Positions 1 to 64,000 of a DNA stretch of 64,000 nucleotides are shown in pieces. The DNA is taken from the IMG/VR virus record IMGVR_UViG_3300045988_120991, positions 32,001 to 96,000 of that record; one strand, 5' to 3'. The stretch comes from a virus. The notes under the pieces were generated by a model. It ran no database searches. It had not been told where the DNA came from and worked only from the letters and a program-made list of their open reading frames with translations. Numbering within the stretch: position 1 is the stretch's first letter; every line of letters begins with the position of its first letter. The translations under genes were made by a program, and so were the position numbers.

Positions 1-28
1 AAATTTTATCTGTTTTAGCGTAGATGAC

Positions 29-319
29 ATGGAAGACCATCAATATAATAGTGTTATGAAAATTCAATATATACAATTTGTTGTGTTTTGTCATACGGAT
101 GATATTAAGACTCCGTATGGAATTGAACGACATGATTTACTTGGATATTTAATTCGTGATATTTTTAATTGGTCGAACATGTTTGGTATGCAAGCAAAAC
201 TTGTATATGATAGAGAGGGCGTTACTGATACTGCATACTCTACTCGTACTTTAAAATTTGAGCTTACTAGAACTAATTCTTTAAATAAGGCTATAACGAG
301 GAATAAGCATGAATTCTGA
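29..319 (+). CDS. hypothetical phage protein (96 aa)
   Basis: ORF-track ORF on the same strand as, and tightly packed with, the downstream late genes. Its TGA (317-319) overlaps the next ATG (309) in ATGAATTCTGA, suggesting translational coupling. No motif recognised. Confidence 0.4.
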   Translation: MEDHQYNSVMKIQYIQFVVFCHTDDIKTPYGIERHDLLGYLIRDIFNWSNMFGMQAKLVYDREGVTDTAYSTRTLKFELTRTNSLNKAITRNKHEF

Positions 320-1046
320 TATGTTTGATGTAGATCAGCTTCAATTATATTTTGGAGACGACTATATTATCAATGACAGTATCAAGATCAAGCAACCCAC
401 TATAGGTGATATTGTAAAATTTGGAGAAGCTCAATATTTTAGTATGGTACATACAATTACTGCAATTCCGTCAGACATGAAGTCTCAATTGTGGGACCTT
501 GGTCTTGATTGGATGGAGATTGAAGATTTTGATTTGTTTATAATGTTGGCACCGACATTGCCAAAAGAAAAAACGGCATTATTGTTTGATGATTTAGATT
601 TTACTAAATTGAAACCATATAGAAACCGTGAAAATGGCGATATTGTTTTGGCGGATTTAGAATCTGGTGTAAAGATTGATAAATTGATTTATTTAAGAAT
701 CGTAAGTTATTTAAGAAAAGTTCATAACATTACGCCAAAAATTGAACGTGCAGCAAATAAAACAACAAAACAAATTCTTATTGATGAAGACAGAATGAAG
801 ATTAGGTTAAATAAAGAAAAACCATTTAAATCATATTTATTGCCACTTATTTCTTCTGTAAAAGTTCGTATGGGATATACGAAGGAATATGTTAGAAATG
901 AGGGGTTTGTTGAATTTTTTGATGATGTAAGTCGTCTACAGATTATCCACAATGCAGACCATCTTCTTGCTGGATGTTATGCAGGGACAATAGATATGAA
1001 GAAAATAAATAAGCAAGAATTGAATTGGATGAAAGAGATTAATTAG
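309..1046 (+). CDS. hypothetical phage late-module protein (245 aa)
   Basis: Long ORF coupled to the upstream ORF, followed by an AGGAGG RBS for the next gene. No family motif recognised. Confidence 0.5.
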   Translation: MNSDMFDVDQLQLYFGDDYIINDSIKIKQPTIGDIVKFGEAQYFSMVHTITAIPSDMKSQLWDLGLDWMEIEDFDLFIMLAPTLPKEKTALLFDDLDFTKLKPYRNRENGDIVLADLESGVKIDKLIYLRIVSYLRKVHNITPKIERAANKTTKQILIDEDRMKIRLNKEKPFKSYLLPLISSVKVRMGYTKEYVRNEGFVEFFDDVSRLQIIHNADHLLAGCYAGTIDMKKINKQELNWMKEIN

Positions 1047-1089
1047 TCTCTTCATAATATTAAAATTATTTTTATAGGAGGAAATTATT

Positions 1090-1872
1090 ATGGCTTTTGA
1101 TATTAATAACTTTGTAATTGATAGAGTAACTCGTGGTGTTGCTCTATCCCAGAAGGATGATAGTGTACTATTCTCTATTAACCAGATGCAGAATGTTTCT
1201 CTAAACTGCGCTTCTGAGTCCACAGATGCTGTTGATGCACTAGGCACTCCTATTGCTACTTTCTATCGTGCTAAGAGCGCAGAGTTTTCTGCAGAGAACG
1301 CCATCTTCGACATGAATCTAATGGCTACTCAGCTAGGTACTGCTAAGAAGGTTGCTAGCTCTGGTTCTAAAATTACCGCTCCTGCTATGGAGAGCTTTAC
1401 TTATGGTACTGGCACTTATGAACTAAAGCATGCTCCAAAGGTTGCGCCAAATGAGATTTATGTACTAAACGGCGATAGTACCTTTGGTAAGAAGTTCAAG
1501 AAAGGTACTAATGCTTCTGACTCCGAGTTCTCTATTGCCGACAAGACGGTGAAACTACCTACTGGTCTAAATGCCGATGATGAATTATTTGTAATGTACG
1601 ATTATGAGACCGAGAGCGCTGTTGAAGTTGTCAACTCCGCCACCGAATTCCCTGTAGGCTGCAAGTTCATCATGGAAGTTCTTGGTTGTGACGTATGTGA
1701 CCAGACTACCTTAGTCCACGCTTACGTAATTTTCAATAACTTTAAGCTATCTCCTGATTTTGACTGGAGCATTGCAACCGATGGTGCTCACCCCTTCAGC
1801 GGTAAGGCTCAGCAGGCTTACTGTGATAAGGAGAAGAGACTATTCTCCATCGTTATTCCTAGCGAGGAATAA
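1090..1872 (+). CDS. putative major virion structural protein (tail-tube-like; function from context only)
   Basis: AGGAGG lies 8 nt upstream of the ATG, and a strong stem-loop follows at 1892-1921. Codon use is extreme (12 of 15 Leu codons are CTA by manual count; mostly T-ending Ala/Gly/Thr codons), consistent with a highly expressed late gene. The tube-like call is from memory of similar N-terminal patterns, not from a search. Confidence 0.55.
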   Translation: MAFDINNFVIDRVTRGVALSQKDDSVLFSINQMQNVSLNCASESTDAVDALGTPIATFYRAKSAEFSAENAIFDMNLMATQLGTAKKVASSGSKITAPAMESFTYGTGTYELKHAPKVAPNEIYVLNGDSTFGKKFKKGTNASDSEFSIADKTVKLPTGLNADDELFVMYDYETESAVEVVNSATEFPVGCKFIMEVLGCDVCDQTTLVHAYVIFNNFKLSPDFDWSIATDGAHPFSGKAQQAYCDKEKRLFSIVIPSEE

Positions 1873-1891
1873 TTTAAGGTACTTAATTCGT

Positions 1892-1921
1892 AAAGGCCCC
1901 TGTTATCTCTCAGGGGCCTTT
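1892..1921 (+). terminator. stem-loop after the major structural gene
   Basis: AAAGGCCCCTG (1892-1902) pairs perfectly with CAGGGGCCTTT (1911-1921). The T-run is short (TTTAT), so this is either a weak intrinsic terminator or an RNA-stabilising hairpin. Confidence 0.55.
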
Positions 1922-1968
1922 ATGTAGTATAAAAAGAGAAACAAACTAACATAAAGGAGTGATAGCGA

Positions 1969-2289
1969 ATGAGATATCCACGCAGATGTCTATGTTGCAA
2001 TACAACGTATGAGTATTGCCCTTCGTGCTATGACTATCGCAATCTTCCACTATGGATGAATTCCTTCCATAATGAGAACTGCAAGAATATTTTTGAAATA
2101 TGTACAAATTATAATTTTAAGTTAATCACCAAAGAGCAGGCAAAGAAGGCACTATCTAATTGTGATCTATCTAATCGTGCCAGCTTTAGTGACTGCGTAA
2201 AACGTGATGTAGATGCCATCATGACAGAAGAGAATTCTACTGAGAACTTTTCTTTTAAAAAGGTAAAGTATTCAGATAAGGCTGAATAA
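1969..2289 (+). CDS. Cys-rich small protein (zinc-ribbon-like, 106 aa)
   Basis: AAGGAG RBS. The N-terminus RRCLCCNTTYEYCPSCYDY carries CxCC...CxxC spacing typical of a zinc ribbon. Function unknown. Confidence 0.5.
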   Translation: MRYPRRCLCCNTTYEYCPSCYDYRNLPLWMNSFHNENCKNIFEICTNYNFKLITKEQAKKALSNCDLSNRASFSDCVKRDVDAIMTEENSTENFSFKKVKYSDKAE

Positions 2290-2321
2290 GCCACACACGA
2301 AGTAGTTGCAAATAAAATAAC

Positions 2322-2364
2322 AAGGTGTTGAAGTTTCGTGTGGAACTCAACACCTTATTTTTTT
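2322..2364 (+). terminator. rho-independent terminator
   Basis: AAGGTGTTGAAGTT / AACTCAACACCTT stem (one bulged base) followed by ATTTTTTT. Confidence 0.7.
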
Positions 2365-2389
2365 ACATAGATTAAAAGGAGAAAGAACA

Positions 2390-2614
2390 ATGTCGATTGC
2401 AAAAAGCAATATAATTCCAGGCGTACAATATCAAACAGATTCTGTCGCATATATCGCTAATATGAAACAGTCATATTTGTATCTTCGTAATGGAGCAAAT
2501 CTGCTTGATATTCTTTATTTTAATACAAAGGCAGACTCGCTAGTCTTCGTATTTGAGAAGAATGATGACCTGCGGGAATTATATAAGAAATGGAATAATC
2601 ATGAACTTGAATAA
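2390..2614 (+). CDS. hypothetical protein (74 aa)
   Basis: AAGGAG RBS 8 nt upstream of the ATG. No motif recognised. Confidence 0.45.
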   Translation: MSIAKSNIIPGVQYQTDSVAYIANMKQSYLYLRNGANLLDILYFNTKADSLVFVFEKNDDLRELYKKWNNHELE

Positions 2615-2635
2615 TTTATAAGGGAGGTGGTGTAA

Positions 2636-3178
2636 TTGGCAAATCAAGATTCAACTTTTGCAACTATTATAATTGGTGTTAAGCATAATAGATTATCTGT
2701 AGTGAGAAGTGCTATTGGAACGAGTGGAATTATTGACACATTAATGTGCAAATTTGAATTTAGAACCACCGATTGGGCTGGCATTCAAAAGATGGCAGTA
2801 TTTCAGAGCATGAGTGATTATGTAAAGCATAAAGATGAAAATAAAGTTATTGTTCCATTAAATGAGCAAGGGGAATGTTATGTTCCTGCCGATGTTATGA
2901 CTGGCCAAGGAGAATTTTTAATTGGTGTATTTGGTGTATATGATAACAATAGTAGAATCGTTTCAAACTTTTTGGCATTTAAATGTGATAAAGGCTGTTA
3001 TTGCATTGGATCTACACCTGGTGGCACTACTCCCAGTGATTATGCAGAAATTATTGCTTTAATAGATAAAAAGCAGGATGTATTAATTCCCGGTGATGGA
3101 ATAAGCATTGATGAAAATAATGTAATAAGTTGTACTTGCGAAATTACACTAATAAACGGAGGTGACAGCAATGAGTAA
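2636..3178 (+). CDS. hypothetical virion-module protein (180 aa)
   Basis: TTG start 7-8 nt after GGGAGGTGGTG. The stop overlaps the start of the next fibre gene. Function unknown. Confidence 0.5.
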   Translation: MANQDSTFATIIIGVKHNRLSVVRSAIGTSGIIDTLMCKFEFRTTDWAGIQKMAVFQSMSDYVKHKDENKVIVPLNEQGECYVPADVMTGQGEFLIGVFGVYDNNSRIVSNFLAFKCDKGCYCIGSTPGGTTPSDYAEIIALIDKKQDVLIPGDGISIDENNVISCTCEITLINGGDSNE

Positions 3179-3719
3179 GACATTGAATAATGTTAGAATT
3201 CAACTCAGAAATGATACCGCCACCAATTGGCAAAATTCCACTGTGGTGCTACTGCCTGGTGAATTTGCCGTAGAAAATGATACTGGTTTATTCAAAATTG
3301 GTAATGGAACTGATGTTTTTAAGGATTTAAAATATGCAAATAAGGCTGGAGAAACTTCTCAAGAGCTGGAGAATTTAAAAGCTCAAATTGGTGATATTCC
3401 AGAAGGAAAAACCATAATCAAAATGATTGAGGAAGCGGCTTATGACGATACTACATTGTCCGGCAAAGTAACTGTAAATGAACAGGCGATTGCCTCTTTG
3501 AATAGCAAAATGGACAATATTGAGGCTGGTTCTGTAACATCCGTGAATGGTAAAACTGGCGAGGTTACTATTGCAGCCTCAGATTTAATTAAGTCTTCTT
3601 CTGACACAAATAAAATATCTATTGCTGAAGATGGAACACTTGAAGTTAATTCACTGACTTTTGATAAAATTATGCAATCAGAAGGCGATGAAATTATTCT
3701 TTCTGGTGGCGGAGCCTAA
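3171..3719 (+). CDS. fibre-like protein with Mtd_N/HylP-type N-terminal domain
   Basis: The ORF track starts at GTG 3162. ATG 3171 is preferred because it lies 6 nt after GGAGGTG and overlaps the upstream stop (ATGAGTAA). The N-terminus RIQLRNDTATNWQNSTVVLLPGEFAVENDTGLFKIGNGTDVF fits the R-x-D-T-x-x-N-W ... GE ... DT ... KIGDG pattern of phage fibre N-terminal domains. A coiled-coil-like middle follows. Confidence 0.7.
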   Translation: MSKTLNNVRIQLRNDTATNWQNSTVVLLPGEFAVENDTGLFKIGNGTDVFKDLKYANKAGETSQELENLKAQIGDIPEGKTIIKMIEEAAYDDTTLSGKVTVNEQAIASLNSKMDNIEAGSVTSVNGKTGEVTIAASDLIKSSSDTNKISIAEDGTLEVNSLTFDKIMQSEGDEIILSGGGA

Positions 3720-3743
3720 TTTTTAAAGGAGGGTTTTATTCAT

Positions 3744-5006
3744 ATGGCGACTAAAACACTAAATACGAGAATTATTATGAGAAACGACACCGCAGAGAAT
3801 TGGACTACTAAGAATCCAACTCTATCAAAGGGCGAATTTGGTGTCGAAAATGATACTAACAAGTTTAAGATTGGTGACGGAGCTACTGCATGGAAGGAAC
3901 TAGCCTATGCTGGTGCAGATGAAACCGTTATCAAATCTATTATTAACGCAAACCGCGACGCCTGTACTTATGTTGACTTAACCGAAGGGCAGGAAGATGC
4001 AGATGGCCTAGCCACTATCACATCTCCAAAACAGGGTGATACCGCTATTGTTCGCAAGGCCATTGATGATACTCATAAGTCTTATACTGCTTATGTTTAT
4101 ACTGGTACAGCTTGGTCTGCCATGGATGGCAACTATAATGCAGATAATGTCTATCTTGATATGGATATCACTATGGCTGGTAACTATACTCAGGTTGGTA
4201 ACTTAACCAAAACTCAGAATGGTACAGCTACTTTTGCCACGAAAGGCAAGTCTATTGCTGCGGCTCTAACCGACATTTTCTCTAAGCGTCTACAGCCCGG
4301 TACTCCTACCGCTCCTGCAGTAGCTCTAACTTTCGGTCAGGCTAAGGCTTACGAAGTTGGTACTACTGTATCTCCTTCTTATTCTGCTACTCTAAGCGCA
4401 GGTTCTTATACCTATGGCCCTGCTACTGGTATTACTGCCACTTCTTGGGAGATTACTGATACTGCCGGAAATACTGCGGATACTGCTACTGGTTCTTTTG
4501 CTGATGTAGTCGTTGCTGATAATACCAATTATAAAATTACTGCAAAGGCTAATTATGGTGAAGGTACAGTTGCTAAGGATAACTTAGGTTCTGATTCTAA
4601 TCCTGTAGTCAAGATTGCCGCTGGTTCTGCCACTAAGACTTCTGGTGCTATTACAGGTTATCGTAATACTTTCTATGGCACTGTAGCTGAAAAAGCTGAA
4701 GTTACTAGCACTATTATTCGTGGACTGTCTGGTAAATCTAATGCAGCATGGTCAAATGGTAAGTCTTTTACTGTTAATATTCCTGTTGGCGCAGTTCGTG
4801 TAATTTTTGCATATCCCGCTACTCTACAGGATGTCAGCTCTGTAAAGGACGTAAATGGCCTAAACGCTGAGATTAAGAGCGCTTTCACCAAGTCTGCGGT
4901 AACTGTAGCTGGTGCCGGTGCTGATGCTGGTATTGAATATAAGGTATATGTAACTGACTTTGCAGAACCTGTTGCAAAGGCTAATTCTTATACGGTGAAA
5001 ATCTGA
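3744..5006 (+). CDS. fibre/receptor-binding-like protein with Mtd_N/HylP-type N-terminal domain (420 aa)
   Basis: AGGAGG RBS. The N-terminus RIIMRNDTAENWTTKNPTLSKGEFGVENDTNKFKIGDGATAW is paralogous to the 3171, 6364 and 16983 genes. The remainder is Thr/Ala/Gly-rich and beta-like. Confidence 0.7.
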   Translation: MATKTLNTRIIMRNDTAENWTTKNPTLSKGEFGVENDTNKFKIGDGATAWKELAYAGADETVIKSIINANRDACTYVDLTEGQEDADGLATITSPKQGDTAIVRKAIDDTHKSYTAYVYTGTAWSAMDGNYNADNVYLDMDITMAGNYTQVGNLTKTQNGTATFATKGKSIAAALTDIFSKRLQPGTPTAPAVALTFGQAKAYEVGTTVSPSYSATLSAGSYTYGPATGITATSWEITDTAGNTADTATGSFADVVVADNTNYKITAKANYGEGTVAKDNLGSDSNPVVKIAAGSATKTSGAITGYRNTFYGTVAEKAEVTSTIIRGLSGKSNAAWSNGKSFTVNIPVGAVRVIFAYPATLQDVSSVKDVNGLNAEIKSAFTKSAVTVAGAGADAGIEYKVYVTDFAEPVAKANSYTVKI

Positions 5007-5024
5007 TAAAGGAGGAGAAAGATT

Positions 5025-6329
5025 ATGGCTATGACTTTTGGTACACTTGATTTTGCTGTTGCTTTTAACCGCCAGACGGCTTTCCCTCTGGATGCTAAAA
5101 GCTATTTTGAAAGCTTAGAACTTGCTACCACCGCCGCTGCTTCCGCACAAGAGGCTGGTAGTTCTGAAACTACTTATTATTTTGGTCAGACTATTGCTGT
5201 TGTTGAGGGTGGTAAGGCTACTCTTTATGTAATTCAACCTGATAAGACTCTGAAAGAGGTTGGAGGAAATATTCTTATCAATGAGAATGTTTTTGCCAAG
5301 GACGAAAATGGTGTTTTGAATCTACTTGGTTTTGCCGATGCAGTTGGTGGCGCTCAGTTAGTAAAGACTGAAGACGGTAAGATTTCTTGGGTTAAACCAG
5401 ATACCACTACCGTTGAAGGTCTATCTACTGCTATCGAGTCACTAAAGACTGTTGTTGGTGATGATAAAGGTGGTCTTGTAAAGCAGGTTTCTGACAACAA
5501 GGCAGCTATTGATACACTTAATGGTGACAAAACTGTATCTGGTTCTGTCGCTTATCAGATTGCACAGATTGTTGCCGATGCAGATGAGAGTTTTGATACT
5601 CTAAAAGAAATCGCAGATTGGATTACGACTCATAAGACCGATGCGGCTACAATGAATTCTCAGATTAACACCAACAAGGATGATATTTCAGCTTTAAAAA
5701 CAAAAGTTGGTGATACTTCTGTCGCAGATCAAATTGACGCTGCTCTAAAAGATGGTGATAGCAATAAGTATGCACTAAGCTCTGACTTAGATACTGCTAA
5801 TGGCAAGATTACTTCCCTACAGGAACTAGTTGGAGAAACAAAGGTTGAAACTCAGATTTCTACCGCACTTGACTCTGCTCTAAAGGTCGACGGTGCTGAA
5901 AAGTATGCACCAGCTTCTCACACTCATGAGATTGCTAATGTCACTGGTCTTCAGGGTGTACTTGATGGCAAGGCCTCTGCCTCTGATGTAGAGGCACTAC
6001 AATCTGACGTTGATGGATTAAAGGCTAAGGCCCATGAACACGCCAACAAGACTGTTCTTGACGGTATTACTGAGGATAAGGTTAATTCTTGGGATGCCGC
6101 TCAGCCCAACGTTATCGAGTCTATCAAGATTGGCGGAGCCGCTCTAACTGTTGGTGCAGATAAGGCCGTAAGTATTCCTGCTGCAACTGCTGAGGCTCTT
6201 GGTCTTGTTAAGGCCGACGGAGCGACCATTGAGTCCACCGACGGTGTACTCAGTGTTAAGGCTGTTGGCATTAGCAAGGTCTTCGTCGAGGATGGCGTTG
6301 AGCTTGTTATGGACGGCGGTAATGCTTAA
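5025..6329 (+). CDS. fibre-like coiled-coil protein (434 aa)
   Basis: AAGGAGG RBS. Ala/Thr/Val/Asp-rich composition with long heptad-like stretches and one HxH motif (SHTHE). Sits between fibre paralogues. Confidence 0.6.
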   Translation: MAMTFGTLDFAVAFNRQTAFPLDAKSYFESLELATTAAASAQEAGSSETTYYFGQTIAVVEGGKATLYVIQPDKTLKEVGGNILINENVFAKDENGVLNLLGFADAVGGAQLVKTEDGKISWVKPDTTTVEGLSTAIESLKTVVGDDKGGLVKQVSDNKAAIDTLNGDKTVSGSVAYQIAQIVADADESFDTLKEIADWITTHKTDAATMNSQINTNKDDISALKTKVGDTSVADQIDAALKDGDSNKYALSSDLDTANGKITSLQELVGETKVETQISTALDSALKVDGAEKYAPASHTHEIANVTGLQGVLDGKASASDVEALQSDVDGLKAKAHEHANKTVLDGITEDKVNSWDAAQPNVIESIKIGGAALTVGADKAVSIPAATAEALGLVKADGATIESTDGVLSVKAVGISKVFVEDGVELVMDGGNA

Positions 6330-6363
6330 TTATTATTTTATGATTTAAAGGAGATTGACATAT

Positions 6364-7881
6364 ATGGCTAATAAGACTTTTAATACACGTATTAAGAACA
6401 AAATTGATACTTATGCGAATTGGATTGATAAAGATCCTGTCCTGCTTAATGGTGAAATTGCCGTTGTAGTTATCCCTGCCGAAACTGGTGCTGTACAGGG
6501 CGAACCTGTTACTCTATTTAAGGTCGGTGACGGCACTAAGAACTTTAGCCAGCTAGAGTTTACTGGTGCAAAGGCTGCTGATGTTTATGGTTGGGCTAAG
6601 GCTGCTACCAAGCCAACGTATTCTGCTACCGAAATTACTGGTCTAGAAGCTTATATTGGTGAGAAGATTCAGGATACTGATACCCAGTATAAGCTAGAGG
6701 CTGATGCTGAAGATGGCCACAAGTTCTATCTATATTCCAAAGCCAAGGGTGATGAGGCTTTTGGTACTACGCCTGTAAGCACTATCACTATTCCTGAGAC
6801 TGTATATACTCTAGCTACTGGTACTGCCAATGGTACTGTTAAGTTTAATGGCGAGGATGTAGCTGTTAAGGGTCTAGGCTCTGCTGCTTATACCGACTCT
6901 ACTGCTTATGATACTAAGGGTGCCGCTCAGACCGCAGAAGACAATGCTAAGGCTTATGCTGACGGCAAAGACACTGCTATTGCAGCAGCTAAGAAGGCCG
7001 GCACTGATGCTCAGGATACTGTTAACGCTCTATCTGGTAAGGTGGGCACAGTCCCTGAAAACAAGACTGTTGTTGAAATGATTTCTGATGCTCAGGCTGC
7101 TGCAACTTATAATGATACCGAGGTTAAGGCCGGCATCAAGGCCAATGCTGATGCTATTACTAAGCTAAATGGCACTTCTGCAGTTGAAGGTTCTGTTGAT
7201 AAGAAGGTGGCAGACGCTATTAATGAGTTTGCTACTAAGGTTAGCGATGACCAGACTGTTAACACCTTTAAGGAGCTAATTGATTATGCCGCTGACCATA
7301 AGGACGAGTATAGCACTCTGTCTGGCGAAGTTCAGGCTAACAAGACTGCTATTGCCACTCTAAACGGCAAAGATACTGACGCTGGTTCTGTAGCAAAGAC
7401 TGTTAAGGATGCCGTTGATGCCGCACAGGCTACCCTTCAGGGCAACATTGACAAGAAGGTTGACAAGGTAGAAGGTAAGGGTCTATCTACCAATGATTAT
7501 ACCACTGACGAGAAGACCAAGCTAGAAGGCATCGCCTCTGGTGCTCAGGCCAACGTCATTGAGACTGTTAAGGTTAATGGTGTTGCACTAACTCCTGCCG
7601 ACAAAGCTGTTGACGTTACTGTTCCTACTGGTACTCTTGCTAGTAAGGATAAGGTTGCCGAAACCGACCTTGTAGACACTCTTGCTACAAAGATCAATGG
7701 TAAGCTAGATGCTTCTGAGGTTACTGGGGACCTTCTGACTCATAACGCTTCTGAGTTTGCTACCGCTGATCATAACCATGACACCGTTTATTCTAAGCTA
7801 GACCACAATCATAAGATTGAGGATCTAGAGCAGAGCGCTTATATTATTTTCGACTGTGGTACTGCTAGTACCATTATCTAA
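6364..7881 (+). CDS. fibre protein with Mtd_N/HylP-type N-terminal domain (505 aa)
   Basis: ATG 6364 is preferred over the track's TTG 6355. The N-terminus ANKTFNTRIKNKIDTYANW...GEIAV...FKVGDGTKNF is paralogous to 16983. Contains the GKGLSTNDYTTDEKTKLEGI motif (7474-7548) common in phage fibres, and HxH motifs DHNHD and DHNHK near the C-terminus. Confidence 0.75.
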   Translation: MANKTFNTRIKNKIDTYANWIDKDPVLLNGEIAVVVIPAETGAVQGEPVTLFKVGDGTKNFSQLEFTGAKAADVYGWAKAATKPTYSATEITGLEAYIGEKIQDTDTQYKLEADAEDGHKFYLYSKAKGDEAFGTTPVSTITIPETVYTLATGTANGTVKFNGEDVAVKGLGSAAYTDSTAYDTKGAAQTAEDNAKAYADGKDTAIAAAKKAGTDAQDTVNALSGKVGTVPENKTVVEMISDAQAAATYNDTEVKAGIKANADAITKLNGTSAVEGSVDKKVADAINEFATKVSDDQTVNTFKELIDYAADHKDEYSTLSGEVQANKTAIATLNGKDTDAGSVAKTVKDAVDAAQATLQGNIDKKVDKVEGKGLSTNDYTTDEKTKLEGIASGAQANVIETVKVNGVALTPADKAVDVTVPTGTLASKDKVAETDLVDTLATKINGKLDASEVTGDLLTHNASEFATADHNHDTVYSKLDHNHKIEDLEQSAYIIFDCGTASTII

Positions 7882-7917
7882 GTGGCATTGCCTCTTCACA
7901 TTAAGTAGTTTATTTAA

Positions 7918-7949
7918 TAGGAGGGGCATTACACCTCTCCTATTTTTTT
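7918..7949 (+). terminator. rho-independent terminator
   Basis: TAGGAGGGG...CCTCTCCTA hairpin followed by T7 (7943-7949). Confidence 0.65.
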
Positions 7950-7976
7950 AGACTATACAAGGAGGAATGAAAACTA

Positions 7977-10900
7977 ATGGCCTATATAAATAAAGTTACT
8001 GTTAGAGGCAGAACATACAATTTAGAGAATCTAACGGATGGTACTCACATTGTTAGATTGCCTACTTTAAGTGGAGATGATGTTTTTGTTACAGAAAAGA
8101 CATTACAAACCGGTGTAAAAGCATCTGAGCTTACTGATGGTACTCATACTGTTAGTTTGCCAAAAAATTTAACAAAAGATGATACATTCGTTCTACAAAG
8201 CGCACAAGATAAGGTTAATAACACTAAGGTTGATAAGGTGAATGGCAAGGGATTATCGACCAATGACTATACTACTCCAGAAAAGAATAAACTTTCTGGT
8301 ATTGAAGATGGAGCCAATAAATATATTCACCCTATCTATAACGCAAGAGTATCTGGTCTATATAAAATTACAGTTGATAGTACCGGTCATGTTAGTGATG
8401 TAAGCGAGGTTACAAAGGACGACATTACTGGCCTTGGTATAACTGATGGTACGGATGCAGTTACTCAGGCTAACGCATATACGAATAAGACTATTTCTGA
8501 ATATGAACCTTATTCTATTGAAGTTGTAGACACGCTACCAGAGTCTGGTGAAGACAGAACATTCTATCTTGTTCCTAACGAGTCTAAGACTGGTTATACG
8601 AAATACTGGTGGATTACTGACAATGGTGAACAAAAGTGGGATGAGTTTAAGGGTGCTTCTACTGTAGTTGTGACCGAACTTCCAACAACTGGTGAGAAAG
8701 AAACAGACTATATCCTACATTCTGATGCAGGATGTTTTTATTACAAATGGATTGACAACGAATGGAAGATGGTTGCAGGAACCGTTGCCCATATTGTAAA
8801 TGAATTACCACAGATCGGAAACGAATATTCAGATTACTATGTGAAAAACACCGATGATTCATATGTACATTATCGTTATATTGACGGTGCATTCTGCATA
8901 ATTGGTGGAGACACATATAACAAAACACAAGTAGATAATAAAATTTCAACATTAAAGACTGATATTGATTCAAATACAACAAACATTACTTCTCTAAGCC
9001 GCACAGTTGATGGTATCAGACAAGATTTGGATAGTCTAGATACAGAGGGTTATACTTACTACGCTACTTATGGCAATGCTACTCTTGCGACTGGAGACGA
9101 AGCAGAAAACGTATTTACACTTTATGAAGTTAAAAATGAAAAAGAAGAAGTTAAAAGTCAGTTTGTAATTACTGGTGGAGGTGGCGGAGGCACTACAACC
9201 ACTACTCTTAAGGTTGAGCGTATTACCGAGTCCCCCATTATTGTCACAACAACTGACAAAGTAGAAATAAGCTTCAACTATTCTTCAACAGATAGCGATG
9301 GAGAGTCAGTTGATGGTACTTGTACTTGGAAACTCGGAAATACCGTTCTATCCACTGGAGCATTAGTTCAGGGTGTTAATACTTTTGACATGACTGAACA
9401 TGTGAATATTGGCACTCAAAAATTTGTTTTAACAGTTGTGGACGCCGCTGGTAGTGTTGCAGTTAAATCTTGGACTGTGCAAAAGGTTGATGTCAGACTT
9501 GAATCTTCATTTAGCGACAAGATTGCATATGAAGCTAACAAGTCTGTGAACTTTACATATACACCATATGGTGCAATAAACAAAACTGTGCATTTTGTTC
9601 TTGATGGGGCTGAAATAGGGACTGTTGCTACAAGTTCATCTGGTACACTACAGTCTTATACACTCCCAGCTCAAGAACACGGAGCACATTTACTTGAGTG
9701 CTACATTACCGCAACGATTAACGGAAAGAGTGTTGAAACGGATCATATATTTAAGGATATAATTTGGTATGATGAAAATAGTGAGACCCCCGTCATTGGT
9801 TGTGTTTATAGATATGACCACTATGGCAAGGTGGAGGCTAAGCAGTATAACTCTACAAACATTCCATTCTATGTATTTGATCCAAAGACAGAAACACCAA
9901 CTATTACGAGAAGTGTTGACGGGAAGGTTATCGCAACTCAAACTATGTCTGGAACATCAGATGTTTGGGCGTATAAATCTTCTGATATTGGTGAACATAC
10001 GCTTACTATTACTTGTAAGAGTACAACACTAACGATTGTAATGGACATTAAGGAACTTGGCATTACTATTGAGCCAATTACTGCTAATCTCGCATTTGAC
10101 TTTAACCCAACTGGTCTATCGAACAGTGATGAAGACAGACTATGGAAAGATAATAGCACGAATGTCACTATGACTGTTTCTGATAATTTCGACTGGTCGA
10201 ATGGTGGTTATCAGATTGATAGTGATGGAAATCAATATTTCTGTGTAAAAGCTGGAACGACTGCGACTATTAATTATAACCTATTTGAGAGAGATGCAAA
10301 CACTTATGGTTCTGAGTTTAAGTGCATTTTTAAGACTACGAATGTTAGAAAAGCAAACGCAACGTTTTTGACTTGTCAAGCAGACTCTACCGTTGTTGGT
10401 CTGGAAATGAATGTTCATGAGGCATATTTGAGGTCCAGTATTAAGAGTCTGTATATTCCTTATAGTGAGGAAGATGTTATTGAGTTTGAGTTTAACATTA
10501 ACTCACTCGATAAAGATAATCCAGACGCAACGGCTATTATTATGAGTTATGAGGACGGTGTTGGCTTAAGACCAATGATTTATGATTCTACTCATAGGTT
10601 GTATCAGTACGAGCCTGTACCTATTACTATTGGCTCTACAGATTGTGATGTTCATATTTATCGTATGAAAGCTTATACTTCTGCTCTGACTGATTCTAAC
10701 ATTCTTTCTAACTTTATTGCAGATGCCAGAGATTCTGATGAAATGATTGCAAGATATAACCGTAATCAGATTTATGATGAAAACAATGCTTTAACTCCTG
10801 AATCTGTAGCAAATGCTTGTCCTCAGTTGAGGGTCATTAAGATTGAGTGTCCACACTTTACTAATGATAAGAAAGACTATGTTAAGGGAACGAATGTTGA

Positions 10901-13900
10901 GTGCATTTATAAGGGTGGAGATCCAGTACTAGATAACTGGAAGTTTATTAATTGCTACCATGCGGGGCAGGGCACTACTTCCAATGAATATGGATACGCC
11001 GGTAGAAACATTGATATCATCATGTGCGCGGATGGTAAGAATCAGATTGTTAGCAAGATTCCTCTAGATACAGAATATGTTACAGAACTTATTCTTGGAG
11101 ATGGAACAAAGTATAGCGATGGTTCTGGAAAGGTTAGCTTGACGAGAAATTCTGTGCCAAACAATTGGTTTAATTTAAAAGTCAATATTGCTAGCTCAGA
11201 AAATGCAAACAATGCATTACTTCAGAAGAGATACAATGACTACTTACCATATAAAACTGTCGCTATGGAAAAAGATCCAAAGTGTAAGAATAGCATGGAA
11301 TTTGTAAATTGCGTAATATTCATTAAGGAGACTGACCCTGATATCTCTACACATAGAGAATTTAAGGATAATGATTGGCATTACTACGCTTTGGGCAACA
11401 TCGGTGACTCCAAGAAAACCGATGCAACCAGAGTAAATGATGTAAATGATCTCAAAGAGTTCGTCATTGAAGTAAGTGATAACACTCTTGCAAATAGTAC
11501 GTTCCAAACTGGTGTCACGGATAGTAGTGGTGATATGGTTTATCCTATTACCAAGGAACAATGGAAAGCAGGAAATACTGCTTATGATGCCCTATATAAT
11601 GATTGGGACGGCTCTTTCGAGTTCCGCTATGATATGGGTGGTGAAACCAAAGATGGTGCGAGTTTAGCAACATCTGAAGAAAAAGAAGCACAGAGACTTC
11701 TAAATAAGCAAATATGGCGTGATTTCTATGAGTGGGTTATTACTTCTACTGACGAAGAGTTTGTTTCTAAACTAGGGGATTGGGTTATTAAAGATTCCGC
11801 TCTGTATTGGTATTTGTTCACTGAAAGATATACTATGATTGACAACAGAGCGAAAAACACATTTTGGCACTATGCTAAGTGCTCTGATGGTAAGTATCGT
11901 TTTGAATTGTGGGATTATGATAACGATACAGGCTTGGGAATTAATAACTCAGGTGAGCTAACAATGACTTACGGCAAAGAAGATATAGACTATAAAACAG
12001 ATGGAGATCCATCATCTGGCTACATCTTCAATGCGGCAGATAGTGTATTTTGGTGTCGTATTCGTGATTTGATGAAAAATGATTTAGCAACAATGTATCA
12101 GACTCTTGATAGTAGTGGTTGTTGGAGTGACACTTCTCTAATTAATGAATTTGATAATTGGCAAGCTCAATTCCCAGAAGAACTTTGGAGACTTGATATT
12201 GAGCGTAAGTATTATCGTACATATCAAGGTGGTGGCTTAAATGGTGGTTTAGAGCCAGAGCCAACTCCTCGTTTCCTAGCCTCCATGATGAATGGTCGTA
12301 AGAAGTATCAGCGTAGACAGTTTGAGCGTGACCAAGCTGCTTATATGGGAACAAAATATTTGTCCACAACTATCAAAGCAGACCAAATCATGTTTAGATG
12401 CAACACTCCTTCTGGTGTAGTTGTTGCACCTAATTACACGCTAAACATTGTACCATATTCTGATATGTATTTGTCTGTATTGTTTGGTAATTCTCCAAGT
12501 GCCCAACAGATTCGTGCAAAAGCTGGGCAGACATACGAAATCACCTGCCCACTTACCAAGATGGATGATACAGCAGTACTGATTTATTGTGCTTCTCGTA
12601 TTCAGGCACTAAATGATATTTCTGCTTGTTATATTCACGATAACGACTTCTCAAAGGCTTCCAAGCTTCAGAAACTAATTATCGGTAATAGCACATCTGG
12701 ATATTCTAATCAGTTCTTAACAAACTTAAATCTTGGTAACAATGCACTTTTAGAAGAACTAAATATTCGTAATTGCCCCAATTTGACTGGTTCTATCAAC
12801 CTTTCAAGCTGTGGCAATCTAGAGAAGCTTTATGCCGAAGGTACTTCAATTACTGGTGTATTGTTCGCCTCTAATGGTAAAATTGTCTTGGCTCATCTAC
12901 CAGGAACTATTAATAGTTTGACATTAAAGAATCTGAAGTATCTTACTGATTTATTGGCGACTTATGGGAACCTTGAGTCTTTGACCGTTGAGAATTCTAT
13001 CGTAGACGAATATTCTATTGTTGAGGATGCTATAGACACATTACAAATTTTGAGATTGGTTGGTATTGACTGGACTGTTACAAATACTGATTTGCTAAAC
13101 AAGATTCTTAAGATGAATAGCAGTATGCTTGCCGGTAAGGTCCATATTGCTGGCCAAGCAAGACAGAGAGAATTAGATGCTTATGCGTCTGCATGGCCTG
13201 ATTTAATTGTTACTTATAATGGTATCATTACACAGTACAAAGTTACGTTTATGAACGCAGATGGCACACCAATTAAAGATAAGAAGGGCAATGATTATGT
13301 TCAGTATGTAGACCAAGGTGGAAAGGCTATTGACCCAATTACAAATGGTGATATTAATACTCCTACGATTACTAGTACTGAACAGTACAATTATACCTTC
13401 TCTGGTTGGGATGGCATTGATTCAAATGTAACTTCAGCAATGACTGTTACCGCAAAGTATAATGAGACCGTCAGAACCTATACCGTCCGTTGGTTTAAGC
13501 AGCCTGGTGTTGTTTGGGAAACCAAAGAAAATGTTGAGTATGGCACTGGTGCATGGCCAGACAAGGAAAACCCAACTATGAATGATAATGAGGATTCTTA
13601 TATTTATAATATCTTTACTGGTTGGGATAAAAATACTGGCTTCATTACTGGAAACACTGATGTTTATGCAAAATGGCAAACTCAAAATGGTCTACCTCAG
13701 TCTGGTACAGAGCTAAAAGATATGACTCCTGTTCAGCTATATGCGGTCACAACGGCAGGTAAGACCAATGACTATTTTGAACAGAAGGATTATATTGATG
13801 TCAACATGGGCAATGACTATTCATTTACTAATGTTGCAGAGAACGTTCTAGCAGGAGAGAAGACCTTCGATGGAACTAGTTCTAAAGTTATAGATACTGG

Positions 13901-14927
13901 AATTAAGCTATTTGACGCAGATAGGTCCTTTACCATGGCGATTGATTTTGAGTTTGGTAACAATTCGTTTTCTGATGATACACTGCTATCTTGCTTCGAG
14001 TACGATGGTTCAGAAGGTTTCAGATTGAAGTTCAATGGCACTAGTCCTGAAATTCAGTGGGGTAATTCCAGCCAAGTAGTTGGTTATGGTGCAAAGAGGG
14101 ACCTTGTTGTTTTACGTCATATAAAAGGCGAGGATAAATTATACATCTACTCTTTCAATGCTGGTGCTGGTTCAAGTGACATATATGCAGATGAGATTGA
14201 GTACACCGAGCTGACTCGTAACCGTAGCACTTCTACGGAAGCAACAATTGTTCTTGGTGGATTTAAGTTCTTATCAAATGGTACTATCGACAACATGGGT
14301 AAGGGTTGTATCCATTGGGCAAAGGTATGGCTTGAAGATTTGGGCGATTCTATCGCTAGAGATTTGGCTGCTTGGCCCCATGAAACTATCCGTCTAGAAT
14401 ATTGCGGAAGTGAACGTTATAGATTTGCAAATGACTCTAGTCGTAAGACCGGTGCTTCATTTATTGCAAAAGATTTGCTATCTCACGAGCACAATATGAA
14501 CTCAACGAATACTAATGTTGGTGGTTGGGAAGACACTTCTATGAGACAATTTATGAACTCTAGAGTATATGAAGGATTCCCACTTGTATGGAAGTCAATT
14601 CTTAAGAAGGTACAAGTGCCTACTAGTATTGGCGGAAATTCTACGGAGATTGTATTCTCAAAAGACTATGTTTATGCTCCGTCTTATGTTGAGCTTTCTG
14701 GTATTCAGACAGTACCTTATGTAAACGAAGGTAGTCATATTACGTGGTTTACTGATGATGCTTCAAGAGTAAAGACTAGAAATGGTGTTGCGAAAGGATA
14801 TTATGGTAGATCTGCTATTATCAACTACAATACGTATTTCGTCTATACTAATGAGCAAGGTACATGCAATAACATGTATATAGTGTCGAGCAGAAACAGT
14901 GGTATTTGTATATGTGTTTCAGTGTAA
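7977..14927 (+). CDS. giant multidomain fibre/adhesin (2,316 aa)
   Basis: AAGGAGG RBS and an uninterrupted 6.9-kb ORF. Motifs seen by eye, in order:
- a duplicated LTDGTH.V.LP...DD.F N-terminal module;
- GKGLSTNDYTTPEKNKLSGI;
- three LP..G....Y...... repeats;
- a Gly6-Thr5 linker;
- Ig-like segments;
- a LamG-like segment;
- a CotH-like region (about 10700-12400; IDNRAKNTFWHY...YRFELWDYDNDTGLG);
- LRRs (about 12620-13050);
- two Listeria-Bacteroides repeats (YKVTF...YTFSGWD, YTVRW...IFTGWD; about 13230-13680);
- a second LamG-like segment (about 13850-14350);
- a DUF6273-like end. Confidence 0.85.
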   Translation: MAYINKVTVRGRTYNLENLTDGTHIVRLPTLSGDDVFVTEKTLQTGVKASELTDGTHTVSLPKNLTKDDTFVLQSAQDKVNNTKVDKVNGKGLSTNDYTTPEKNKLSGIEDGANKYIHPIYNARVSGLYKITVDSTGHVSDVSEVTKDDITGLGITDGTDAVTQANAYTNKTISEYEPYSIEVVDTLPESGEDRTFYLVPNESKTGYTKYWWITDNGEQKWDEFKGASTVVVTELPTTGEKETDYILHSDAGCFYYKWIDNEWKMVAGTVAHIVNELPQIGNEYSDYYVKNTDDSYVHYRYIDGAFCIIGGDTYNKTQVDNKISTLKTDIDSNTTNITSLSRTVDGIRQDLDSLDTEGYTYYATYGNATLATGDEAENVFTLYEVKNEKEEVKSQFVITGGGGGGTTTTTLKVERITESPIIVTTTDKVEISFNYSSTDSDGESVDGTCTWKLGNTVLSTGALVQGVNTFDMTEHVNIGTQKFVLTVVDAAGSVAVKSWTVQKVDVRLESSFSDKIAYEANKSVNFTYTPYGAINKTVHFVLDGAEIGTVATSSSGTLQSYTLPAQEHGAHLLECYITATINGKSVETDHIFKDIIWYDENSETPVIGCVYRYDHYGKVEAKQYNSTNIPFYVFDPKTETPTITRSVDGKVIATQTMSGTSDVWAYKSSDIGEHTLTITCKSTTLTIVMDIKELGITIEPITANLAFDFNPTGLSNSDEDRLWKDNSTNVTMTVSDNFDWSNGGYQIDSDGNQYFCVKAGTTATINYNLFERDANTYGSEFKCIFKTTNVRKANATFLTCQADSTVVGLEMNVHEAYLRSSIKSLYIPYSEEDVIEFEFNINSLDKDNPDATAIIMSYEDGVGLRPMIYDSTHRLYQYEPVPITIGSTDCDVHIYRMKAYTSALTDSNILSNFIADARDSDEMIARYNRNQIYDENNALTPESVANACPQLRVIKIECPHFTNDKKDYVKGTNVECIYKGGDPVLDNWKFINCYHAGQGTTSNEYGYAGRNIDIIMCADGKNQIVSKIPLDTEYVTELILGDGTKYSDGSGKVSLTRNSVPNNWFNLKVNIASSENANNALLQKRYNDYLPYKTVAMEKDPKCKNSMEFVNCVIFIKETDPDISTHREFKDNDWHYYALGNIGDSKKTDATRVNDVNDLKEFVIEVSDNTLANSTFQTGVTDSSGDMVYPITKEQWKAGNTAYDALYNDWDGSFEFRYDMGGETKDGASLATSEEKEAQRLLNKQIWRDFYEWVITSTDEEFVSKLGDWVIKDSALYWYLFTERYTMIDNRAKNTFWHYAKCSDGKYRFELWDYDNDTGLGINNSGELTMTYGKEDIDYKTDGDPSSGYIFNAADSVFWCRIRDLMKNDLATMYQTLDSSGCWSDTSLINEFDNWQAQFPEELWRLDIERKYYRTYQGGGLNGGLEPEPTPRFLASMMNGRKKYQRRQFERDQAAYMGTKYLSTTIKADQIMFRCNTPSGVVVAPNYTLNIVPYSDMYLSVLFGNSPSAQQIRAKAGQTYEITCPLTKMDDTAVLIYCASRIQALNDISACYIHDNDFSKASKLQKLIIGNSTSGYSNQFLTNLNLGNNALLEELNIRNCPNLTGSINLSSCGNLEKLYAEGTSITGVLFASNGKIVLAHLPGTINSLTLKNLKYLTDLLATYGNLESLTVENSIVDEYSIVEDAIDTLQILRLVGIDWTVTNTDLLNKILKMNSSMLAGKVHIAGQARQRELDAYASAWPDLIVTYNGIITQYKVTFMNADGTPIKDKKGNDYVQYVDQGGKAIDPITNGDINTPTITSTEQYNYTFSGWDGIDSNVTSAMTVTAKYNETVRTYTVRWFKQPGVVWETKENVEYGTGAWPDKENPTMNDNEDSYIYNIFTGWDKNTGFITGNTDVYAKWQTQNGLPQSGTELKDMTPVQLYAVTTAGKTNDYFEQKDYIDVNMGNDYSFTNVAENVLAGEKTFDGTSSKVIDTGIKLFDADRSFTMAIDFEFGNNSFSDDTLLSCFEYDGSEGFRLKFNGTSPEIQWGNSSQVVGYGAKRDLVVLRHIKGEDKLYIYSFNAGAGSSDIYADEIEYTELTRNRSTSTEATIVLGGFKFLSNGTIDNMGKGCIHWAKVWLEDLGDSIARDLAAWPHETIRLEYCGSERYRFANDSSRKTGASFIAKDLLSHEHNMNSTNTNVGGWEDTSMRQFMNSRVYEGFPLVWKSILKKVQVPTSIGGNSTEIVFSKDYVYAPSYVELSGIQTVPYVNEGSHITWFTDDASRVKTRNGVAKGYYGRSAIINYNTYFVYTNEQGTCNNMYIVSSRNSGICICVSV

Positions 14928-14941
14928 TGAGGTGAAGAATT

Positions 14942-15679
14942 ATGAGATATTATAAGATTATTATTAATAACGAAATTGTTGGAATTGGTACAACAATAGA
15001 CTTAAGAAAGTTCCAAAAGAAGCATGAAATCTTTTTGTCTTGTGATGAATCTGAAGCACAGTACATTCAGTATAAAGAAAAAATGTATCATGCTGTATGG
15101 ATGCTACCAGTGGCTACAGAAGGGTTTTTAGTGGCTGATGTTGTAGAAGTCCAACAGGATGAGTACGAAACGCTTTTGTCTGCAATGGAATCAAATGAAA
15201 CGATTGAGATTGTTCCAGATGAGGAAGCAGACAATGATGATTATGTTGACGAAAATGACAAAATTACTATTGATTATGTAAAAAAGTCGAAAATTAACGA
15301 AATGAAGGCAACTTGTAACAAGATGATTACAAATGGTTTTGATATAAAGCTAAGTGATGGAGAATCTCATCATTTTTCACTTACCATACAAGACCAACTA
15401 AACTTGATTACATCTTCTCAAATGATTTTAGACGGAATTCAAACAATTCCATATCATGCAGATGGGGAACTTTGCAAGTATTATTCTATTACAGACATGG
15501 ATCAGGTCGTTAGTATGGCAAACTCTTTTAAAACATATCATGTGGCATATTTTAATTCATTGAAGTCATATATCAATTCATTACAAGATATAAATAAAAT
15601 TTCAGCCATATCTTATGGCGATGATATTCCAGTTAAATATCAATCAGAAGTTTATATTGCACTAAAATATGAATTTTGA
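14942..15679 (+). CDS. hypothetical acidic protein, possible fibre assembly factor (245 aa)
   Basis: GAGGTG RBS. Lies immediately downstream of the giant adhesin. Has an acidic central stretch (DEEADNDDYVDEND). The C-terminal half resembles DUF4376-type phage domains from memory. A terminator follows. Confidence 0.45.
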   Translation: MRYYKIIINNEIVGIGTTIDLRKFQKKHEIFLSCDESEAQYIQYKEKMYHAVWMLPVATEGFLVADVVEVQQDEYETLLSAMESNETIEIVPDEEADNDDYVDENDKITIDYVKKSKINEMKATCNKMITNGFDIKLSDGESHHFSLTIQDQLNLITSSQMILDGIQTIPYHADGELCKYYSITDMDQVVSMANSFKTYHVAYFNSLKSYINSLQDINKISAISYGDDIPVKYQSEVYIALKYEF

Positions 15680-15696
15680 TTATAAGAAGAAACACT

Positions 15697-15727
15697 AACG
15701 AGAGGTGCTTATGTGCCTCTCGTTTTT
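15697..15727 (+). terminator. rho-independent terminator
   Basis: AACGAGAGG (15697-15705) pairs with CCTCTCGTT (15716-15724) and runs into TTTTT. The ORF-track start at GTG 15713 lies inside this hairpin. Confidence 0.7.
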
Positions 15728-15748
15728 GTAATTCATAGTGGAGGTGAA

Positions 15749-16921
15749 AAAATGTCCTACATAAATACTATTGATATTAATGGAGTAGTATATAATTTAG
15801 GTAGTTTAACTGACGGTAATTATGAAGTTAATTTACCAAATTTAAAAAATAATGATGTTTTCTTATTGCAAGGAGATGTTGTTAGTAATTTGGTTACACA
15901 GTCAAATAAGCCACTTGCTGCAAGTCAAGGCAAGATTCTTAATGACAAGATTAGTGCATTAAGTGAAAGTTCCACAAATCAAGGAACAAGTCTTAAAAGT
16001 GATATTGCCCAGTTAAGGACAGATATGACAACGGGAGATTCTACAACACTATCTAATGCAAAGTCATATGCAGATGGACTAAAATCAGCATCCGATAAAA
16101 AGGACACGGAACTTGATGGTGAAATTACAGCCCTCAGAACAGACATGGGTACTAATGATACGTCAACATTAACATCCGCAAAATCATATACTGACACAAA
16201 GTGCGGGGATACATTGGTTTCTGCAAAAACATATTCGGACAATGGTTTTATAAATAAAACAAATATAGTTGACAATCTTACTACTGATTCTGCTGACAAG
16301 GTTTTATCTGCAAAACAAGGCAAAGTGTTAGAAGATAAAAAGTTTAATAAGGTGGGTGGAACTATTTCTGGAGCAGTAACTATAAATGGCACTCTTACAA
16401 TTGGTGGTTCTAATGGGATTAGTGTTAGTAAGGTTCCGACTGCAAACAATGATGTGGTAAATAAGAAATACGTTGATGACAAAATTTCTGGCTATAGTAT
16501 AGCTGATAATTCGATAACAACTGCAATGATTGTTGATGGTGCAATTACAAAGGCAAAACTAGGAACGGACATTACTTTAGACTCAAGTGAAATTGGTACA
16601 ACAACCGAAGGTTGGACATATATAAAAATGAGTAATGGTGTTGCGATTGCCTGGGGTAGTTTTGAAAATAGTGCCGGAGTTGGTTCTAATGGTGAGTTTT
16701 CTGAAGCATATCCAACCGGATTGTTTATAAATGCACCAGCTTGTACACCATTTTTGTATGCAAGTGGGCAAGATGTTATCCAATTTAGTAAAGATGCTGG
16801 TGATAAGGATAATACACCAAAGATTGGTGTTCACTTATTGAGTTCAATACTTAACCCGGGCACTTCAGAAGCATTGGGAACTATCAAAATTGACTATATT
16901 GCAATTGGTAAATGGAAATAA
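15749..16921 (+). CDS. fibre protein (390 aa) sharing its N-terminal module with the giant adhesin
   Basis: ATG 15749 lies 5 nt after GGAGGTG; the track's GTG 15713 is rejected. MSYINTIDINGVVYNLGSLTDGNYEVNLPNLKNNDVFLLQG parallels MAYINKVTVRGRTYNLENLTDGTHIVRLPTLSGDDVFVTE. Also contains repeated LRTDM...T.L..AKSY.D motifs. Confidence 0.7.
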   Translation, partial: KMSYINTIDINGVVYNLGSLTDGNYEVNLPNLKNNDVFLLQGDVVSNLVTQSNKPLAASQGKILNDKISALSESSTNQGTSLKSDIAQLRTDMTTGDSTTLSNAKSYADGLKSASDKKDTELDGEITALRTDMGTNDTSTLTSAKSYTDTKCGDTLVSAKTYSDNGFINKTNIVDNLTTDSADKVLSAKQGKVLEDKKFNKVGGTISGAVTINGTLTIGGSNGISVSKVPTANNDVVNKKYVDDKISGYSIADNSITTAMIVDGAITKAKLGTDITLDSSEIGTTTEGWTYIKMSNGVAIAWGSFENSAGVGSNGEFSEAYPTGLFINAPACTPFLYASGQDVIQFSKDAGDKDNTPKIGVHLLSSILNPGTSEALGTIKIDYIAIGKWK

Positions 16922-16982
16922 TTTTCAATAAATTTATCGGCATATGTCGGTATTTTTATTTTGTATTAAGGAGGTAACACAA

Positions 16983-17864
16983 GTGGCAAACAAGACATTT
17001 AATACCCGCATTAAGAATAAGCGGGATACGAGTGCGAACTGGACTAGCAAAGACCCTGTTTTGTTAGATGGCGAACTCATTATTGTTGACACAGCAAGTG
17101 GTGAAGTGAGATTTAAAATTGGTGATGGCACTAAGAAGTACTCACAGTTGCCATTCCAAGATGAGATTTTAAGAAATTCAAAAGTAGATTTGGACGCTGG
17201 TGTATATACTGCTACTGCTTCAAGCACTGATGGTATAGCATATTCTGCTACTGTTCCCGGTATTACTGCTTTAACCGCTGGCGCTAGTTTTATTATGATT
17301 CCAAATAAAGCAAGTACAAGCAAGGCACCAACATTAAATGTTAACGGATTAGGCGCAAAGCCAATTAGGCGCAGACTAAGCTCTCTAACAACTAGCTTAC
17401 AGCAAGGATATAGTACTAACTGGATTGCCCTCAATAAGCCGTTTATTGTAGTATATGATGGTATAGCATGGGTTGTTGAAGGTCTGACAAAAACTGATGG
17501 TGCAGATGTGTATGGAGCGGTTGCACAAGCTACGGCAGATGCGAACGGAAACAACATTGCAAAGACATATGCTACGATTGTTATGCTGCAAAGTCTGTTG
17601 CCAAAGGTCACAACAATTACACTGACATCTAATTGGGTTGGAGGTGCAAGCCCATATTATCAGGATGTTGCACTAAGTTGTGTAACAGAGACAAGCATTG
17701 TTGATTTGCAGCCAACGCCAGAGCAGCTTAACTCTTGGCAGGATGATGGGATTGCATTTACAACTTTGAGCGGAAATGGTACTGTGCGTGTTTATGTAGC
17801 TGGCGGTAAGCCAAGCAGCGCAATTTCAGTACAAGTTAGAGTACAGGAGGTGACAGTTATATGA
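16983..17864 (+). CDS. fibre/receptor-binding-like protein with Mtd_N/HylP-type N-terminal domain (293 aa)
   Basis: GTG 16983 lies 7 nt after AAGGAGG. The N-terminus ANKTFNTRIKNKRDTSANWTSKDPVLLDGELIIVDTASGEVRFKIGDGTKKY matches the paralogue family. The long antisense ORF 16934-17611 is a shadow ORF. Confidence 0.7.
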   Translation: MANKTFNTRIKNKRDTSANWTSKDPVLLDGELIIVDTASGEVRFKIGDGTKKYSQLPFQDEILRNSKVDLDAGVYTATASSTDGIAYSATVPGITALTAGASFIMIPNKASTSKAPTLNVNGLGAKPIRRRLSSLTTSLQQGYSTNWIALNKPFIVVYDGIAWVVEGLTKTDGADVYGAVAQATADANGNNIAKTYATIVMLQSLLPKVTTITLTSNWVGGASPYYQDVALSCVTETSIVDLQPTPEQLNSWQDDGIAFTTLSGNGTVRVYVAGGKPSSAISVQVRVQEVTVI

Positions 17865-18061
17865 GTGGTTTATACGGAAATGTATGTGGAGGATTTGGTA
17901 ATCCCAAGACATATGTTTTAACAGATAAAAACGGAAAAGAAATCACTGGTGTTCTAGTTGATAATTTGACTGTCTTTACCGCTACCCCTGAAGATGTTCG
18001 TTTTGGTAAGGTGTTTGCCGGAGATGAAGGCGTAAAGACAGGAACGAATACGTCAATTTAA
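17861..18061 (+). CDS. small fibre-associated protein (66 aa)
   Basis: ATGA overlap with the upstream stop. TATPEDVRFGKVFAGDEGVKTGTN resembles the SDATATANDILAGMTAYTAEGKTTGT module of the 23860 gene. Confidence 0.45.
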   Translation: MSGLYGNVCGGFGNPKTYVLTDKNGKEITGVLVDNLTVFTATPEDVRFGKVFAGDEGVKTGTNTSI

Positions 18062-18110
18062 TAAATTGTTAAACTAATGATAAAGCTTTATTTTAAGGGA
18101 GGAATTTTTT

Positions 18111-19805
18111 ATGCCTAATGGCGATTTTGAGCCTATGTATTCTACTAATAACATATGGTACGATACTTATACAGCGCAGTGCCTCACAAATCATCTTGAA
18201 GATATGGAGGCAGATATTGATACATTACAAACCGGCAAAGCAAATGTAAATCATACGCATAACGAATATTCTCCAATTAACCATGAGCATTCTGAATATG
18301 CTCTGGTAAATCATTCTCATACTGGATATGCTCTTATTGGACATACCCATAGTTATAATGACTTAGAAGATAAGCCAGTTATCCCGACTACTCTTCCTGC
18401 GAATGGCGGCAATTCCGATACTGTAGATGGCAAACATGCCGCAGATTTTGCGACTGTGGAATCAGTAGATATGCTTCAAACCCTTGTTGGAAGTACTAGT
18501 GTCCAGTCTCAGATATCAACTGCAGTTGGTACTATAACTCCGACTAGTATTGGTGCAGCAGAAGAAGATCATGTTCATAACTATAACGATTTAACGAATA
18601 AGCCAACTTCACTCCCGGCTAATGGTGGAAATGCGGACACCGTGGATGGTAAACACGCAAATGACTTTGCCACCGCCGAATCAATGAGTGCCATGGAAAC
18701 TTTAGTTGGCAGCACAAGCGTACAATCGCAGATATCTAACGCAATTGATAATCATACACATAGTTATAATAATCTGACAGATAAACCAACGTCATTGCCA
18801 GCAAACGGAGGCAACGCAGATACAGTAGATGGTAAACATGCTAGTGATTTTGCAACATCTGCTGATATTACCATGCTTCAAAATTTAGTTGGTGACACGG
18901 CTGTTCCTACGCAAATTAATAATGCTATCACTTCTGCCACTAGTGATTTGTCAGATACATATGCTACAAAAGCAAATCCTAAATTTGAAAATAGTATTAG
19001 TATGAATAGAGAAACATGGTCTACTGTCGGAACTAATAGTATTGCTATAGGAAATTATTGCCAAGCAAGTGGAAATTATTCTTATGCCGAAGGGTATTTT
19101 TCAAAAGCGACTACTTCGGAAAGCGTAACTCCAACTAGCTCAAATTCTTCAGATTTAGGGTATTGTTGTCATGCAGAAGGTTATTTTTCTGTAGCTCGTG
19201 GCGCAATTTCTCATGCGGAAGGTAATGGAACATTAGCATCAGGTGGCAATTCTCATTCTGAAGGTTGTAGTACTACTGCGAGTGGTGAATGTTCACATGC
19301 AGAAGGATATCATACTACAGCATCTGGAAAGAATGCACACGCAGAAGGTATTTCAACAAAGGCGACCGGGGATTATACTCATGCCGAAGGGTATTATAGT
19401 GAAGCTACAAAGAATTATGCACACGCGGAAGGATGCCAGACTGTAGCGAGTGGCACATCATCACATGCAGAAGGGGCGAACACAATTGCTTCTGGGTATC
19501 ATTCTCACGCGGAGGGTGATGAAACAATTGCACAAACCTTAAGCCAACATGTAGAGGGTGCATATAATATACCGGATTCAGGAGGCAGTGTGTCTAGATA
19601 TGGTAAATATCTTCATATTGCTGGTAATGGTTCTAATTTGGCTCGTTCCAATGCTTACACTCTAGATTGGGATGGCAATGGTTGGTTTGCAGGAACTATT
19701 GAGGGGACGGCTATGATTTTAAAATCTTCAACACCAAATAGCACAAAACGATTTAAAATCACTGTTGACGATAGTGGCGCTATAAGTACGACAGAGATAA
19801 ATTAA
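18111..19805 (+). CDS. repeat-rich fibre protein (564 aa) with HxH repeats and YadA-head-like HAEG repeats
   Basis: GGGAGG RBS. Contains four NH.H..Y..[IV] decapeptides, three 62-75 aa modules (LPANGGN.DTVDGKHA.DFAT...LVG.T.V..QI), and eight 14-aa repeats centred on [ST]HAEG. The C-terminus reads AYTLDWDGNGWFAG. Confidence 0.8.
   Translation: MPNGDFEPMYSTNNIWYDTYTAQCLTNHLEDMEADIDTLQTGKANVNHTHNEYSPINHEHSEYALVNHSHTGYALIGHTHSYNDLEDKPVIPTTLPANGGNSDTVDGKHAADFATVESVDMLQTLVGSTSVQSQISTAVGTITPTSIGAAEEDHVHNYNDLTNKPTSLPANGGNADTVDGKHANDFATAESMSAMETLVGSTSVQSQISNAIDNHTHSYNNLTDKPTSLPANGGNADTVDGKHASDFATSADITMLQNLVGDTAVPTQINNAITSATSDLSDTYATKANPKFENSISMNRETWSTVGTNSIAIGNYCQASGNYSYAEGYFSKATTSESVTPTSSNSSDLGYCCHAEGYFSVARGAISHAEGNGTLASGGNSHSEGCSTTASGECSHAEGYHTTASGKNAHAEGISTKATGDYTHAEGYYSEATKNYAHAEGCQTVASGTSSHAEGANTIASGYHSHAEGDETIAQTLSQHVEGAYNIPDSGGSVSRYGKYLHIAGNGSNLARSNAYTLDWDGNGWFAGTIEGTAMILKSSTPNSTKRFKITVDDSGAISTTEIN
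18249..18368 (+). repeat. 4 x 30-nt in-frame HxH decapeptide repeats
   Basis: NHTHNEYSPI / NHEHSEYALV / NHSHTGYALI / GHTHSYNDLE, read directly from the translation. Confidence 0.8.
18349..18950 (+). repeat. 3 tandem divergent protein modules (225, 186 and about 190 nt)
   Basis: H.YN.L..KP..LPANGGN.DTVDGKHA.DFAT......L..LVG.T.V..QI occurs three times, starting at 18349, 18574 and 18760. Confidence 0.8.
19165..19530 (+). repeat. about 8 x 42-nt in-frame HAEG repeats
   Basis: SHAEGNGTLASGGN / SHSEGCSTTASGEC / SHAEGYHTTASGKN / AHAEGISTKATGDY / THAEGYYSEATKNY / AHAEGCQTVASGTS / SHAEGANTIASGYH / SHAEGDETIA. Confidence 0.8.
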
Positions 19806-19811
19806 GTACAC

Positions 19812-19838
19812 GGGCGGAGCCAATAACTCCGCCCTTTT
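19812..19838 (+). terminator. rho-independent terminator
   Basis: GGGCGGAG (19812-19819) / CTCCGCCC (19827-19834) followed by TTTT. Confidence 0.7.
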
Positions 19839-19869
19839 AAATATTAAAAATAAGGAGGATGATGTAAAA

Positions 19870-20622
19870 GTGTCAACAAAGAAATTACAGATAGTAACTC
19901 CTATCGTGACATCTGTCAACGGCGAGACAGGTGATGTAGAATTAAATAGCCTAAAAAACCCGAACGCACTAACTTTTACTGGCGGAGTAACTGGCACTTA
20001 TGATGGTTCTTCTGCTAAAACAGTTGCAATTCCAGTGGTTGATTCTGCGTTGTCAACTACGTCTACCAATGCTATTCAAAATAAAGCCGTAAAAACTGCT
20101 CTTGATGGAAAAGCAAACTCTACCCATACTCACGATGAATATCTATCTCACCCAATTCAGCTCCAAGAAACTACCGACTATGGTTCAACCTTACCATCAA
20201 ACCCAACTAACGGTCGTCTATTTTTTCAAGAGACTTCTGTTACGAGTTTAATTGATTTAGTTTATCCTGTTGGTGCAGTATATATCTCAATGAATCAGAC
20301 TTCGCCACAGACACTATTTGGTGGTACTTGGACTCAAATTCAGGGAAGATTCCTAATTGGTGCGGGGACCGCTTATCCTGCTGGTTCAACTGGCGGCGAA
20401 GCAACACACACGTTAACAAAAGATGAAATTCCAGACCACACACATAGCTTCAAATATACTGGGCAATCTGCAACAACTGGTGTTAATGCCATTCGTTTGT
20501 ATCAGGCGGCATCTAACCAGTATAATGCTTATTCTGGCGGCCAGTCATCCAACTGTGGTGGCCAAGCACATAACAACCTTCCTCCATATATGGCAGTCTA
20601 CATGTGGACGAGAACTGCTTAA
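19870..20622 (+). CDS. tail-collar-domain fibre protein (250 aa)
   Basis: GTG start after AAGGAGG. VYPVGAVYISMNQTSPQTLFGGTWTQIQGRFLIGAG...GGEATHTLTKDEIPDHTHSF matches the phage tail collar (MdpB-like) domain pattern. The N-terminal module LKNPNALTFTGGVTGTYDGSSAKTVAIP...STNAIQNKAVKTALDGK is shared with the 21464 gene. Confidence 0.75.
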   Translation: MSTKKLQIVTPIVTSVNGETGDVELNSLKNPNALTFTGGVTGTYDGSSAKTVAIPVVDSALSTTSTNAIQNKAVKTALDGKANSTHTHDEYLSHPIQLQETTDYGSTLPSNPTNGRLFFQETSVTSLIDLVYPVGAVYISMNQTSPQTLFGGTWTQIQGRFLIGAGTAYPAGSTGGEATHTLTKDEIPDHTHSFKYTGQSATTGVNAIRLYQAASNQYNAYSGGQSSNCGGQAHNNLPPYMAVYMWTRTA

Positions 20623-20636
20623 GGAGGTGCATTTAA

Positions 20637-21446
20637 ATGGCAACCTCTGGATATTTTGACGGTGCAAAATCTACATATGGATGGTATTTAAGGCTTGAAT
20701 ATAATGTAGTATCTTCAACATCTGTTAATTTGACGTTGAAGATTTATGATGGTACTGGTGAGTCACATAATAATAATGCAAATAGTTGCTATTATGTTAT
20801 TCAAGGTACGAAAACATACAAAACCTATAGCTATTCTTCAAAGGGCTGGTACACTTTAGGAAGTAAGACCGTTTCTGTTAGTACTTCTACTACGAACTTA
20901 GATATATCTGCTTCTTGGCATAGTGGATTTACGAGCCAATGGACCCCAGAATCACTAAGTGTTTCTGGTACAATTACTGTCAACTCTGCTCCTAAGACAA
21001 TATCAGTTACGAGTTTGAGCGACTGGTCGGGATATGAAAATACTTCAAAGACATTTAGTGTAACAGCTTCTGGAGGTACATCTTATACTTATCAGTGGTA
21101 TTTCAATGGAACAGCTATATCTAATGCAACTTCACGTACTTATACGAGGACCATTAAATATAGTGATGGTGAGGGGCAAATTTATTGCAAAGTTACTGAT
21201 ACTAGTGGTGCGGTGGCGATAACAAATAGAGCAACCCTATATGTTGGACTTGCTTCAAGCAAAAATAAAATTGAAGTTGAGCCAGTTAGTATGGTAGAAA
21301 TAAAAAATTCAAGTGGTTTCACAAAATATATTCCTTGGGTTTATAAAAATGGGACTTGGACTATTTATAGATGGAACGTTCTTGAAGGAACCACTACGGA
21401 AGCGGTTGCTGATTTAGCGGTTGCTGATATAGCTATAGCAACTTAA
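20637..21446 (+). CDS. structural protein with Ig-like domain (269 aa)
   Basis: AAGGAGGTG RBS. The N-terminal part resembles DUF859-type siphovirus proteins (a weak, memory-based call). YQWYFNGTAISNATSRTYT is a typical Ig-like (I-set) strand pattern. Confidence 0.55.
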   Translation: MATSGYFDGAKSTYGWYLRLEYNVVSSTSVNLTLKIYDGTGESHNNNANSCYYVIQGTKTYKTYSYSSKGWYTLGSKTVSVSTSTTNLDISASWHSGFTSQWTPESLSVSGTITVNSAPKTISVTSLSDWSGYENTSKTFSVTASGGTSYTYQWYFNGTAISNATSRTYTRTIKYSDGEGQIYCKVTDTSGAVAITNRATLYVGLASSKNKIEVEPVSMVEIKNSSGFTKYIPWVYKNGTWTIYRWNVLEGTTTEAVADLAVADIAIAT

Positions 21447-21463
21447 AAGGAGGAGATGAATAA

Positions 21464-23860
21464 ATGGCTCTTTCAAAAAGAACTTATGTGGGCGGCACCA
21501 CAAAAATTACTGCCGCAAACTTAAATGATATACAAGATTCGATTATTGCTCTTGAAGATAAGGGTATTACAAAAGAAGAAGTTGTTGATGCATTGGAATA
21601 TACACCTGCAAAAGCTAGTGATATTCCAACTACTGATATTTCTGCTAATACGGCGGCGAGACATTCCCATAGCAATAAGGATGTTTTAGATAATATAACT
21701 GAAATCGCAAGTATTTCTGGTGGATCAGTTACTGGTGGTGTTAATGCGCTTGTTACAAAAGAGGTGCTAGATTCTACTAGTCAACTGATTATGGATGAGA
21801 TCCCATCCGAGTTGAAGAATCCGTATGCACTTACTTTTACCGGTGCATCCTCTGGAACGTATGATGGTTCAAGTGCGGTTACGATAAATATTCCAAGTGG
21901 TGACACTGGAGGAACAGCAGTTACTGTTGACTCGGACTTATCTTCCACATCAACGAATCCAGTCCAAAACAAAGTTATAAAGTCTGCGCTCGATGAGAAG
22001 CTGTCTACCTCTGGTGGTACTTTGACTGGTAACTTAACTGGTAAATATATAGCTGGTACTTGGCTTCAGACTACTGAGGCAACTGAGCTTTCGACGACTC
22101 CAACGAAGATTCCTGTTTTAGATTCTAAAGGATGGATTTACTATAGAACCTTGGAGCATTTTAAGAGTGACCTTGGAGCGAATTGTTTTATAAATGTTAA
22201 GGATTATGGGGCAACAGGTAATGGTACAACTGATGATACAGAAGCGATTCAATCAGCTCTTGATGCTTCAAACACCAAGGGGATCCCATATGTCCGCTTT
22301 CCATCTGGGACTTATAAAATTAGTGCCACATCTACTGATAATAATTTTTATACTGCACTAAATTTATATTCTGGACAACATCTTATTTTTGACCAAGTTA
22401 CTTTACAACTGACTGCTAACAGTTATGATTTTTATGCAATTATAAATATTCACAATATAAGTAATGTTGAATTATCTGGTAATTTGACAATTATTGGTGA
22501 CAGAGAATCTCATACTGGAACAACTGGAGAAAGTGGTCACGGTATCCGTATTGTCAATAGTAAGAATGTATATGTTCATGATATAAATGTACAACATACT
22601 TGGGGTGACGGCGTATGCGTAGGCGGCAACGGGACCATGGATGAGATTTCTAAAAATGTGACCATTGAACGTGTGCAAACATATAAGTGTAGTAGAAATG
22701 GATTATCTATTATTGAAGCACAAGACGTCGTTGTGCGAGATTGCGATTTTTCTTACACCGACCGCACAAATCCTCAATATGGCATTGATATAGAACCGAA
22801 TCTTGGGACTGCCACAAATATTCTGATTGAAAATGTTAGGATGCTGAATAATGGCGTTGGTTCTTTTACATTGTACGTCAAGAAAGCCACCATGCCAGGA
22901 ACTATTGCATTAAGAAATATTGAAACCGATAGTAAAACGAATATTTACACAAGCAGCGATTCCGGTGCGACGTTCGATGTGTCTGTTATTGGTTGGAAAC
23001 ATACTCAGAAATCAACAGTAACCTCATCAAACAGTCCTACGCTTCGTCTTAGCGGTACGGGTAATCTAAAAGTTGACCAATTAACAGTTGTAAACAATAG
23101 TTCAAGAACCGTAATATATCCATACAATGCGAAGAATATTTACATTACGGGTATTAAAGTTATTGACGATCCAAGTGTAAGTACTGCGGGTACTTTATCT
23201 ATTCAATCTTCAGCCGACGTTTCTATAGATAGCGTCATTATTGATGGATTTCTTAGTAGAAATCCTCATGAAGTAACGTGGCATTCAGGTAATAGTATTG
23301 TGGTAAATAATACTCAAGATACCAATGTGAACTTAAATAGCCATCTGACCACAGGCGGCAGTAACGAGAGTTACAAGTTACTGCTGTGCGATAAAACACT
23401 GGTGCTGGGTACTGCCCTCAGTGCAAAGGCTCGTGTATTCATACCGTATACCTATGGCAACGTGAACCCATTCCGAGTGGTGAATACCACGGCCACTGAG
23501 ATACAGCTATATACCACGGTGTCGGCAGGCATTACGTTTGTAGGCGACGTACCCGGCGGTAGTTCGGCCAACTCCGCCGCACTGACAGGAAACGCCAGCT
23601 ATGAGGTCACGCCCATGCTGGTCAACGGTCTGGTGTATGTACGGAAGCTAAATACCCGTGTGCCCGTCAAGACCTCCGAAATCACCAACGACAGCGGGTA
23701 CCAGACAGCAGCACAAGTGGAATCCACCGTGACAGGCAAGGGCTACCAGACGGTGGAACAGGTGGAATCAACAGTGACAGCTAAGGGCTACCAGACAGCA
23801 GCACAGGTCGGCGCCGCTATCACGGCGGCCATCGGCGCAGCAATGGAGGCGAGTTATTAA
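21464..23860 (+). CDS. tailspike-like protein with right-handed beta-helix (pectate-lyase-3-like) depolymerase domain (798 aa)
   Basis: AAGGAGG RBS. INVKDYGATGNGTTDDTEAIQSALDAS is the characteristic N-cap of pectate_lyase_3/tailspike beta-helices, followed by many hydrophobic-N/G-x turns. The C-terminal 173 codons have sharply higher GC and contain 3 x 15-aa GYQT..QV repeats. Confidence 0.8.
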   Translation: MALSKRTYVGGTTKITAANLNDIQDSIIALEDKGITKEEVVDALEYTPAKASDIPTTDISANTAARHSHSNKDVLDNITEIASISGGSVTGGVNALVTKEVLDSTSQLIMDEIPSELKNPYALTFTGASSGTYDGSSAVTINIPSGDTGGTAVTVDSDLSSTSTNPVQNKVIKSALDEKLSTSGGTLTGNLTGKYIAGTWLQTTEATELSTTPTKIPVLDSKGWIYYRTLEHFKSDLGANCFINVKDYGATGNGTTDDTEAIQSALDASNTKGIPYVRFPSGTYKISATSTDNNFYTALNLYSGQHLIFDQVTLQLTANSYDFYAIINIHNISNVELSGNLTIIGDRESHTGTTGESGHGIRIVNSKNVYVHDINVQHTWGDGVCVGGNGTMDEISKNVTIERVQTYKCSRNGLSIIEAQDVVVRDCDFSYTDRTNPQYGIDIEPNLGTATNILIENVRMLNNGVGSFTLYVKKATMPGTIALRNIETDSKTNIYTSSDSGATFDVSVIGWKHTQKSTVTSSNSPTLRLSGTGNLKVDQLTVVNNSSRTVIYPYNAKNIYITGIKVIDDPSVSTAGTLSIQSSADVSIDSVIIDGFLSRNPHEVTWHSGNSIVVNNTQDTNVNLNSHLTTGGSNESYKLLLCDKTLVLGTALSAKARVFIPYTYGNVNPFRVVNTTATEIQLYTTVSAGITFVGDVPGGSSANSAALTGNASYEVTPMLVNGLVYVRKLNTRVPVKTSEITNDSGYQTAAQVESTVTGKGYQTVEQVESTVTAKGYQTAAQVGAAITAAIGAAMEASY
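23696..23830 (+). repeat. 3 x 45-nt in-frame repeats
   Basis: GYQTAAQVESTVTGK / GYQTVEQVESTVTAK / GYQTAAQVGAAITAA. Confidence 0.85.
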
Positions 23861-24471
23861 TGGGAAAGTATAGCACACTAAGTGAGTTGTTTGCAGCGAT
23901 TGCTGATGCCATTAGAACCAAAACTGGTGGAGGGGCGGCTATTGTTGCCGAAAATTTTCCTACTGAGATTAAGAACATACCAACAGGAGGAGGCGTCAAT
24001 CCTTCTGATGCTACGGCAACTGCAAATGATATTCTGGCTGGTATGACAGCGTATACTGCTGAAGGAAAAACAACAGGCACATTACAAATAAGGATTGGCT
24101 CAATAGAATTAACTAAAGCCGTTACATCCTCTTCATATGTTACCATTTCTCATGATTTGGGAATAGTGCCAAGTATAATTCTTGCATATGTTGAGAATGA
24201 TCCTACTTTTGATTCAACTACCACATATAATATTGTAAGTGGATATGCAATCAATTTTCCCACCGGCCTTATTCCTGGAGTGGGAGCAAGTAAGTCAGCC
24301 GCGAATTGTATCAATAGTCAGGGTGGAGGGGCAGGCGACACTACCTCTAACAGTTCTACCGTTTGTATTTGTGACAAAATTACTGCTACTACATTTCGAC
24401 TCAGAGCAAGTGGTTCATCTAGATGCTGGTCTTCTGATGCGATTGTGAAGTACGTAGTTATGGCATTATAA
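23860..24471 (+). CDS. fibre-associated protein (203 aa)
   Basis: The ATG overlaps the upstream TAA by 1 nt (TTAATGG). The N-terminus LFAAIADAIRTKTGGGAAIVAENFPTEIKNI and ATANDILAGMTAYTAEGKTTGT match motifs recurrent in Firmicutes phage fibre-region proteins (memory-based). Confidence 0.5.
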   Translation: MGKYSTLSELFAAIADAIRTKTGGGAAIVAENFPTEIKNIPTGGGVNPSDATATANDILAGMTAYTAEGKTTGTLQIRIGSIELTKAVTSSSYVTISHDLGIVPSIILAYVENDPTFDSTTTYNIVSGYAINFPTGLIPGVGASKSAANCINSQGGGAGDTTSNSSTVCICDKITATTFRLRASGSSRCWSSDAIVKYVVMAL

Positions 24472-24549
24472 TCAAATGAATAGAAAAATTTTTGTAGATT
24501 CATTTCTACGGAGTTTTAGATTAAAATAATAAAAAGGAGAGTGTTTTTT

Positions 24550-25560
24550 ATGGCAAAAGTTTTTTTATCACCAAGTGAGCAGTTTAACAATGCTTATGCA
24601 TGGGGCAATACTACCGAAGGAGTACAATGTGGCAAGATTGCCAATGTTTGTAAGTCTGCACTTGAGCGTTGTGGCATCTCTGTAAAGCTACAACATGAAG
24701 GTACGATGGCTAGTAAGTGTCAAGCTTCTGATGCTTTTGGTGCAGATTTACATGTTTGTATTCATACCAATGCTTGCAATGGCAAGGTGAGTGGCACTCG
24801 TATGTTCTGCCATGACGCAAGCGGTAAAGGTATGAAGGCTTGCAAGGCTATTTTTAGTGTACTTGCACCTTTGACTCCTGGCAAGAGTGAGAATATTTCG
24901 ATTAATCCACAGCTATATGAAATTCGTGTGCCAAATGCTCCTACTGCTTATATTGAGTGTGAGTTCCATGATGTGCCTAGCGTAGCAAAATGGATTGTGG
25001 AACATACTACTGATATTGGCGAGGCTATTGCTCATGGTATTTGTAATTATTTTGGTGTGGCTTATAAAATAAATAGCAGTTCTGATTCTGCTCCTAAGCC
25101 AACACCTACTCCTGCTCCTTCAAAGAAGGAGCTATATCGTGTACGTAAGAGCTGGGCGGATGCTTCTTCTCAGATTGGGGCATTTGCAGTACTTGATAAC
25201 GCTATTCGCGCTTGCAAGGAAGGCTATAAGGTATTTGATAACAAGGGTAACGTTGTATATCCAAAGGCTGCTCCTGCAAAGAAGTCAGTTGCTGTGATTG
25301 CTCAGGAAGTCATTGAAGGTAAGTGGGGCAATGGTCAGGATAGAAAGAACAGACTAACCGCTGCTGGATACAATTACGATGAGGTACAGAATTATGTGAA
25401 CAAGCTATTGTCTGCTCCTGCAAAAAAGAGCATTGATGAGGTCGCAAGAGAAGTTATTGCCGGTAAATGGGGTAATGGTGCAGACCGTAAAAATAGACTA
25501 GTTGCTGCGGGCTATGATTATGACGCAGTACAAAAGAGAGTAAATGAAATCCTCTCATAA
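24550..25560 (+). CDS. endolysin: N-acetylmuramoyl-L-alanine amidase (Amidase_3-like) with two CW_7 wall-binding repeats
   Basis: ATG 24550 lies 8 nt after GGAGAG. DLHVCIHTNA and YIECEFHD fit the Amidase_3 zinc-ligand context. The C-terminus carries two copies of GKWGNG.DRKNRL.AAGY.YD.VQ (Cpl-7-type CW_7). Confidence 0.85.
   Translation: MAKVFLSPSEQFNNAYAWGNTTEGVQCGKIANVCKSALERCGISVKLQHEGTMASKCQASDAFGADLHVCIHTNACNGKVSGTRMFCHDASGKGMKACKAIFSVLAPLTPGKSENISINPQLYEIRVPNAPTAYIECEFHDVPSVAKWIVEHTTDIGEAIAHGICNYFGVAYKINSSSDSAPKPTPTPAPSKKELYRVRKSWADASSQIGAFAVLDNAIRACKEGYKVFDNKGNVVYPKAAPAKKSVAVIAQEVIEGKWGNGQDRKNRLTAAGYNYDEVQNYVNKLLSAPAKKSIDEVAREVIAGKWGNGADRKNRLVAAGYDYDAVQKRVNEILS
25290..25557 (+). repeat. 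2 x CW_7 (Cpl-7-like) repeats within the endolysin
   Basis: VIAQEVIEGKWGNGQDRKNRLTAAGYNYDEVQNYVNKLL and EVAREVIAGKWGNGADRKNRLVAAGYDYDAVQKRVNEIL. Confidence 0.85.
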
Positions 25561-25561
25561 A

Positions 25562-25804
25562 ATGGAGTTCTCAAAGAAAATATTGATAGTTGCCGCAGTA
25601 ATTAATATTGTGGTAATTATCTTTTCTTGTTACATGATGTGGAAGACATGCGACCTGTCTCCACTGGCATATTTGCTACCATCAGTCGGTGCCGAAGTTT
25701 CAGTAGGCACCGGCTTTTATTATGCAAAAGCCAAAGTAGAGAACAAGATTAAACTAATGAAGGAATATGGCGTAGAGCCAAATGATACGAACTTTACGGA
25801 ATAA
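25562..25804 (+). CDS. holin-like membrane protein (80 aa, 2 predicted TM helices)
   Basis: ATG 25562 follows immediately after the endolysin stop. The hydrophobic stretches ILIVAAVINIVVIIFSCYMMW and LAYLLPSVGAEVSVGTGFYY are followed by a charged tail. Position in the lysis cassette supports the call. Confidence 0.65.
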   Translation: MEFSKKILIVAAVINIVVIIFSCYMMWKTCDLSPLAYLLPSVGAEVSVGTGFYYAKAKVENKIKLMKEYGVEPNDTNFTE

Positions 25805-25816
25805 GGAGGAATAATT

Positions 25817-26149
25817 ATGGAAAAGTGGGTTGAACTTATTGTTGCTATTTTAAGTGGTCTTGCTGCTTGCATTCCACTAGTTGTACAGTTGGTAAAGTAT
25901 TGCCAGAAGGCTGTGAAAGAAAAGAACTGGAATCAGCTTTTGAAGTTGGTTATGAACCTAATGGAAGAGGCCGAAACCAAGTTTGAGACTGGAGCCGATA
26001 GAAAAGAATGGGTCATGATGATGATTAAGGCTAGTGCAGACACAATTAACTATGAGATTGATATGGACGAGATTTCTAAGTTGATTGATTCTCTGTGTAG
26101 CATGACCAAGATTGTAAACGGAAATACAGAAGAAACCGCACAAGAATAA
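25817..26149 (+). CDS. holin-like protein (LL-H-type: N-terminal TM helix plus long cytoplasmic tail, 110 aa)
   Basis: AAGGAGG RBS. WVELIVAILSGLAACIPLVVQLV is a single TM helix. ...GADRKEWVMMMIKA resembles the Holin_LLH family (memory-based). Confidence 0.6.
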   Translation: MEKWVELIVAILSGLAACIPLVVQLVKYCQKAVKEKNWNQLLKLVMNLMEEAETKFETGADRKEWVMMMIKASADTINYEIDMDEISKLIDSLCSMTKIVNGNTEETAQE

Positions 26150-26154
26150 TGATT

Positions 26155-26180
26155 AAGGGGAGCTTATGCTCCCCTTTTTT
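26155..26180 (+). terminator. rho-independent terminator
   Basis: AAGGGGAGC (26155-26163) / GCTCCCCTT (26168-26176) followed by TTTT. Confidence 0.8.
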
Positions 26181-26203
26181 AAAAGGATAAAAGGAGAAAG
26201 ATT

Positions 26204-26698
26204 ATGAGGATATTAAGTTTTGACCAGTCAACACGCATTACTGGCTGGTGTTGGTTTGATAAAAATAAATATGTTGATAGCGGCGTTATTGACCTTCATA
26301 AAATTACGGATACAAGTGAAAGGTCAAAGGCAATGGGTTTAGAAATATGTAAATTAATTGAAAGTTTTATGCCAGATTTAGTTGTAATAGAAGAAGTACA
26401 ACAGCAATCAAATGTGGATACAGTAAAAAAATTGGCGCGAATTCAAGGCATGGCTATAGGTTTTGCAACTGCTCACAAGATAGATGTGAAGATTTTGGAG
26501 CCTTCTAAATGGCGTTCAAAACTTGGTTACAAACAAGGTAGGGGTGTTGAGCGTAAAGAACTCAAGAAGCAAAGTATTGATTTCGTGAAGAAAAAATTTG
26601 GGTTCGAGTATTCAGAAGATAGATGCGAAGCTATTTGCATTAATGTGGCTATGCAAAGAATTTTAGGTATATCAAAAGATATTGACATTGAAAACTAA
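26204..26698 (+). CDS. ruvC: RuvC-like Holliday junction resolvase (164 aa)
   Basis: MRILSFDQSTRITGW (catalytic Asp context), LVVIEEVQ (catalytic Glu context) and SEDRCEAICI (C-terminal acidic pair context) match the RuvC/phage RuvC-like resolvase layout. Confidence 0.75.
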   Translation: MRILSFDQSTRITGWCWFDKNKYVDSGVIDLHKITDTSERSKAMGLEICKLIESFMPDLVVIEEVQQQSNVDTVKKLARIQGMAIGFATAHKIDVKILEPSKWRSKLGYKQGRGVERKELKKQSIDFVKKKFGFEYSEDRCEAICINVAMQRILGISKDIDIEN

Positions 26699-26746
26699 CG
26701 ACTAAGGTCGGTTTATATAAAATTTATTTACATGGAGGAGTTATTT

Positions 26747-27304
26747 ATGAAGATTAATGAATTTTTAGATGTAGTTAATGCTAACAAGGCAAAATTGTAC
26801 AACAAAGCAAACAAAAATGCTTTGTCTGATTTTATTAAACAAACATTGAATGTAAAAGAATATTTACCAATTATAGATAAGCAGCATCTTGCCAAAAGAG
26901 TTATTGATGTTTGCACATTTGAAGAGAATGGAGTAATCAAGGTTGATTCATTCCAGAAGTATTTCTTATTTACCATTAATGTGCTACAGATGTATACGGA
27001 TTTAGAGTTTGATGTAGAGGGAGATATTTATGGTGAATATGATGAACTTTGTGCATGTGGTTTGTTAGATGAAATTCTTGGAACATTTAACGAGGATTAT
27101 GAACGTGCAAATACGGTGTTAAATATGCTTTATGCAGACATGATTGAAAACAATAACAGTGTTGCAAATCTTATAGGAAGCGCAATGAGTAGTGTGTCTG
27201 CTAGTGTAGATAGTTTAATTCATAGTCTTTCTGAAAAAATTTCAGAAATGAATACTGATATTAGCAATGAAGACATTGTTAAACTACAAAATTTCCTGAA
27301 GTGA
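26747..27304 (+). CDS. acidic protein upstream of the tape measure gene; possible tail assembly chaperone
   Basis: ATG 26747 lies 8 nt after GGAGG. The protein is acidic and helical and sits two genes before the TMP. No G/GT-type frameshift extension is possible (see rejected items). Confidence 0.4.
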   Translation: MKINEFLDVVNANKAKLYNKANKNALSDFIKQTLNVKEYLPIIDKQHLAKRVIDVCTFEENGVIKVDSFQKYFLFTINVLQMYTDLEFDVEGDIYGEYDELCACGLLDEILGTFNEDYERANTVLNMLYADMIENNNSVANLIGSAMSSVSASVDSLIHSLSEKISEMNTDISNEDIVKLQNFLK

Positions 27305-27315
27305 GGTGATTGTGT

Positions 27316-27810
27316 ATGGATGCAGCTATAAAGAAACTCATCGACCAAATGCGAAAAGATACTCAGGAAAATATTCGTAGGATTATGAGAGAAGCAGCAC
27401 GACAAGCCAGAGGAGATTTTGAAAGAGAAGCAAAACATCACATTGATAAATATTATTCTGAATGTGACCCATGGCCAGATTACAAAAGAACGTACACGCT
27501 TCGTGATTATGGTTACAGTCCATACACATTATGGAACAAAAATAAAGTGCAGGCGGGAGTACGTTTTACCGATAGAGATGCAGATTTCTCGTCTAGATAT
27601 GGAAGAGATATTAGCCCTGATGATGGTTGGAGAACTGGAATTGGTGGAATTGTTATGAGTAATTTTATGATTGGTTCACATGGACGACCAGAATTAAGTG
27701 GAACTGTTAAGGGAGACCCTATTGGAGAAAGAATGGAAGATTTTGAAAGATTGTATGCATATAAAATGGATGCATATTTTACTTCACAGGGTCTTACTAG
27801 AATAATTTGA
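27316..27810 (+). CDS. hypothetical protein immediately upstream of the tape measure gene (164 aa)
   Basis: ATG 27316 lies after GAGGTGA. No motif recognised with confidence. Confidence 0.45.
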   Translation: MDAAIKKLIDQMRKDTQENIRRIMREAARQARGDFEREAKHHIDKYYSECDPWPDYKRTYTLRDYGYSPYTLWNKNKVQAGVRFTDRDADFSSRYGRDISPDDGWRTGIGGIVMSNFMIGSHGRPELSGTVKGDPIGERMEDFERLYAYKMDAYFTSQGLTRII

Positions 27811-27821
27811 GGTGATATATT

Positions 27822-30800
27822 ATGGGTAAAAGAGGTCCCAGCGCACAGTATGCATATGGAATTACCATTGAAGCTGGTAATTATAATGAAGTAATAAATG
27901 GTTTTGAAAAAAGATTAAAGGATTTAGATAAAGTTACAAAAACTACTACTGCAACTTTTGCGGCTTTAAGCGAAGCAATGAAGTCTGGTAAGCGGGTTGA
28001 TTTTAGTAAGGCAGAAGGTCAGCTTACAGGTCTTGTTGCAGAAATGGAAGAAGTTGCTAAGTGGAGAGAACAATTGGCTGGTGGTCAGAAGCTTAGTGAT
28101 ATGTTTGATGGACTTGAACAAGTTAAGCAGAGCTTGGGTCAAGTTACAGGTCAACTTGACAAGTTTGGAGATAATATTGAAGAAATTTTTAGTATCTTGC
28201 AAAGTGTTCCTCAGAATACATCTAAAACATTTGTTGATATTAGAAAGGTTCTAAGCCAAACAGCTTCTGATATGAATAAAATTATAGCAGAACTTAATAA
28301 CCCTACTGAAAAAACTGATGTTTCTGGTTTAAAGAATCAGTTATCTAGTCTTGCTACGGATTTTGTTAATGAATGGAATAAGGCAGCCGCACAAGGTATT
28401 AAGATGGATCAGGTGGTTGATTTTAAACCTTTTGCAAATATAATAAAAACGGCTATAAATGGTGCAAGAAGCCTTGGCACCGAGTTTAATGATGTTTCAG
28501 CGTCTGTAACAGAAGCTACGAAAAATGTTGTTGCATTATATAATGTGAAGCATCCAACTGGTATGTTTAAAGATTTGGCGTCTGGCATATCCAATGTTGG
28601 AACGCAATCTAAAAAGACAGAACAGACCGTTGTTAAATTTAGTTCTGCGTTTAAGGCTGCAATTAGTATTGTTGACAAGTTTAGTAAGTCTGATATGGGT
28701 CTTTCCAAGAAGAACAAGGAAATGGACGAATTCTTGGCAAAACTTAAGAATCCAGAGATTACTATTGATTTAAAAAATAAAGAGGTAGAAGAAGAGTTTT
28801 ATAAATTAGCAGATATATATGACGATATTGTTGGTGCTAATAATATTACTCCAGAATTTTTAAAGAATTTGCCGATTGACAAACTCAAAGAGCTTGGATC
28901 AACATTGCAAAATATAATTGCTATGGGGAAAGAGTTTCCAGAGTTTATTAATACCGATGAGGATAATGAGGTATCAATACTAGATGCATATGGATCCGAT
29001 TTAAAGAAAGTAATTGAGGGAATCAAAGCACTATTAGATGAAGCGAATGCTCAAATAGCGGAATCTGTAAAAACGCTTAAGAGCCAACTTGAAGCACTTG
29101 GCTTAAAAGATATTGAACTTGATGTAAAGCTGGTTGATTTAACTGGCGATAAGGTTCAAGAATATGTAAATCAATTAAATCAGTTTGTTGATGATTTAAC
29201 AGGTCAACTTAAAAATAAGGGAGCTATAGAATTACCAGTAAACATTCAGATGCCCGGCATAACTCCTGATAACGCGGATTCTAAAAAGGCAAAAGATGTT
29301 ATTAGTGCCGCGATGGACGAGTACAGTGAAATTGCAAAGGATGCTAGCAAAGAAGCTACAAAAAATGCAAAAGGTAAAGCTATGTCCAAAATTATTAGTG
29401 GTGCATTTGGCTCAAATGAGAACTTGGACTTATATTTAAGTTATATTAAACAGCAGTTTAGTAAGATCAGAGAAACTGTTAGACAACAAAAAAAAGAAAT
29501 TCAAGATATGCTCTCTTTGGATTTCACTTGGAATAAAGGAGAAGCTAGTAATAGTTTTTCAAATCTTTTTGTTGAACTACAGGATTATTTTGCAGACCCT
29601 GAAAATGCAATAAAAGTTGAAATTGATAGTACTTATTTAAAAGATGGTATTAAAAACGCATTTAAAGATGCTGGGGGAATTGATTTAAAACTACCTTCTA
29701 GCGGTACTCCTATGGATCAATCTCAACTTGCTGCTGCTATAATTTCTGCATTTAGAGGAACTTTACCTACTGGTAGACAATCTTCTACACCAGTAACAAA
29801 ACAAACGACAACTTCTTCTAGCGCGTCTCCAGTAACAGAAGCAGACGTAAAGGATAGATTTGTATTTAACATAAAAGAGTTTATGTCTAAATATAGTGGA
29901 GAATTATCCGAGGGACTAAATCAAACATTAGAAAATATTGTTAATTCTGTAAGAGACGTTGCAAAAACTGCTAATGGCAGTAAAGTAAATCAAGAAGTTC
30001 GTGCAAAAATTCAAGCTGCGTTTGGTTCACTTGATTTATCTAAAGTTGCAGAAATGACAAACGAAGAAATTATTTCGTGGGTTCAAAATGCATTACTAAA
30101 GGCAGACGAATCTGGAAGAGCTATTGGTGCAGATTTACCAAAAGCTTTAGATAATACAAAGGTTTCTTGGAAGAGCGTATCTAATTTTACCAACGCTTTA
30201 AATCAACTCTTTATAAAAATAGAGAATGAAACAAGAGATGTAGAACAGGCCGCTAATGAAAGAAATAAAGTTGCTATTCTAAAAGATTTTGGTTATAGAG
30301 CAAGGGCAATTGATTCGAAGAGTGCCGTTGTAAGAAAGCTAGGTAAGGGTGAAGTAGATACAGACTTCTTAAAATCGCAAATGGAGAGGCTACAAAGTGT
30401 AAAGGCTTATAAAGATAGTCTCGGAGAAGAAGGTAGTAAAATAGTCAAGTGGTTAGATAGTGCAATTGCAATATATCAAAAATTAATAAATATAAGTAAT
30501 GGCACAACCACATTTAATACGGAAGCAGAAAAGCAAGAAGAAATTACGAAGCTTAGAGATGAGCTTTCTAAAATTAGAGTGTCTGACGATAAGAGTCTAA
30601 TAGAAACTCTTTCTGGTGAGATAACTGTATCTAAGAAGTATAAAAATGGAACAAAAAGTAGAGGTCAAAGAAAAGGGTTCACTGGAAGTTCTAGAAGTTT
30701 AGAAAAGGCTCTGTCTCTTATTGAAAAGACCGGTGACGACGGTGTAATCACTATAAAATTCACCTCGGGTCCAAATGATAAGGCATTTAAAGAATGGATA

Positions 30801-33800
30801 GAGTCAGAAAATGAGTATGGCAGAACTGTTAATACACTTAGACGTTCAAAGGACAATAATCTAAGAGGCGAAAGTAAATCTTCGTTGATAAGCCCAAGAG
30901 AAGATAGAGAGCGTTTGCTCGACCAAAAGATAGACTTTAAACCATTTTCGCAATCTAGAAAGCCGATTGATTGGGATGAATATAAAAATGACCTTCAAAG
31001 AAGATTGCAAGAAAATGAAGAGGCTTTAGCCGAGCAGCAAAAAATCGTTGATGAAGCAAGAAAGAATCTAACGTCTGCTAAGAGAGCGGTTTCATCTTCA
31101 TCTAAAAAAGTCTATAGTGGTTCTGGCGATATAAATGATGAATGGATTGCTAAAGAGGAAGATATATTGAAGTTGGCGACAGAAGATAAAAATTCTGGTC
31201 TAAACGATAAGTCAATAAAACAGTTATCTAAATTAGTAAAAAGCTCATATAGTAAAGATTCTAAAAGTTTCAAAAAGGCGTATGCAACCGCTCAAAAGGA
31301 CTTAGAATCTTTAATGTCAAAAGAGGCGACGGAAGATAATATTGCACAAGTTAAGTCTTTATTAGATTTTATTAATAGTTTGAATAGAGCTGCTGAAAAT
31401 TACACGTCTGCTGCTAAATATGTGGATGAAAAATTTGTTATAAACGAAGAAATTGACAAATCATTATTTGAAAGTGCGTCTAAAAGAGTCAGTGATGCCG
31501 GTGAAATAAAAGTAAAATCTAAGAAATACAAAGGGACAGGACTTCCACAAACTAATGTTAGCAAACTGGTTTCTGGAATTAAAAGAAAAGAGTCTATCGA
31601 GGAGTTTTCCAGTTATAGTTCTGCGTATCAAGAGCATATCAAGTCTTTGCTAGATAGTGCTTTGACTGATTTAAAAGAAACAATGCAGGGCAAAGATACT
31701 TCGGCAAACAGAAAAAAGATACAAAGTATACTTCAATATATTGATAATTTGAAGAGACAGTTTGACCAATTTAAAGAAATAGAACAGAAAATATATGAAG
31801 CATATAATTTTGGTAAAACTAAAAAAGATGTCAAATTTGAAAATCTTTCTTCTGTTGATAATATTATAGAAAATTATAAAACAGGGAAAGAAGTTTTACA
31901 AAGAAAAATCGAAGAGATAGATCAGCAGCTTGCGTATTTAGACCAACAAAAGGGTAATATAAAGCATTATACAGATGAACAAAAAGCCATAGCTAAGCTC
32001 CAACTAGATGCTTCAAATTATTATTCTGGAATATCTAAAGTAAAGCAGCTTGAATATAATTTTAATAATGCGCAAACAGAGCAAGAGAAAGAAAAGTTTG
32101 CACAATTATTGCAATCTGCTAAATCTCAAAATGCTAATGATGCTTCAAAAAATATTGGCAATGTAATAAAATTTATAGAAGAATTAGAGAGTAAATTGTC
32201 TGACAAAAACATATCGGAGCAAGATAGAAATACTCTTTCGTCCGTGTTACAAGAAGCTCAAAGTTTATTTAAAGAGCTAAATGTTGCTAATGTTACTGGG
32301 AAGACACCGTTATTTCAGATGTCTCAGTCTAGATACGAAGACATAATTGCAGACAATAGTGCCGAAGCAGAAAGAATTGCAGAAGCAGAGAAAAAAGCAT
32401 TAGCTAGAAGAGCGAAAGTTGTTGAAAAGCTAAATGATTTTGAAGCAAATTCTCCTGGTGCTGAAGCACTACGTAGAGCTTCTTCGGTAAAATCAGGAGA
32501 AAGCTATAGAAGTAAATCTATTTCTACCCAAATAGACAAAACAAATGCACAATCTGTTTTTAATGAGTCTGAAGAAAAATTGCGTGTATTAGAGAAAGAA
32601 AAAGAGGCACTTCAGGCAGAAAAAGAAAAAGTAGCAGAAAAAAAGAAGTACAATAATTTGTTAATTCAAGAAAAAAAATTAAAAGAAGAAATTGCTGCCG
32701 CAGATAAAGCTGGTGTATCTAGCGAAGAGAAAAAGATCGAATTAACAAAACTACAAGAAAAAATTGCAAAGCAAGAGAAAAAACTTGGAATAAACTTTGA
32801 AGAAGTAAGCCCATCAATGACAAAAGAAAAGGCTTTTGATAAAGCTTCTGAATATGATGCTCAAGAGAAATTACTTCGTAGTCAGGTTAAAGCGCTTGAA
32901 TCAAAAGTGGAAAGTGCGCAAGAGTTAATAAATAGCCTTACTGCTAGAGGGTTTAATTCTGCAAAAGGGGAAGCTGAACTTAGAAGGTTCACTAATGATA
33001 GAGTTGCAGATTTTAGAAGCAGTGATTATTTTAGAACAAAAAAAGATGAAATAAGAGATAAGTATCTTAAGGGTGTATATAAAGAAGACGGTACGCTTGA
33101 TAGCAGTGATAGTCTAGAAGGTAAAATACGAGAACTTGCCGATAAATATTCAAAGGATATAGATAAAATATTCTTTAATATAGCAGATGTAAAAGAAGGC
33201 AACGCGCAAGAATTTCTTAGCGGACTCATTGGAGATCAGACCAGGTTCTCTAATGCTTTTAAGGGCAACAATGATGTTGGGCAGAAGTTTATGGCCGATT
33301 ATGAAGAATTTAAATCTTTCTATTGGGAATTAATTAAAGAAGAAGAAAGTAAGGTCGTAGACGATTATAAGAAGTCTATAAAAGTAGATAAGCATAATGG
33401 GACCGTTTCGTATACTTCTTATGATGGAGATACTATCCAAGAGGTTGTTGTAGATTTAAAGAGTCAAATAATTCAAGGATTAAAGGAACAAATAGAGGCA
33501 GAACTTATGCCGACTCTTTCAGAAAAGACTGGTTTATTAGGAAGAGTTTCCGATTCAAAAAAACAAGCACTAGATTTTGCTGGTCTTAAAGAGTCCGATA
33601 TAAGAAATATAGATGTGGATAGCAAAATAGCTAGTCTTAAGTCTGATATTGAAGGTCTAAAATCAACAAACATATCTGCAAAAGATAGAGATATAGAAGG
33701 CGCAAAACAAAGAGATTTAGAACGTCAAAAAAGTATTATAGAAGAGATAGAAAGTGTAAATAGTAGAATAACATATAATGAAATAGATCAGATTAAGCTT

Positions 33801-36800
33801 GTGAGAGAACTGAATGCTGAAAAAGAAAATTATCTCAAAAGTATAAATAAAGATGGTTCGAAGTCTGATGCTGGTAAGATTGCTATAGAGAGACTAAAAA
33901 CGAACGCTACGGCAGAATATGTAAATAGTGATGCTTATAAATCACAAGTTGAAGCAATAAATAATAAGTATTATGGCAAGGGAGAAAATGGTAAATCACT
34001 ATTTGATGAGAGTATTGATAAGATTGTACCGAAATATAAAGATGCTATTTATCGTATTTTATCTAACACTTCTAAATATACAGAAGAAGAAATTGATGGA
34101 TTTTTAAAACTTATTCAAGATAATCCAGAGTTATATTCTAGTAGCGATGCATATTTTAAATTAGGAAAAACGAAAAATGCAGAAATGGCAAAAACTCTTT
34201 CAGACAATAGTGAAAGAGTGTGGTCTAACCTTGTTAGAGAATATTCTTCAATTAAAGGATTTGTAGAGGACGGAATAGAAAGAGATATTAAGGCTTTAAT
34301 TAAAAATTATAGAGACTCATTTGAAATAAATAATGATAACAATACAGTATCATATACTTCATATGTAAACGGTAAGGCAGAAAATGTTGTTAGAAATTTA
34401 AAAGAAACATTGCTATCTGTAATTAAACAAGAGATTGCGGATATATTATCTGGCAAAAATATTGACTCGATTGTAAATGATGTAGTTGGTAGTAAAGCAA
34501 AAGATTTATATAGTAAACGTAATTCTGCTACATATTTGCAAAAACAGTTAAAGGAGTTAGATGCTCAAAAACAAGTAATAGAATCTCGTATTGCAAGTGG
34601 CGCACTTTCTGAAGAAGACCAAAAAGAGGTAGACAAACAGTTAAAAGAAAAGAAAGCAATAGAAGATAAAATAGCTGTTTTGGAAAAAGAAATAGAGGCT
34701 TGGGAGTTTGTTAAAAAGGCAAGAGAAGAAGCAAGAGAATTAGATAAAAAAACCGACCAAGAAAGAGAAGCTACTGAACTTTCTAAGATTGAAAGATATG
34801 AGCAAAGCATTACAGAGAAGAAGGAAAAGCAAAGACAACTTCAAGAAGAACTAAATTTGCTTCGTGGAGAAGAAGTAAAAGATGTTGATACCATTGAAAG
34901 GAAAGAAAGTGAGCTTGAAGAGGTCACTAAGAAAATTACCGAACTAGAAGGAAAGAAGCAAAAATCCGAAGGTAGTCTTGGTAGAATTCGTGAAAGAATT
35001 GAGAATGCTCCAGTCGTATCTGAAGCTAGCTCTTCTGGTGGAGGTATACTTTCTCCCATTGTAAATCTTCTTACTGAAATTAGAGATATTTTGTCTAGAA
35101 TTTCTGGAGTTTCTGTAAAGAGTGGAGAAAGTGGCAAATCTGGTTCTGCTCCTAATTCTGGCGAAAAAACAAAGTCTGAAATAAATTCTATGCTTTCTAA
35201 GTATTGGTACAAGAAGAATGGTAAATCTGCTACACAAGAAGAATGGAAGCAGTTAAAACAAGATTATGTGGATGGAAAGCTAACAGACTTAGACGAGGTA
35301 TTGGCACAAGAGGTGCAGGCAAAAATTGAAAAAGAAAAGAAAGAAGACACAAAGCCTGTTGCAAAGAAAAACGATACAAAGAAGTCAGATGATAGATTTT
35401 CTAATATTCTTCGTCTTGCTGGGTTCAGAGATGAAAATAATAAGGCAATTCAACTAGCGTCGAAGTCTACTGACGAATTTTTAAGTGACGCACAAGCGTT
35501 ATATGATGATGTAAAAAATTGGTCTGGTGACAAAACATCTGATGAATATTTGGCCAAACAGCTTAGTCTGGGCAAAACATTAACGGCGTTGAGAAGTTCC
35601 TTACCAAGAACATATTCTGGAAAAAATGGATATACTAACGCAGAAGAATGGGCCAATTATTTATCCGAGAATGGTCTTTCTGGAGCAATGGAATCTTCTA
35701 TCAAAAACCAGAAGAATTTAAAGGCCGTTATTGAAAATGGCGTCACCGTTGTTGCTGAGGAAGTTGTTGAACAAGGTGTTGAAGAGGGCAAAAATGTTGC
35801 AGAAGAACCCAAACAAGAATCCACCTCTAAAAAACAAAAATATGCTGGTGGGCTAACCTGGTCTAAGGCGAAAGATGCTATTAAAAACGGAGCAAACAAA
35901 CCAGAAGATGGACTTTCGTTAGAGGAATATATTACTAAAGCTCAGTCTTTGTATAATGAAATAAATTCTTGGGTTGGGGAAAAGAATATAGAATACTTCT
36001 CTAAGAGACTTGAGCTTGGTTCTGTAATGCAAAAGGCTGCGGTCGCAGTAAAACAGGCAAATCCAGATAAAAAGTTTAAAAATACAGATTTGTATAATTA
36101 CTTTGCAAAACAGTACAACATGGAGAATGTCAATAGTCTTGCATTAACAGCAAAAAGACTTGATGGCAACAAAGAAATTATGGAAGCCTTGGCTGATGTT
36201 AAACCAGTAGATACAACTCCAGTAACTCAGTCGGTAGAGAACACTGACAATGCCGTCGTTGAACATGTGGCTGAAACTGCTAAGACTGTTGAAGAAGAAG
36301 TTAGGCAGACTGCTGAACAACAGAAACAAGTAGAATTAAGTAATGCAGAAAAGCTAAAACTCGCTAAAAAGGAACTTCAAAAACGTTTGGATGCTGCTAA
36401 GAGTATACAAGATGGCACAACGTTAAAAAGCAATAAAGTTATTGTTACGCATTCTGATGAATCAAAAAAAGGTGTAAAGTACTCATTAGACGAAAATATT
36501 GAATCAATAGATGAATTTGCCGAAGGAGTATGGAAACTGACAGAGGCGTTTAAGGATGGAGCAGACGCTGCAAATATTGAATATGGTTTTGCGACACAAA
36601 ATGGTAAGCGTATTCAGTTGGCAAAAGGCGATAATGATTCTGTAAACTTTACAAGATTCCATGGAGATATTGATTCTTTAACTCACTCACATTCGTACAC
36701 TAAAGGTGTAAACAATATGGTCTTCTCATTGGCGGATATTGACCAATTAGAAACATTAGGTACTAGAAATAATCTAAAGAGATATAATTTGATTTACGAC

Positions 36801-39800
36801 AATGAGATGATGTCATTAAATCTTGGCAAAAACAGCCAAGAAGCAGCAGAAGCTATTGCAGATTGTTATCCACAAATTAATGATGTTGTAATGGCTATGC
36901 TATCTAGAGAAGACGGTAATAGTATTCCTGCTGAAAATACAGAAGAAATGGCTCGTATTCTCAATGGATATCTGCAAAAGGTTGTTGAAGATGCTGGCGG
37001 TCGTTTATCGGTTGTTAATTCCAAAGGTGAAAATGTCACTTCTAAATATTCTATCACCGATGATGAGTATAACAAATTTAATAATGTTCTTGCCAAATTT
37101 CAGAGTTATTATGACAATAATTTTGGTTCAGTCAGTAAATCTGATCATGTATCAGTAATTAGACAGTATTTGTCAGAAGAGTTCGGTAAAGAATTCATGG
37201 CAAATATTACAAGTAAGAGCAATGCTAATCCTCATGGTGGACTTTATACAGAATTTTCAGCAATTCCAGAATACGACGATGAAGACAAAAAGATGCTAGA
37301 CTATGCAGAACAAGTTACTTTATATAGTAAAAAAATTGTTGCTGCAGAAAAGGCTTTTGTTGAATCTCTTCAAAAGATGTCCAACGAAGACCTTATGTCA
37401 TTCATTAATCAAGCCGAGGAAACACTTGGAGTAAAGAAGGAGCCAGAAGTTAAGCCTACTTTAACTAAGGCACAAATTGCTGCTTTAAATCCAGATGATG
37501 TTACAGCATTGCAAAAGGCATCAATCAAGCAATTCTCAAAGGTTCGTAATTGGAATGAGAATAATGTTGGGAATATTGAAGGATTCTTAGGTGCAGACAA
37601 TAAGACATTGGTTGCATATAAGACACAATTTGAAGAATTAGCCAAAATTGCCCTTGATTTAAAGGCAAAAGGTGAATCTGGTACTATTATAACTAAGGAC
37701 GATATCTCTCAATTAGATATTGCTATCTCTAAGACTAAAGAACTTCAGACTGCACTTACTAAAGAAGCTCAATTCAAACAGATGAAAGATGCTGGTCTGA
37801 TTGTAAGCGGTAAAACAAAAATAAAGTCTACTGATAGCTATAGTGAACGTCAAGATATAATGGCTCAATATGCCAAAAAGTATGCTGCTCAAAATAAGAG
37901 TGAATATCAATTTGGTCAATATGACTTCATTAATGATAAGATATCTTTTAATATGATTGATAGTGCAGGTCAGGTAACTAAGGTTATTATGGGCTGGAGT
38001 GATGCTTTTAATACTGCATATATTCAATCCTCAAAGTTGCAAGGTTCTTTAGATAAGATTACTCAAGAAGTTTACAAAACAGATGAAGCCATTAAAGCAG
38101 GAGAAGAATATGGATTCTTCCAAGAACAAAGCGAAGGAGTAAAAGCTTATAAAGATGCTCTGGCAGAATATGAAGCACAAGTAAAAGCTGTTGCTAAGAG
38201 TTCGCAAAAAGACTTGGCACAAAATTTTGAAGAGTTACATACGGCGCAAGAAAAAGCAATAAATGCTGGTAGGGATTTATTAGACAAACAAAAGGATGCT
38301 TATGGATTTAATAATGCTCAGAAAGTTCTCGGTAGAACTGGAGATGTCGATGCTGTTTTGCAGAATTATAGAGATCAAGGCATAAATGTTAATGACATTG
38401 AACTTGTTCGTAATTATAACGATGCAATGGGTGATTTAAACAAAAAAATTGAAGAACTGAAGAAAAACGGTAAACTTTGGGATGCCAATGAACAACCTGG
38501 ACTAAAGCTTTTAGCTGATCGTGCTATCGAAGCAGAAAAAGCACTATTAAAAGCAGATGAAGCACAAAGACAGTTAAACGGAGAAGTAATTAAAGGAAAA
38601 AATGCAAAATTCTTTGAGGGCATTAATCCTAATAATGTAGATCAAGTAAAACAGGCAATGGAGCAATATGCTAGGTCTATTAATGGTGTAGATGCTCAAA
38701 GTATTAAATGGAGTGAAGACCAAAAGACTCTTTCTTATAGTGTTAGAACTGGTAAACGCGAAGTTTCTGACTTTACAATTGGAGTAAAAGAACTTACAAA
38801 TGAGTTCTATGAGGCAAGAACTGGTACTAGGGCCGTTAAAACAGGAATGGAAGAATTCCTTGGTAGTATTGGTGACAAGTTCAAAGAAGTTGGTCGTTAT
38901 CTATTATCCTTCGGTAGTTTTTATCGTGTATGGGGTGAAATTCAAAAGGGTGTCACCTATGTTAGAGAAATAGACTCCGCATTGACAGAACTTAAGAAGG
39001 TTACTGATGAAACCGATGAAACTTATGCACAGTTCTTAAACACAATGTCTCAAACTGGTGCCGAGGTCGGAGCCACAGTGAAAGATTTAACAAATATGGC
39101 TGCAAACTGGGCAAGGCTTGGTTACTCCATTCAAGAGGCAGGTGAACTTGCTAAAAGTACTGCTGTTCTATTAAATGTATCTGAGTTTACTGATGCAGAT
39201 ACGGCGTCAAAGGCATTAATCAGTACTATGCAGGCATATGGATATGCCGCAGAAGATAGTATGCACGTTGTTGACGTACTTAACGAAATAGGAAATAATT
39301 TTGCGATTTCTAGCGATGGCATAGCAACTGCACTACAAGATTCTGCAAGTTCCTTAATGGCAGCCGGCAATAATCTTGAACAAAGTGTAGCAATGATTGC
39401 TGCAGCTAACAAAGTACTTCAGGACCCTAATTCTGTAGGAAGTGCGTTGCGTACAATTTCGCTAAGAATTAGAGGAACTAGCGTAAAAGTGTTAGAAGAG
39501 ATGGGCGAGGAAACTGATGGCGTTATCGAGAGCGTCAGTAAACTCCAAGCCAAAGTCAAAGGTCTAAGCGGTGTCGATATACTAACTGATACCGGTGCAT
39601 ATAAAGATACGTATACAATTATCAAAGAAATTGGCCAAGTATGGGAACAAATGAACGACATTAACCGTGCCGCGTTGCTTGAATTATTAGCGGGTAAGAA
39701 TCGTTCGAATGCAATGGCAGCCCTACTCACAAACATGGAAGACCTTGAGGGTGCGTATGAAGATGCTATGGCCGCACAAGGTTCGGCAGAAGCAGAGAAC

Positions 39801-42800
39801 GAAAAATACATGAATAGTATTCAAGGTAGAATTGATCAATTTAACAATGCTTTACAAACAATGTGGTCAAGCGAACTTGATTCTGGTTTTGTAAAATTTA
39901 TTGTTAGCGCTGGTACTGCATTAGTAAAATTTATAGATACAATTGGTTTACTTCCATCTATCCTTACTATGATTGGAGCAATTAAACTTGGTAAAATCTT
40001 TTTGCCAAAAATGTGGACATCTTTAACTATTGCGGTTACAACCCATATTGCTGCACTTTCTGGAGAGACGGCTGCTATTGAAGCCTTAAATGGAGCAAAA
40101 GTAAAAGCTGCAATTATGGATTCTACTAGTATTAGTAATGATGTAAAAGAGATTGCGATTAAAACTTTATTAACTGGAGAAATCGGTAATGAAACAGTTG
40201 TAACTGATTTAAATACTGTCTCTAAAATTAAAGCAGCTTTAGCTCAACAGGGGCTTAACGATGCGCAAATTTCTGGTGTTCTTTCAGCTATGGGTTTAAC
40301 GACTGCAAATGTTGGTCTGGGCACATCTTTTAAATTGCTTGCTGCAAATATATGGAAGTCAATTAAAGCAATATTGGTATATATAGCTACAAATCCGTGG
40401 ACATGGGTTGCAATTGGAGCTACTGCAGCTATTATAGTAATAGCTAAGCTTACTAAAACTCACCAAGAGTATGTAAAAGAACTTAAAGAAACATCTGATG
40501 AAATATCTGATGTAAAATCTAATTTAAGCTCACTTGAAGATGAACTAAAATCCGTAAGCGATCGTATTGACGAGCTAAATTCCAAAGACAAACTTTCTTT
40601 CACGGAAAAAGAAGAATTAAAAAATCTAAAAGCACAAAATGCCGAACTTGAACGTTCAATTCGTATTGAGGAGCAAAAAGAAAAGAGGCTACAAAAGAAA
40701 GCTGCCAAGAACTTAAATGATGCCGTTAAAACAGATTATTCTATAAATGGTAAATCAACCGTATACAAAGATTCTGATGGGAATTATGTATCTCAAACGG
40801 TTGCAGTTGATCAGAGTGCTAATAATTATGCTCCTGGCAATGAAAAGCTAAATGATGGTTATTCCAAAGAAACTGTTTCTTCTATTCAAGCAAAAATTAT
40901 TGAATACGAAAGAACACAAAAAGAATTAGAAGAAGCGAAAGATGAATTGGAAAAACTTGGAGATGAAGCCGAAGATAAAGAAGTAAAAAATGCACAAGCG
41001 AAAGTAGATAGACTTCAAAGATCAGCAGATAGTGCGTATGATGCCATATCAAACACAATGGATAAATTTAATGAGGACTATTTAAGCCAAGATGGTGTTG
41101 AATGGCAATATGGTAATCCTGACGAATTAGAGGATTGGCAAAAGCAAATGAATGCCAACCTAAAGATAATTTATGATGCACAAGATAAATTAGCTATTGG
41201 GGCGGACAATACTGGGAAAGCCATCAAATCAGCATTTTCTCGTGTGACATTACAAACAGAATTCCGGGATGAATTAAAAGAAATTCAAGATACCGCCGGA
41301 ATTACCGGAGAGAAATTAAAAGAAATGTATGAAGCCGATAATTCTACTGACAATACCGGTATGAAGGCGTTAATTCAATCTCTTATGGATTGTGGTGTTA
41401 TTGCTAATGCATCTGCCGAAGAGTTGCAAAAGGTAGTAGATTTGTCATTAGAATTAGGAGATTCTGCATCTGATGCCGCAACGGCAAATAAAAAACTTGC
41501 TCGTTCTCAAAAAATGCTACAGTATAGCAGACTATATAAAGAACTCCATAAATATACAGATGCATTAAGAGACGGACGCAAAAGATCCGGAGAATTATTT
41601 GCCCAAGATAAAAAGTCTGTGCAAGCCATTAGAGAAAAAATGGCGGCTCTTTCAGAAGAAATATCTAAATATGATATTCTGGGCGACCAGATGAATGAAG
41701 CAAAAGAAGCATTTACAGATTTTGAAAATGCAAAAAAGTCATCAGAAGAAAATCCTGAATATATAGATACTGCCGGAGAAATGTTCCAAGCGGTAATTGA
41801 TGGGTTCCATAGTGCAGAAATGGGTTCCGAAACATTTAAGGCTGCATTTAAAGGACTAATACCAGAAAGTGTATATAAGGATTTAGATACATTAGAAGAA
41901 AGATATACTGCCGCAGGTGAATATGTCAAGAATACACTTAGCAGATATTTCAAGATTGAATATGATGATGATGGTGCAGTTAAGAGTGTTGAAACGACAA
42001 CTAAAAATATTGAAACATTTATAGAGGATGCAAAAGAAAAAGGTCTAATGTCTTTCTCTGATGGTGTTTGGACTGTTGAAGAAACTGATTTTAAAAAGTT
42101 TGCAGACAAAATGGGCATCACAGAGTCTATGCTGGTCGCTATTGGCACACAGATGGATAATATTGATGCGGACTGGATTATGGGGGATAATAGTAGCTTC
42201 TTTGATTCGTTTGATATGGGTACAGAAGCTAATATTTATAAAACCACAAAAGCTTTAACTGATTTAGATCAACAGTTTATAGACGGCAAAATAAGTGTAG
42301 ATGAATATACTCAAAAATATCAAGAGTTGCAAGATAAATTATCAGAAAATAAAGAAAATGCTATAAACGACATTATAAATTATGATAATGCAACGAAAAA
42401 AGTGGATGAGCTTCAAAATAGTCTTAAGGCTGCTACGGATAAATTAAATGAATTAAAAAATAATCCTGAAGCAACCGAAGATCAAATTGCTGAAGCGGCA
42501 AAAAATGCTAATGAGATAGCAACGAATTTGCAGACTGCTCTTCAGAATAAATCTGCTCTTGAAAAGCCATCGCAGGTACTTGTAGAATTTGCAGTTGCTA
42601 ATATTGAAGACGAAAAAGCAAAAATTGTTGCGGAATTAGGAACAATAGATGCTTCAATTAAACTTACTACTACCGATAAAGATGGTAAGGAACAAATAAA
42701 TAGTAGCATAATAAAACAACTTGATGATGGTACATACGAAATAAATGTTGATGCAAATCTTACAGAAGAATCAAAAGCAAAAGTGCAATCATATGTTGAT

Positions 42801-45800
42801 TTGTTAAACAAAGAAGCACAAATAAATTCGTATGTTGAAGGAGATCAAGGAGCAAAAGAAAGTGCAGATGATTTAAAAAAGACTTACGAAGATTTGTCTC
42901 AGGTAATAAAAGATTTGCCAAGTCCAAAAATCAATACATCTCTAGCACAATCTGCGGTTAATACTTTAAAGAAGACCGTAGATAACCTAAAGGATTCTTT
43001 TGATGATTTACCAACAGAAGTTACTACTACTGTTACTACTGTTAATAGAACTGTAAACGAAACAGTAGAGAGAAAGAGTACTGGATTTGGATGGATAGAT
43101 AAAATTCTTGGCCTTAACTTTGATGGCAATGCCCATTTTGATGGAGCTGCTAATGCCTCTGGTACTTTGGGTGCAGAAAAAACTGAAACATCTCTTGTTG
43201 GTGAGTTAGGCCCAGAGCTTCGTGTTCGTGGCAATCGTTGGGAAATGCTAGGAGAAAATGGCACAGAATTTGCAGACGTACAAAAGGGAGATATCATTTT
43301 TAACCATAAGCAAACCGAAGAACTTCTTAAAAACGGTCATATAAGTTCTCGTGGCAAGGCTTTTGTAGGTGGCACAGCGTATGCTGGTACAAGTGGAACA
43401 ATATTTACAAAATATGCGACAGAAAAAGACTATGGCGGTAAAGTTCCTGATTGGTATGGCCATGCCGATCTTCTTTATGATGCTGCTAATTCAGTATCTG
43501 ATGCTGCCGATGACATTTCTGATGCCGCTGATGACTTCGAAGAAGTATTTGATTGGTTCGAAGTTCTTCTAGAAGAAATTGAAGACAATATTAGCTTAAT
43601 GAATGCCAAGTTAGAAAATACAGTTGGTATAAGTGCAAAGAAAGGTATTTATTCTGAAATTTTAAATACAGAACAATTTAAGCTACAAGAATTATATGAG
43701 GGCATCAAACTATATTCTGATTATGCCAATAAGCTTCTTGCTAAAGTTCCAGATCAGTACAAAGAAATGGCTAAAAATGGCGCGGTCGCTATCACAGACT
43801 TCCTTGGTGAAGCAAACGAAGAAGTTGTAGACTCAATTAATAACTATCGTGAGTGGGCAAAGAAGGTATCTGACCTTAATCAGCAATTAGAAGAAACAAA
43901 GACGAAAATTTCTGACACCCACGTAGAAATACAGAATATGCTTAAAGATGAATATGACAATCGTATATCTTTAATTACTTCTGTAAATGACCGTATACAA
44001 GGTACAATAGATTTGCTTGATGAAGAAGGCAAACGTTCTTCTGCCGTAATGTATGAAGAAATGATAAAAAATAGTACAAAACAATTATCAGAACTTCAAA
44101 GCAAACGTGCAGAAATGCAGAGAGCATTGGACGAAGCCGTGAGAAGCGGAGACGTAGCTAGAGAAAGCACACAATGGTACGAGATGGTCAATGCAATCAA
44201 TGATGTCGATAGTGAAATTAATGATTGTAGAATTGACCTTGAAGGGTTCCAAAACTCTATTAATCAGCTTCATTGGGATAACTTTGAAAAGTTCATTGAT
44301 GCTATTGACAATGTTGGCAACGAAATCTCCAATCTAGGAGACCTAATCGACGAAGAAGACGTTGTTGATGAAGTCGGTAATTGGACAGATAAAGGTATTA
44401 CTGCACTTGGTTTGTACGCCCAAGAAATGGAACGTGCCAAATACAGAGCTGGACAATATGGTAAAGAAATTGAGTATCTAAATCAAGAATATGCGGCTGG
44501 AAAATATAGTGTTGATGAATACAATGAGAAGCTACAGGAACTAAAAGATGGTCAATGGGATAGCATTAAATCTTATGAAGCTGCAAAGAAGTCTATCATT
44601 GATTTGAATAAGACTCGTGTTGAGGCTATAAAAGATGGCATTCAGAAAGAAATAGATGCTTATTCAGAGCTTATTGACAAAAAGAAAGAAGAGTTAAGCT
44701 TACAAAAGGATGCGCATGACTTTTCTAAGCAAGTAACTGAACAGCAAAAAAATATTGCAAACATTCAAAAACAATTGGCTGCAATGGCCGGAGATAACTC
44801 TGCATCTGCAATTGCTAGGAGAAAACAATTAGAAGCAGAACTTGCTGCAGCACAAGAAGAACTCGATGAGCTATATTACAATCATAGTGTTGAAAAGCAG
44901 CAAGAAGCACTTGATAAATCCTTAGAGAATTATCAGGACGATAAGCAGAACGAAATGGATGCCCTTGACGAATCTCTCAAGAACGAAGAACAAATTATTG
45001 CAGATAGTTATGCCACTATTACGGCAAATACGGAATCTGTAGCACAAACATTATCTGATATAGCAAGTCAGTATGGGATTACCCTATCTGATTCTGTTAT
45101 GCAGCCTTGGCTAGATGGTGCTAATGCGATTGGTACTTATCAAGAGCAGTTAGACACCTCTATGAGTTCTTTCACTCAACAACTAGAGGCTCTCAAGCAG
45201 ATGTATGCCGACTTACAAAATCAGGCTGATAGTGCCGGTAGGAGTATGGTTGATGCGATAAATGGTAACAAATCCAAGACAGAGGGTGCAACATATACGC
45301 CGCCAACTCCATCGCAACCAAGCACTCCATCAAAGCCATCAAAACCGTCTGCTCCATCTACTGGCTCGTCTGTTACAGTGAAAAAATCTGCAACACGCTT
45401 TTCAAGAGATGGCGGCAATGGTACTAGAATGCAGTCATGGGTCCCTGGTTCAACGTTTACTGTTTATCAGGTTAGTGATTCAGAAGTTCTAATTGGAAGA
45501 AATGGTCAATATACTGGATGGGTGCGTCTATCTGATATTGAAGGATATGCAAAGGGTACTAAAGAAATTCAAAATAACCAATTAGCAATGCTAGACGAAC
45601 TTGGAGACGAGTTGGTTTTACATGCCGGTAAGAATGGCAGGTTAGAATATCTAACCAAGGGTACATCTGTTGTTCCAGCAGATATTACAAGCAACTTAAT
45701 GAAGCTTGGCTCCCTAGACCCGAAGGATATTCTTGAAAGAAATAGACCTTCTATTGGTGCTCCACATGTTATTGATAATAGTATAGAGTTAAAAATGGAA

Positions 45801-45929
45801 TTTGGCAGTCTTGTACATGTTGATACTGTTTCAAACGATACATTGCCATACTTGCAAAAGATGGTCAGAAATGAGTTTGATAATTGCATGAAACACGTAA
45901 ATCAAGGGCTAAAGAAATTTGTTCGTTAA
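27822..45929 (+). CDS. tmp: giant tape-measure-type protein (6,035 aa)
   Basis: GAGGTG RBS and a single uninterrupted 18,108-nt ORF.
- A TP901-type TMP core sits at about 38920-39880 (ALTELKKVTDETDETYAQFLNTMSQTGAEVGATVKDL...NFAISSDGIATALQDSASSLMAAGNNLEQSVAMIAAANKVLQDP...LRTISLRIRG).
- Hydrophobic helices follow at about 39910-40450.
- K/E-rich helical sequence lies on both sides of the core.
- A Pro/Ser/Thr linker is at 45291-45372, followed by an SH3b-like segment at 45373-45545.
- A typical TMP C-terminal tail closes the ORF.
- Dit-like and Tal-like genes follow. Confidence 0.85.
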   Translation: MGKRGPSAQYAYGITIEAGNYNEVINGFEKRLKDLDKVTKTTTATFAALSEAMKSGKRVDFSKAEGQLTGLVAEMEEVAKWREQLAGGQKLSDMFDGLEQVKQSLGQVTGQLDKFGDNIEEIFSILQSVPQNTSKTFVDIRKVLSQTASDMNKIIAELNNPTEKTDVSGLKNQLSSLATDFVNEWNKAAAQGIKMDQVVDFKPFANIIKTAINGARSLGTEFNDVSASVTEATKNVVALYNVKHPTGMFKDLASGISNVGTQSKKTEQTVVKFSSAFKAAISIVDKFSKSDMGLSKKNKEMDEFLAKLKNPEITIDLKNKEVEEEFYKLADIYDDIVGANNITPEFLKNLPIDKLKELGSTLQNIIAMGKEFPEFINTDEDNEVSILDAYGSDLKKVIEGIKALLDEANAQIAESVKTLKSQLEALGLKDIELDVKLVDLTGDKVQEYVNQLNQFVDDLTGQLKNKGAIELPVNIQMPGITPDNADSKKAKDVISAAMDEYSEIAKDASKEATKNAKGKAMSKIISGAFGSNENLDLYLSYIKQQFSKIRETVRQQKKEIQDMLSLDFTWNKGEASNSFSNLFVELQDYFADPENAIKVEIDSTYLKDGIKNAFKDAGGIDLKLPSSGTPMDQSQLAAAIISAFRGTLPTGRQSSTPVTKQTTTSSSASPVTEADVKDRFVFNIKEFMSKYSGELSEGLNQTLENIVNSVRDVAKTANGSKVNQEVRAKIQAAFGSLDLSKVAEMTNEEIISWVQNALLKADESGRAIGADLPKALDNTKVSWKSVSNFTNALNQLFIKIENETRDVEQAANERNKVAILKDFGYRARAIDSKSAVVRKLGKGEVDTDFLKSQMERLQSVKAYKDSLGEEGSKIVKWLDSAIAIYQKLINISNGTTTFNTEAEKQEEITKLRDELSKIRVSDDKSLIETLSGEITVSKKYKNGTKSRGQRKGFTGSSRSLEKALSLIEKTGDDGVITIKFTSGPNDKAFKEWIESENEYGRTVNTLRRSKDNNLRGESKSSLISPREDRERLLDQKIDFKPFSQSRKPIDWDEYKNDLQRRLQENEEALAEQQKIVDEARKNLTSAKRAVSSSSKKVYSGSGDINDEWIAKEEDILKLATEDKNSGLNDKSIKQLSKLVKSSYSKDSKSFKKAYATAQKDLESLMSKEATEDNIAQVKSLLDFINSLNRAAENYTSAAKYVDEKFVINEEIDKSLFESASKRVSDAGEIKVKSKKYKGTGLPQTNVSKLVSGIKRKESIEEFSSYSSAYQEHIKSLLDSALTDLKETMQGKDTSANRKKIQSILQYIDNLKRQFDQFKEIEQKIYEAYNFGKTKKDVKFENLSSVDNIIENYKTGKEVLQRKIEEIDQQLAYLDQQKGNIKHYTDEQKAIAKLQLDASNYYSGISKVKQLEYNFNNAQTEQEKEKFAQLLQSAKSQNANDASKNIGNVIKFIEELESKLSDKNISEQDRNTLSSVLQEAQSLFKELNVANVTGKTPLFQMSQSRYEDIIADNSAEAERIAEAEKKALARRAKVVEKLNDFEANSPGAEALRRASSVKSGESYRSKSISTQIDKTNAQSVFNESEEKLRVLEKEKEALQAEKEKVAEKKKYNNLLIQEKKLKEEIAAADKAGVSSEEKKIELTKLQEKIAKQEKKLGINFEEVSPSMTKEKAFDKASEYDAQEKLLRSQVKALESKVESAQELINSLTARGFNSAKGEAELRRFTNDRVADFRSSDYFRTKKDEIRDKYLKGVYKEDGTLDSSDSLEGKIRELADKYSKDIDKIFFNIADVKEGNAQEFLSGLIGDQTRFSNAFKGNNDVGQKFMADYEEFKSFYWELIKEEESKVVDDYKKSIKVDKHNGTVSYTSYDGDTIQEVVVDLKSQIIQGLKEQIEAELMPTLSEKTGLLGRVSDSKKQALDFAGLKESDIRNIDVDSKIASLKSDIEGLKSTNISAKDRDIEGAKQRDLERQKSIIEEIESVNSRITYNEIDQIKLVRELNAEKENYLKSINKDGSKSDAGKIAIERLKTNATAEYVNSDAYKSQVEAINNKYYGKGENGKSLFDESIDKIVPKYKDAIYRILSNTSKYTEEEIDGFLKLIQDNPELYSSSDAYFKLGKTKNAEMAKTLSDNSERVWSNLVREYSSIKGFVEDGIERDIKALIKNYRDSFEINNDNNTVSYTSYVNGKAENVVRNLKETLLSVIKQEIADILSGKNIDSIVNDVVGSKAKDLYSKRNSATYLQKQLKELDAQKQVIESRIASGALSEEDQKEVDKQLKEKKAIEDKIAVLEKEIEAWEFVKKAREEARELDKKTDQEREATELSKIERYEQSITEKKEKQRQLQEELNLLRGEEVKDVDTIERKESELEEVTKKITELEGKKQKSEGSLGRIRERIENAPVVSEASSSGGGILSPIVNLLTEIRDILSRISGVSVKSGESGKSGSAPNSGEKTKSEINSMLSKYWYKKNGKSATQEEWKQLKQDYVDGKLTDLDEVLAQEVQAKIEKEKKEDTKPVAKKNDTKKSDDRFSNILRLAGFRDENNKAIQLASKSTDEFLSDAQALYDDVKNWSGDKTSDEYLAKQLSLGKTLTALRSSLPRTYSGKNGYTNAEEWANYLSENGLSGAMESSIKNQKNLKAVIENGVTVVAEEVVEQGVEEGKNVAEEPKQESTSKKQKYAGGLTWSKAKDAIKNGANKPEDGLSLEEYITKAQSLYNEINSWVGEKNIEYFSKRLELGSVMQKAAVAVKQANPDKKFKNTDLYNYFAKQYNMENVNSLALTAKRLDGNKEIMEALADVKPVDTTPVTQSVENTDNAVVEHVAETAKTVEEEVRQTAEQQKQVELSNAEKLKLAKKELQKRLDAAKSIQDGTTLKSNKVIVTHSDESKKGVKYSLDENIESIDEFAEGVWKLTEAFKDGADAANIEYGFATQNGKRIQLAKGDNDSVNFTRFHGDIDSLTHSHSYTKGVNNMVFSLADIDQLETLGTRNNLKRYNLIYDNEMMSLNLGKNSQEAAEAIADCYPQINDVVMAMLSREDGNSIPAENTEEMARILNGYLQKVVEDAGGRLSVVNSKGENVTSKYSITDDEYNKFNNVLAKFQSYYDNNFGSVSKSDHVSVIRQYLSEEFGKEFMANITSKSNANPHGGLYTEFSAIPEYDDEDKKMLDYAEQVTLYSKKIVAAEKAFVESLQKMSNEDLMSFINQAEETLGVKKEPEVKPTLTKAQIAALNPDDVTALQKASIKQFSKVRNWNENNVGNIEGFLGADNKTLVAYKTQFEELAKIALDLKAKGESGTIITKDDISQLDIAISKTKELQTALTKEAQFKQMKDAGLIVSGKTKIKSTDSYSERQDIMAQYAKKYAAQNKSEYQFGQYDFINDKISFNMIDSAGQVTKVIMGWSDAFNTAYIQSSKLQGSLDKITQEVYKTDEAIKAGEEYGFFQEQSEGVKAYKDALAEYEAQVKAVAKSSQKDLAQNFEELHTAQEKAINAGRDLLDKQKDAYGFNNAQKVLGRTGDVDAVLQNYRDQGINVNDIELVRNYNDAMGDLNKKIEELKKNGKLWDANEQPGLKLLADRAIEAEKALLKADEAQRQLNGEVIKGKNAKFFEGINPNNVDQVKQAMEQYARSINGVDAQSIKWSEDQKTLSYSVRTGKREVSDFTIGVKELTNEFYEARTGTRAVKTGMEEFLGSIGDKFKEVGRYLLSFGSFYRVWGEIQKGVTYVREIDSALTELKKVTDETDETYAQFLNTMSQTGAEVGATVKDLTNMAANWARLGYSIQEAGELAKSTAVLLNVSEFTDADTASKALISTMQAYGYAAEDSMHVVDVLNEIGNNFAISSDGIATALQDSASSLMAAGNNLEQSVAMIAAANKVLQDPNSVGSALRTISLRIRGTSVKVLEEMGEETDGVIESVSKLQAKVKGLSGVDILTDTGAYKDTYTIIKEIGQVWEQMNDINRAALLELLAGKNRSNAMAALLTNMEDLEGAYEDAMAAQGSAEAENEKYMNSIQGRIDQFNNALQTMWSSELDSGFVKFIVSAGTALVKFIDTIGLLPSILTMIGAIKLGKIFLPKMWTSLTIAVTTHIAALSGETAAIEALNGAKVKAAIMDSTSISNDVKEIAIKTLLTGEIGNETVVTDLNTVSKIKAALAQQGLNDAQISGVLSAMGLTTANVGLGTSFKLLAANIWKSIKAILVYIATNPWTWVAIGATAAIIVIAKLTKTHQEYVKELKETSDEISDVKSNLSSLEDELKSVSDRIDELNSKDKLSFTEKEELKNLKAQNAELERSIRIEEQKEKRLQKKAAKNLNDAVKTDYSINGKSTVYKDSDGNYVSQTVAVDQSANNYAPGNEKLNDGYSKETVSSIQAKIIEYERTQKELEEAKDELEKLGDEAEDKEVKNAQAKVDRLQRSADSAYDAISNTMDKFNEDYLSQDGVEWQYGNPDELEDWQKQMNANLKIIYDAQDKLAIGADNTGKAIKSAFSRVTLQTEFRDELKEIQDTAGITGEKLKEMYEADNSTDNTGMKALIQSLMDCGVIANASAEELQKVVDLSLELGDSASDAATANKKLARSQKMLQYSRLYKELHKYTDALRDGRKRSGELFAQDKKSVQAIREKMAALSEEISKYDILGDQMNEAKEAFTDFENAKKSSEENPEYIDTAGEMFQAVIDGFHSAEMGSETFKAAFKGLIPESVYKDLDTLEERYTAAGEYVKNTLSRYFKIEYDDDGAVKSVETTTKNIETFIEDAKEKGLMSFSDGVWTVEETDFKKFADKMGITESMLVAIGTQMDNIDADWIMGDNSSFFDSFDMGTEANIYKTTKALTDLDQQFIDGKISVDEYTQKYQELQDKLSENKENAINDIINYDNATKKVDELQNSLKAATDKLNELKNNPEATEDQIAEAAKNANEIATNLQTALQNKSALEKPSQVLVEFAVANIEDEKAKIVAELGTIDASIKLTTTDKDGKEQINSSIIKQLDDGTYEINVDANLTEESKAKVQSYVDLLNKEAQINSYVEGDQGAKESADDLKKTYEDLSQVIKDLPSPKINTSLAQSAVNTLKKTVDNLKDSFDDLPTEVTTTVTTVNRTVNETVERKSTGFGWIDKILGLNFDGNAHFDGAANASGTLGAEKTETSLVGELGPELRVRGNRWEMLGENGTEFADVQKGDIIFNHKQTEELLKNGHISSRGKAFVGGTAYAGTSGTIFTKYATEKDYGGKVPDWYGHADLLYDAANSVSDAADDISDAADDFEEVFDWFEVLLEEIEDNISLMNAKLENTVGISAKKGIYSEILNTEQFKLQELYEGIKLYSDYANKLLAKVPDQYKEMAKNGAVAITDFLGEANEEVVDSINNYREWAKKVSDLNQQLEETKTKISDTHVEIQNMLKDEYDNRISLITSVNDRIQGTIDLLDEEGKRSSAVMYEEMIKNSTKQLSELQSKRAEMQRALDEAVRSGDVARESTQWYEMVNAINDVDSEINDCRIDLEGFQNSINQLHWDNFEKFIDAIDNVGNEISNLGDLIDEEDVVDEVGNWTDKGITALGLYAQEMERAKYRAGQYGKEIEYLNQEYAAGKYSVDEYNEKLQELKDGQWDSIKSYEAAKKSIIDLNKTRVEAIKDGIQKEIDAYSELIDKKKEELSLQKDAHDFSKQVTEQQKNIANIQKQLAAMAGDNSASAIARRKQLEAELAAAQEELDELYYNHSVEKQQEALDKSLENYQDDKQNEMDALDESLKNEEQIIADSYATITANTESVAQTLSDIASQYGITLSDSVMQPWLDGANAIGTYQEQLDTSMSSFTQQLEALKQMYADLQNQADSAGRSMVDAINGNKSKTEGATYTPPTPSQPSTPSKPSKPSAPSTGSSVTVKKSATRFSRDGGNGTRMQSWVPGSTFTVYQVSDSEVLIGRNGQYTGWVRLSDIEGYAKGTKEIQNNQLAMLDELGDELVLHAGKNGRLEYLTKGTSVVPADITSNLMKLGSLDPKDILERNRPSIGAPHVIDNSIELKMEFGSLVHVDTVSNDTLPYLQKMVRNEFDNCMKHVNQGLKKFVR

Positions 45930-45936
45930 ATGATAT

Positions 45937-45966
45937 GGAGGGGTGCTTCGGCACCTCTCCTTTAAT
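45937..45966 (+). terminator. stem-loop / weak terminator after the TMP gene
   Basis: GGAGGGGTGC TTCG GCACCTCTCC hairpin followed by TTTAATT. Confidence 0.5.
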
Positions 45967-45997
45967 TACATAAAGTAGTTATAGGAGGTGTGGTCTG

Positions 45998-47101
45998 TTG
46001 ATTTATCACCCTAAAATTAGATTTAGAGAAAGAAGTAATTACGATGAAAGACTCGTGGTTTCTACATTTGAACCAGATTCTGGAGAGGCCGATTCATATT
46101 TAACTATGGAACCAGTTTATACAGATAGCTATGATGGTGCGATTCGTACAGATTATGGAGCCAAGTATAGCGATGTTGCAAGACCATCTGTTACTCTTAT
46201 AGATGTTGATGGAGAGGATATCATACCATCTAAAGTTAGGTCGGTTTTGAGATGGCTTACTGGTTCAAGACAAAATTCCTGGATGGATGTTTATAATGTA
46301 GATGATGAGATTGTTTGTTCTTATCTTGGCAGATTTACAGATGTTAAATTGCAAAAGATGGACTCAAGGGTTATTGGTATTAGAGCCGAATTTACGTCTG
46401 TTAGTCCTTGGGCTTATTCAGAAGTGAAAGAAGTAGAAATGGAGATAGATGGGAAAACGGATTTCAGTATAGATAATGATAGCGATGATTTATATTCTTG
46501 TGTTTATCCGCAAATGACATTTACGAACAATCAAAATGGAGCAGGACTTTCTGTTAAGAATAATACGATTGGAGAAGAAACGAAGTTTAGTGGTCTTCAG
46601 CAAGAAGAAATTGTGACGATAGATAACAATTTTGTTGTATATTCCGATAATAAATCACGAATTTTCAACAATGATTTCAATTTCATATTTCCTGCGCTAT
46701 CTTCTGGAACAAACAGTTTTGAAGCAAATGGAAATGGTACTTTGATAATGAGGTTTCGTTATCCTATGAAAGTATCAGATGGCTTATTGGATGAATATGA
46801 AACAAGGAATAAGGTCGTTGTTTATGTCAAAGAGAAAACTGTCAAAATTAAGGGAGACACAAGTAAGAATCCACCAAGTGGTGTAAATATTAAAGTTGAC
46901 GGTACGACTATGTTTATAAGAGGAGAACTAAAAGGCGTGAGTAAGGTTTCAAGTGAAAACTCTGTATTCAGCGAAAATAATGGTACATTGACAATTGATG
47001 ATAGCAACAATGTATGCCCGTTTGATGAGTTTAATGCAGAAGTAAGAAACGGAATATTGATTATAAAAAAAGATTTTAAAGATGCAGAGATTAAAGAATA
47101 G
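45998..47101 (+). CDS. dit: distal tail protein (Dit)-like (367 aa)
   Basis: TTG start 7 nt after AGGAGGTG. Lies directly after the TMP. The N-terminal part (...VTLIDVDGEDIIPSKVRSVLRWLTGSRQNSWMDVY...FTSVSPWAYS) resembles the siphovirus Dit/Sipho_tail layout. Confidence 0.6.
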   Translation: MIYHPKIRFRERSNYDERLVVSTFEPDSGEADSYLTMEPVYTDSYDGAIRTDYGAKYSDVARPSVTLIDVDGEDIIPSKVRSVLRWLTGSRQNSWMDVYNVDDEIVCSYLGRFTDVKLQKMDSRVIGIRAEFTSVSPWAYSEVKEVEMEIDGKTDFSIDNDSDDLYSCVYPQMTFTNNQNGAGLSVKNNTIGEETKFSGLQQEEIVTIDNNFVVYSDNKSRIFNNDFNFIFPALSSGTNSFEANGNGTLIMRFRYPMKVSDGLLDEYETRNKVVVYVKEKTVKIKGDTSKNPPSGVNIKVDGTTMFIRGELKGVSKVSSENSVFSENNGTLTIDDSNNVCPFDEFNAEVRNGILIIKKDFKDAEIKE

Positions 47102-47115
47102 GGAGGTGGCATAAA

Positions 47116-50100
47116 ATGATATTACCTAAAGACTTATTGTCAGAGAGTTATAGAAAACCAAAGGTTATATTGTGTCAAACAAACAAGGATAAAATTTGTC
47201 AATTAGATGCAACCGGACTGACTGGAACCTTTAAGTTTAATAGCTATAGTGAAATTTCATTTAATGTTGCCTCTATTTATCATGATTTAATTACTGGTGA
47301 ACAAAAGCGTACTCCATATTATGATTATATTGAAGGGCTTAGATTAGTTTATCTTGAAGGCTTTGGATACTTTCAGCTTCAGAATCCAGAGTTATATAGT
47401 GATGGTATTCAGGAATATAAACAAATAAATGCTTATTCTTTGGAGTATACACTATCTCAAAAATATCTAGAAACATTTATTATAAATAAGGGAGATGTAG
47501 GAGATACAATCGGCAGTATTGATGGAGTTGTTTTATATAACCCATTAGATGTTGACCATAGTTTGCTTCATCTTGTATTACAAAAGGCATACGGTTGGAC
47601 TATTGGACATGTTGATGATGAATTAGCATCACAAAGCCGTAGTTTCGAAGTTGATAGAGAGTCTATTTATGATTTTATCATGAATGATATGTGCGATACA
47701 TTTAAATGTTATGTTGAATTTGATACTATCAACAATACAGTAAATGTGTATTCTGAAAATGAAATTGAGCGCTTTATCGGAGATGGAGAAACAGATACGT
47801 TTAAATTATCAAATGGGATTTCTGAAACTACTACTGTTACCATCAATGGTCATGTAGTTACACAGTATAAATACAATGAAGATACAAAAGAGCTAATACT
47901 TACTCCTGCTCCGGCTCAAGGAGATATTGTAGAGGTTACGGATGAATTCAAGCACAAATATGACACAGATATAATTATTGCATTTGAAAATCTGTCAAAT
48001 GAAATGAAAGTAAACTATTCTTCAGATGATATAAAGACAGTTCTTACGGTAAAAGGCGCAGACGACCTAGACATTCGTAATGTTAATTTTGGATTGCCTA
48101 CAATTATGAATCTTGACTACTATTGCACTCCAGAATGGATGGGCGAGAAGCTTTATAATGAATACCTTTCATATGTTGACAAACAAGATAAATATATGAG
48201 CGGATTCTATAGTAGAGACATTGCAGGTTCTACAGAGGAAACATTTAATGTTGAAACAACTAAAGAAAGTTTTGTTGTTGGTAACACGCAAGAATTTATA
48301 GCAAAAGGATCACAAGAATCTTTTAATGCAAATGGTGATGTGTCATATTTTAATATAGATAAAGCACAAGTAACTTATCAGATAAATAGTGTAGTTGAAA
48401 AATTAGATGTCAAGGCAGAATCAATGGTATTTGTTCAGCCAAAACTTTTATCAGAGAAGCATACTGTTGAGCTTGATGAAAAAACATTTATTCTTAAAAA
48501 TAAAATTATTGTTCCAAAAGATACGAAGGTTTATGTTAATGACGAAGAAATAAACGAAAATCAGTATGAATATGATGCTAATAAAAAAGAGTTGACAATT
48601 GTTGATGATTCACTTCAATTATCGACGGGAGATATAATTAAGATAGAAACACCAGAAAATAGCATTCAAACTAATTTTATCTTTGATAATCCTGATAACA
48701 AAAATATAGTCGTTAAAGTTAACGGAGAAGAAACTGAAAAATATGAAACCAACACAACCGGATTAAAAATTGCTGACGATGCAATTTTAAACTATGGAGA
48801 CACTGTTATTGTAGAATTGATTGATAACAAGTTCAATTTAAGTAGTACAAAAGATAGAATTATTTCTGTAACTGTAAACGATAGAGATGTGGAGAAATAT
48901 ATTAGGAACGGAAACGTCTTATCTATAACCGACAATAGTTTGCGTAGTGGTAATATAGTTTCTGTAAAGTCTGTTGGCACAGAAAATACTATTGATTTGT
49001 CTCAACATAAAGATAAGGTCGTTGTATCTGTTAGTGTTGGTGAGAATGAAATTGATTCATATACATTAGAAAATTATAGGCTAACAGTTAATTATGAAGT
49101 CAGCCCTGGTGATGAAATAGTTGTTAAGTTGGTCAACAACAAATTCGCTGTGCCTCAAGTAAAAGACAGAATATTGTCAGCCGAGATTGATTCTAATAAC
49201 ATCCAAGATTATTTTTTTTCTTTTATTGATGACGTACTAACCATCAATGAATTGAAAGCTCTATACAATGGCACACAAGTTATATTGAAGTCTGTTGACG
49301 AATACTTTATTTTGAATAAAGAAGGTAGGGCTACATCTGTTTTTATTGATGGTATAGAAATTGGTGATAGTGAGTTTGATTATGATGGTAATAAGTTAAC
49401 TATCACATCAAATGTAATAACACCAGAAAGTAATATAATAGTAGAGTTTGTAGACACCTCTTTTCATTTAACCATAAGTGGAAGAATTAGTTCTGTTAGT
49501 ATCAATGGAAAGAAAATAGAAAATTATAGCTTTGATGAATCAAAAAGAATGTTAATTATTGATGATGAAAGTTTAATTTCGAATTGTAAAGTTAGTGTAG
49601 AAATAATTAACAATATGTTTTATTTATCAAATGTTCAGGAAAATGTGTCACTATATGTTTATATCAATGAAATAGAAACGAAAAATTATGAACTTAAAAA
49701 TAATGAATTAACTATAAAAGACACTCTGAAAATAGAAGATACTGTGTCTGCTGAATATACAGACAACCATTTCCAAATATCAGGAGATATTGGATTAAGG
49801 CATGTAGTCGAAAAAGAATCGGCAGATGGCTCTTCCGAAAGTATTCAAGAAGGAACTGGATATGAATATGATGACACTACTAAAATATTGACAATTAATG
49901 TCCCTCTTAAAAATGGAGAAAAGATAATAGTTAAAAATATTGATACTACAAACGCTTTAAGGGTTGTTCAATCAAATGCAAAAGAAGGAGAAATTTTGCT
50001 CGAAGATGTAACTCCAACATTGAAGTCATATGAACCAAAGGTCGGAGACTATGTTATAAAAATAGAAAGCTATACAACTATTTTGAAACAACTGTACGAG

Positions 50101-52008
50101 TTGATAGATAAACAGTTAACAGAAGAAAACTCCGTGCCAGATGAATATGAAATTACAGAAATAAAACTAAATCCAGATAACTTCAATGATGGTGATAAAT
50201 TTTTACCAGAAGCTGACATAGAGCATCTTGGAAATGTTTATAAGATTACTAACCAAGAGAAAATCGTTGATGAAAGTGGTGGTGTTTCATATAATGACAT
50301 AGCTTATAAGTATTATGTCTGTGAAATGAAGATGTCAACATATGTAGGTGATGATGGAAAAGAACAACAACAGTATAAGTATGTTTGGAATGAAAGAGAA
50401 TTAGTGTTTGGTGGAGATGGTATAAACTCTCTTAAGGAAAGAATAGATATTTATTCTGCTATTAATGATATACAAATTGCTGCAGAATGGGATCAAAAGC
50501 CGCAGGATAGTGATGAATATCAAAGCTATTCTGATAACTTGAAAAAGCTACAAGACACCAAAAAGGAATTAGAAGAGAAACAAAAGGCAGTTGATAGTAT
50601 AGAAGAAGAAATAAAAAGTGCCCAAGATGAAATTAGAATGATATCAGAAGATATCAATGTTAATAAAAACTTTTCGCCAGAGAGCTTAGATAGGCTTTCT
50701 TTATTCTTACGTGAAGATGAATATTCTGATGATTGTTTCTGTACCACAGACATTGATACGGATTTAGACATAATCAACACACAGAAAGAGCTATTAGTTG
50801 CTGGATATAAAAAGTTGAAGACCATCTCAAGGCCAACATTATCATTCTCTGCTTCTATGAAAAACATTTATGCAATCCAAGAGTTTGAGCCAATATTACA
50901 TCAATTCAAACTTGGAAATTTTATAAAAGTTAGAATCAGAAAAGATTTTATTAAGAAGGCAAGATTGCTTGAGGTACAATTAGATTTTGACGATTTAAGC
51001 AATTTCTCATGTACATTTGGAGATTTACTGTCTGCAAAAGATCAAGGAGATATTCACGCTGATTTGTTGGCACAAGCAATTAATGCCGGAAAAGCCGTAG
51101 CAAGTGGTTCTGCAAACTGGCAAAAGGGCTATAATGTTGCTACTGCAATTGATGAAAAAATTAAGCAAGGATTGATTGATGCAACGACTTCTATAAAATC
51201 AAATTCTGCTGGTCAGGACATTTCATGGGATAATTATGGTATTCATTTACGTAAAGTCGTTGATGGCATTCTAGACAAACATGAAGGATGGATTACGAAC
51301 AATAAGTTTTTATATTCTGATGATAATTTCCAAACTACAAAGTCTGTATTTGGTAATTATACTATTGAAGGAGAAACGTACTGGGGTATTCTTGCTGGAT
51401 GCGTTAGTGCTGGTCTTATCGAAGGTAGTCATATTATCGGTGGAGAAATATGTATTGGCCTACAAGAAGATGGAACTTATGCGTTTAAAGTAGATAAAGA
51501 CGGAACGGTAACGATGAATAAAGGTGATGCAGCGGAAAAGTTATCCTACTTTAGTTTTGATGGAGATAACGGTTTAATTGTTGGCGAAAATAAAGAAGGA
51601 GATTATTTCTCAAGAGTTTCTGCGCAAAAAATTGAATTTTGTCGCAAAGCAAGAATTATTGTTGTAACATCTGAACCAACACATAAATACGATAATTATG
51701 ATTATGTTCTATATCAACACACAGAAGGTTCAACTACTTATTTTGATTATTATAAGAATCCAGACTTCATATATAAAAATGAAGAACCATCATATGAGGC
51801 ACGTGCCATTGGAGAAAATTTTGAAGACCCTGAAATAAAATTTGGCATCCCAATTACTTATTTTGCAAATAATACAGCGTATATGAAACAGGCAGAAATA
51901 GAAGGAAGTTTAAAAGTTGGTACAGAAGAAGAAACTCCATATATTTCTTTGAAGAATTTTAGAATACAAATAGAAAGCAATGGTAGTTTGTCCATTGTAG
52001 CAACATAA
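47116..52008 (+). CDS. tal: Tal-like tail tip / minor structural protein (1,630 aa) with internal tandem domain array
   Basis: GGGAGGTGG RBS. Third gene of the TMP-Dit-Tal order. The N-terminal roughly 215 aa and the C-terminal roughly 380 aa resemble phage minor structural protein / Prophage_tail families (memory-based). The central part holds about 10 copies of a roughly 50-aa unit plus a coiled coil. Confidence 0.7.
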   Translation: MILPKDLLSESYRKPKVILCQTNKDKICQLDATGLTGTFKFNSYSEISFNVASIYHDLITGEQKRTPYYDYIEGLRLVYLEGFGYFQLQNPELYSDGIQEYKQINAYSLEYTLSQKYLETFIINKGDVGDTIGSIDGVVLYNPLDVDHSLLHLVLQKAYGWTIGHVDDELASQSRSFEVDRESIYDFIMNDMCDTFKCYVEFDTINNTVNVYSENEIERFIGDGETDTFKLSNGISETTTVTINGHVVTQYKYNEDTKELILTPAPAQGDIVEVTDEFKHKYDTDIIIAFENLSNEMKVNYSSDDIKTVLTVKGADDLDIRNVNFGLPTIMNLDYYCTPEWMGEKLYNEYLSYVDKQDKYMSGFYSRDIAGSTEETFNVETTKESFVVGNTQEFIAKGSQESFNANGDVSYFNIDKAQVTYQINSVVEKLDVKAESMVFVQPKLLSEKHTVELDEKTFILKNKIIVPKDTKVYVNDEEINENQYEYDANKKELTIVDDSLQLSTGDIIKIETPENSIQTNFIFDNPDNKNIVVKVNGEETEKYETNTTGLKIADDAILNYGDTVIVELIDNKFNLSSTKDRIISVTVNDRDVEKYIRNGNVLSITDNSLRSGNIVSVKSVGTENTIDLSQHKDKVVVSVSVGENEIDSYTLENYRLTVNYEVSPGDEIVVKLVNNKFAVPQVKDRILSAEIDSNNIQDYFFSFIDDVLTINELKALYNGTQVILKSVDEYFILNKEGRATSVFIDGIEIGDSEFDYDGNKLTITSNVITPESNIIVEFVDTSFHLTISGRISSVSINGKKIENYSFDESKRMLIIDDESLISNCKVSVEIINNMFYLSNVQENVSLYVYINEIETKNYELKNNELTIKDTLKIEDTVSAEYTDNHFQISGDIGLRHVVEKESADGSSESIQEGTGYEYDDTTKILTINVPLKNGEKIIVKNIDTTNALRVVQSNAKEGEILLEDVTPTLKSYEPKVGDYVIKIESYTTILKQLYELIDKQLTEENSVPDEYEITEIKLNPDNFNDGDKFLPEADIEHLGNVYKITNQEKIVDESGGVSYNDIAYKYYVCEMKMSTYVGDDGKEQQQYKYVWNERELVFGGDGINSLKERIDIYSAINDIQIAAEWDQKPQDSDEYQSYSDNLKKLQDTKKELEEKQKAVDSIEEEIKSAQDEIRMISEDINVNKNFSPESLDRLSLFLREDEYSDDCFCTTDIDTDLDIINTQKELLVAGYKKLKTISRPTLSFSASMKNIYAIQEFEPILHQFKLGNFIKVRIRKDFIKKARLLEVQLDFDDLSNFSCTFGDLLSAKDQGDIHADLLAQAINAGKAVASGSANWQKGYNVATAIDEKIKQGLIDATTSIKSNSAGQDISWDNYGIHLRKVVDGILDKHEGWITNNKFLYSDDNFQTTKSVFGNYTIEGETYWGILAGCVSAGLIEGSHIIGGEICIGLQEDGTYAFKVDKDGTVTMNKGDAAEKLSYFSFDGDNGLIVGENKEGDYFSRVSAQKIEFCRKARIIVVTSEPTHKYDNYDYVLYQHTEGSTTYFDYYKNPDFIYKNEEPSYEARAIGENFEDPEIKFGIPITYFANNTAYMKQAEIEGSLKVGTEEETPYISLKNFRIQIESNGSLSIVAT
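48461..49950 (+). repeat. 9 consecutive divergent repeats of about 150 nt (about 50 aa) inside the Tal-like gene, plus one isolated copy at about 47790-47945
   Basis: The recurrent pattern is [F]-x-[LI]...V-x-V-N-[GD]-x-E-[IV]...Y-x-x-x-x-x-x-L-x-I...G-D-x-I-x-V-x. Examples: KFNLSSTKDRIISVTVNDRDVEKYIRNGNVLSITDNSLRSGNIVSVKSV and SFHLTISGRISSVSINGKKIENYSFDESKRMLIIDDESLISNCKVSVEII. Confidence 0.75.
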
Positions 52009-52023
52009 TGGAGGTGAAATAGA

Positions 52024-53784
52024 GTGGGAGTATCAAGTGGAGCGTTTGAAACAAACGCAGTTGACACAGAAGGGTCTGGATACCCTAATAGAATCAGAGT
52101 AGAGTGGTCGTCTTCTCAAAGTGTTGCAAATAACACATCCACTATATATTGGACGGTTAAATCAGCAGGTGGTTCACATGGATTTACTATGACTGGGCCA
52201 GTAACAGTTAATATAGCAGGAGTCACCGTTGTCAGCAGATCAGATAGATTTGAAATGTGGTATAATACGGTTCTTGGTTCCGGCAGTTTTACCTTAACGC
52301 ACGATTCTCAAGGAAATAAAACACTAACAGCATGGGCGGAAGCGGCTGTTTATACATATGCAATTAGTAGCACAAGATATGGTTATTCTGTTGATTTGCC
52401 ACAAATTCCAAGGTCGTCTAATTTTAGTATAAATGGAAGTACAATGGGTTCTCCATTAACTATTCAAATTTCAAAAGCAGTATCTTCCTTTACACATACA
52501 TTAACTTGGCAGTTTGGAAATAAAACAGGCACAATAGCAAACCAAACTTCTAATTCCTCCGTAACATGGACTCCTCCATTAGATTTGGCAGATCAGATTC
52601 CAAACGCTGCATCTGGATATGGAACCATCTGGTGCACAACTTATAATGGTGGTACTAGTGTAGGACAAAAATCATCTAATTTTACTTTAAATGTTCCTTC
52701 TAATATAACTCCGTCAATCAGTAGCTTTACATCATCTATTGCAAGTACTAAGCCATCTGGATGTGGAATGTATGTTAAAAATAATTCAACAGTAAGATGG
52801 AATGCGTCAGTATCTGGGATTTATGGGTCAACCATAAAAAAATGTGTTATTAATGGACCTAGTTTATATTATGAAACTACAAGTTCTTCTAACTCATATA
52901 GTGCAACGAGTTCTACATTAACAACTTATGGTAGAAAAGAATATACAATTACGATTACAGATAGTCGTGGAAGAACAGCAAGCAGAACACAGAGAATTGA
53001 TGTAGTAGATTATAATACTCCGTTAATTACTTCATACACTTCGTTTAGAAGTGATTCATCTGGTAATATTAATGGGTCAGGTACATATGTAACTCATAAA
53101 ATTACAGCGTCATTCTATACGTTAAGTGGTAAAAATAATATAAAAATTGTTGCGTATAGCAAAGAGGGAACGTCTGATATATATGGCAATAGTGTAACCA
53201 TCAAAAATGATGCAAATAATACAATAAGTTATACGCGTATATTTAGTTCTTTTGATACATCAAAAACATATGATTTTAAATTTGTAATTTCTGATAGTGT
53301 CGGAGGATCTTATACGGCTTATACGCATGTTGGCACTAAAAACTTGCCAATAAACATTGCTGGAGATAATAACTCTATAGCAATCGGTGGATTTGCACAA
53401 ACATCTAAAAATAATACCGGCAGATTTGATTGTTTTTGGGAGACACATTTGCCATCGGAACCTATAATTGGTTCAGATAGAAAGTTAAAGACAGACGTTG
53501 AAGATATTGATATTGACATAATAGACCTTCTTCATCCAGTGAAATATAGGCTAATCAATGAATCTTCTGGAGCTATTCATTACGGACTTATTGCACAAGA
53601 TGTAGAAGATACTTTTTCTAGTGTTGGAGTAAATTATAAAACTGGAATTGTTCATTATGATGAAGACGACGAAACAAATGAACGTTCAAATTATGCATTG
53701 GCATATGGCGAAATCATCCCCCTGTTAGTAAAAAAGTGTCAGGAGCTTCAACAGGAAATAAATGAGTTGAAGAAAAAACAATAA
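52024..53784 (+). CDS. tail fibre with C-terminal intramolecular chaperone (peptidase S74) domain (586 aa)
   Basis: GTG start after GGAGGTG. The C-terminus IIG|SDRKLKTDVEDIDIDIIDLLHPVKYRL...HYGLIAQDVEDTF...YALAYGEIIPLLVKKCQELQQEINELKK matches the S74 auto-cleaving chaperone domain. The predicted cleavage falls between 53472 and 53473. The N-terminus is DUF859-like. Confidence 0.8.
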   Translation: MGVSSGAFETNAVDTEGSGYPNRIRVEWSSSQSVANNTSTIYWTVKSAGGSHGFTMTGPVTVNIAGVTVVSRSDRFEMWYNTVLGSGSFTLTHDSQGNKTLTAWAEAAVYTYAISSTRYGYSVDLPQIPRSSNFSINGSTMGSPLTIQISKAVSSFTHTLTWQFGNKTGTIANQTSNSSVTWTPPLDLADQIPNAASGYGTIWCTTYNGGTSVGQKSSNFTLNVPSNITPSISSFTSSIASTKPSGCGMYVKNNSTVRWNASVSGIYGSTIKKCVINGPSLYYETTSSSNSYSATSSTLTTYGRKEYTITITDSRGRTASRTQRIDVVDYNTPLITSYTSFRSDSSGNINGSGTYVTHKITASFYTLSGKNNIKIVAYSKEGTSDIYGNSVTIKNDANNTISYTRIFSSFDTSKTYDFKFVISDSVGGSYTAYTHVGTKNLPINIAGDNNSIAIGGFAQTSKNNTGRFDCFWETHLPSEPIIGSDRKLKTDVEDIDIDIIDLLHPVKYRLINESSGAIHYGLIAQDVEDTFSSVGVNYKTGIVHYDEDDETNERSNYALAYGEIIPLLVKKCQELQQEINELKKKQ

Positions 53785-53820
53785 AAAATGGATTAAAAGG
53801 AGATAATTTATTATGAATGG

Positions 53821-54291
53821 GTGATTTTTATGGAATTGATAAAAGATATCGCGGCTGTTATTGGCTGTATATCTGCATTTATCGCACTTATTACTACAAT
53901 TTTTAAACCAATAAGGAAAAGGATTGTTAACTGGATTAAGTACACATCTGAGGCAAGTGAAACTTCTGCTACAATTAAAGATATTAACGCTAGCATTATT
54001 GGGCTTAAAGGCAACATAGAGGCTATTCTCAAACGTTTAGAACAAATAGAAAAGAGTATTAAAACGTTAGATGGGAGAGTATTTGAGAATGAGCGCGATA
54101 GAATTAAAGCAGAATTATCAGAGTGTGCGTCTCGTTGTGCTCGTGGTATAAAACTTTATCCAGAAGAGAAACTTCATATTGATGAAATTTATTCTAAATA
54201 TAGCAATGAACTTCACTGTAACTCTACCGGATCTGAGGCGTATCATGAAATAGTGAAATATTATGAAAGCCAAAATTGGCTAAAAGTATAA
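53821..54291 (+). CDS. membrane-anchored coiled-coil protein (moron candidate, about 153-156 aa)
   Basis: The start is ambiguous between GTG 53821 (overlaps the stop of a 3-codon leader ORF, 53813-53824) and ATG 53830. The N-terminal TM helix is IAAVIGCISAFIALITTIF, followed by helical sequence. It is the last plus-strand gene before the lysogeny region. Confidence 0.55.
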   Translation: MIFMELIKDIAAVIGCISAFIALITTIFKPIRKRIVNWIKYTSEASETSATIKDINASIIGLKGNIEAILKRLEQIEKSIKTLDGRVFENERDRIKAELSECASRCARGIKLYPEEKLHIDEIYSKYSNELHCNSTGSEAYHEIVKYYESQNWLKV

Positions 54292-54300
54292 TAAATATTT

Positions 54301-54336
54301 AAGGGCTGAGATTAATTTCTCAGTCCTTATTTTTTT
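54301..54336 (+). terminator. rho-independent terminator (possibly bidirectional)
   Basis: AAGGGCTGAGA / TCTCAGTCCTT forms an 11-bp stem with one G-U pair, followed by T7 on the plus strand. It overlaps the stop codon of the convergent small minus-strand ORF. Confidence 0.75.
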
Positions 54337-54491
54337 GCGTTATTATAATTATCTATATATTCTTTTAGCACCATATTAATTAAATTAGTTACTGTTCTAC
54401 TCTCTTTCATTGCAATTTGCTCCAATTGAAAGCGCTGTGAAGCCGGCATTCTTAATGTGAAATTTACACTATCTTTAGCTTTTATTTCCAA
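54327..54491 (-). CDS. small ribbon-helix-helix (Arc/CopG-like) protein, 54 aa, not in the ORF track
   Basis: Manual translation gives (M)EIKAKDSVNFTLRMPASQRFQLEQIAMKESRTVTNLINMVLKEYIDNYNNAKK. TTG 54491 lies 9 nt after GAGGGGA (an in-frame GTG 54500 is the alternative). The beta-strand/helix/helix layout is typical of RHH repressors and antitoxins. Confidence 0.5.
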   Translation of the reverse strand: MEIKAKDSVNFTLRMPASQRFQLEQIAMKESRTVTNLINMVLKEYIDNYNNAKK

Positions 54492-54514
54492 CTTTATCAC
54501 TCCCCTCTTATATA

Positions 54515-54543
54515 ATTTTACTTCATTCTCGTGTCATTTGCAA
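54515..54543 (-). promoter_or_regulatory. sigma-A-type promoter candidate for the RHH ORF
   Basis: On the minus strand: TTGCAA (54543-54538), a 17-nt spacer, then TAAAAT (54520-54515). Located between the integrase terminator and the RHH RBS. Confidence 0.45.
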
Positions 54544-54544
54544 T

Positions 54545-54578
54545 GCAAAAATAAAAAGAGTGGTTGAAACCACTCTTT
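54545..54578 (-). terminator. rho-independent terminator of the integrase gene
   Basis: On the minus strand: AAAGAGTGG TTTCAA CCACTCTTT followed by TTATTTTTG. The stem overlaps the int stop codon. Confidence 0.75.
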
Positions 54579-55728
54579 ACTTAAGATTTTTTATAACAGA
54601 CATAGATGCATTTTGTGTTTCTTGCAACAAATGAGAATATACTGTCATTGTAACGTCAATTTTTGCGTGTCCAACTATTTTCGAAATCATTGTTATTGGA
54701 ACACCTTGGTCAATAAGCGTACTTACGAACGTGTGCCTCAATGAGTGTGGCCCACACTGTTCTATGTCTGCTTGTTTTAATATACGCTGAAATACCTTAT
54801 ACGCATCAGCAGGGCGAACTATTGTATTATATCTTGAGCGCACAATGTACTGTTCTGGATCATATCCTTTTTCTTTTTTCAAATCGTTAAGAGCCTCTAT
54901 TGCCATGTCTGATAAAAATACGGTTCTCCCTCTTCCTCCTTTTGTAGTTGATTGATCAATAAGAATTTTGCTTCCATCATTTTTTGTTCGGTCTTTTACA
55001 TATACTATGGTTCTTGATACATAGACTGTTCTTTTTTCAAAGTCAATATATTTCCACTTAAGTGCGAGTCCTTCGCCAAGTCTAAGCCCAGTATACATTA
55101 AGAAAACATAAAATGCACCATATTTAAATCTTCTTTCCCCGTTACTATATTTCATATAGCAGGCGTTTACCAACCTAGCTCTTTCCTCTTCTGAAAAGAA
55201 TCTTTGCTCTTTTTCTTCAAATAGTTCTCGTTTTGGCATCACTACATTATCTATTGGGTTTTTGTTTACTTTTCCTCTGGCTATAGCATAATCAAAAATT
55301 TGTCCCAATGTTCCATAAGCTTTGCGAATTGTTGAACGTGAATACCCGTCTGTTTTAAACTTATTTATTATCATGGTTTGAATTAAACTATCGTCTATTT
55401 GCTGCAATGCCAAATCCCCTAACTGTTTAATTAAAAAATTTTCTGTTATGTCTGCAAGTCTATCATATGAGGTTGGCTTAATTGATGGCTGTTTAATATT
55501 TTTAAGCCATGAACGAGCAAAATCCTTAAACAAAACGTCTTTCTCTCCAACAATACCTGTTGACAATAACGCTTCAAATTCTTGCTTTTTGTTTAAGCAC
55601 TCTTGCTTGGTGCCATAGAAATATTTCCTGCCAAACCCCTTGTATGATATAGATAACTTCCATTTACCATTATCACGCTGCGTCCAAGATCCTTCTCCGT
55701 TCATTCTCTTCTTTGCCACAATAACCAC
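54577..55728 (-). CDS. int: tyrosine recombinase / phage integrase
   Basis: The N-terminal arm-binding-type segment is NGEGSWTQRDNGKWKLSISYKGFGRKYFYG. Catalytic contexts are TGLRLGEGLALKW (Arg), HSLRHTFVS (His-x-x-Arg) and GHAKIDVTMTVYSHL (His...Tyr). The true start may be GTG 55719 or ATG 55704 rather than GTG 55728. Confidence 0.9.
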   Translation of the reverse strand: MVIVAKKRMNGEGSWTQRDNGKWKLSISYKGFGRKYFYGTKQECLNKKQEFEALLSTGIVGEKDVLFKDFARSWLKNIKQPSIKPTSYDRLADITENFLIKQLGDLALQQIDDSLIQTMIINKFKTDGYSRSTIRKAYGTLGQIFDYAIARGKVNKNPIDNVVMPKRELFEEKEQRFFSEEERARLVNACYMKYSNGERRFKYGAFYVFLMYTGLRLGEGLALKWKYIDFEKRTVYVSRTIVYVKDRTKNDGSKILIDQSTTKGGRGRTVFLSDMAIEALNDLKKEKGYDPEQYIVRSRYNTIVRPADAYKVFQRILKQADIEQCGPHSLRHTFVSTLIDQGVPITMISKIVGHAKIDVTMTVYSHLLQETQNASMSVIKNLK

Positions 55729-55760
55729 TCCTTTAACAATACAAAATTAATTGTACTACT

Positions 55761-55790
55761 ATTATAATTTATGTTAACTGATGTGGTCAA
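55761..55790 (-). promoter_or_regulatory. promoter candidate for int
   Basis: On the minus strand: TTGACC (55790-55785), an 18-nt spacer, then TATAAT (55766-55761). The -35 element is embedded in the GATGTGGTCAA repeat. Confidence 0.45.
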
Positions 55791-56082
55791 GTTGTAAATT
55801 TCGTACCACATTTATACCACAATTATGGTATTAAATATGGTGAAAAAATATCAAAAACAATGAATGTTAGCGAAATGCCTATGATTTATATATTAGGGCT
55901 AATCCATTGAAAATACTAGACTTGTTGATCCTATAATGATAATATTTATTGCACTAATATTTATTCAAATGGATATACTAAACCTACCTATGTAAGAACC
56001 TCAAAGCATTGATTCAACTAGTGTTTGTGTAAATGTGTTTTGTGTTTGACCACATCATTTACCACAATTTTATTGTACCACA
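55780..56082. other. candidate attP / recombination-regulatory spacer with clustered ACCACA repeats
   Basis: A 382-bp non-coding gap lies between int and xis.
- GTACCACA occurs at 55803-55810 and 56075-56082.
- TACCACAATT occurs at 55815-55824 and 56060-56069.
- The inverted pair GATGTGGTCAA (55780-55790) / TTGACCACATC (56046-56056) flanks the region.
- The 11-nt direct repeat TAATATTTATT occurs at 55940-55950 and 55955-55965 in the AT-rich centre. Confidence 0.5.
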
Positions 56083-56110
56083 ACTTGCAATGCATAGCAA
56101 GGCTTAATAA

Positions 56111-56305
56111 TTATTTTTTATAAGCTAAAGCTTTCTTTTCAAACCAAGTATCAACTTTATCCTCAATGATAAGAAATTTGTTACCTATTCTTACTGAAGG
56201 GAAATCTTTTCTTTTGACAAGATCATATACAGAATTGATTCCTATTATTCCTGGATGTTGTGCATTTAGTTTTTCGTATAGTTGTTTTACTGTTATATAC
56301 TTCAT
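56111..56305 (-). CDS. xis: excisionase-family HTH DNA-binding protein (64 aa)
   Basis: MKYITVKQLYEKLN...INSVYDLVKRKDFPSVRIGNKFLIIEDKVDTWFEKK fits the winged-helix excisionase/MerR-like HTH_17 pattern. Adjacent to int and the attP-like spacer. Confidence 0.7.
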   Translation of the reverse strand: MKYITVKQLYEKLNAQHPGIIGINSVYDLVKRKDFPSVRIGNKFLIIEDKVDTWFEKKALAYKK

Positions 56306-56378
56306 TATATCATCTCCTTGAATATTTTTAATGAAATATGGAAAATATTAAAATAGTTGCATTGTTATATATAAATTT

Positions 56379-56411
56379 ACGGGGCTACTGGTTTTATTCC
56401 AGTAGTCCCGT
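56379..56411. terminator. strong hairpin between dut and xis (orientation ambiguous)
   Basis: ACGGGGCTACTGG (56379-56391) pairs with CCAGTAGTCCCGT (56399-56411) in 13 bp with one G-U. The T-run is better on the plus strand (ATTTTTTATT) than on the minus strand (AAATTTAT). Confidence 0.55.
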
Positions 56412-56427
56412 ATTTTTTATTTAATTG

Positions 56428-56883
56428 TTATACACCTGTAGAACCAAACCCACCATTTCTAGTAGATGTAGCATCGTCATCGTCCGTCATTAAATATTTA
56501 ATAAACATACCCTGTCCAATGCGATCACCTATATGAATTGTATAAATGGTTTTGCCAAGATTGAATAGTCTAAATCCAATATTTCCATCGTTATCAGGAT
56601 TGTTTGCATAGTCACTTTCAATCCACCCTTGGGTATTTGCAATCATTACTGGCTGTTTACCCATAGAACTACGAACATTGATAAGTAAAGCCTCGTCATT
56701 CTCAAAAATTGCTTTAACATCTGTCCAAATCATTTGAGAACACATTGGCTCAATGTCCACACTAATTGGACTATAGAAGTCATATGCGATACTATTCTTT
56801 GTAGCACGAGTGGGGAGTTTAATGTCTCCACTATTTTTCCTGTGTTTGTCTTTAACTACTTCAAAGTGTCTCATTAGAACCAC
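56428..56883 (-). CDS. dut: dUTPase (trimeric dUTP diphosphatase)
   Basis: All five motifs are recognisable: IAYDF, VRSSMG, GWIESDY...DGNIG, GDRIGQGMF and RNGGFGSTG. Confidence 0.9.
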   Translation of the reverse strand: MVLMRHFEVVKDKHRKNSGDIKLPTRATKNSIAYDFYSPISVDIEPMCSQMIWTDVKAIFENDEALLINVRSSMGKQPVMIANTQGWIESDYANNPDNDGNIGFRLFNLGKTIYTIHIGDRIGQGMFIKYLMTDDDDATSTRNGGFGSTGV

Positions 56884-57230
56884 CCGCCAAGTAGCTTAGA
56901 TAGAGCAGGAAAATCATCGAAATAATGAGATTCTCCAAGCTGTATGGAGCCATAATCCTTACAATAGTCATTTATAAGTTCTACTAGTTCCTTATACTTC
57001 TTTTCAATTTCAGCCTTACTAGCAGCCTTCTTTCTATCTTTCATTTCCTTCTCTAGCTTTTCCTTAGCCTTCTTTCTCTCTGCAATACACTTAGTCTCAC
57101 AAGCCGCACGTTCACCAACTGTCTTATAAGACTTTCCACAGATTCCACAATGATACAGTGGCTTATCAGATAGATTCTTATCGCCATAATTTGAAGCAAA
57201 AGTCTTGTTAATGTTGTCATTATTATTCAT
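56874..57230 (-). CDS. hypothetical zinc-finger / coiled-coil protein (118 aa)
   Basis: Contains HCGICGKSYKTVGERAACETKC followed by a K/E-rich helix. Overlaps the dut start by 10 nt (same operon). Confidence 0.5.
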   Translation of the reverse strand: MNNNDNINKTFASNYGDKNLSDKPLYHCGICGKSYKTVGERAACETKCIAERKKAKEKLEKEMKDRKKAASKAEIEKKYKELVELINDYCKDYGSIQLGESHYFDDFPALSKLLGGWF

Positions 57231-57259
57231 AATATCAATCCTCCATTAATTTTGTATTA

Positions 57260-58729
57260 TTAACCACAGTGGCTATACCCACATGATTTACAAATGTCAC
57301 ATCCGCCTTCGTGCTCAAGCGGTTCTCCACACTCTGGGCATCTCCCGTCATTTTCAGTAACCATCTTAACATCATTAGAGACTCTAGGTTTATCGCATTC
57401 AGCCTCGGAACCTGTGTCATAGGTATCATCAATTTCATCTTGCATCTCCTTCCACATGTCTACAAGAGCATTTCCAATAGCCATAGGACAACAAGAACCT
57501 TTTGATGTGTCGTGCTTTGTAGCTGTTCTTGCCGCGTAGCTTGGGCATACACCGGTTGAATCTAGCTGGTCTTTAATTGTCATGATGTCAACACCGGCTC
57601 TACATAGCAATGATATTGTACGGCTTAAACCAATCATAAAATTGGCACATCCTCCACTGCTTCCTTTGTTGAAATAAACTTCTTGTAAATCACCATTATA
57701 TGGATCAAAGAAGGCCAATACATGAAGACTTCCGCATCCAGTAGTCAGCTTACGCTTTTTACCAACAAGGTCATCGGAACAGTTCATGATTGCACCACGA
57801 GGAATAGATTCTTCTGTCTGAATTTCTTCTTTGTTTTTATCTTCTACAATCAATACACCTTCACGCTTACAGCCAGAACGATAAATTGTAATACCTTTTA
57901 GACCATTCTTCCAAGCGGACATATAAATGTTTTTAACATCATCAATCGTCGCTTCGTTTGGTAGATTTACAGTAGAGCTAATACTTGCGTCAATACCCTT
58001 TTGCCAAGCAGCCTGCATAGCTACACGTTTGTTATAGTCAATTTCGGAAGAATCAACAAACCAATCAGGGAATTTATCGTTGACAGTAAGTCCGTGTTCG
58101 TCTGCATACTTTTGATAAATAGGGGTAAGCACATCATAGTACTGCGTTGTTTCGTGCAGAGATTCTGTCTTACGCCTGTAGCTCTTTGCGAAAATAGGCT
58201 CAATACCACCACTGATTCCAAGCATCGTTGAGATGGTTCCGGTTGGAGCAATGGTTAGAAGTTGACTATTGCGTAGACCATAATTATCAACCATGTTTCT
58301 TGTTAGGGTGTCTGCATTTGCTCTAAAGAATGGGGTATCAATTGTTGCATTTGTATATTTAGGATATATACCCTTTTCACAAGCTAAGTGAGAAGAAACA
58401 TAAATTGCGTGGTTGGCCATTGCCATAGAAATATCACGGCAGTGTTCGATTGCCTCGTCACTATCATAACGTAAATGCATCTTGATGAGCATATCAGCAA
58501 CGCCCATAACTCCTAAGCCAACCTGTCTCCAGTCTCTTACGCTATCTCTTTGCTCTTGTAATGGATGTAGAGGAAGTCCTTCATCTAGAACCTCATTTAA
58601 GTATCTAATACCAATATCTACTGTATCGTAGAAATCATCATACATAAAATTGCCATAATCATCTACAAAGGCAGACAGATTAATTGATGCTAGGAGACAG
58701 CTCCCCCCTGCGGGTAATGGTTCTTCTGC
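57260..58729 (-). CDS. nrdJ: class II (B12-dependent) ribonucleotide reductase NrdJ, exon 2 (489 codons)
   Basis: The reading frame is open upstream of the track's ATG (58645) back to 58729, where it reads AEEPLPAGGSCLLASINLSAFV. This continues the TNPC active-site motif that ends exon 1. The C-terminus has the Zn-ribbon tail CPECGEPLEHEGGCDICKSCGYSHCG typical of NrdJ. Confidence 0.85.
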   Translation of the reverse strand, partial: AEEPLPAGGSCLLASINLSAFVDDYGNFMYDDFYDTVDIGIRYLNEVLDEGLPLHPLQEQRDSVRDWRQVGLGVMGVADMLIKMHLRYDSDEAIEHCRDISMAMANHAIYVSSHLACEKGIYPKYTNATIDTPFFRANADTLTRNMVDNYGLRNSQLLTIAPTGTISTMLGISGGIEPIFAKSYRRKTESLHETTQYYDVLTPIYQKYADEHGLTVNDKFPDWFVDSSEIDYNKRVAMQAAWQKGIDASISSTVNLPNEATIDDVKNIYMSAWKNGLKGITIYRSGCKREGVLIVEDKNKEEIQTEESIPRGAIMNCSDDLVGKKRKLTTGCGSLHVLAFFDPYNGDLQEVYFNKGSSGGCANFMIGLSRTISLLCRAGVDIMTIKDQLDSTGVCPSYAARTATKHDTSKGSCCPMAIGNALVDMWKEMQDEIDDTYDTGSEAECDKPRVSNDVKMVTENDGRCPECGEPLEHEGGCDICKSCGYSHCG

Positions 58730-59623
58730 CTTGGTGAACCATAAACCATAGACTATATCTTATCCCTCAGCATTATCTGTTAGGGTAATCGCACTTTGTA
58801 AATTTTTTTGGAGATTCCACATATTATCACTCATCCATTTTGGCTGGTATTCATACCCAAGATATAATTTGTACATCATTGTATCTACCATATATGGATA
58901 AATTAAATTAATAAACTTTTCATAACTACTTTGACTAACTCTCAGACGATAAAACTTTCCACGTTTAACAATAGATGTTTGTATGTCAAATCTTTTATTA
59001 AACATATCCTTCATTGATTCTATTACATTTAAACTATATCTATCTGTACAAAAATCAATTCTACGATTTTTAATAACACCTTTTGTTCTACCAACAAGAC
59101 AAACATATCCATCACACATATACCAATTAGCAATACCATTTGGTGTAATCCAACTAAGTGCTTCTTTGGATGCAATTCTATTTTTATAATCATCATAGAA
59201 ATGGTGATATTTTTTATTAAAATACGGATGTGCTTTAATTCTTAATGTCCATGATTCTTTGTGATTACATCCGCATCTTTCATGTGCTAGAATATGTTTA
59301 ATGTTTATTTGAAAGTTTGTACAAGATTTAATATCATTTTTAATTTTATCTATAAAGTTTTTATCAACGCTTTTTATTTCAAAAGCTCTTTTAGTTATTC
59401 CTTTATCAATGCAACCGTCTCCAAAAATCAGTCCCGTCAAATATCCTTTTAACTCTGAACTATTCATACATTATAGCCTCCTATAATTTTGTATGTATTA
59501 AATTTACATTAGTCGTTGAACCTTCCTATCTTACATAGGCTTGGCTGCTGATTAACCTTCGTCTTCCAGCAATTCACGATTGATTATTTCTTAAAGTTTC
59601 CTTTAAGCCCTGCACAGATGCTT
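58730..59623 (-). mobile_element. group I intron (894 nt) carrying a LAGLIDADG homing endonuclease ORF
   Basis: Exon 1 ends CCCUGU. An intron internal guide GCAGGG, 10 nt downstream, pairs with it, including the U-G wobble at the splice site (P1). The adjacent UCUGU pairs with the exon 2 start GCAGA (P10). The last intron base is G (58730). Joining the exons restores TNPC|AEEPLP in frame. Confidence 0.8.
58760..59467 (-). CDS. intron-encoded LAGLIDADG homing endonuclease (235 aa)
   Basis: AGGAGG RBS inside the intron. Two LAGLIDADG motifs are present: LTGLIFGDGCI and IANWYMCDGYV. Confidence 0.85.
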   Translation of the reverse strand: MNSSELKGYLTGLIFGDGCIDKGITKRAFEIKSVDKNFIDKIKNDIKSCTNFQINIKHILAHERCGCNHKESWTLRIKAHPYFNKKYHHFYDDYKNRIASKEALSWITPNGIANWYMCDGYVCLVGRTKGVIKNRRIDFCTDRYSLNVIESMKDMFNKRFDIQTSIVKRGKFYRLRVSQSSYEKFINLIYPYMVDTMMYKLYLGYEYQPKWMSDNMWNLQKNLQSAITLTDNAEG

Positions 59624-61570
59624 ACAGGGATTAGTACCAGCATATTCAAAATCTGGGTTATTACTTAGTAAATTATAATTTTCAATGTTATTCCAAAATA
59701 GAATACCTGGTTCTGCCCAGTTCCAATTGTTCTCACATAGCTTATCAAAAATATCTCTTGCTTTTGCAGTCTTTGTGATTGTTTCACCAGTTTCTGGACG
59801 AGTAAAAGACATTACCCAATCGGTATTATCTTCGACCGCTTGCATAAAATCATCTGTTACACGTACAGAGATATTAGCTTTAGTAACACTGTTCTCTTTA
59901 GTCTTGATGTCAATAAAGTCCATTAGGTCTGGATGATGACAATCAAGGCTAATCATTAAAGCTCCTCTGCGGCCATTCTGACCGATCTCCTCAGTTGTCT
60001 GACTGTAGCCCTGCATAAAACTTACAGCTCCACTAGTCTTTTCTGCTTGATTATGGACCTTTGCACCAGCGGGGGCAAGCTTAGAAATGTCGATTCCACA
60101 GCCTCCACCATACGAATATGTTCTTGCTAGCTTCTTACGACTTTCAAAAATAGACTCAATATTATCCTCTGGAGGAGCAATAACATAGCAATTATGAACA
60201 ATAACACCATTTACATTATATGTATGCGTGTCTTCTACAGATAAGTTGTATACTTTGCAGTGGCAATCTTCAGATATGCTAATTGAACTTAGAGCCGCAT
60301 ACTCAAAATCGCCACGTACATCAAGGTTATTTCTTCCATCACTATATTGTTTAGATAATAGTGGATTTAAAAATTTATTAGAAATAGCTACCCCGACACG
60401 AAATTCATATGTATCGGCTTGACGCTCTACAGAATGAATAGGAGATGCGTTAATACCATTCATCCACATTGTATAATATAGCCAATCAATTAATTTACGA
60501 TTTTTTAGCACAATACGAAATGCACCGTGTGTGTCGAGCGTACCATCTGCGTCACATAGTCCGACCATCATTGGAACACAACCAAGATATTCGTTAGGAA
60601 CAAATTTGCCGTCGCATTTTTCTCCAAAATGGTTAACAAACCAAGATGCTATAATTTCACTTTCAAACCTTAAAGCAATAACATTCTGATTGGTTTCACG
60701 ATAAGATGCATGAATACCAAAAACATTTTCACCAATAGACTTACAACGTTCAAATGCATCACGCTCTGTGGTTGCGTTGAATACGATTTGTAGAATAGAT
60801 GGATTTTTATAACCACGGCGTGCCGTTATACTACCATCACCCAACCAACGACCAATAAAATATGCAAAATCATCATCAAATACCCACTCAGCACGTACAG
60901 AATTGCCTCTATGCTGATATGTTGTAGTTCCGCGGTCATTTACAAGCGTATAAATTTGAGCCATTCCGTCTTTTACTTCAACCTTGCTATTGTCTCTAGC
61001 CTTAAATCCATCAAGAGCGGATACAATCTTTGGCGTAAACTTAATCATATGGTGTTGTGCCATCTTAATTTTATCCTGTGCTTTAATTTGCTCAGAACAA
61101 GCAAGTATACGGTCTGCTCGTTTCCAACCGTGGTTTGTCAAAATTTTATGATTCGGAGTACATTTGATTGGTTCCATAAAATTTATACTTTCAAGACAAT
61201 AAATATCTCCAGTATATTCACGACACATAATGTCATTTACACGATGAAACTGTTCATCATGAGATAGCACCATGTCTCCAATAGCAATATCTTCAATGTT
61301 TTTAAATCCGTCAATCGTAAGTACTTTGGAACCAGCCATAAAACAATTTGAGTATGTAACCCTAGTGTCTTTAATACCTCGGTTGCTAAGAATACGACCA
61401 CCAGGAACAAACTTCTTGCTGATAATTGCATTTTTTACTCTCTTGTTGCCGCCGCTTACTCTGTCTAGCCATTCATCAAATGACTCTTCACCCTTACGAT
61501 ATTTTCTCATCCAAATATCAATACCGAGTAGGTTGTCTTTCCCTAGCCACTGTTCTACTGTCATAGGCAT
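59624..61570 (-). CDS. nrdJ: NrdJ exon 1 (264 extein codons) including an in-frame 385-codon intein
   Basis: The N-terminus reads MPMTVEQWLGKDN...FDEWLDRVSGGN...FVPGGRILSNRG...TYSN. After the intein it resumes CYVIAPPEDNIESIF...YGGGCGIDIS...AGTNPC. The track ORF's last residues, KHLCRA, are intron read-through. Confidence 0.85.
60191..61345 (-). mobile_element. intein (385 aa) with LAGLIDADG homing endonuclease domain
   Basis: Starts CFMAGSKVLTIDG (Cys1, Hint N-terminal block) and ends GVIVHN, followed by the +1 Cys (CYVIAPP). The internal motifs FIGRWLGDGSI and MMVGLCDADGTL are LAGLIDADG blocks. Removing it restores the conserved TYSN|CYV RNR sequence. Confidence 0.85.
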
Positions 61571-62271
61571 CTCTCCTTATCAATAATTTCTTTAAGTTGC
61601 TTCTTAGTTGGATATGCGCCACAAGATTTTTTGCCCTCGGGACACCATAGTAAATACTGACACTCTGGCACAAGTCTAGATTCAAGGTTTGGCAAAATCC
61701 TAACAACCTCTTTCTTCATTTCTACTGCCAACTGACGAATAATATCCTCTGCACGAGAACATAGTCTTTTATGCATAAAGTGGATTAATCCTTCGATGGT
61801 AAAACCAATTACAAAAGCAGTATGTGTTGAAATAGGTAATACATATCTCGCCTGTTCATTTGCTCTTTCTTGTGTCTTGCCCTTAGATAAAACATAAGAT
61901 TGAATATCTTCATATAGGCTCATTGTGTCTTGCATATGCTTATCATACTTTGCTAGTAGTTCAGGATTATCAGTAATTTCTACTGGTACTTCATATGAAA
62001 AACAATCCTTATCTACATAGCGAAACGACTGGACGTTTTTGAACACCCCAATCTCATGTCGCACTGCTTGGTCAACAGTGAAGCGAGGAATGTCTGTAAC
62101 TAAAAACTTGATAAAGTCGCCACGACTACCACTAAAATGCCCATTTGCCATACAACCTTTACCAATTGGAGTTGGATCATCTGTGTGAGTATTATAACAA
62201 ATTGCACTTGTTTCACCCCAATTGGTGAATAGTTTTGATACGGCATCTGGATTTAAAATTTTTACATTCAA
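61561..62271 (-). CDS. thyX: ThyX-like flavin-dependent thymidylate synthase family protein (non-canonical signature)
   Basis: GHFSGSRGDFIKFLVTDIPRFTVDQAVRHEIGVFKNVQSFRYV aligns to the ThyX GH.S..E / ..SR...Q..RHR.......S.RY region, but reads RHE instead of RHR and has one extra residue. The C-terminal ARYVLP...FMHKRLCSRAEDIIRQLA is also ThyX-like. Confidence 0.7.
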   Translation of the reverse strand: MNVKILNPDAVSKLFTNWGETSAICYNTHTDDPTPIGKGCMANGHFSGSRGDFIKFLVTDIPRFTVDQAVRHEIGVFKNVQSFRYVDKDCFSYEVPVEITDNPELLAKYDKHMQDTMSLYEDIQSYVLSKGKTQERANEQARYVLPISTHTAFVIGFTIEGLIHFMHKRLCSRAEDIIRQLAVEMKKEVVRILPNLESRLVPECQYLLWCPEGKKSCGAYPTKKQLKEIIDKERCL

Positions 62272-62837
62272 CTCTTCATCAACTCCTCGTCATTCTTGTA
62301 AAATTCTTCTACCGCAGCGACAATCTCGTCCCAATTTGTACAACGCTTAATGCCATAAACTTCATCATGCGTGTTTCGGTTCCAAGGATAATCCATAACA
62401 ATCCTATCATAATATGGCTTTGCCAAAAGATTTTGTAGATTATCTTCAATCATAACATCACATCTGAAATACTCTTTGTACTTCATTGCAACAATGTGAA
62501 ATTCATCAATAAATGGGAAATAATGTTTAATAAAGGCAACCTTTTCTCCATATGTATTAGGGATTGCATCTGTGACAATAAATACGTTATGACCATTATC
62601 AATAAGTTTTCTGATGCCGTTTTGTGCTCCATCAATTGGTTTAATTGTCTCATATAGACCAGATTCACCGTAAATGCTCTTAAAGTCTATGGCTTCTTGT
62701 ACAGGTAAATTATTTTCAATATTGTAATCAGTAAAATCATCTAAAGTATAATTCTTATTGTATCTACTATTAAAGATTTCAATTACACGCTCTTGTAACA
62801 TACATATTACATTATCACAATCAACAAGTACTACCAT
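62268..62837 (-). CDS. 5'(3')-deoxyribonucleotidase (NT5C/HAD family)
   Basis: ATG 62837 lies 5 nt after GGAGGG; the track's upstream start at 62900 is rejected. MVVLVDCDNVICML carries the HAD DxDxV nucleophile motif. Size and layout match phage NT5C-type nucleotidases. Confidence 0.65.
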   Translation of the reverse strand: MVVLVDCDNVICMLQERVIEIFNSRYNKNYTLDDFTDYNIENNLPVQEAIDFKSIYGESGLYETIKPIDGAQNGIRKLIDNGHNVFIVTDAIPNTYGEKVAFIKHYFPFIDEFHIVAMKYKEYFRCDVMIEDNLQNLLAKPYYDRIVMDYPWNRNTHDEVYGIKRCTNWDEIVAAVEEFYKNDEELMKS

Positions 62838-64000
62838 CTTTGCCCTCCGTTCCTCCGTTAATTTTGTACTGTACAATATAATCAGACCAATTAGTGCCAT
62901 TATCGTTGAATAGCAGAGAATAGAAGATGGCCACCAAACAGGATGTTACGATAGAATTACCAGCCTGTTTATAAAGGGCAGAGTCACTCACATATTTAGA
63001 GGCACGATTGCAATCCTCATCAGAGAAGCTCATCAATCTCCAGCACTCGGTTGGGGTTAATTTTCTAATCCTCCACTTAACATTATCCACTACAAGTGGC
63101 TGTCTATTGCCGCCTTGTGCGGTCATAATAGTGGGAGAAACGGAATCCTGATCCCACACATTACCAGCATATCCAGTACCAAACTGTTTGCCATAGATGT
63201 TCCCAATTCTCACAGGATTGACATCCTCGTCTTTAACTAAAACTTTTGGTTCGGTATTACCACCGCTACCGACTCCACATAAAGTTGGAGATATCCCATC
63301 TGCATCATACACTCTTCTGCGAATTTCATGCCCGTTCCCGTCAATAGTTCCAATTTGTGTCAGTTCTGGCTCAATTACTCTCTTGTCGCCACAAGCATCA
63401 ATAGTACGAAGAGTGCCAACAACATCATCCTTGAAGAATCTTAGTCCTTCATCATAACGCTGCTCACAAACGACAGGCTCCATTACATAATTATCCTTGG
63501 CAATAGTAGTAATCGTATTGGTAACTCCATTCGTATTGGCTTCAAGTCTCTGCTCAGTAGGAGAACCAGTAGTTCTGTCTGATGGATTTTTTGGATTGCG
63601 ACCACGAGAAGCTACAATGAATGGCTCAACATTTTCTGAAACAATAATCTTTTCGTTTTGTCCACAAGTAATTGTTGGAGAAATGCCATTTTCTAAATAA
63701 CATCTATTACTCTTCTCAAATACTCCAAGTCTTTCCTCAAATGTAGTGATGCTTTCATCAAAGTCATCTGTTGTAATATTGAGAAGTTCTTTTAGGCTCA
63801 TCCACACATCTGGAGACGGAATGCTAAAGCATTCATCGGTTCTAAACCAATGCTCTACTGTTGTCAAAGATTGGTCGAGTTTTTCTGCAATATCTTTATT
63901 GGTAAATGATGACTTAGATTTTGCATCACGAAGTAGCTTTTGAAGAGCATCTATGTCTACTTCGTGCTTTCTAACATTGACCGTTTGTGGTACTTCAACC
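62821..64000 (-). CDS. DNA (cytosine-5) methyltransferase, C-terminal part (5' end lies beyond the window)
   Basis: The frame stays open from 63867 up to the window edge. The C-terminal motifs are RKLTPTECWRLMSFSD (motif IX) and YKQAGNSIVTSC (motif X). The long variable region contains several T-[IL]-containing TRD-like blocks. An HTH-like stretch (NKDIAEKLDQSLTTVEHWF) lies upstream. Confidence 0.8.
   Translation of the reverse strand, partial: VEVPQTVNVRKHEVDIDALQKLLRDAKSKSSFTNKDIAEKLDQSLTTVEHWFRTDECFSIPSPDVWMSLKELLNITTDDFDESITTFEERLGVFEKSNRCYLENGISPTITCGQNEKIIVSENVEPFIVASRGRNPKNPSDRTTGSPTEQRLEANTNGVTNTITTIAKDNYVMEPVVCEQRYDEGLRFFKDDVVGTLRTIDACGDKRVIEPELTQIGTIDGNGHEIRRRVYDADGISPTLCGVGSGGNTEPKVLVKDEDVNPVRIGNIYGKQFGTGYAGNVWDQDSVSPTIMTAQGGNRQPLVVDNVKWRIRKLTPTECWRLMSFSDEDCNRASKYVSDSALYKQAGNSIVTSCLVAIFYSLLFNDNGTNWSDYIVQYKINGGTEGKDGSTC

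Follow-up and report, generated by a model that had tools for sequence, protein, structure and literature searches.

Gene organization of the nrdJ locus

The window analyzed here, a stretch of 64,000 nucleotides covering positions 32,001 to 96,000 of IMG/VR virus record IMGVR_UViG_3300045988_120991, contains an nrdJ gene whose parts all lie on the minus strand. Exon 1 (61570-59624) comprises 649 codons, namely 75 of an N-extein, 385 of an intein and a further 189, and its start shares 10 nt with the end of thyX. The N-extein (61346..61570) encodes residues 1-75, begins with MPMTVEQWLG, a start that relatives share, and ends in VTYSN. The intein (60191..61345) is followed by the C-extein part of exon 1 (59624..60190; residues 76-264), which opens with the catalytic Cys76 and closes with TNPC, the last residue being Cys264. 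A group I intron of 894 nt (58730..59623) lies between this segment and exon 2 (57260..58729; residues 265-753 and the stop, 489 codons), which starts with AEEPLPAGGSC, including Cys275, and carries the TSCPD domain. The C-terminal Cys-rich tail (CPECGEPLEHEGGCDICKSCGYSHCG; 57263..57340) is of the zinc-finger type known from class II RNRs and is kept in relatives.

In silico excision of both elements yields a protein of 753 aa (264 + 489); the precursor that still contains the intein would have 1138 aa (about 127 kDa). The original prediction had derived a mature NrdJ of this size from the 4.3-kb locus, and its coordinates and arithmetic hold. The spliced product aligns in one uninterrupted stretch to all 523 positions of PF02867 (RNR barrel; 1-523, E = 3.5e-106) and reaches 496 bits with TIGR02504 NrdJ_Z (cut-off 400), while its match to NF006417 (66-759 of 759) extends to the final residue. 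Such a match along the whole of NrdJ is far beyond chance. In the alignment, Cys76, Cys264 and Cys275 correspond to C134, C322 and C333 of Thermotoga maritima NrdJ, which agrees with the earlier claim that both elements are situated at catalytic cysteines. The class II label denotes this sequence match (TIGR02504 and the Cys triad), from which adenosylcobalamin dependence is predicted. The ligated exon junction is expected to read ...AAUCCCUGU/GCAGAAGAA... (also written ...AAUCCCUGU/GCAGAAGAACC...), and the protein-splice junction peptide ...VTYSN-CYVIAPPEDNIESIFESR. The phage genome is approximately 166 kb, and because an integrase and a Xis-like HTH are encoded near nrdJ, the temperate lifestyle proposed for this phage is plausible.

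The group I intron

The intron is positioned exactly between TGT (Cys264 of the NPC motif) and GCA (Ala265), and the 894-nt gap is flush in the alignment with six intron-less relatives. The flush gap, the RF00028 match and covariation identify the element as a group I intron, IA-like, with P7.1 and P7.2 between P7 and P3'. The 5' half of the ribozyme (59468..59629, minus strand) contains P1, P2 with a GAAA loop, the 5' strand of P3, P4-P6a, the 5' strand of P7, P7.1 and P7.2. The 3' half (58730..58793, minus strand) contains P3' (UGCGAUU), P8, J8/7, P7' (UAGUC), P9 and the terminal G. In P1, intron GCAGGG pairs with exon CCCUGU. All ten homologous introns have the U·G at the 5' splice site, and among them a C-G to A-U double change in P1 parallels the third position of the Pro codon. 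A P10 pairing is possible between the start of exon 2 (GCAGA) and intron nt 6-10 (82.5% paired in the ten introns), and the terminal G precedes the Ala265 codon in every one of them.

Covariation was assessed in these ten homologous introns, all from the same site, with slid partners as controls. Paired cells amount to 92.7%, compared with 29-41% in the slid controls, and double changes occur in 24 pairs, compared with 3-9. In P3, 100% of cells are paired and four of the seven pairs are compensatory; P4 and P7 do not vary, compensatory changes occur in P6a and P8, and P7.1 is weakly backed, with 59% of cells paired. The RF00028 match covers P1-P7 with 41.7-41.8 bits (E = 6.7e-9 to about 1e-10), below the gathering score of 50, and the model fits only the 5' half because an ORF of 708 nt parts P7 from P3'. 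An Rfam search of the whole window at the gathering threshold gives no match, and the intron surfaces only with E-value reporting. A second group I intron was not detected in the 166-kb genome. Judging from this architecture, the intron is predicted to excise itself from nrdJ mRNA by guanosine-dependent self-splicing.

The intron-encoded endonuclease

The intron ORF (58760..59467, minus strand) encodes a putative monomeric I-SceI-like LAGLIDADG homing endonuclease of 235 aa. Its two motifs, LTGLIFGDGCI and IANWYMCDGYV, both have the acidic residue at their end (...FGDGC, ...MCDGY). The ORF matches PF03161 with 82.7 bits (E = 3.9e-23, cut-off 25), PDB 6x1j at 6e-9 and I-SceI at about 1e-7. A large protein collection contains 235 relatives at 58-94% identity, in which the full length of 235 aa is kept, and all ten genomic contexts examined are nrdJ, with insertion at the same site. 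A scan of IMG/VR with this endonuclease returned no relative.

The GGAGG ribosome-binding site of the ORF sits in the P7.2 hairpin, which is conserved, and the final ~35 nt of the ORF are shared with P3' and P8; therefore, translation of the endonuclease and folding of the ribozyme should be mutually exclusive. The enzyme probably cleaves the empty nrdJ allele.

The intein

The intein (60191..61345, minus strand; CFMAGSK...VIVHN) has 385 aa and contains a putative double-motif LAGLIDADG endonuclease region (FIGRWLGDGSI and MVGLCDADGTL). Its junctions read YSN/CFMAG...VIVHN/CYVIAPP, which places it between Asn75 and Cys76, with Cys76 as the +1 extein residue; the notation SNC/Y used in the original prediction was loose in this respect. 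The match to PF14890 (Pfam Intein_splicing) scores 44.7 bits (cut-off 35.8), and the splicing residues consist of C1, T63-P-N-H66 (the TxxH of block B) and H384-N385, followed by the Cys at +1. Across 17 family members with 32-58% identity, C1, T63/H66, GDG, D..G and H384-N385 are invariant. Moreover, C1, TxxH, HN and C+1 are unchanged in about 60 allelic inteins, which follow the pattern SN/C...HN/C.

The intein's own LAGLIDADG_3 score of 20.8 is just short of the cut-off of 22.5, PF14528 is matched by 13 of the 17 relatives, and the family profile matches the endonuclease domain of PI-PfuI (residues 148-330; E = 2.4e-6) and also PI-SceI. Together with the PF03161 and I-SceI matches of the intron ORF, the PF14890 match and this profile support the proposal that both elements carry LAGLIDADG endonucleases. 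The conserved residues suggest that the intein is capable of protein splicing and that its endonuclease is active. A scan of IMG/VR with the intein returned one other record only.

Distribution among related phages

A survey of related phage nrdJ genes, as had been suggested, revealed empty sites for both the intron and the intein. These sites are flush and occur in close relatives with 78-96% protein identity; the intein-free alleles (L002-L008 and L016) have an uninterrupted YSNCYV. The site in L016 has TAT AGT in place of TAC TCA and might resist cleavage by the intein enzyme. The intein is present in L012 and L015 at 97-99.7% identity. Neither element is found in L002-L007, the intein alone in L012, the intron alone in L016-L026, and both in the window and L015. 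Hence, the intron and intein are present or absent independently of each other among related phages, and four of four states occur.

Comparison with the intron-less allele L012 revealed 30 mismatches between -86 and +45, the allele being otherwise near-identical. Upstream of the intron, 16 of these fall within 86 nt (59624..59709, minus strand), and the preceding 116 nt (-202 to -87) contain none. Downstream (58685..58729, minus strand), 14 mismatches lie at +12 to +45, with none thereafter through +101. This clustering around the intron resembles a co-conversion tract; other parts of these genes show ordinary recombination mosaicism, which could be another source. The empty sites, the independent assortment and the co-conversion tract bear out the homing-site logic that had been attributed to the two insertions.

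Taken together, the nrdJ genes of the relatives analyzed from this phage clade harbor an intein, a free-standing HNH gene and no fewer than four different introns. Five insertion sites are distinguished in nrdJ of this clade, and introns occur both at NPC/A and at NPCA/E. The introns of L008 and L013, which are different ones, have no Rfam match at E <= 0.01. Other phage nrdJ genes from metagenomes likewise combine an intein with an intron. A nucleotide search of annotated phages returned only distant nrdJ genes devoid of intron and intein (from Clostridioides phages and Bacteroides phage BS-TP1), as well as short matches to the intron core.

Comparison with known systems

One of the closest precedents in architecture is the nrdE gene of the Bacillus subtilis prophage SPbeta, for which an intron and an intein are described (Lazarevic et al. 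1998; Derbyshire & Belfort 1998, in PMC3653736). The bnrdE/bnrdF genes of SPbeta resemble the present locus in that homing elements occupy conserved regions in a temperate phage, whereas nrdE belongs to class Ib and nrdJ to class II, and the two loci have different insertion sites, inteins and intron lineages. In Trichodesmium, nrdJ is reported to contain inteins and group II introns (Liu et al. 2003, in PMC4143802). There, too, a class II RNR gene is broken at the RNA and protein levels, but the gene is cellular and cyanobacterial with group II introns, while the one described here is of phage origin with a group I intron. In view of Trichodesmium nrdJ and the metagenomic recurrences, the novelty suggested for this locus stands only in part: it is a real new example, although a class II RNR gene that has both an intron and an intein is not unprecedented.

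The intron resembles the IA2-type introns of phages (T4 td/nrdB/nrdD, Twort nrdE and SPO1 DNA polymerase), which are self-splicing, reside in genes of nucleotide metabolism beside catalytic residues, contain P7.1/P7.2 and have an in-frame stop soon past the 5' splice site. Its core sequence also occurs in unannotated spots of SPO1-like and Twort-like phages. The difference is that the ORF here lies between P7.2 and P3', running into P3'/P8, and that the encoded endonuclease is of the LAGLIDADG type. Endonucleases of phage group I introns are described as mostly GIY-YIG, HNH, PD-(D/E)xK or EDxHD enzymes (PMC3984707; PMC8772380), unlike the I-SceI-like one in this intron. I-SceI (PDB 1r7m) and 6x1j share with it a monomeric, two-motif LAGLIDADG organization, the size of 235 aa and the location inside a group I intron; however, I-SceI is mitochondrial and located in an rRNA gene, whereas the present enzyme is found in a phage protein-coding gene and has an unrelated target site. 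The intein, in turn, would combine a Hint splicing domain with a putative double-motif LAGLIDADG domain as do PI-PfuI (the RNR intein of Pyrococcus furiosus, PDB 1dq3) and PI-SceI, but its sequence identity to them is low.

Proposed explanation and alternatives

We consider it highly probable that this locus is a class II (B12-type, T. maritima-like) nrdJ gene of an integrase-bearing phage of ~166 kb, invaded by two independent homing elements. The intron, directly 3' of the thiyl-radical cysteine codon (NPC/A), would leave the mRNA by self-splicing. Exon CCCUGU and GCAGGG, the internal guide, would form P1 with its U·G at the splice site, and P10 would position the 3' exon behind the terminal G of the intron. 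The intein, at the redox-active Cys76, would leave the precursor by protein splicing through Cys1, the TxxH block, the terminal His-Asn and the +1 Cys. The active 753-aa NrdJ would form only once both splicing steps are done. During co-infection, each endonuclease would cut the empty allele, and double-strand-break repair would copy the element in; a patchy distribution and co-converted exon flanks would therefore result.

The original prediction also regarded the dependence on two splicing reactions as a possible regulatory checkpoint, by which the phage would time or condition dNTP synthesis. This claim gained no support and is very unlikely. The intein has Cys at both 1 and +1, a possible redox trap, and the intron ORF, with its ribosome-binding site in P7.2 and its end over P3'/P8, would permit translation-coupled splicing; both points are circumstantial. 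Close relatives, however, thrive with neither or one element, and the elements are therefore dispensable, while the observed pattern is that expected of selfish homing. A fuller version, in which the phage's only RNR undergoes two-layer conditional maturation, with a Cys1/Cys+1 redox trap gating protein splicing and RNA splicing competing with endonuclease translation, appears quite improbable. If true, it would mean that the phage has recruited selfish elements to match its dNTP supply to host state or to the choice between lysis and lysogeny.

It is very unlikely that the intron, the intein or both are decayed relics that lost splicing or homing, nrdJ being a pseudogene or the endonucleases dead passengers. 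Degeneration after fixation is common in homing elements, and the LAGLIDADG match of the intein is weak. Nevertheless, both ORFs are intact, the splicing and endonuclease residues are invariant across the intein family, the intron endonuclease family retains its full length, compensatory changes preserve the ribozyme helices, and the elements are polymorphic rather than fixed, which fits ongoing mobility; on these grounds, the pseudogene reading was rejected.

Finally, the insert might be a free-standing endonuclease gene flanked by nrdJ halves that are translated separately and assemble without RNA splicing, as in the unspliced split of Aeromonas phage Aeh1 nrdA into nrdA-a/nrdA-b by mobE (PMC3653736) and in keeping with the sub-threshold RF00028 score, but this was rejected as highly improbable. 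A complete group I core with covariation encloses the ORF, the insertion falls flush between two codons, and reading on in the exon 1 frame meets a stop after 6 intron codons. Moreover, exon 2 does not open with a start codon, its first ATG lying 28 codons in, past the catalytic Cys275.

Significance

The nrdJ locus, read as a gene invaded by two homing elements, is well supported as another case of the double intron and intein pattern known since SPbeta, and the understanding of how such elements work is unchanged by it. In practical terms, gene callers break this nrdJ into three or four ORFs. Both the I-SceI-like family, with its 235 relatives, and the intein are well-defined new sources, from which site-specific endonucleases and splicing domains can be drawn. 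The locus provides a natural case of homing-site logic, in which two unrelated self-splicing parasites occupy the two codons under the strongest constraint in an essential enzyme, and four of four presence/absence states are still polymorphic among living relatives. In this phage clade, nrdJ is a crowded arena for homing elements.

Organization of the nrdJ locus

The class II ribonucleotide reductase (RNR) gene nrdJ is carried on the minus strand, where the ORF listing and direct reading give a 655-codon frame (61570-59603) ending in ...GTNPC KHLCRA and a stop, followed by a 235-codon LAGLIDADG ORF (59467-58760) and a third frame that, extended back upstream of its first ATG, starts AEEPLPAGGSC. 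A script placed exon 1 at 61570-59624 (649 codons), an intron of 894 nt at 59623-58730, exon 2 at 58729-57260 (489 codons plus stop) and an intein of 385 aa at 61345-60191, all on the minus strand. After removal of both elements, the mature NrdJ has 753 aa (264 + 489), which reproduces the coordinates and codon arithmetic of the original prediction.

The protein spliced in silico covers all 523 positions of PF02867 (RNR barrel) in one stretch (E = 3.5e-106), contains a TSCPD domain and passes the NrdJ equivalog model TIGR02504 (496 bits against a cut-off of 400). In an alignment with Thermotoga maritima NrdJ (1xje), its Cys76, Cys264 and Cys275 correspond to C134, C322 and C333, which provide that enzyme's redox-active pair and its thiyl-radical cysteine. 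By this alignment, the intein lies directly before one catalytic cysteine (Cys76, matching C134) and the intron directly after the codon of another (Cys264, matching C322), as had been proposed.

The thyX stop and nrdJ start overlap by 10 nt (61561-61570), and the nucleotide-metabolism block NT5C, thyX, nrdJ, an unknown 118-aa gene and dUTPase adjoins the int/xis region. The window is taken from an IMG/VR virus record of 165,978 bp that is complete and bears terminal repeats. An integrase (PF00589) and a gene of the HTH_17 Xis-like type lie at 54.6-56.3 kb, so a temperate lifestyle is plausible.

The intein and the intron

The intein insert reads YSN|CFMAGSK...TPNH...VIVHN|CYV, the bar marking insertion points, and scores above the cut-off of Pfam Intein_splicing. 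Allelic inteins at SN|C occur in about 60 metagenomic RNR precursors, at 31-57% identity, with Cys1, His-Asn and Cys+1 conserved. Invariant or nearly so in a 17-intein alignment are C1, T63, H66, H384 and N385, together with G-D-G of the first LAGLIDADG motif and D..G of the second. A profile of the family hits PI-PfuI, the intein of Pyrococcus RNR, in its endonuclease domain with E = 2.4e-6, and also PI-SceI; LAGLIDADG_3 is matched by 13 of the 17 members, the window's own intein scoring 20.8 against a cut-off of 22.5. On other metagenomic contigs, remoter relatives (22-27% identity, P0193-P0233) occur in C5 DNA methylases, thymidylate synthase ThyA and DNA polymerase III alpha.

The intron corresponds to a flush 894-nt gap between TGT and GCA in nucleotide alignment with intron-less relatives. 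The Rfam group I model matches 59633-59455 (E = 6.7e-9; 41.7 bits, under the gathering score of 50) and covers P1 to P7 only; the helices beyond were placed by reading the sequence. P1 joins exon CCCUGU to intron GCAGGG and places a U·G pair at the splice site, and P10 pairs 3' exon GCAGA with UCUGU immediately 5' of the guide sequence. A GAAA loop caps P2, within which the exon 1 frame meets a stop six codons into the intron. P7 is followed by P7.1 and P7.2, and the final 64 nt hold P3', P8, P7', P9 and the terminal G.

Covariation was tested on ten homologous introns at the same site, aligned with the ORF interior taken out. Standard pairs fill 92.7% of cells; sliding the 3' partners by 1-3 columns lowers this to 29-41%. 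Two-sided changes occur in 24 pairs, against 3-9 in the slid controls; none of 500 shuffles matched the observed score. P3 is paired in all ten introns, with four of its seven pairs compensatory, and the splice-site U·G is invariant. The P1 pair facing the third position of the Pro codon changes from C-G to A-U in step with the codon, and P7.1 is weak (59% paired). On these sequence comparisons, the nrdJ intron belongs to a true family of group I ribozymes with an IA-like layout.

Nucleotide matches of 81-89% to the P3-P7 core (59495-59573, intron nt 50-128) fall in intergenic places that lack annotation in SPO1-like Bacillus, Twort-like Staphylococcus, Acinetobacter, Vibrio and Flavobacterium phages; these are probably unannotated group I introns.

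The intron endonuclease has 235 relatives in metagenome assemblies (58-94% identity), and in all ten genomic contexts fetched it sits in nrdJ at NPC|A, between exons just 44-95% identical to the window's. Among the endonucleases of phage group I introns, the LAGLIDADG type is described as less usual (PMC3984707; PMC8772380).

Presence, absence and mobility

The proposed survey of homologous phage genes, for which 12 related viral loci were found, revealed empty sites for each element. Among the fetched relatives, nrdJ is uninterrupted in L002-L007 and L009-L011 (64-88% protein identity), L012 (96%) has the same intein without the intron, L016-L026 (varied identity) have the intron without the intein, and L015 has both. 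The two elements, found together, singly or not at all, therefore assort independently.

Compared with L012, the exons show no mismatches from -202 to -87 nt relative to the intron insertion point and 16 from -86 to -2; downstream, 14 mismatches between +12 and +45 are followed by none until +102. This is the signature expected for co-conversion in homing from a diverged donor. L015 and the window share a near-identical block (L015:398-2044), with 6 differences over about 1650 nt. It comprises the N-extein, the intein, where 4 differences are spread over 1155 nt, and 267 nt that follow. Past this block L015 departs sharply, its intron endonuclease being only 89% identical, which indicates a mosaic origin by recombination inside nrdJ.

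The intein-less L016 allele (L016:1763-1777, against window 61346-61360) is near-identical to the window exteins. Just upstream of the intein point it has TAT AGT, synonymous with the window's TAC TCA (Tyr-Ser); this variant may be a cleavage-resistant homing site.

Relatives show the gene to be a hot spot, occupied by other elements as well. The L008 allele (94% identity to the window) has neither of the window's elements and carries another intron at GRR|GALM (L008:4457-5425), whose ORF encodes a 268-aa LAGLIDADG_3 protein with an N-terminal HTH. A free-standing HNH_3 endonuclease gene (L008:3426-4010) lies between thyX and nrdJ there, as in L016. In L016, a second intron-like insert near NrdJ residue 336 (L016:3455-4396; GIY-YIG/NUMOD3 ORF, 222 aa) shares its allele with the window-type intron. 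L013 has an unrelated intron 3 nt downstream of the window site, at NPCA|E (L013:4790-5936). With five TAG codons in frame, its 275-aa GIY-YIG ORF stays open only under a code in which TAG means Gln, and the nrdJ exons of L013 have no in-frame TAG. The L024 copy of the window-type intron endonuclease is flagged 'with_TAG=Q'. The ORF and the flag suggest phages with recoded TAG that need the suppressor to make the endonuclease.

In two loci of other phage lineages, L027 and L028, an allelic intein is accompanied by an interruption downstream. Additionally, 22 of 62 allelic-intein precursors stop about 170-220 residues past the intein, around the NPC site, of which some may be contig ends.

Proposed mechanism and significance

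The pre-mRNA would self-splice to remove the intron, and the precursor of about 1138 aa would then excise the intein to yield active NrdJ. Each LAGLIDADG enzyme would cut empty alleles in mixed infections and spread by repair. The intron ORF has its ribosome-binding site, GGAGG, within the conserved hairpin P7.2, and the 3' end of the ORF overlaps P3' and P8. Endonuclease translation and ribozyme folding should therefore be mutually exclusive on any single transcript, the usual situation for phage introns. A regulatory checkpoint, as originally suggested, is disfavored, since relatives manage without either element.

SPbeta is the classic case of an intron and an intein coinciding in one phage RNR gene, and RNR genes are the most often interrupted phage genes (PMC3653736). 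The combination was not known to have been described for a class II RNR in a temperate gut-type phage. Trichodesmium class II RNR carries inteins and introns according to a reference in PMC4143802, but those introns are group II, whereas the window's is group I; for a group I intron with an intein in phage nrdJ, no description was found in the literature searched, several key older papers lying outside it. The value of the nrdJ double invasion is mainly as a polymorphic natural system.

Follow-up and report, generated by a model that had tools for sequence, protein, structure and literature searches.

Group I introns that carry homing endonuclease genes are known from the ribonucleotide reductase (RNR) genes of phages T4, SPbeta and Twort, in which they lie near catalytic residues and are sometimes accompanied by inteins (PMC3653736, PMC3984707). 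The nucleases that predominate in phage introns are of the GIY-YIG, HNH, PD-(D/E)xK and EDxHD types, and LAGLIDADG enzymes are not listed among the commonest in a 2014 review (PMC3984707). Nuclease ORFs that overlap core elements of the ribozyme have been reported in phage introns (PMC3984707, PMC11878797). In those of Bastillevirinae phages the ribozyme is interrupted by a nuclease-coding loop, which in one case encodes a LAGLIDADG_2 enzyme (PMC11878797). In class I and class II RNRs, the thiyl-radical cysteine is the commonest site of intein insertion (PMC2677866). A fractured RNR gene has also been described, namely nrdA of Aeromonas phage Aeh1 (PMC3045599, PMC3653736).

Here we analyse an interrupted class II RNR gene, nrdJ, on the minus strand of an uncultured 166-kb phage from the human gut. 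The stretch of DNA under analysis, called the window throughout, is 64,000 nucleotides long. The interrupting element is best read as a mobile IA2-like group I intron, to which we give a probability of about 0.88 on the basis of sequence comparisons.

Results

nrdJ is interrupted directly after the TNPC cysteine codon

When the gene is read without splicing, its upstream part forms an ORF of 655 codons (61570..59603, minus strand) that holds the RNR barrel domain and a Hint/intein module and ends in ...YAGTNPC-KHLCRA-stop, the in-frame TAA lying 6 codons into the insert. Exon 1 ends in ...ACT AAT CCC TGT, at 59624, and the remainder of the RNR is found in frame from 58729, where GCA GAA GAA CCA codes for AEEPLPAGGSCLL. 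The insert therefore sits directly 3' of the TNPC Cys codon, between TGT and GCA (59623..58730). This position, the read-through into KHLCRA-stop, the size of 894 nt and the in-frame remainder had all been put forward in a first-pass annotation, and each of them is confirmed on the minus strand (Table 1). Since the two exons measure 1947 and 1470 nt, both divisible by three, their join is in frame. Once the intron is removed, no gap falls at the junction when the protein is aligned with the RNR of Clostridioides phage LIBA6276, which is uninterrupted, YAG(T/V)NPCAEEPLPAGGSCLL.

Removal of both intron and intein yields a NrdJ of 753 aa, which scores 496.2 bits against the NCBIfam equivalog model TIGR02504 NrdJ_Z (cut-off 399.95). 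Its TNPCAEE, the N-x-C-x-E active-site motif, aligns with N320-x-C322-x-E324 of Thermotoga maritima NrdJ, so that the TNPC Cys corresponds to C322, which we take to be the thiyl-radical cysteine. Both exons, as well as the endonuclease ORF carried by the insert, are open and conserved. Gene callers break this gene into two or three ORFs, and it is the recognition of intron and intein that gives back one enzyme.

Table 1. Positions of the features of the interrupted nrdJ locus in the window. RNA elements are predicted.
Feature	Position	Strand	Description
nrdJ exon 1	59624..61570	-	1947 nt; Pfam Ribonuc_red_lgC and Intein_splicing; TNPC TGT codon at end
Intein in nrdJ exon 1	61345..60191	-	In frame, 385 aa
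nrdJ exon 2	57260..58729	-	1470 nt; starts GCA GAA GAA (AEEPLPAGGSCLL...); C-terminal TSCPD domain and Cys-rich tail
Group I intron	58730..59623	-	894 nt, 29.5% G+C
P1	59608..59629	-	Exon CCCUGU 59629..59624 with guide GCAGGG 59613..59608; U·G at 5' splice site
P10	59618..59614 with 58725..58729	-	Guide UCUGU (P1 loop) with exon 2 GCAGA; 82% of cells paired
P2 hairpin	59590..59607	-	CUUAAAG-GAAA-CUUUAAG
P3	59575..59581 with 58787..58793	-	5' strand AAUCGUG; 3' strand UGCGAUU (inside ORF); comparative pairing, family-wide covariation
P4-P5-P6-P6a domain	59520..59571	-	Rfam alignment, comparative helices, MFE fold; hand model P4 UGCUGG/UCAGCA, P5 GAC/GUU, P6 GCC/GGU, P6a CCUAU/AUAGG
P7	59510..59514 with 58755..58751	-	5' strand GACUA (in conserved GUUCAACGACUA); 3' strand UAGUC; invariant
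P7.1-like helix	59502..59508 with 58797..58803	-	5' strand UGUAAAU; 3' strand AUUUACA (inside ORF); closes ORF-holding loop
P8 hairpin	58764..58785	-	CCCUAACAG-AUAAUG-CUGAGGG; inside ORF
J8/7 and P7 3' strand	58751..58763	-	AUAAGAUAUAGUC; ORF stop UAA 58762..58760 within J8/7
P9 hairpin	58732..58748	-	UGGU-UUAUGGUUC-ACCA
Terminal G (omega G)	58730	-	At 3' splice site; G in 9/9 introns
LAGLIDADG homing endonuclease gene	58760..59467	-	235 aa, I-SceI-like, motifs LIFGDG and WYMCDG
SD-presenting hairpin	59470..59487	-	AUUAUAG-GAGG-CUAUAAU; conserved; SD in loop; 2 nt before endonuclease AUG

The insert contains the elements of a group I ribozyme

A permissive scan with the Rfam model RF00028 (Intron_gpI) matched the insert at 59633..59435 (minus strand; 41.8 bits; E-value of 5e-9 in the local scan and of 1.8e-10 when the genome was searched) and again at 58876..58730 (minus strand; 16.7 bits). 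Both halves of the ribozyme are thus recognized, in support of the group I assignment of the first-pass annotation; each half stays under the gathering score of the model, 50 bits, which no single intron match attains. A gathering scan of the whole window returned no Rfam match. The scores lie below the cut-off because an ORF loop of about 700 nt, placed after the 5' strand of P7 and ahead of the 3' strand of P3, divides the ribozyme. For this same reason the silence of the gathering scan says little, all the more since that mode also overlooked two bona fide introns of a staphylococcal phage of the Twort-like group (L002), which score 98.9 and 60.1 bits.

Both exon ends pair with a single guide of 11 nt, UCUGUGCAGGG, which brings the U of the Cys codon into the U·G of the 5' splice site. 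P1, P10 and the terminal G had all been written out by hand beforehand. P1 was found as described and pairs at all 6 positions in 9/9 introns, and the terminal base is likewise G throughout the set. For P10 the outcome is mixed: the pairing is present in the window, and its conservation is partial, with only 2 bp in one homologue (L149). A manual fold located all core helices from P3 to P9. The J8/7-P7 sequence AAGAUAUAGUC is an exact match to the consensus of the Rfam model, with which GUUCAACGACUA agrees too. The weak points of the intron reading are the absence of a Rfam match of at least 50 bits, a P10 that is weak in some homologues and a P5 of only 3 bp.

Minimum free energy (MFE) folding of the ORF-deleted RNA recovered P2-P6a, P7.1, the SD hairpin and P9 (z = -3.9). 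A long-range MFE alternative that replaces P1 and P8 lacked comparative support and was rejected. One covarying P7.1-like helix occupies the interval that separates the 5' strand of P7 from the 3' strand of P3, in which IA2 introns have their extra helices P7.1/P7.2; a separate P7.2 was not identified among the located helices. Taken together, these elements support a complete group I core, comprising P1 with its U·G, P2-P9, P10 and the terminal G. The position of the P7.1-like helix and the resemblance of the core to introns of Twort-like phages suggest an IA2-like subgroup.

Homologous introns show compensatory changes

At least 118 IMG/VR viral contigs contain the core motif P4...P6...GGUUCAACGACUA, and in nearly all of them it is followed downstream by GAUAUAGUC, a sequence of the J8/7-P7 region that is invariant in the intron family. 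In 67% of 110 distinct members the 8-mer 5' of P4 can pair over 7 bp or more with a segment lying shortly before J8/7, a proportion that drops to 9% in a control in which the 5' and 3' parts were swapped between members. The endonuclease, for its part, has homologues in 235 clusters of a large protein index (57-94% identity). We looked up eight of these clusters (59-89% identity), and 8/8 occupy this one site of nrdJ, amid phage-like gene neighbourhoods, each locus consisting of an N-terminal RNR part ending in NPC, the intron, and a C-terminal RNR part starting with AEEPLP. Among the contigs in which nrdJ is interrupted in this way, the longest measures about 164 kb (L149).

We then assembled nine distinct introns, the copy in the window and eight homologues, and removed the ORF interior before alignment. 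Standard pairs were observed in 92.1% of cells, as compared with 32-47% when the 3' partners were slid by 1-3 columns. Changes on both sides were seen in 34 of 72 pairs (4-9 in the slid versions), and the covariation score was 0.394 (0.05-0.09 slid); 0/500 shuffles attained the observed values. The structure was derived from one of the nine aligned introns, which biases the percentage of paired cells upward and leaves the compensatory changes free of that bias. By helix, P3 was paired in 100% of cells with compensatory changes in 4/7 pairs, P8 in 93.7% (5/7), the P7.1-like helix in 90.5% (4/7) and P2 in 92.1% (5/7). P1, paired in 100% of cells, shows a double change from CCC/GGG to CCA/UGG (CG to AU) in 3/9 introns, and P9 has three pairs with double changes. 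P10 is the weakest helix. P7 is invariant, and covariation is therefore uninformative on it either way. The Rfam E-values, together with the compensatory changes in eight homologous introns, place the predicted ribozyme fold beyond chance.

These data also bear on two readings in which no splicing takes place. In the first, the element is a splicing-dead relic, nrdJ is a pseudogene and the phage draws on the dNTP supply of its host. The Rfam score under the gathering threshold counts in its favour, and against it stand core helices that are intact and kept by compensatory changes in introns with endonucleases of no more than 59-89% identity, exons and an endonuclease ORF that are open and conserved, and the recurrence of the same arrangement in contigs as long as that of L149. 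We regard a relic as very unlikely. In the second, nrdJ would be a fractured gene, split by a free-standing endonuclease gene into two polypeptides that assemble without any RNA splicing. Here the two separate RNR ORFs that gene callers give in relatives, and the phage RNR precedent of Aeh1 nrdA, weigh in favour. However, the nearest in-frame start for a C-terminal polypeptide (57260..58645) would lose 28 conserved residues, AEEPLPAGGSCLL among them; a guide within the insert pairs with the ends of both exons; and the flanking non-coding RNA has a conserved covarying ribozyme fold that a free-standing gene would not need. Of all the alternatives considered, we find the fractured gene the least probable.

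The endonuclease ORF runs into the ribozyme core

The two-motif LAGLIDADG ORF with its own ribosome binding site, which had been noticed from the letters alone, matches Pfam PF03161 (LAGLIDADG_2) with E 3.9e-23 and 82.7 bits (cut-off 25), and its AUG is preceded, at a distance of 9 nt, by a Shine-Dalgarno GGAGG. In the PDB it matches 6x1j, an unnamed intron-encoded endonuclease, and I-SceI (E 6e-9 to 6e-7). These alignments stop at residue 185 (Pfam) and residue 202 (PDB). As had also been proposed, the end of the ORF overlaps the 3' core: the stop lies 30 nt from the 3' splice site, and the final 14 codons form the 3' strands of P7.1 and P3 and all of P8. The C-terminal tail thus reads, in order, the 3' strand of P7.1, AAG, the 3' strand of P3, P8 and then UAA, inside the start of J8/7.

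The alignment produced by cmscan implies another architecture for the same group I intron, in which 59487..59470 would be P8, GUAUGAAUAGUU at the ORF start would be J8/7 and the 3' strand of P7, and the ORF would lie in a P9 extension. It employs exactly these elements, and ORFs in P9 extensions occur in other phage introns, such as that of T4 nrdD/sunY. Nonetheless, this architecture is without a 3' strand of P3 (non-canonical marks in the alignment), and its P7 strand UAGUU becomes AAGUU in one homologue (L151), which breaks the pairing. The copy of AAGAUAUAGUC at the 3' end is invariant in 9/9 introns and equals the family consensus, and the P3 and P8 found at the ORF end carry four and five compensatory pairs. 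Moreover, ORF-less relatives have their extra hairpins in the interval that follows the 5' strand of P7 and precedes the 3' strand of P3. Since the comparative data reject the placement of Rfam, which we deem extremely unlikely, the ORF is assigned to the loop of the P7.1-like helix, between these two strands, in our comparative model.

Across the family, the start of an intact LAGLIDADG, GIY-YIG or HNH ORF is found in most cases 30-65 nt past the 5' strand of P7 (range -19 to +127). With one exception, the stops fall -10 to +12 nt from GAUAUAGUC, which several of these ORFs read as ...DIV-stop. The layout of ORF and core is hence shared, in this viral IA2-like family, by three unrelated nuclease types. 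With the stop in J8/7 and the last 14 codons in core helices, a ribosome completing the ORF would need to unwind the catalytic core. That endonuclease translation and splicing might be mutually exclusive on a given transcript is a tentative proposal, which we hold to be possible but doubtful. The folded core, the SD-presenting hairpin and an out-of-frame AUG located 4 nt upstream of the endonuclease start might gate its initiation. If it were true, mutual exclusion would be a design rule that holds for phage introns at large, and not something that arose accidentally through 'core creep'. The overlap itself offers a clear example of a translated stretch that is also under selection at the RNA level.

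A model for splicing and homing

In the reading that we favour, the pre-mRNA can fold through P1-P10, with GACUA and UAGUC making P7 and the terminal G preceding exon 2. An external guanosine bound in P7 would attack after the U of the Cys codon, and the freed 3'-OH of exon 1 would then attack after the terminal G. Ligation of the exons as ...AAUCCCUGU/GCAGAAGAACC... would restore TNPC-AEEPLPAGGSCLL and with it an active NrdJ. The expected spliced junction joins ...ACUAAUCCCUGU to GCAGAAGAACCAUUA... (CCCUGU/GCAGAA), skipping 894 nt.

During co-infection, the endonuclease would cut intron-less nrdJ at the conserved DNA coding for TNPC/AEE, and repair of the cut allele would copy the intron in. 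A candidate target is the junction of an intron-less nrdJ, for example GGTACTAATCCCTGTGCAGAAGAACCATTACC; we infer both the activity of the endonuclease and its target site from family membership only. Homing would explain a patchy presence of the intron among near-identical phage genes. In IMG/VR, the nrdJ homologues L122-L129 are uninterrupted across the junction, and those of L122-L128 have an empty site with 92-98% amino-acid identity in the region around it.

Other inserts in related nrdJ genes

The presence or absence of the intron, the intein and other inserts differs among related nrdJ genes, a patchy distribution that fits homing. Counting along NrdJ, an intein-sized insert of about 1.1 kb is found at residue 75 (L122, L147), another insert at residue ~150 (L123), the group I intron of the window at residue 264 (window, L147-L149, L151 and others), an insert of ~1.14 kb with a GIY-YIG ORF at residue 265 (L137, L141) and a GIY-YIG/NUMOD3 insert at residue 336 (L148). 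In a distant RNR (L143), an in-frame LAGLIDADG insert, probably an intein, separates NP from C in the NPC motif. The inserts at residue 265 gave no group I match in Rfam; pairing by hand gives a P1 with U·G and possibly a P7, and they are probably group I introns of another type. Two further loci, L039 and L112, were considered as carriers of same-site introns and rejected: an NPC codon precedes the same core motif in both, but their introns lie ~12 codons further downstream, after QFCNL.

The thiyl-cysteine codons hence appear to attract several independent selfish elements, namely the intron at residue 264, the GIY-YIG insert at residue 265 and the intein-like insert of L143. Such a crowded site could provide a compact system in which to study competition between selfish elements.

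Discussion

Searches of isolate genomes place this intron apart from sequenced phages. Among 50,697 GenBank phage records no close relative was found; tblastn of the endonuclease against phage isolates gave partial matches of 31% identity only, and 24 kb searched at near identity had no match in the GenBank phages. A search of IMG/VR with the back-translated endonuclease yielded no confirmed relative. The intron-endonuclease family, as represented by the 235 endonuclease clusters, lives in metagenomic phage contigs, with all eight sampled members at the nrdJ site.

The locus shares several traits with the known RNR introns of phages: a group IA-type ribozyme that adjoins codons of functionally important, highly conserved residues, a homing endonuclease gene aboard and, as in SPbeta bnrdE, an intron and an intein together in one RNR gene. 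It differs from them in its class II host gene, nrdJ, and probably in its site, the phosphodiester directly 3' of the thiyl-Cys codon. Unlike most phage introns, moreover, this nrdJ intron has a LAGLIDADG passenger.

At the level of the ribozyme, the element resembles the IA2 introns of the Twort-like Staphylococcus phage PG-2021_35 (98.9 and 60.1 bits on RF00028, see above). In P4-P7, 62 nt align at 85% identity, the consensus of J6/7-P7 and of J8/7-P7 is shared, and in both the extra helices follow the 5' strand of P7 and precede the 3' strand of P3. These helices are two small hairpins in PG-2021_35 and one long-range helix around a 700-nt loop in the nrdJ intron. Unlike the latter, the two PG-2021_35 introns (224 and 278 nt) are without an ORF and lie in another gene. 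With the Bastillevirinae introns our element shares covariance-model matches to the ribozyme parts flanking a long homing-nuclease loop, as well as core elements that overlap the nuclease gene (PMC11878797); it differs from them in phage clade (an uncultured gut phage), host gene and insertion site.

Like the thiyl-cysteine inteins of RNRs (PMC2677866), the nrdJ intron targets the same few conserved codons. Those inteins splice at the protein level and are inserted before the Cys, whereas the nrdJ element is predicted to splice as RNA and is inserted after the Cys codon.

The endonuclease resembles I-SceI, the monomeric two-motif enzyme of a yeast mitochondrial group I intron, in its 235-aa length class, its LAGLIDADG_2 assignment and its matches to PDB entries 1r7m and 3oor. 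The match to I-SceI is weak (33-39 bits), and the nrdJ-intron enzyme has a C-terminal tail of ~33 residues beyond the aligned region, the final 14 codons of which, unlike in I-SceI, encode ribozyme helices. The family could offer endonucleases of the I-SceI type with a defined natural target, predicted to be the DNA coding for TNPC/AEE. The nrdJ intron is, in sum, a selfish element of a familiar type, and what is specific to it are its class II host gene, its LAGLIDADG passenger, the metagenomic family to which it belongs and, probably, its exact site.

Insertion sites in the nrdJ gene

Across the clade, at least five insertion sites were found in the one gene, nrdJ, and inserts in it are collected in the table below with the other features discussed here. 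Besides the group I intron, the nrdJ of the window carries an intein that begins with Cys1, ends in His-Asn followed by the +1 Cys, has a LAGLIDADG-like central portion and lies at a second conserved cysteine. Among the relatives compared, L122 and L147 show a gap of about intein size at the same site, and no such gap was seen in the nrdJ of L124-L129, L148, L149 and L151. The insert of the distant reductase L143 has no obvious His-Asn end before a +1 Cys, because the frame continues into ...VVNGCSCARCGEVPG.

Coordinates of the features discussed in this section and the following ones
Feature	Location	Size	Details
Start of endonuclease ORF	window 59459-59472, minus strand		
Intein in nrdJ	window 60191-61345, minus strand	385 aa	at TYSN|CYV
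Insert in nrdJ	L123:2364-3335	972 nt	at ~residue 150 of NrdJ, sibling phage
GIY-YIG/NUMOD3 insert	L148:3455-4396	942 nt	at NrdJ residue 336, sibling phage
HNH_3 ORF	L148:978-1562		between thyX and nrdJ, sibling phage
Inserts in nrdJ homologues	L137:2365-3500; L141:2354-3500	~1.14 kb	after NPCA, GCU|...G|GAAGAG
In-frame insert with LAGLIDADG motifs	L143:2300-3470	~380 aa	distant RNR, same ATNP|C motif
Endonuclease homologue	L160:1201-1905		83-kb contig
Group I intron	L002:2133-2356		98.9 bits (Rfam 'evalue' mode)
Group I intron	L002:2421-2698		60.1 bits (Rfam 'evalue' mode)

The inserts of L137 and L141 differ from the window intron, being located one codon further downstream and carrying a GIY-YIG-like ORF. 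An Rfam search of both inserts returned no match. Pairing by hand allows an 8-bp P1 with a U·G pair (in L141, CGUGUGCU/GGCGCACG) and a possible P7, GCAUA/UAUGC. In-frame stop triplets occur in the ORFs of these inserts, TGA in L137 and TAG in L141, a hint of stop-codon recoding. The endonuclease homologue of L160 yields the database protein only if TAG is read as Gln; a recoded stop therefore seems to occur in some phages with this intron family.

The Pro codon that precedes the Cys codon is CCC or CCA in all intron-bearing alleles (9/9), with a matching guide sequence, whereas most empty-site alleles have CCT. This difference could come from co-conversion, from the constraint imposed by P1 or from the target preference of the endonuclease.

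Endonuclease start and ORF placement

The endonuclease ORF of the main intron begins with GUAUGAAUAGUUC, which is similar to the J8/7-P7 consensus; this look-alike misled the Rfam alignment. Four nucleotides 5' of the start lies an out-of-frame AUG opening a 3-codon mini-ORF (AUG UAU GAA UAG) that overlaps the true start, an arrangement also present in the homologue L149 (AUG UAU GCA UAG) and absent from L151. On the Staphylococcus phage locus L002, the 'gathering' mode of Rfam was silent although both introns exceed the 50-bit cut-off.

For the wider viral family of IA2-like introns we took in loci L007, L012, L024, L029, L038, L042, L048, L072, L078, L082, L110 and L116-L118, in which the intact ORFs are of three nuclease types (LAGLIDADG, GIY-YIG and HNH). 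These ORFs lie downstream of the P7 5' strand, starting mostly 30-65 nt after it, and with one exception they end -10 to +12 nt from the J8/7-P7 motif GAUAUAGUC, which in several of them is itself translated as ...DIV-stop.
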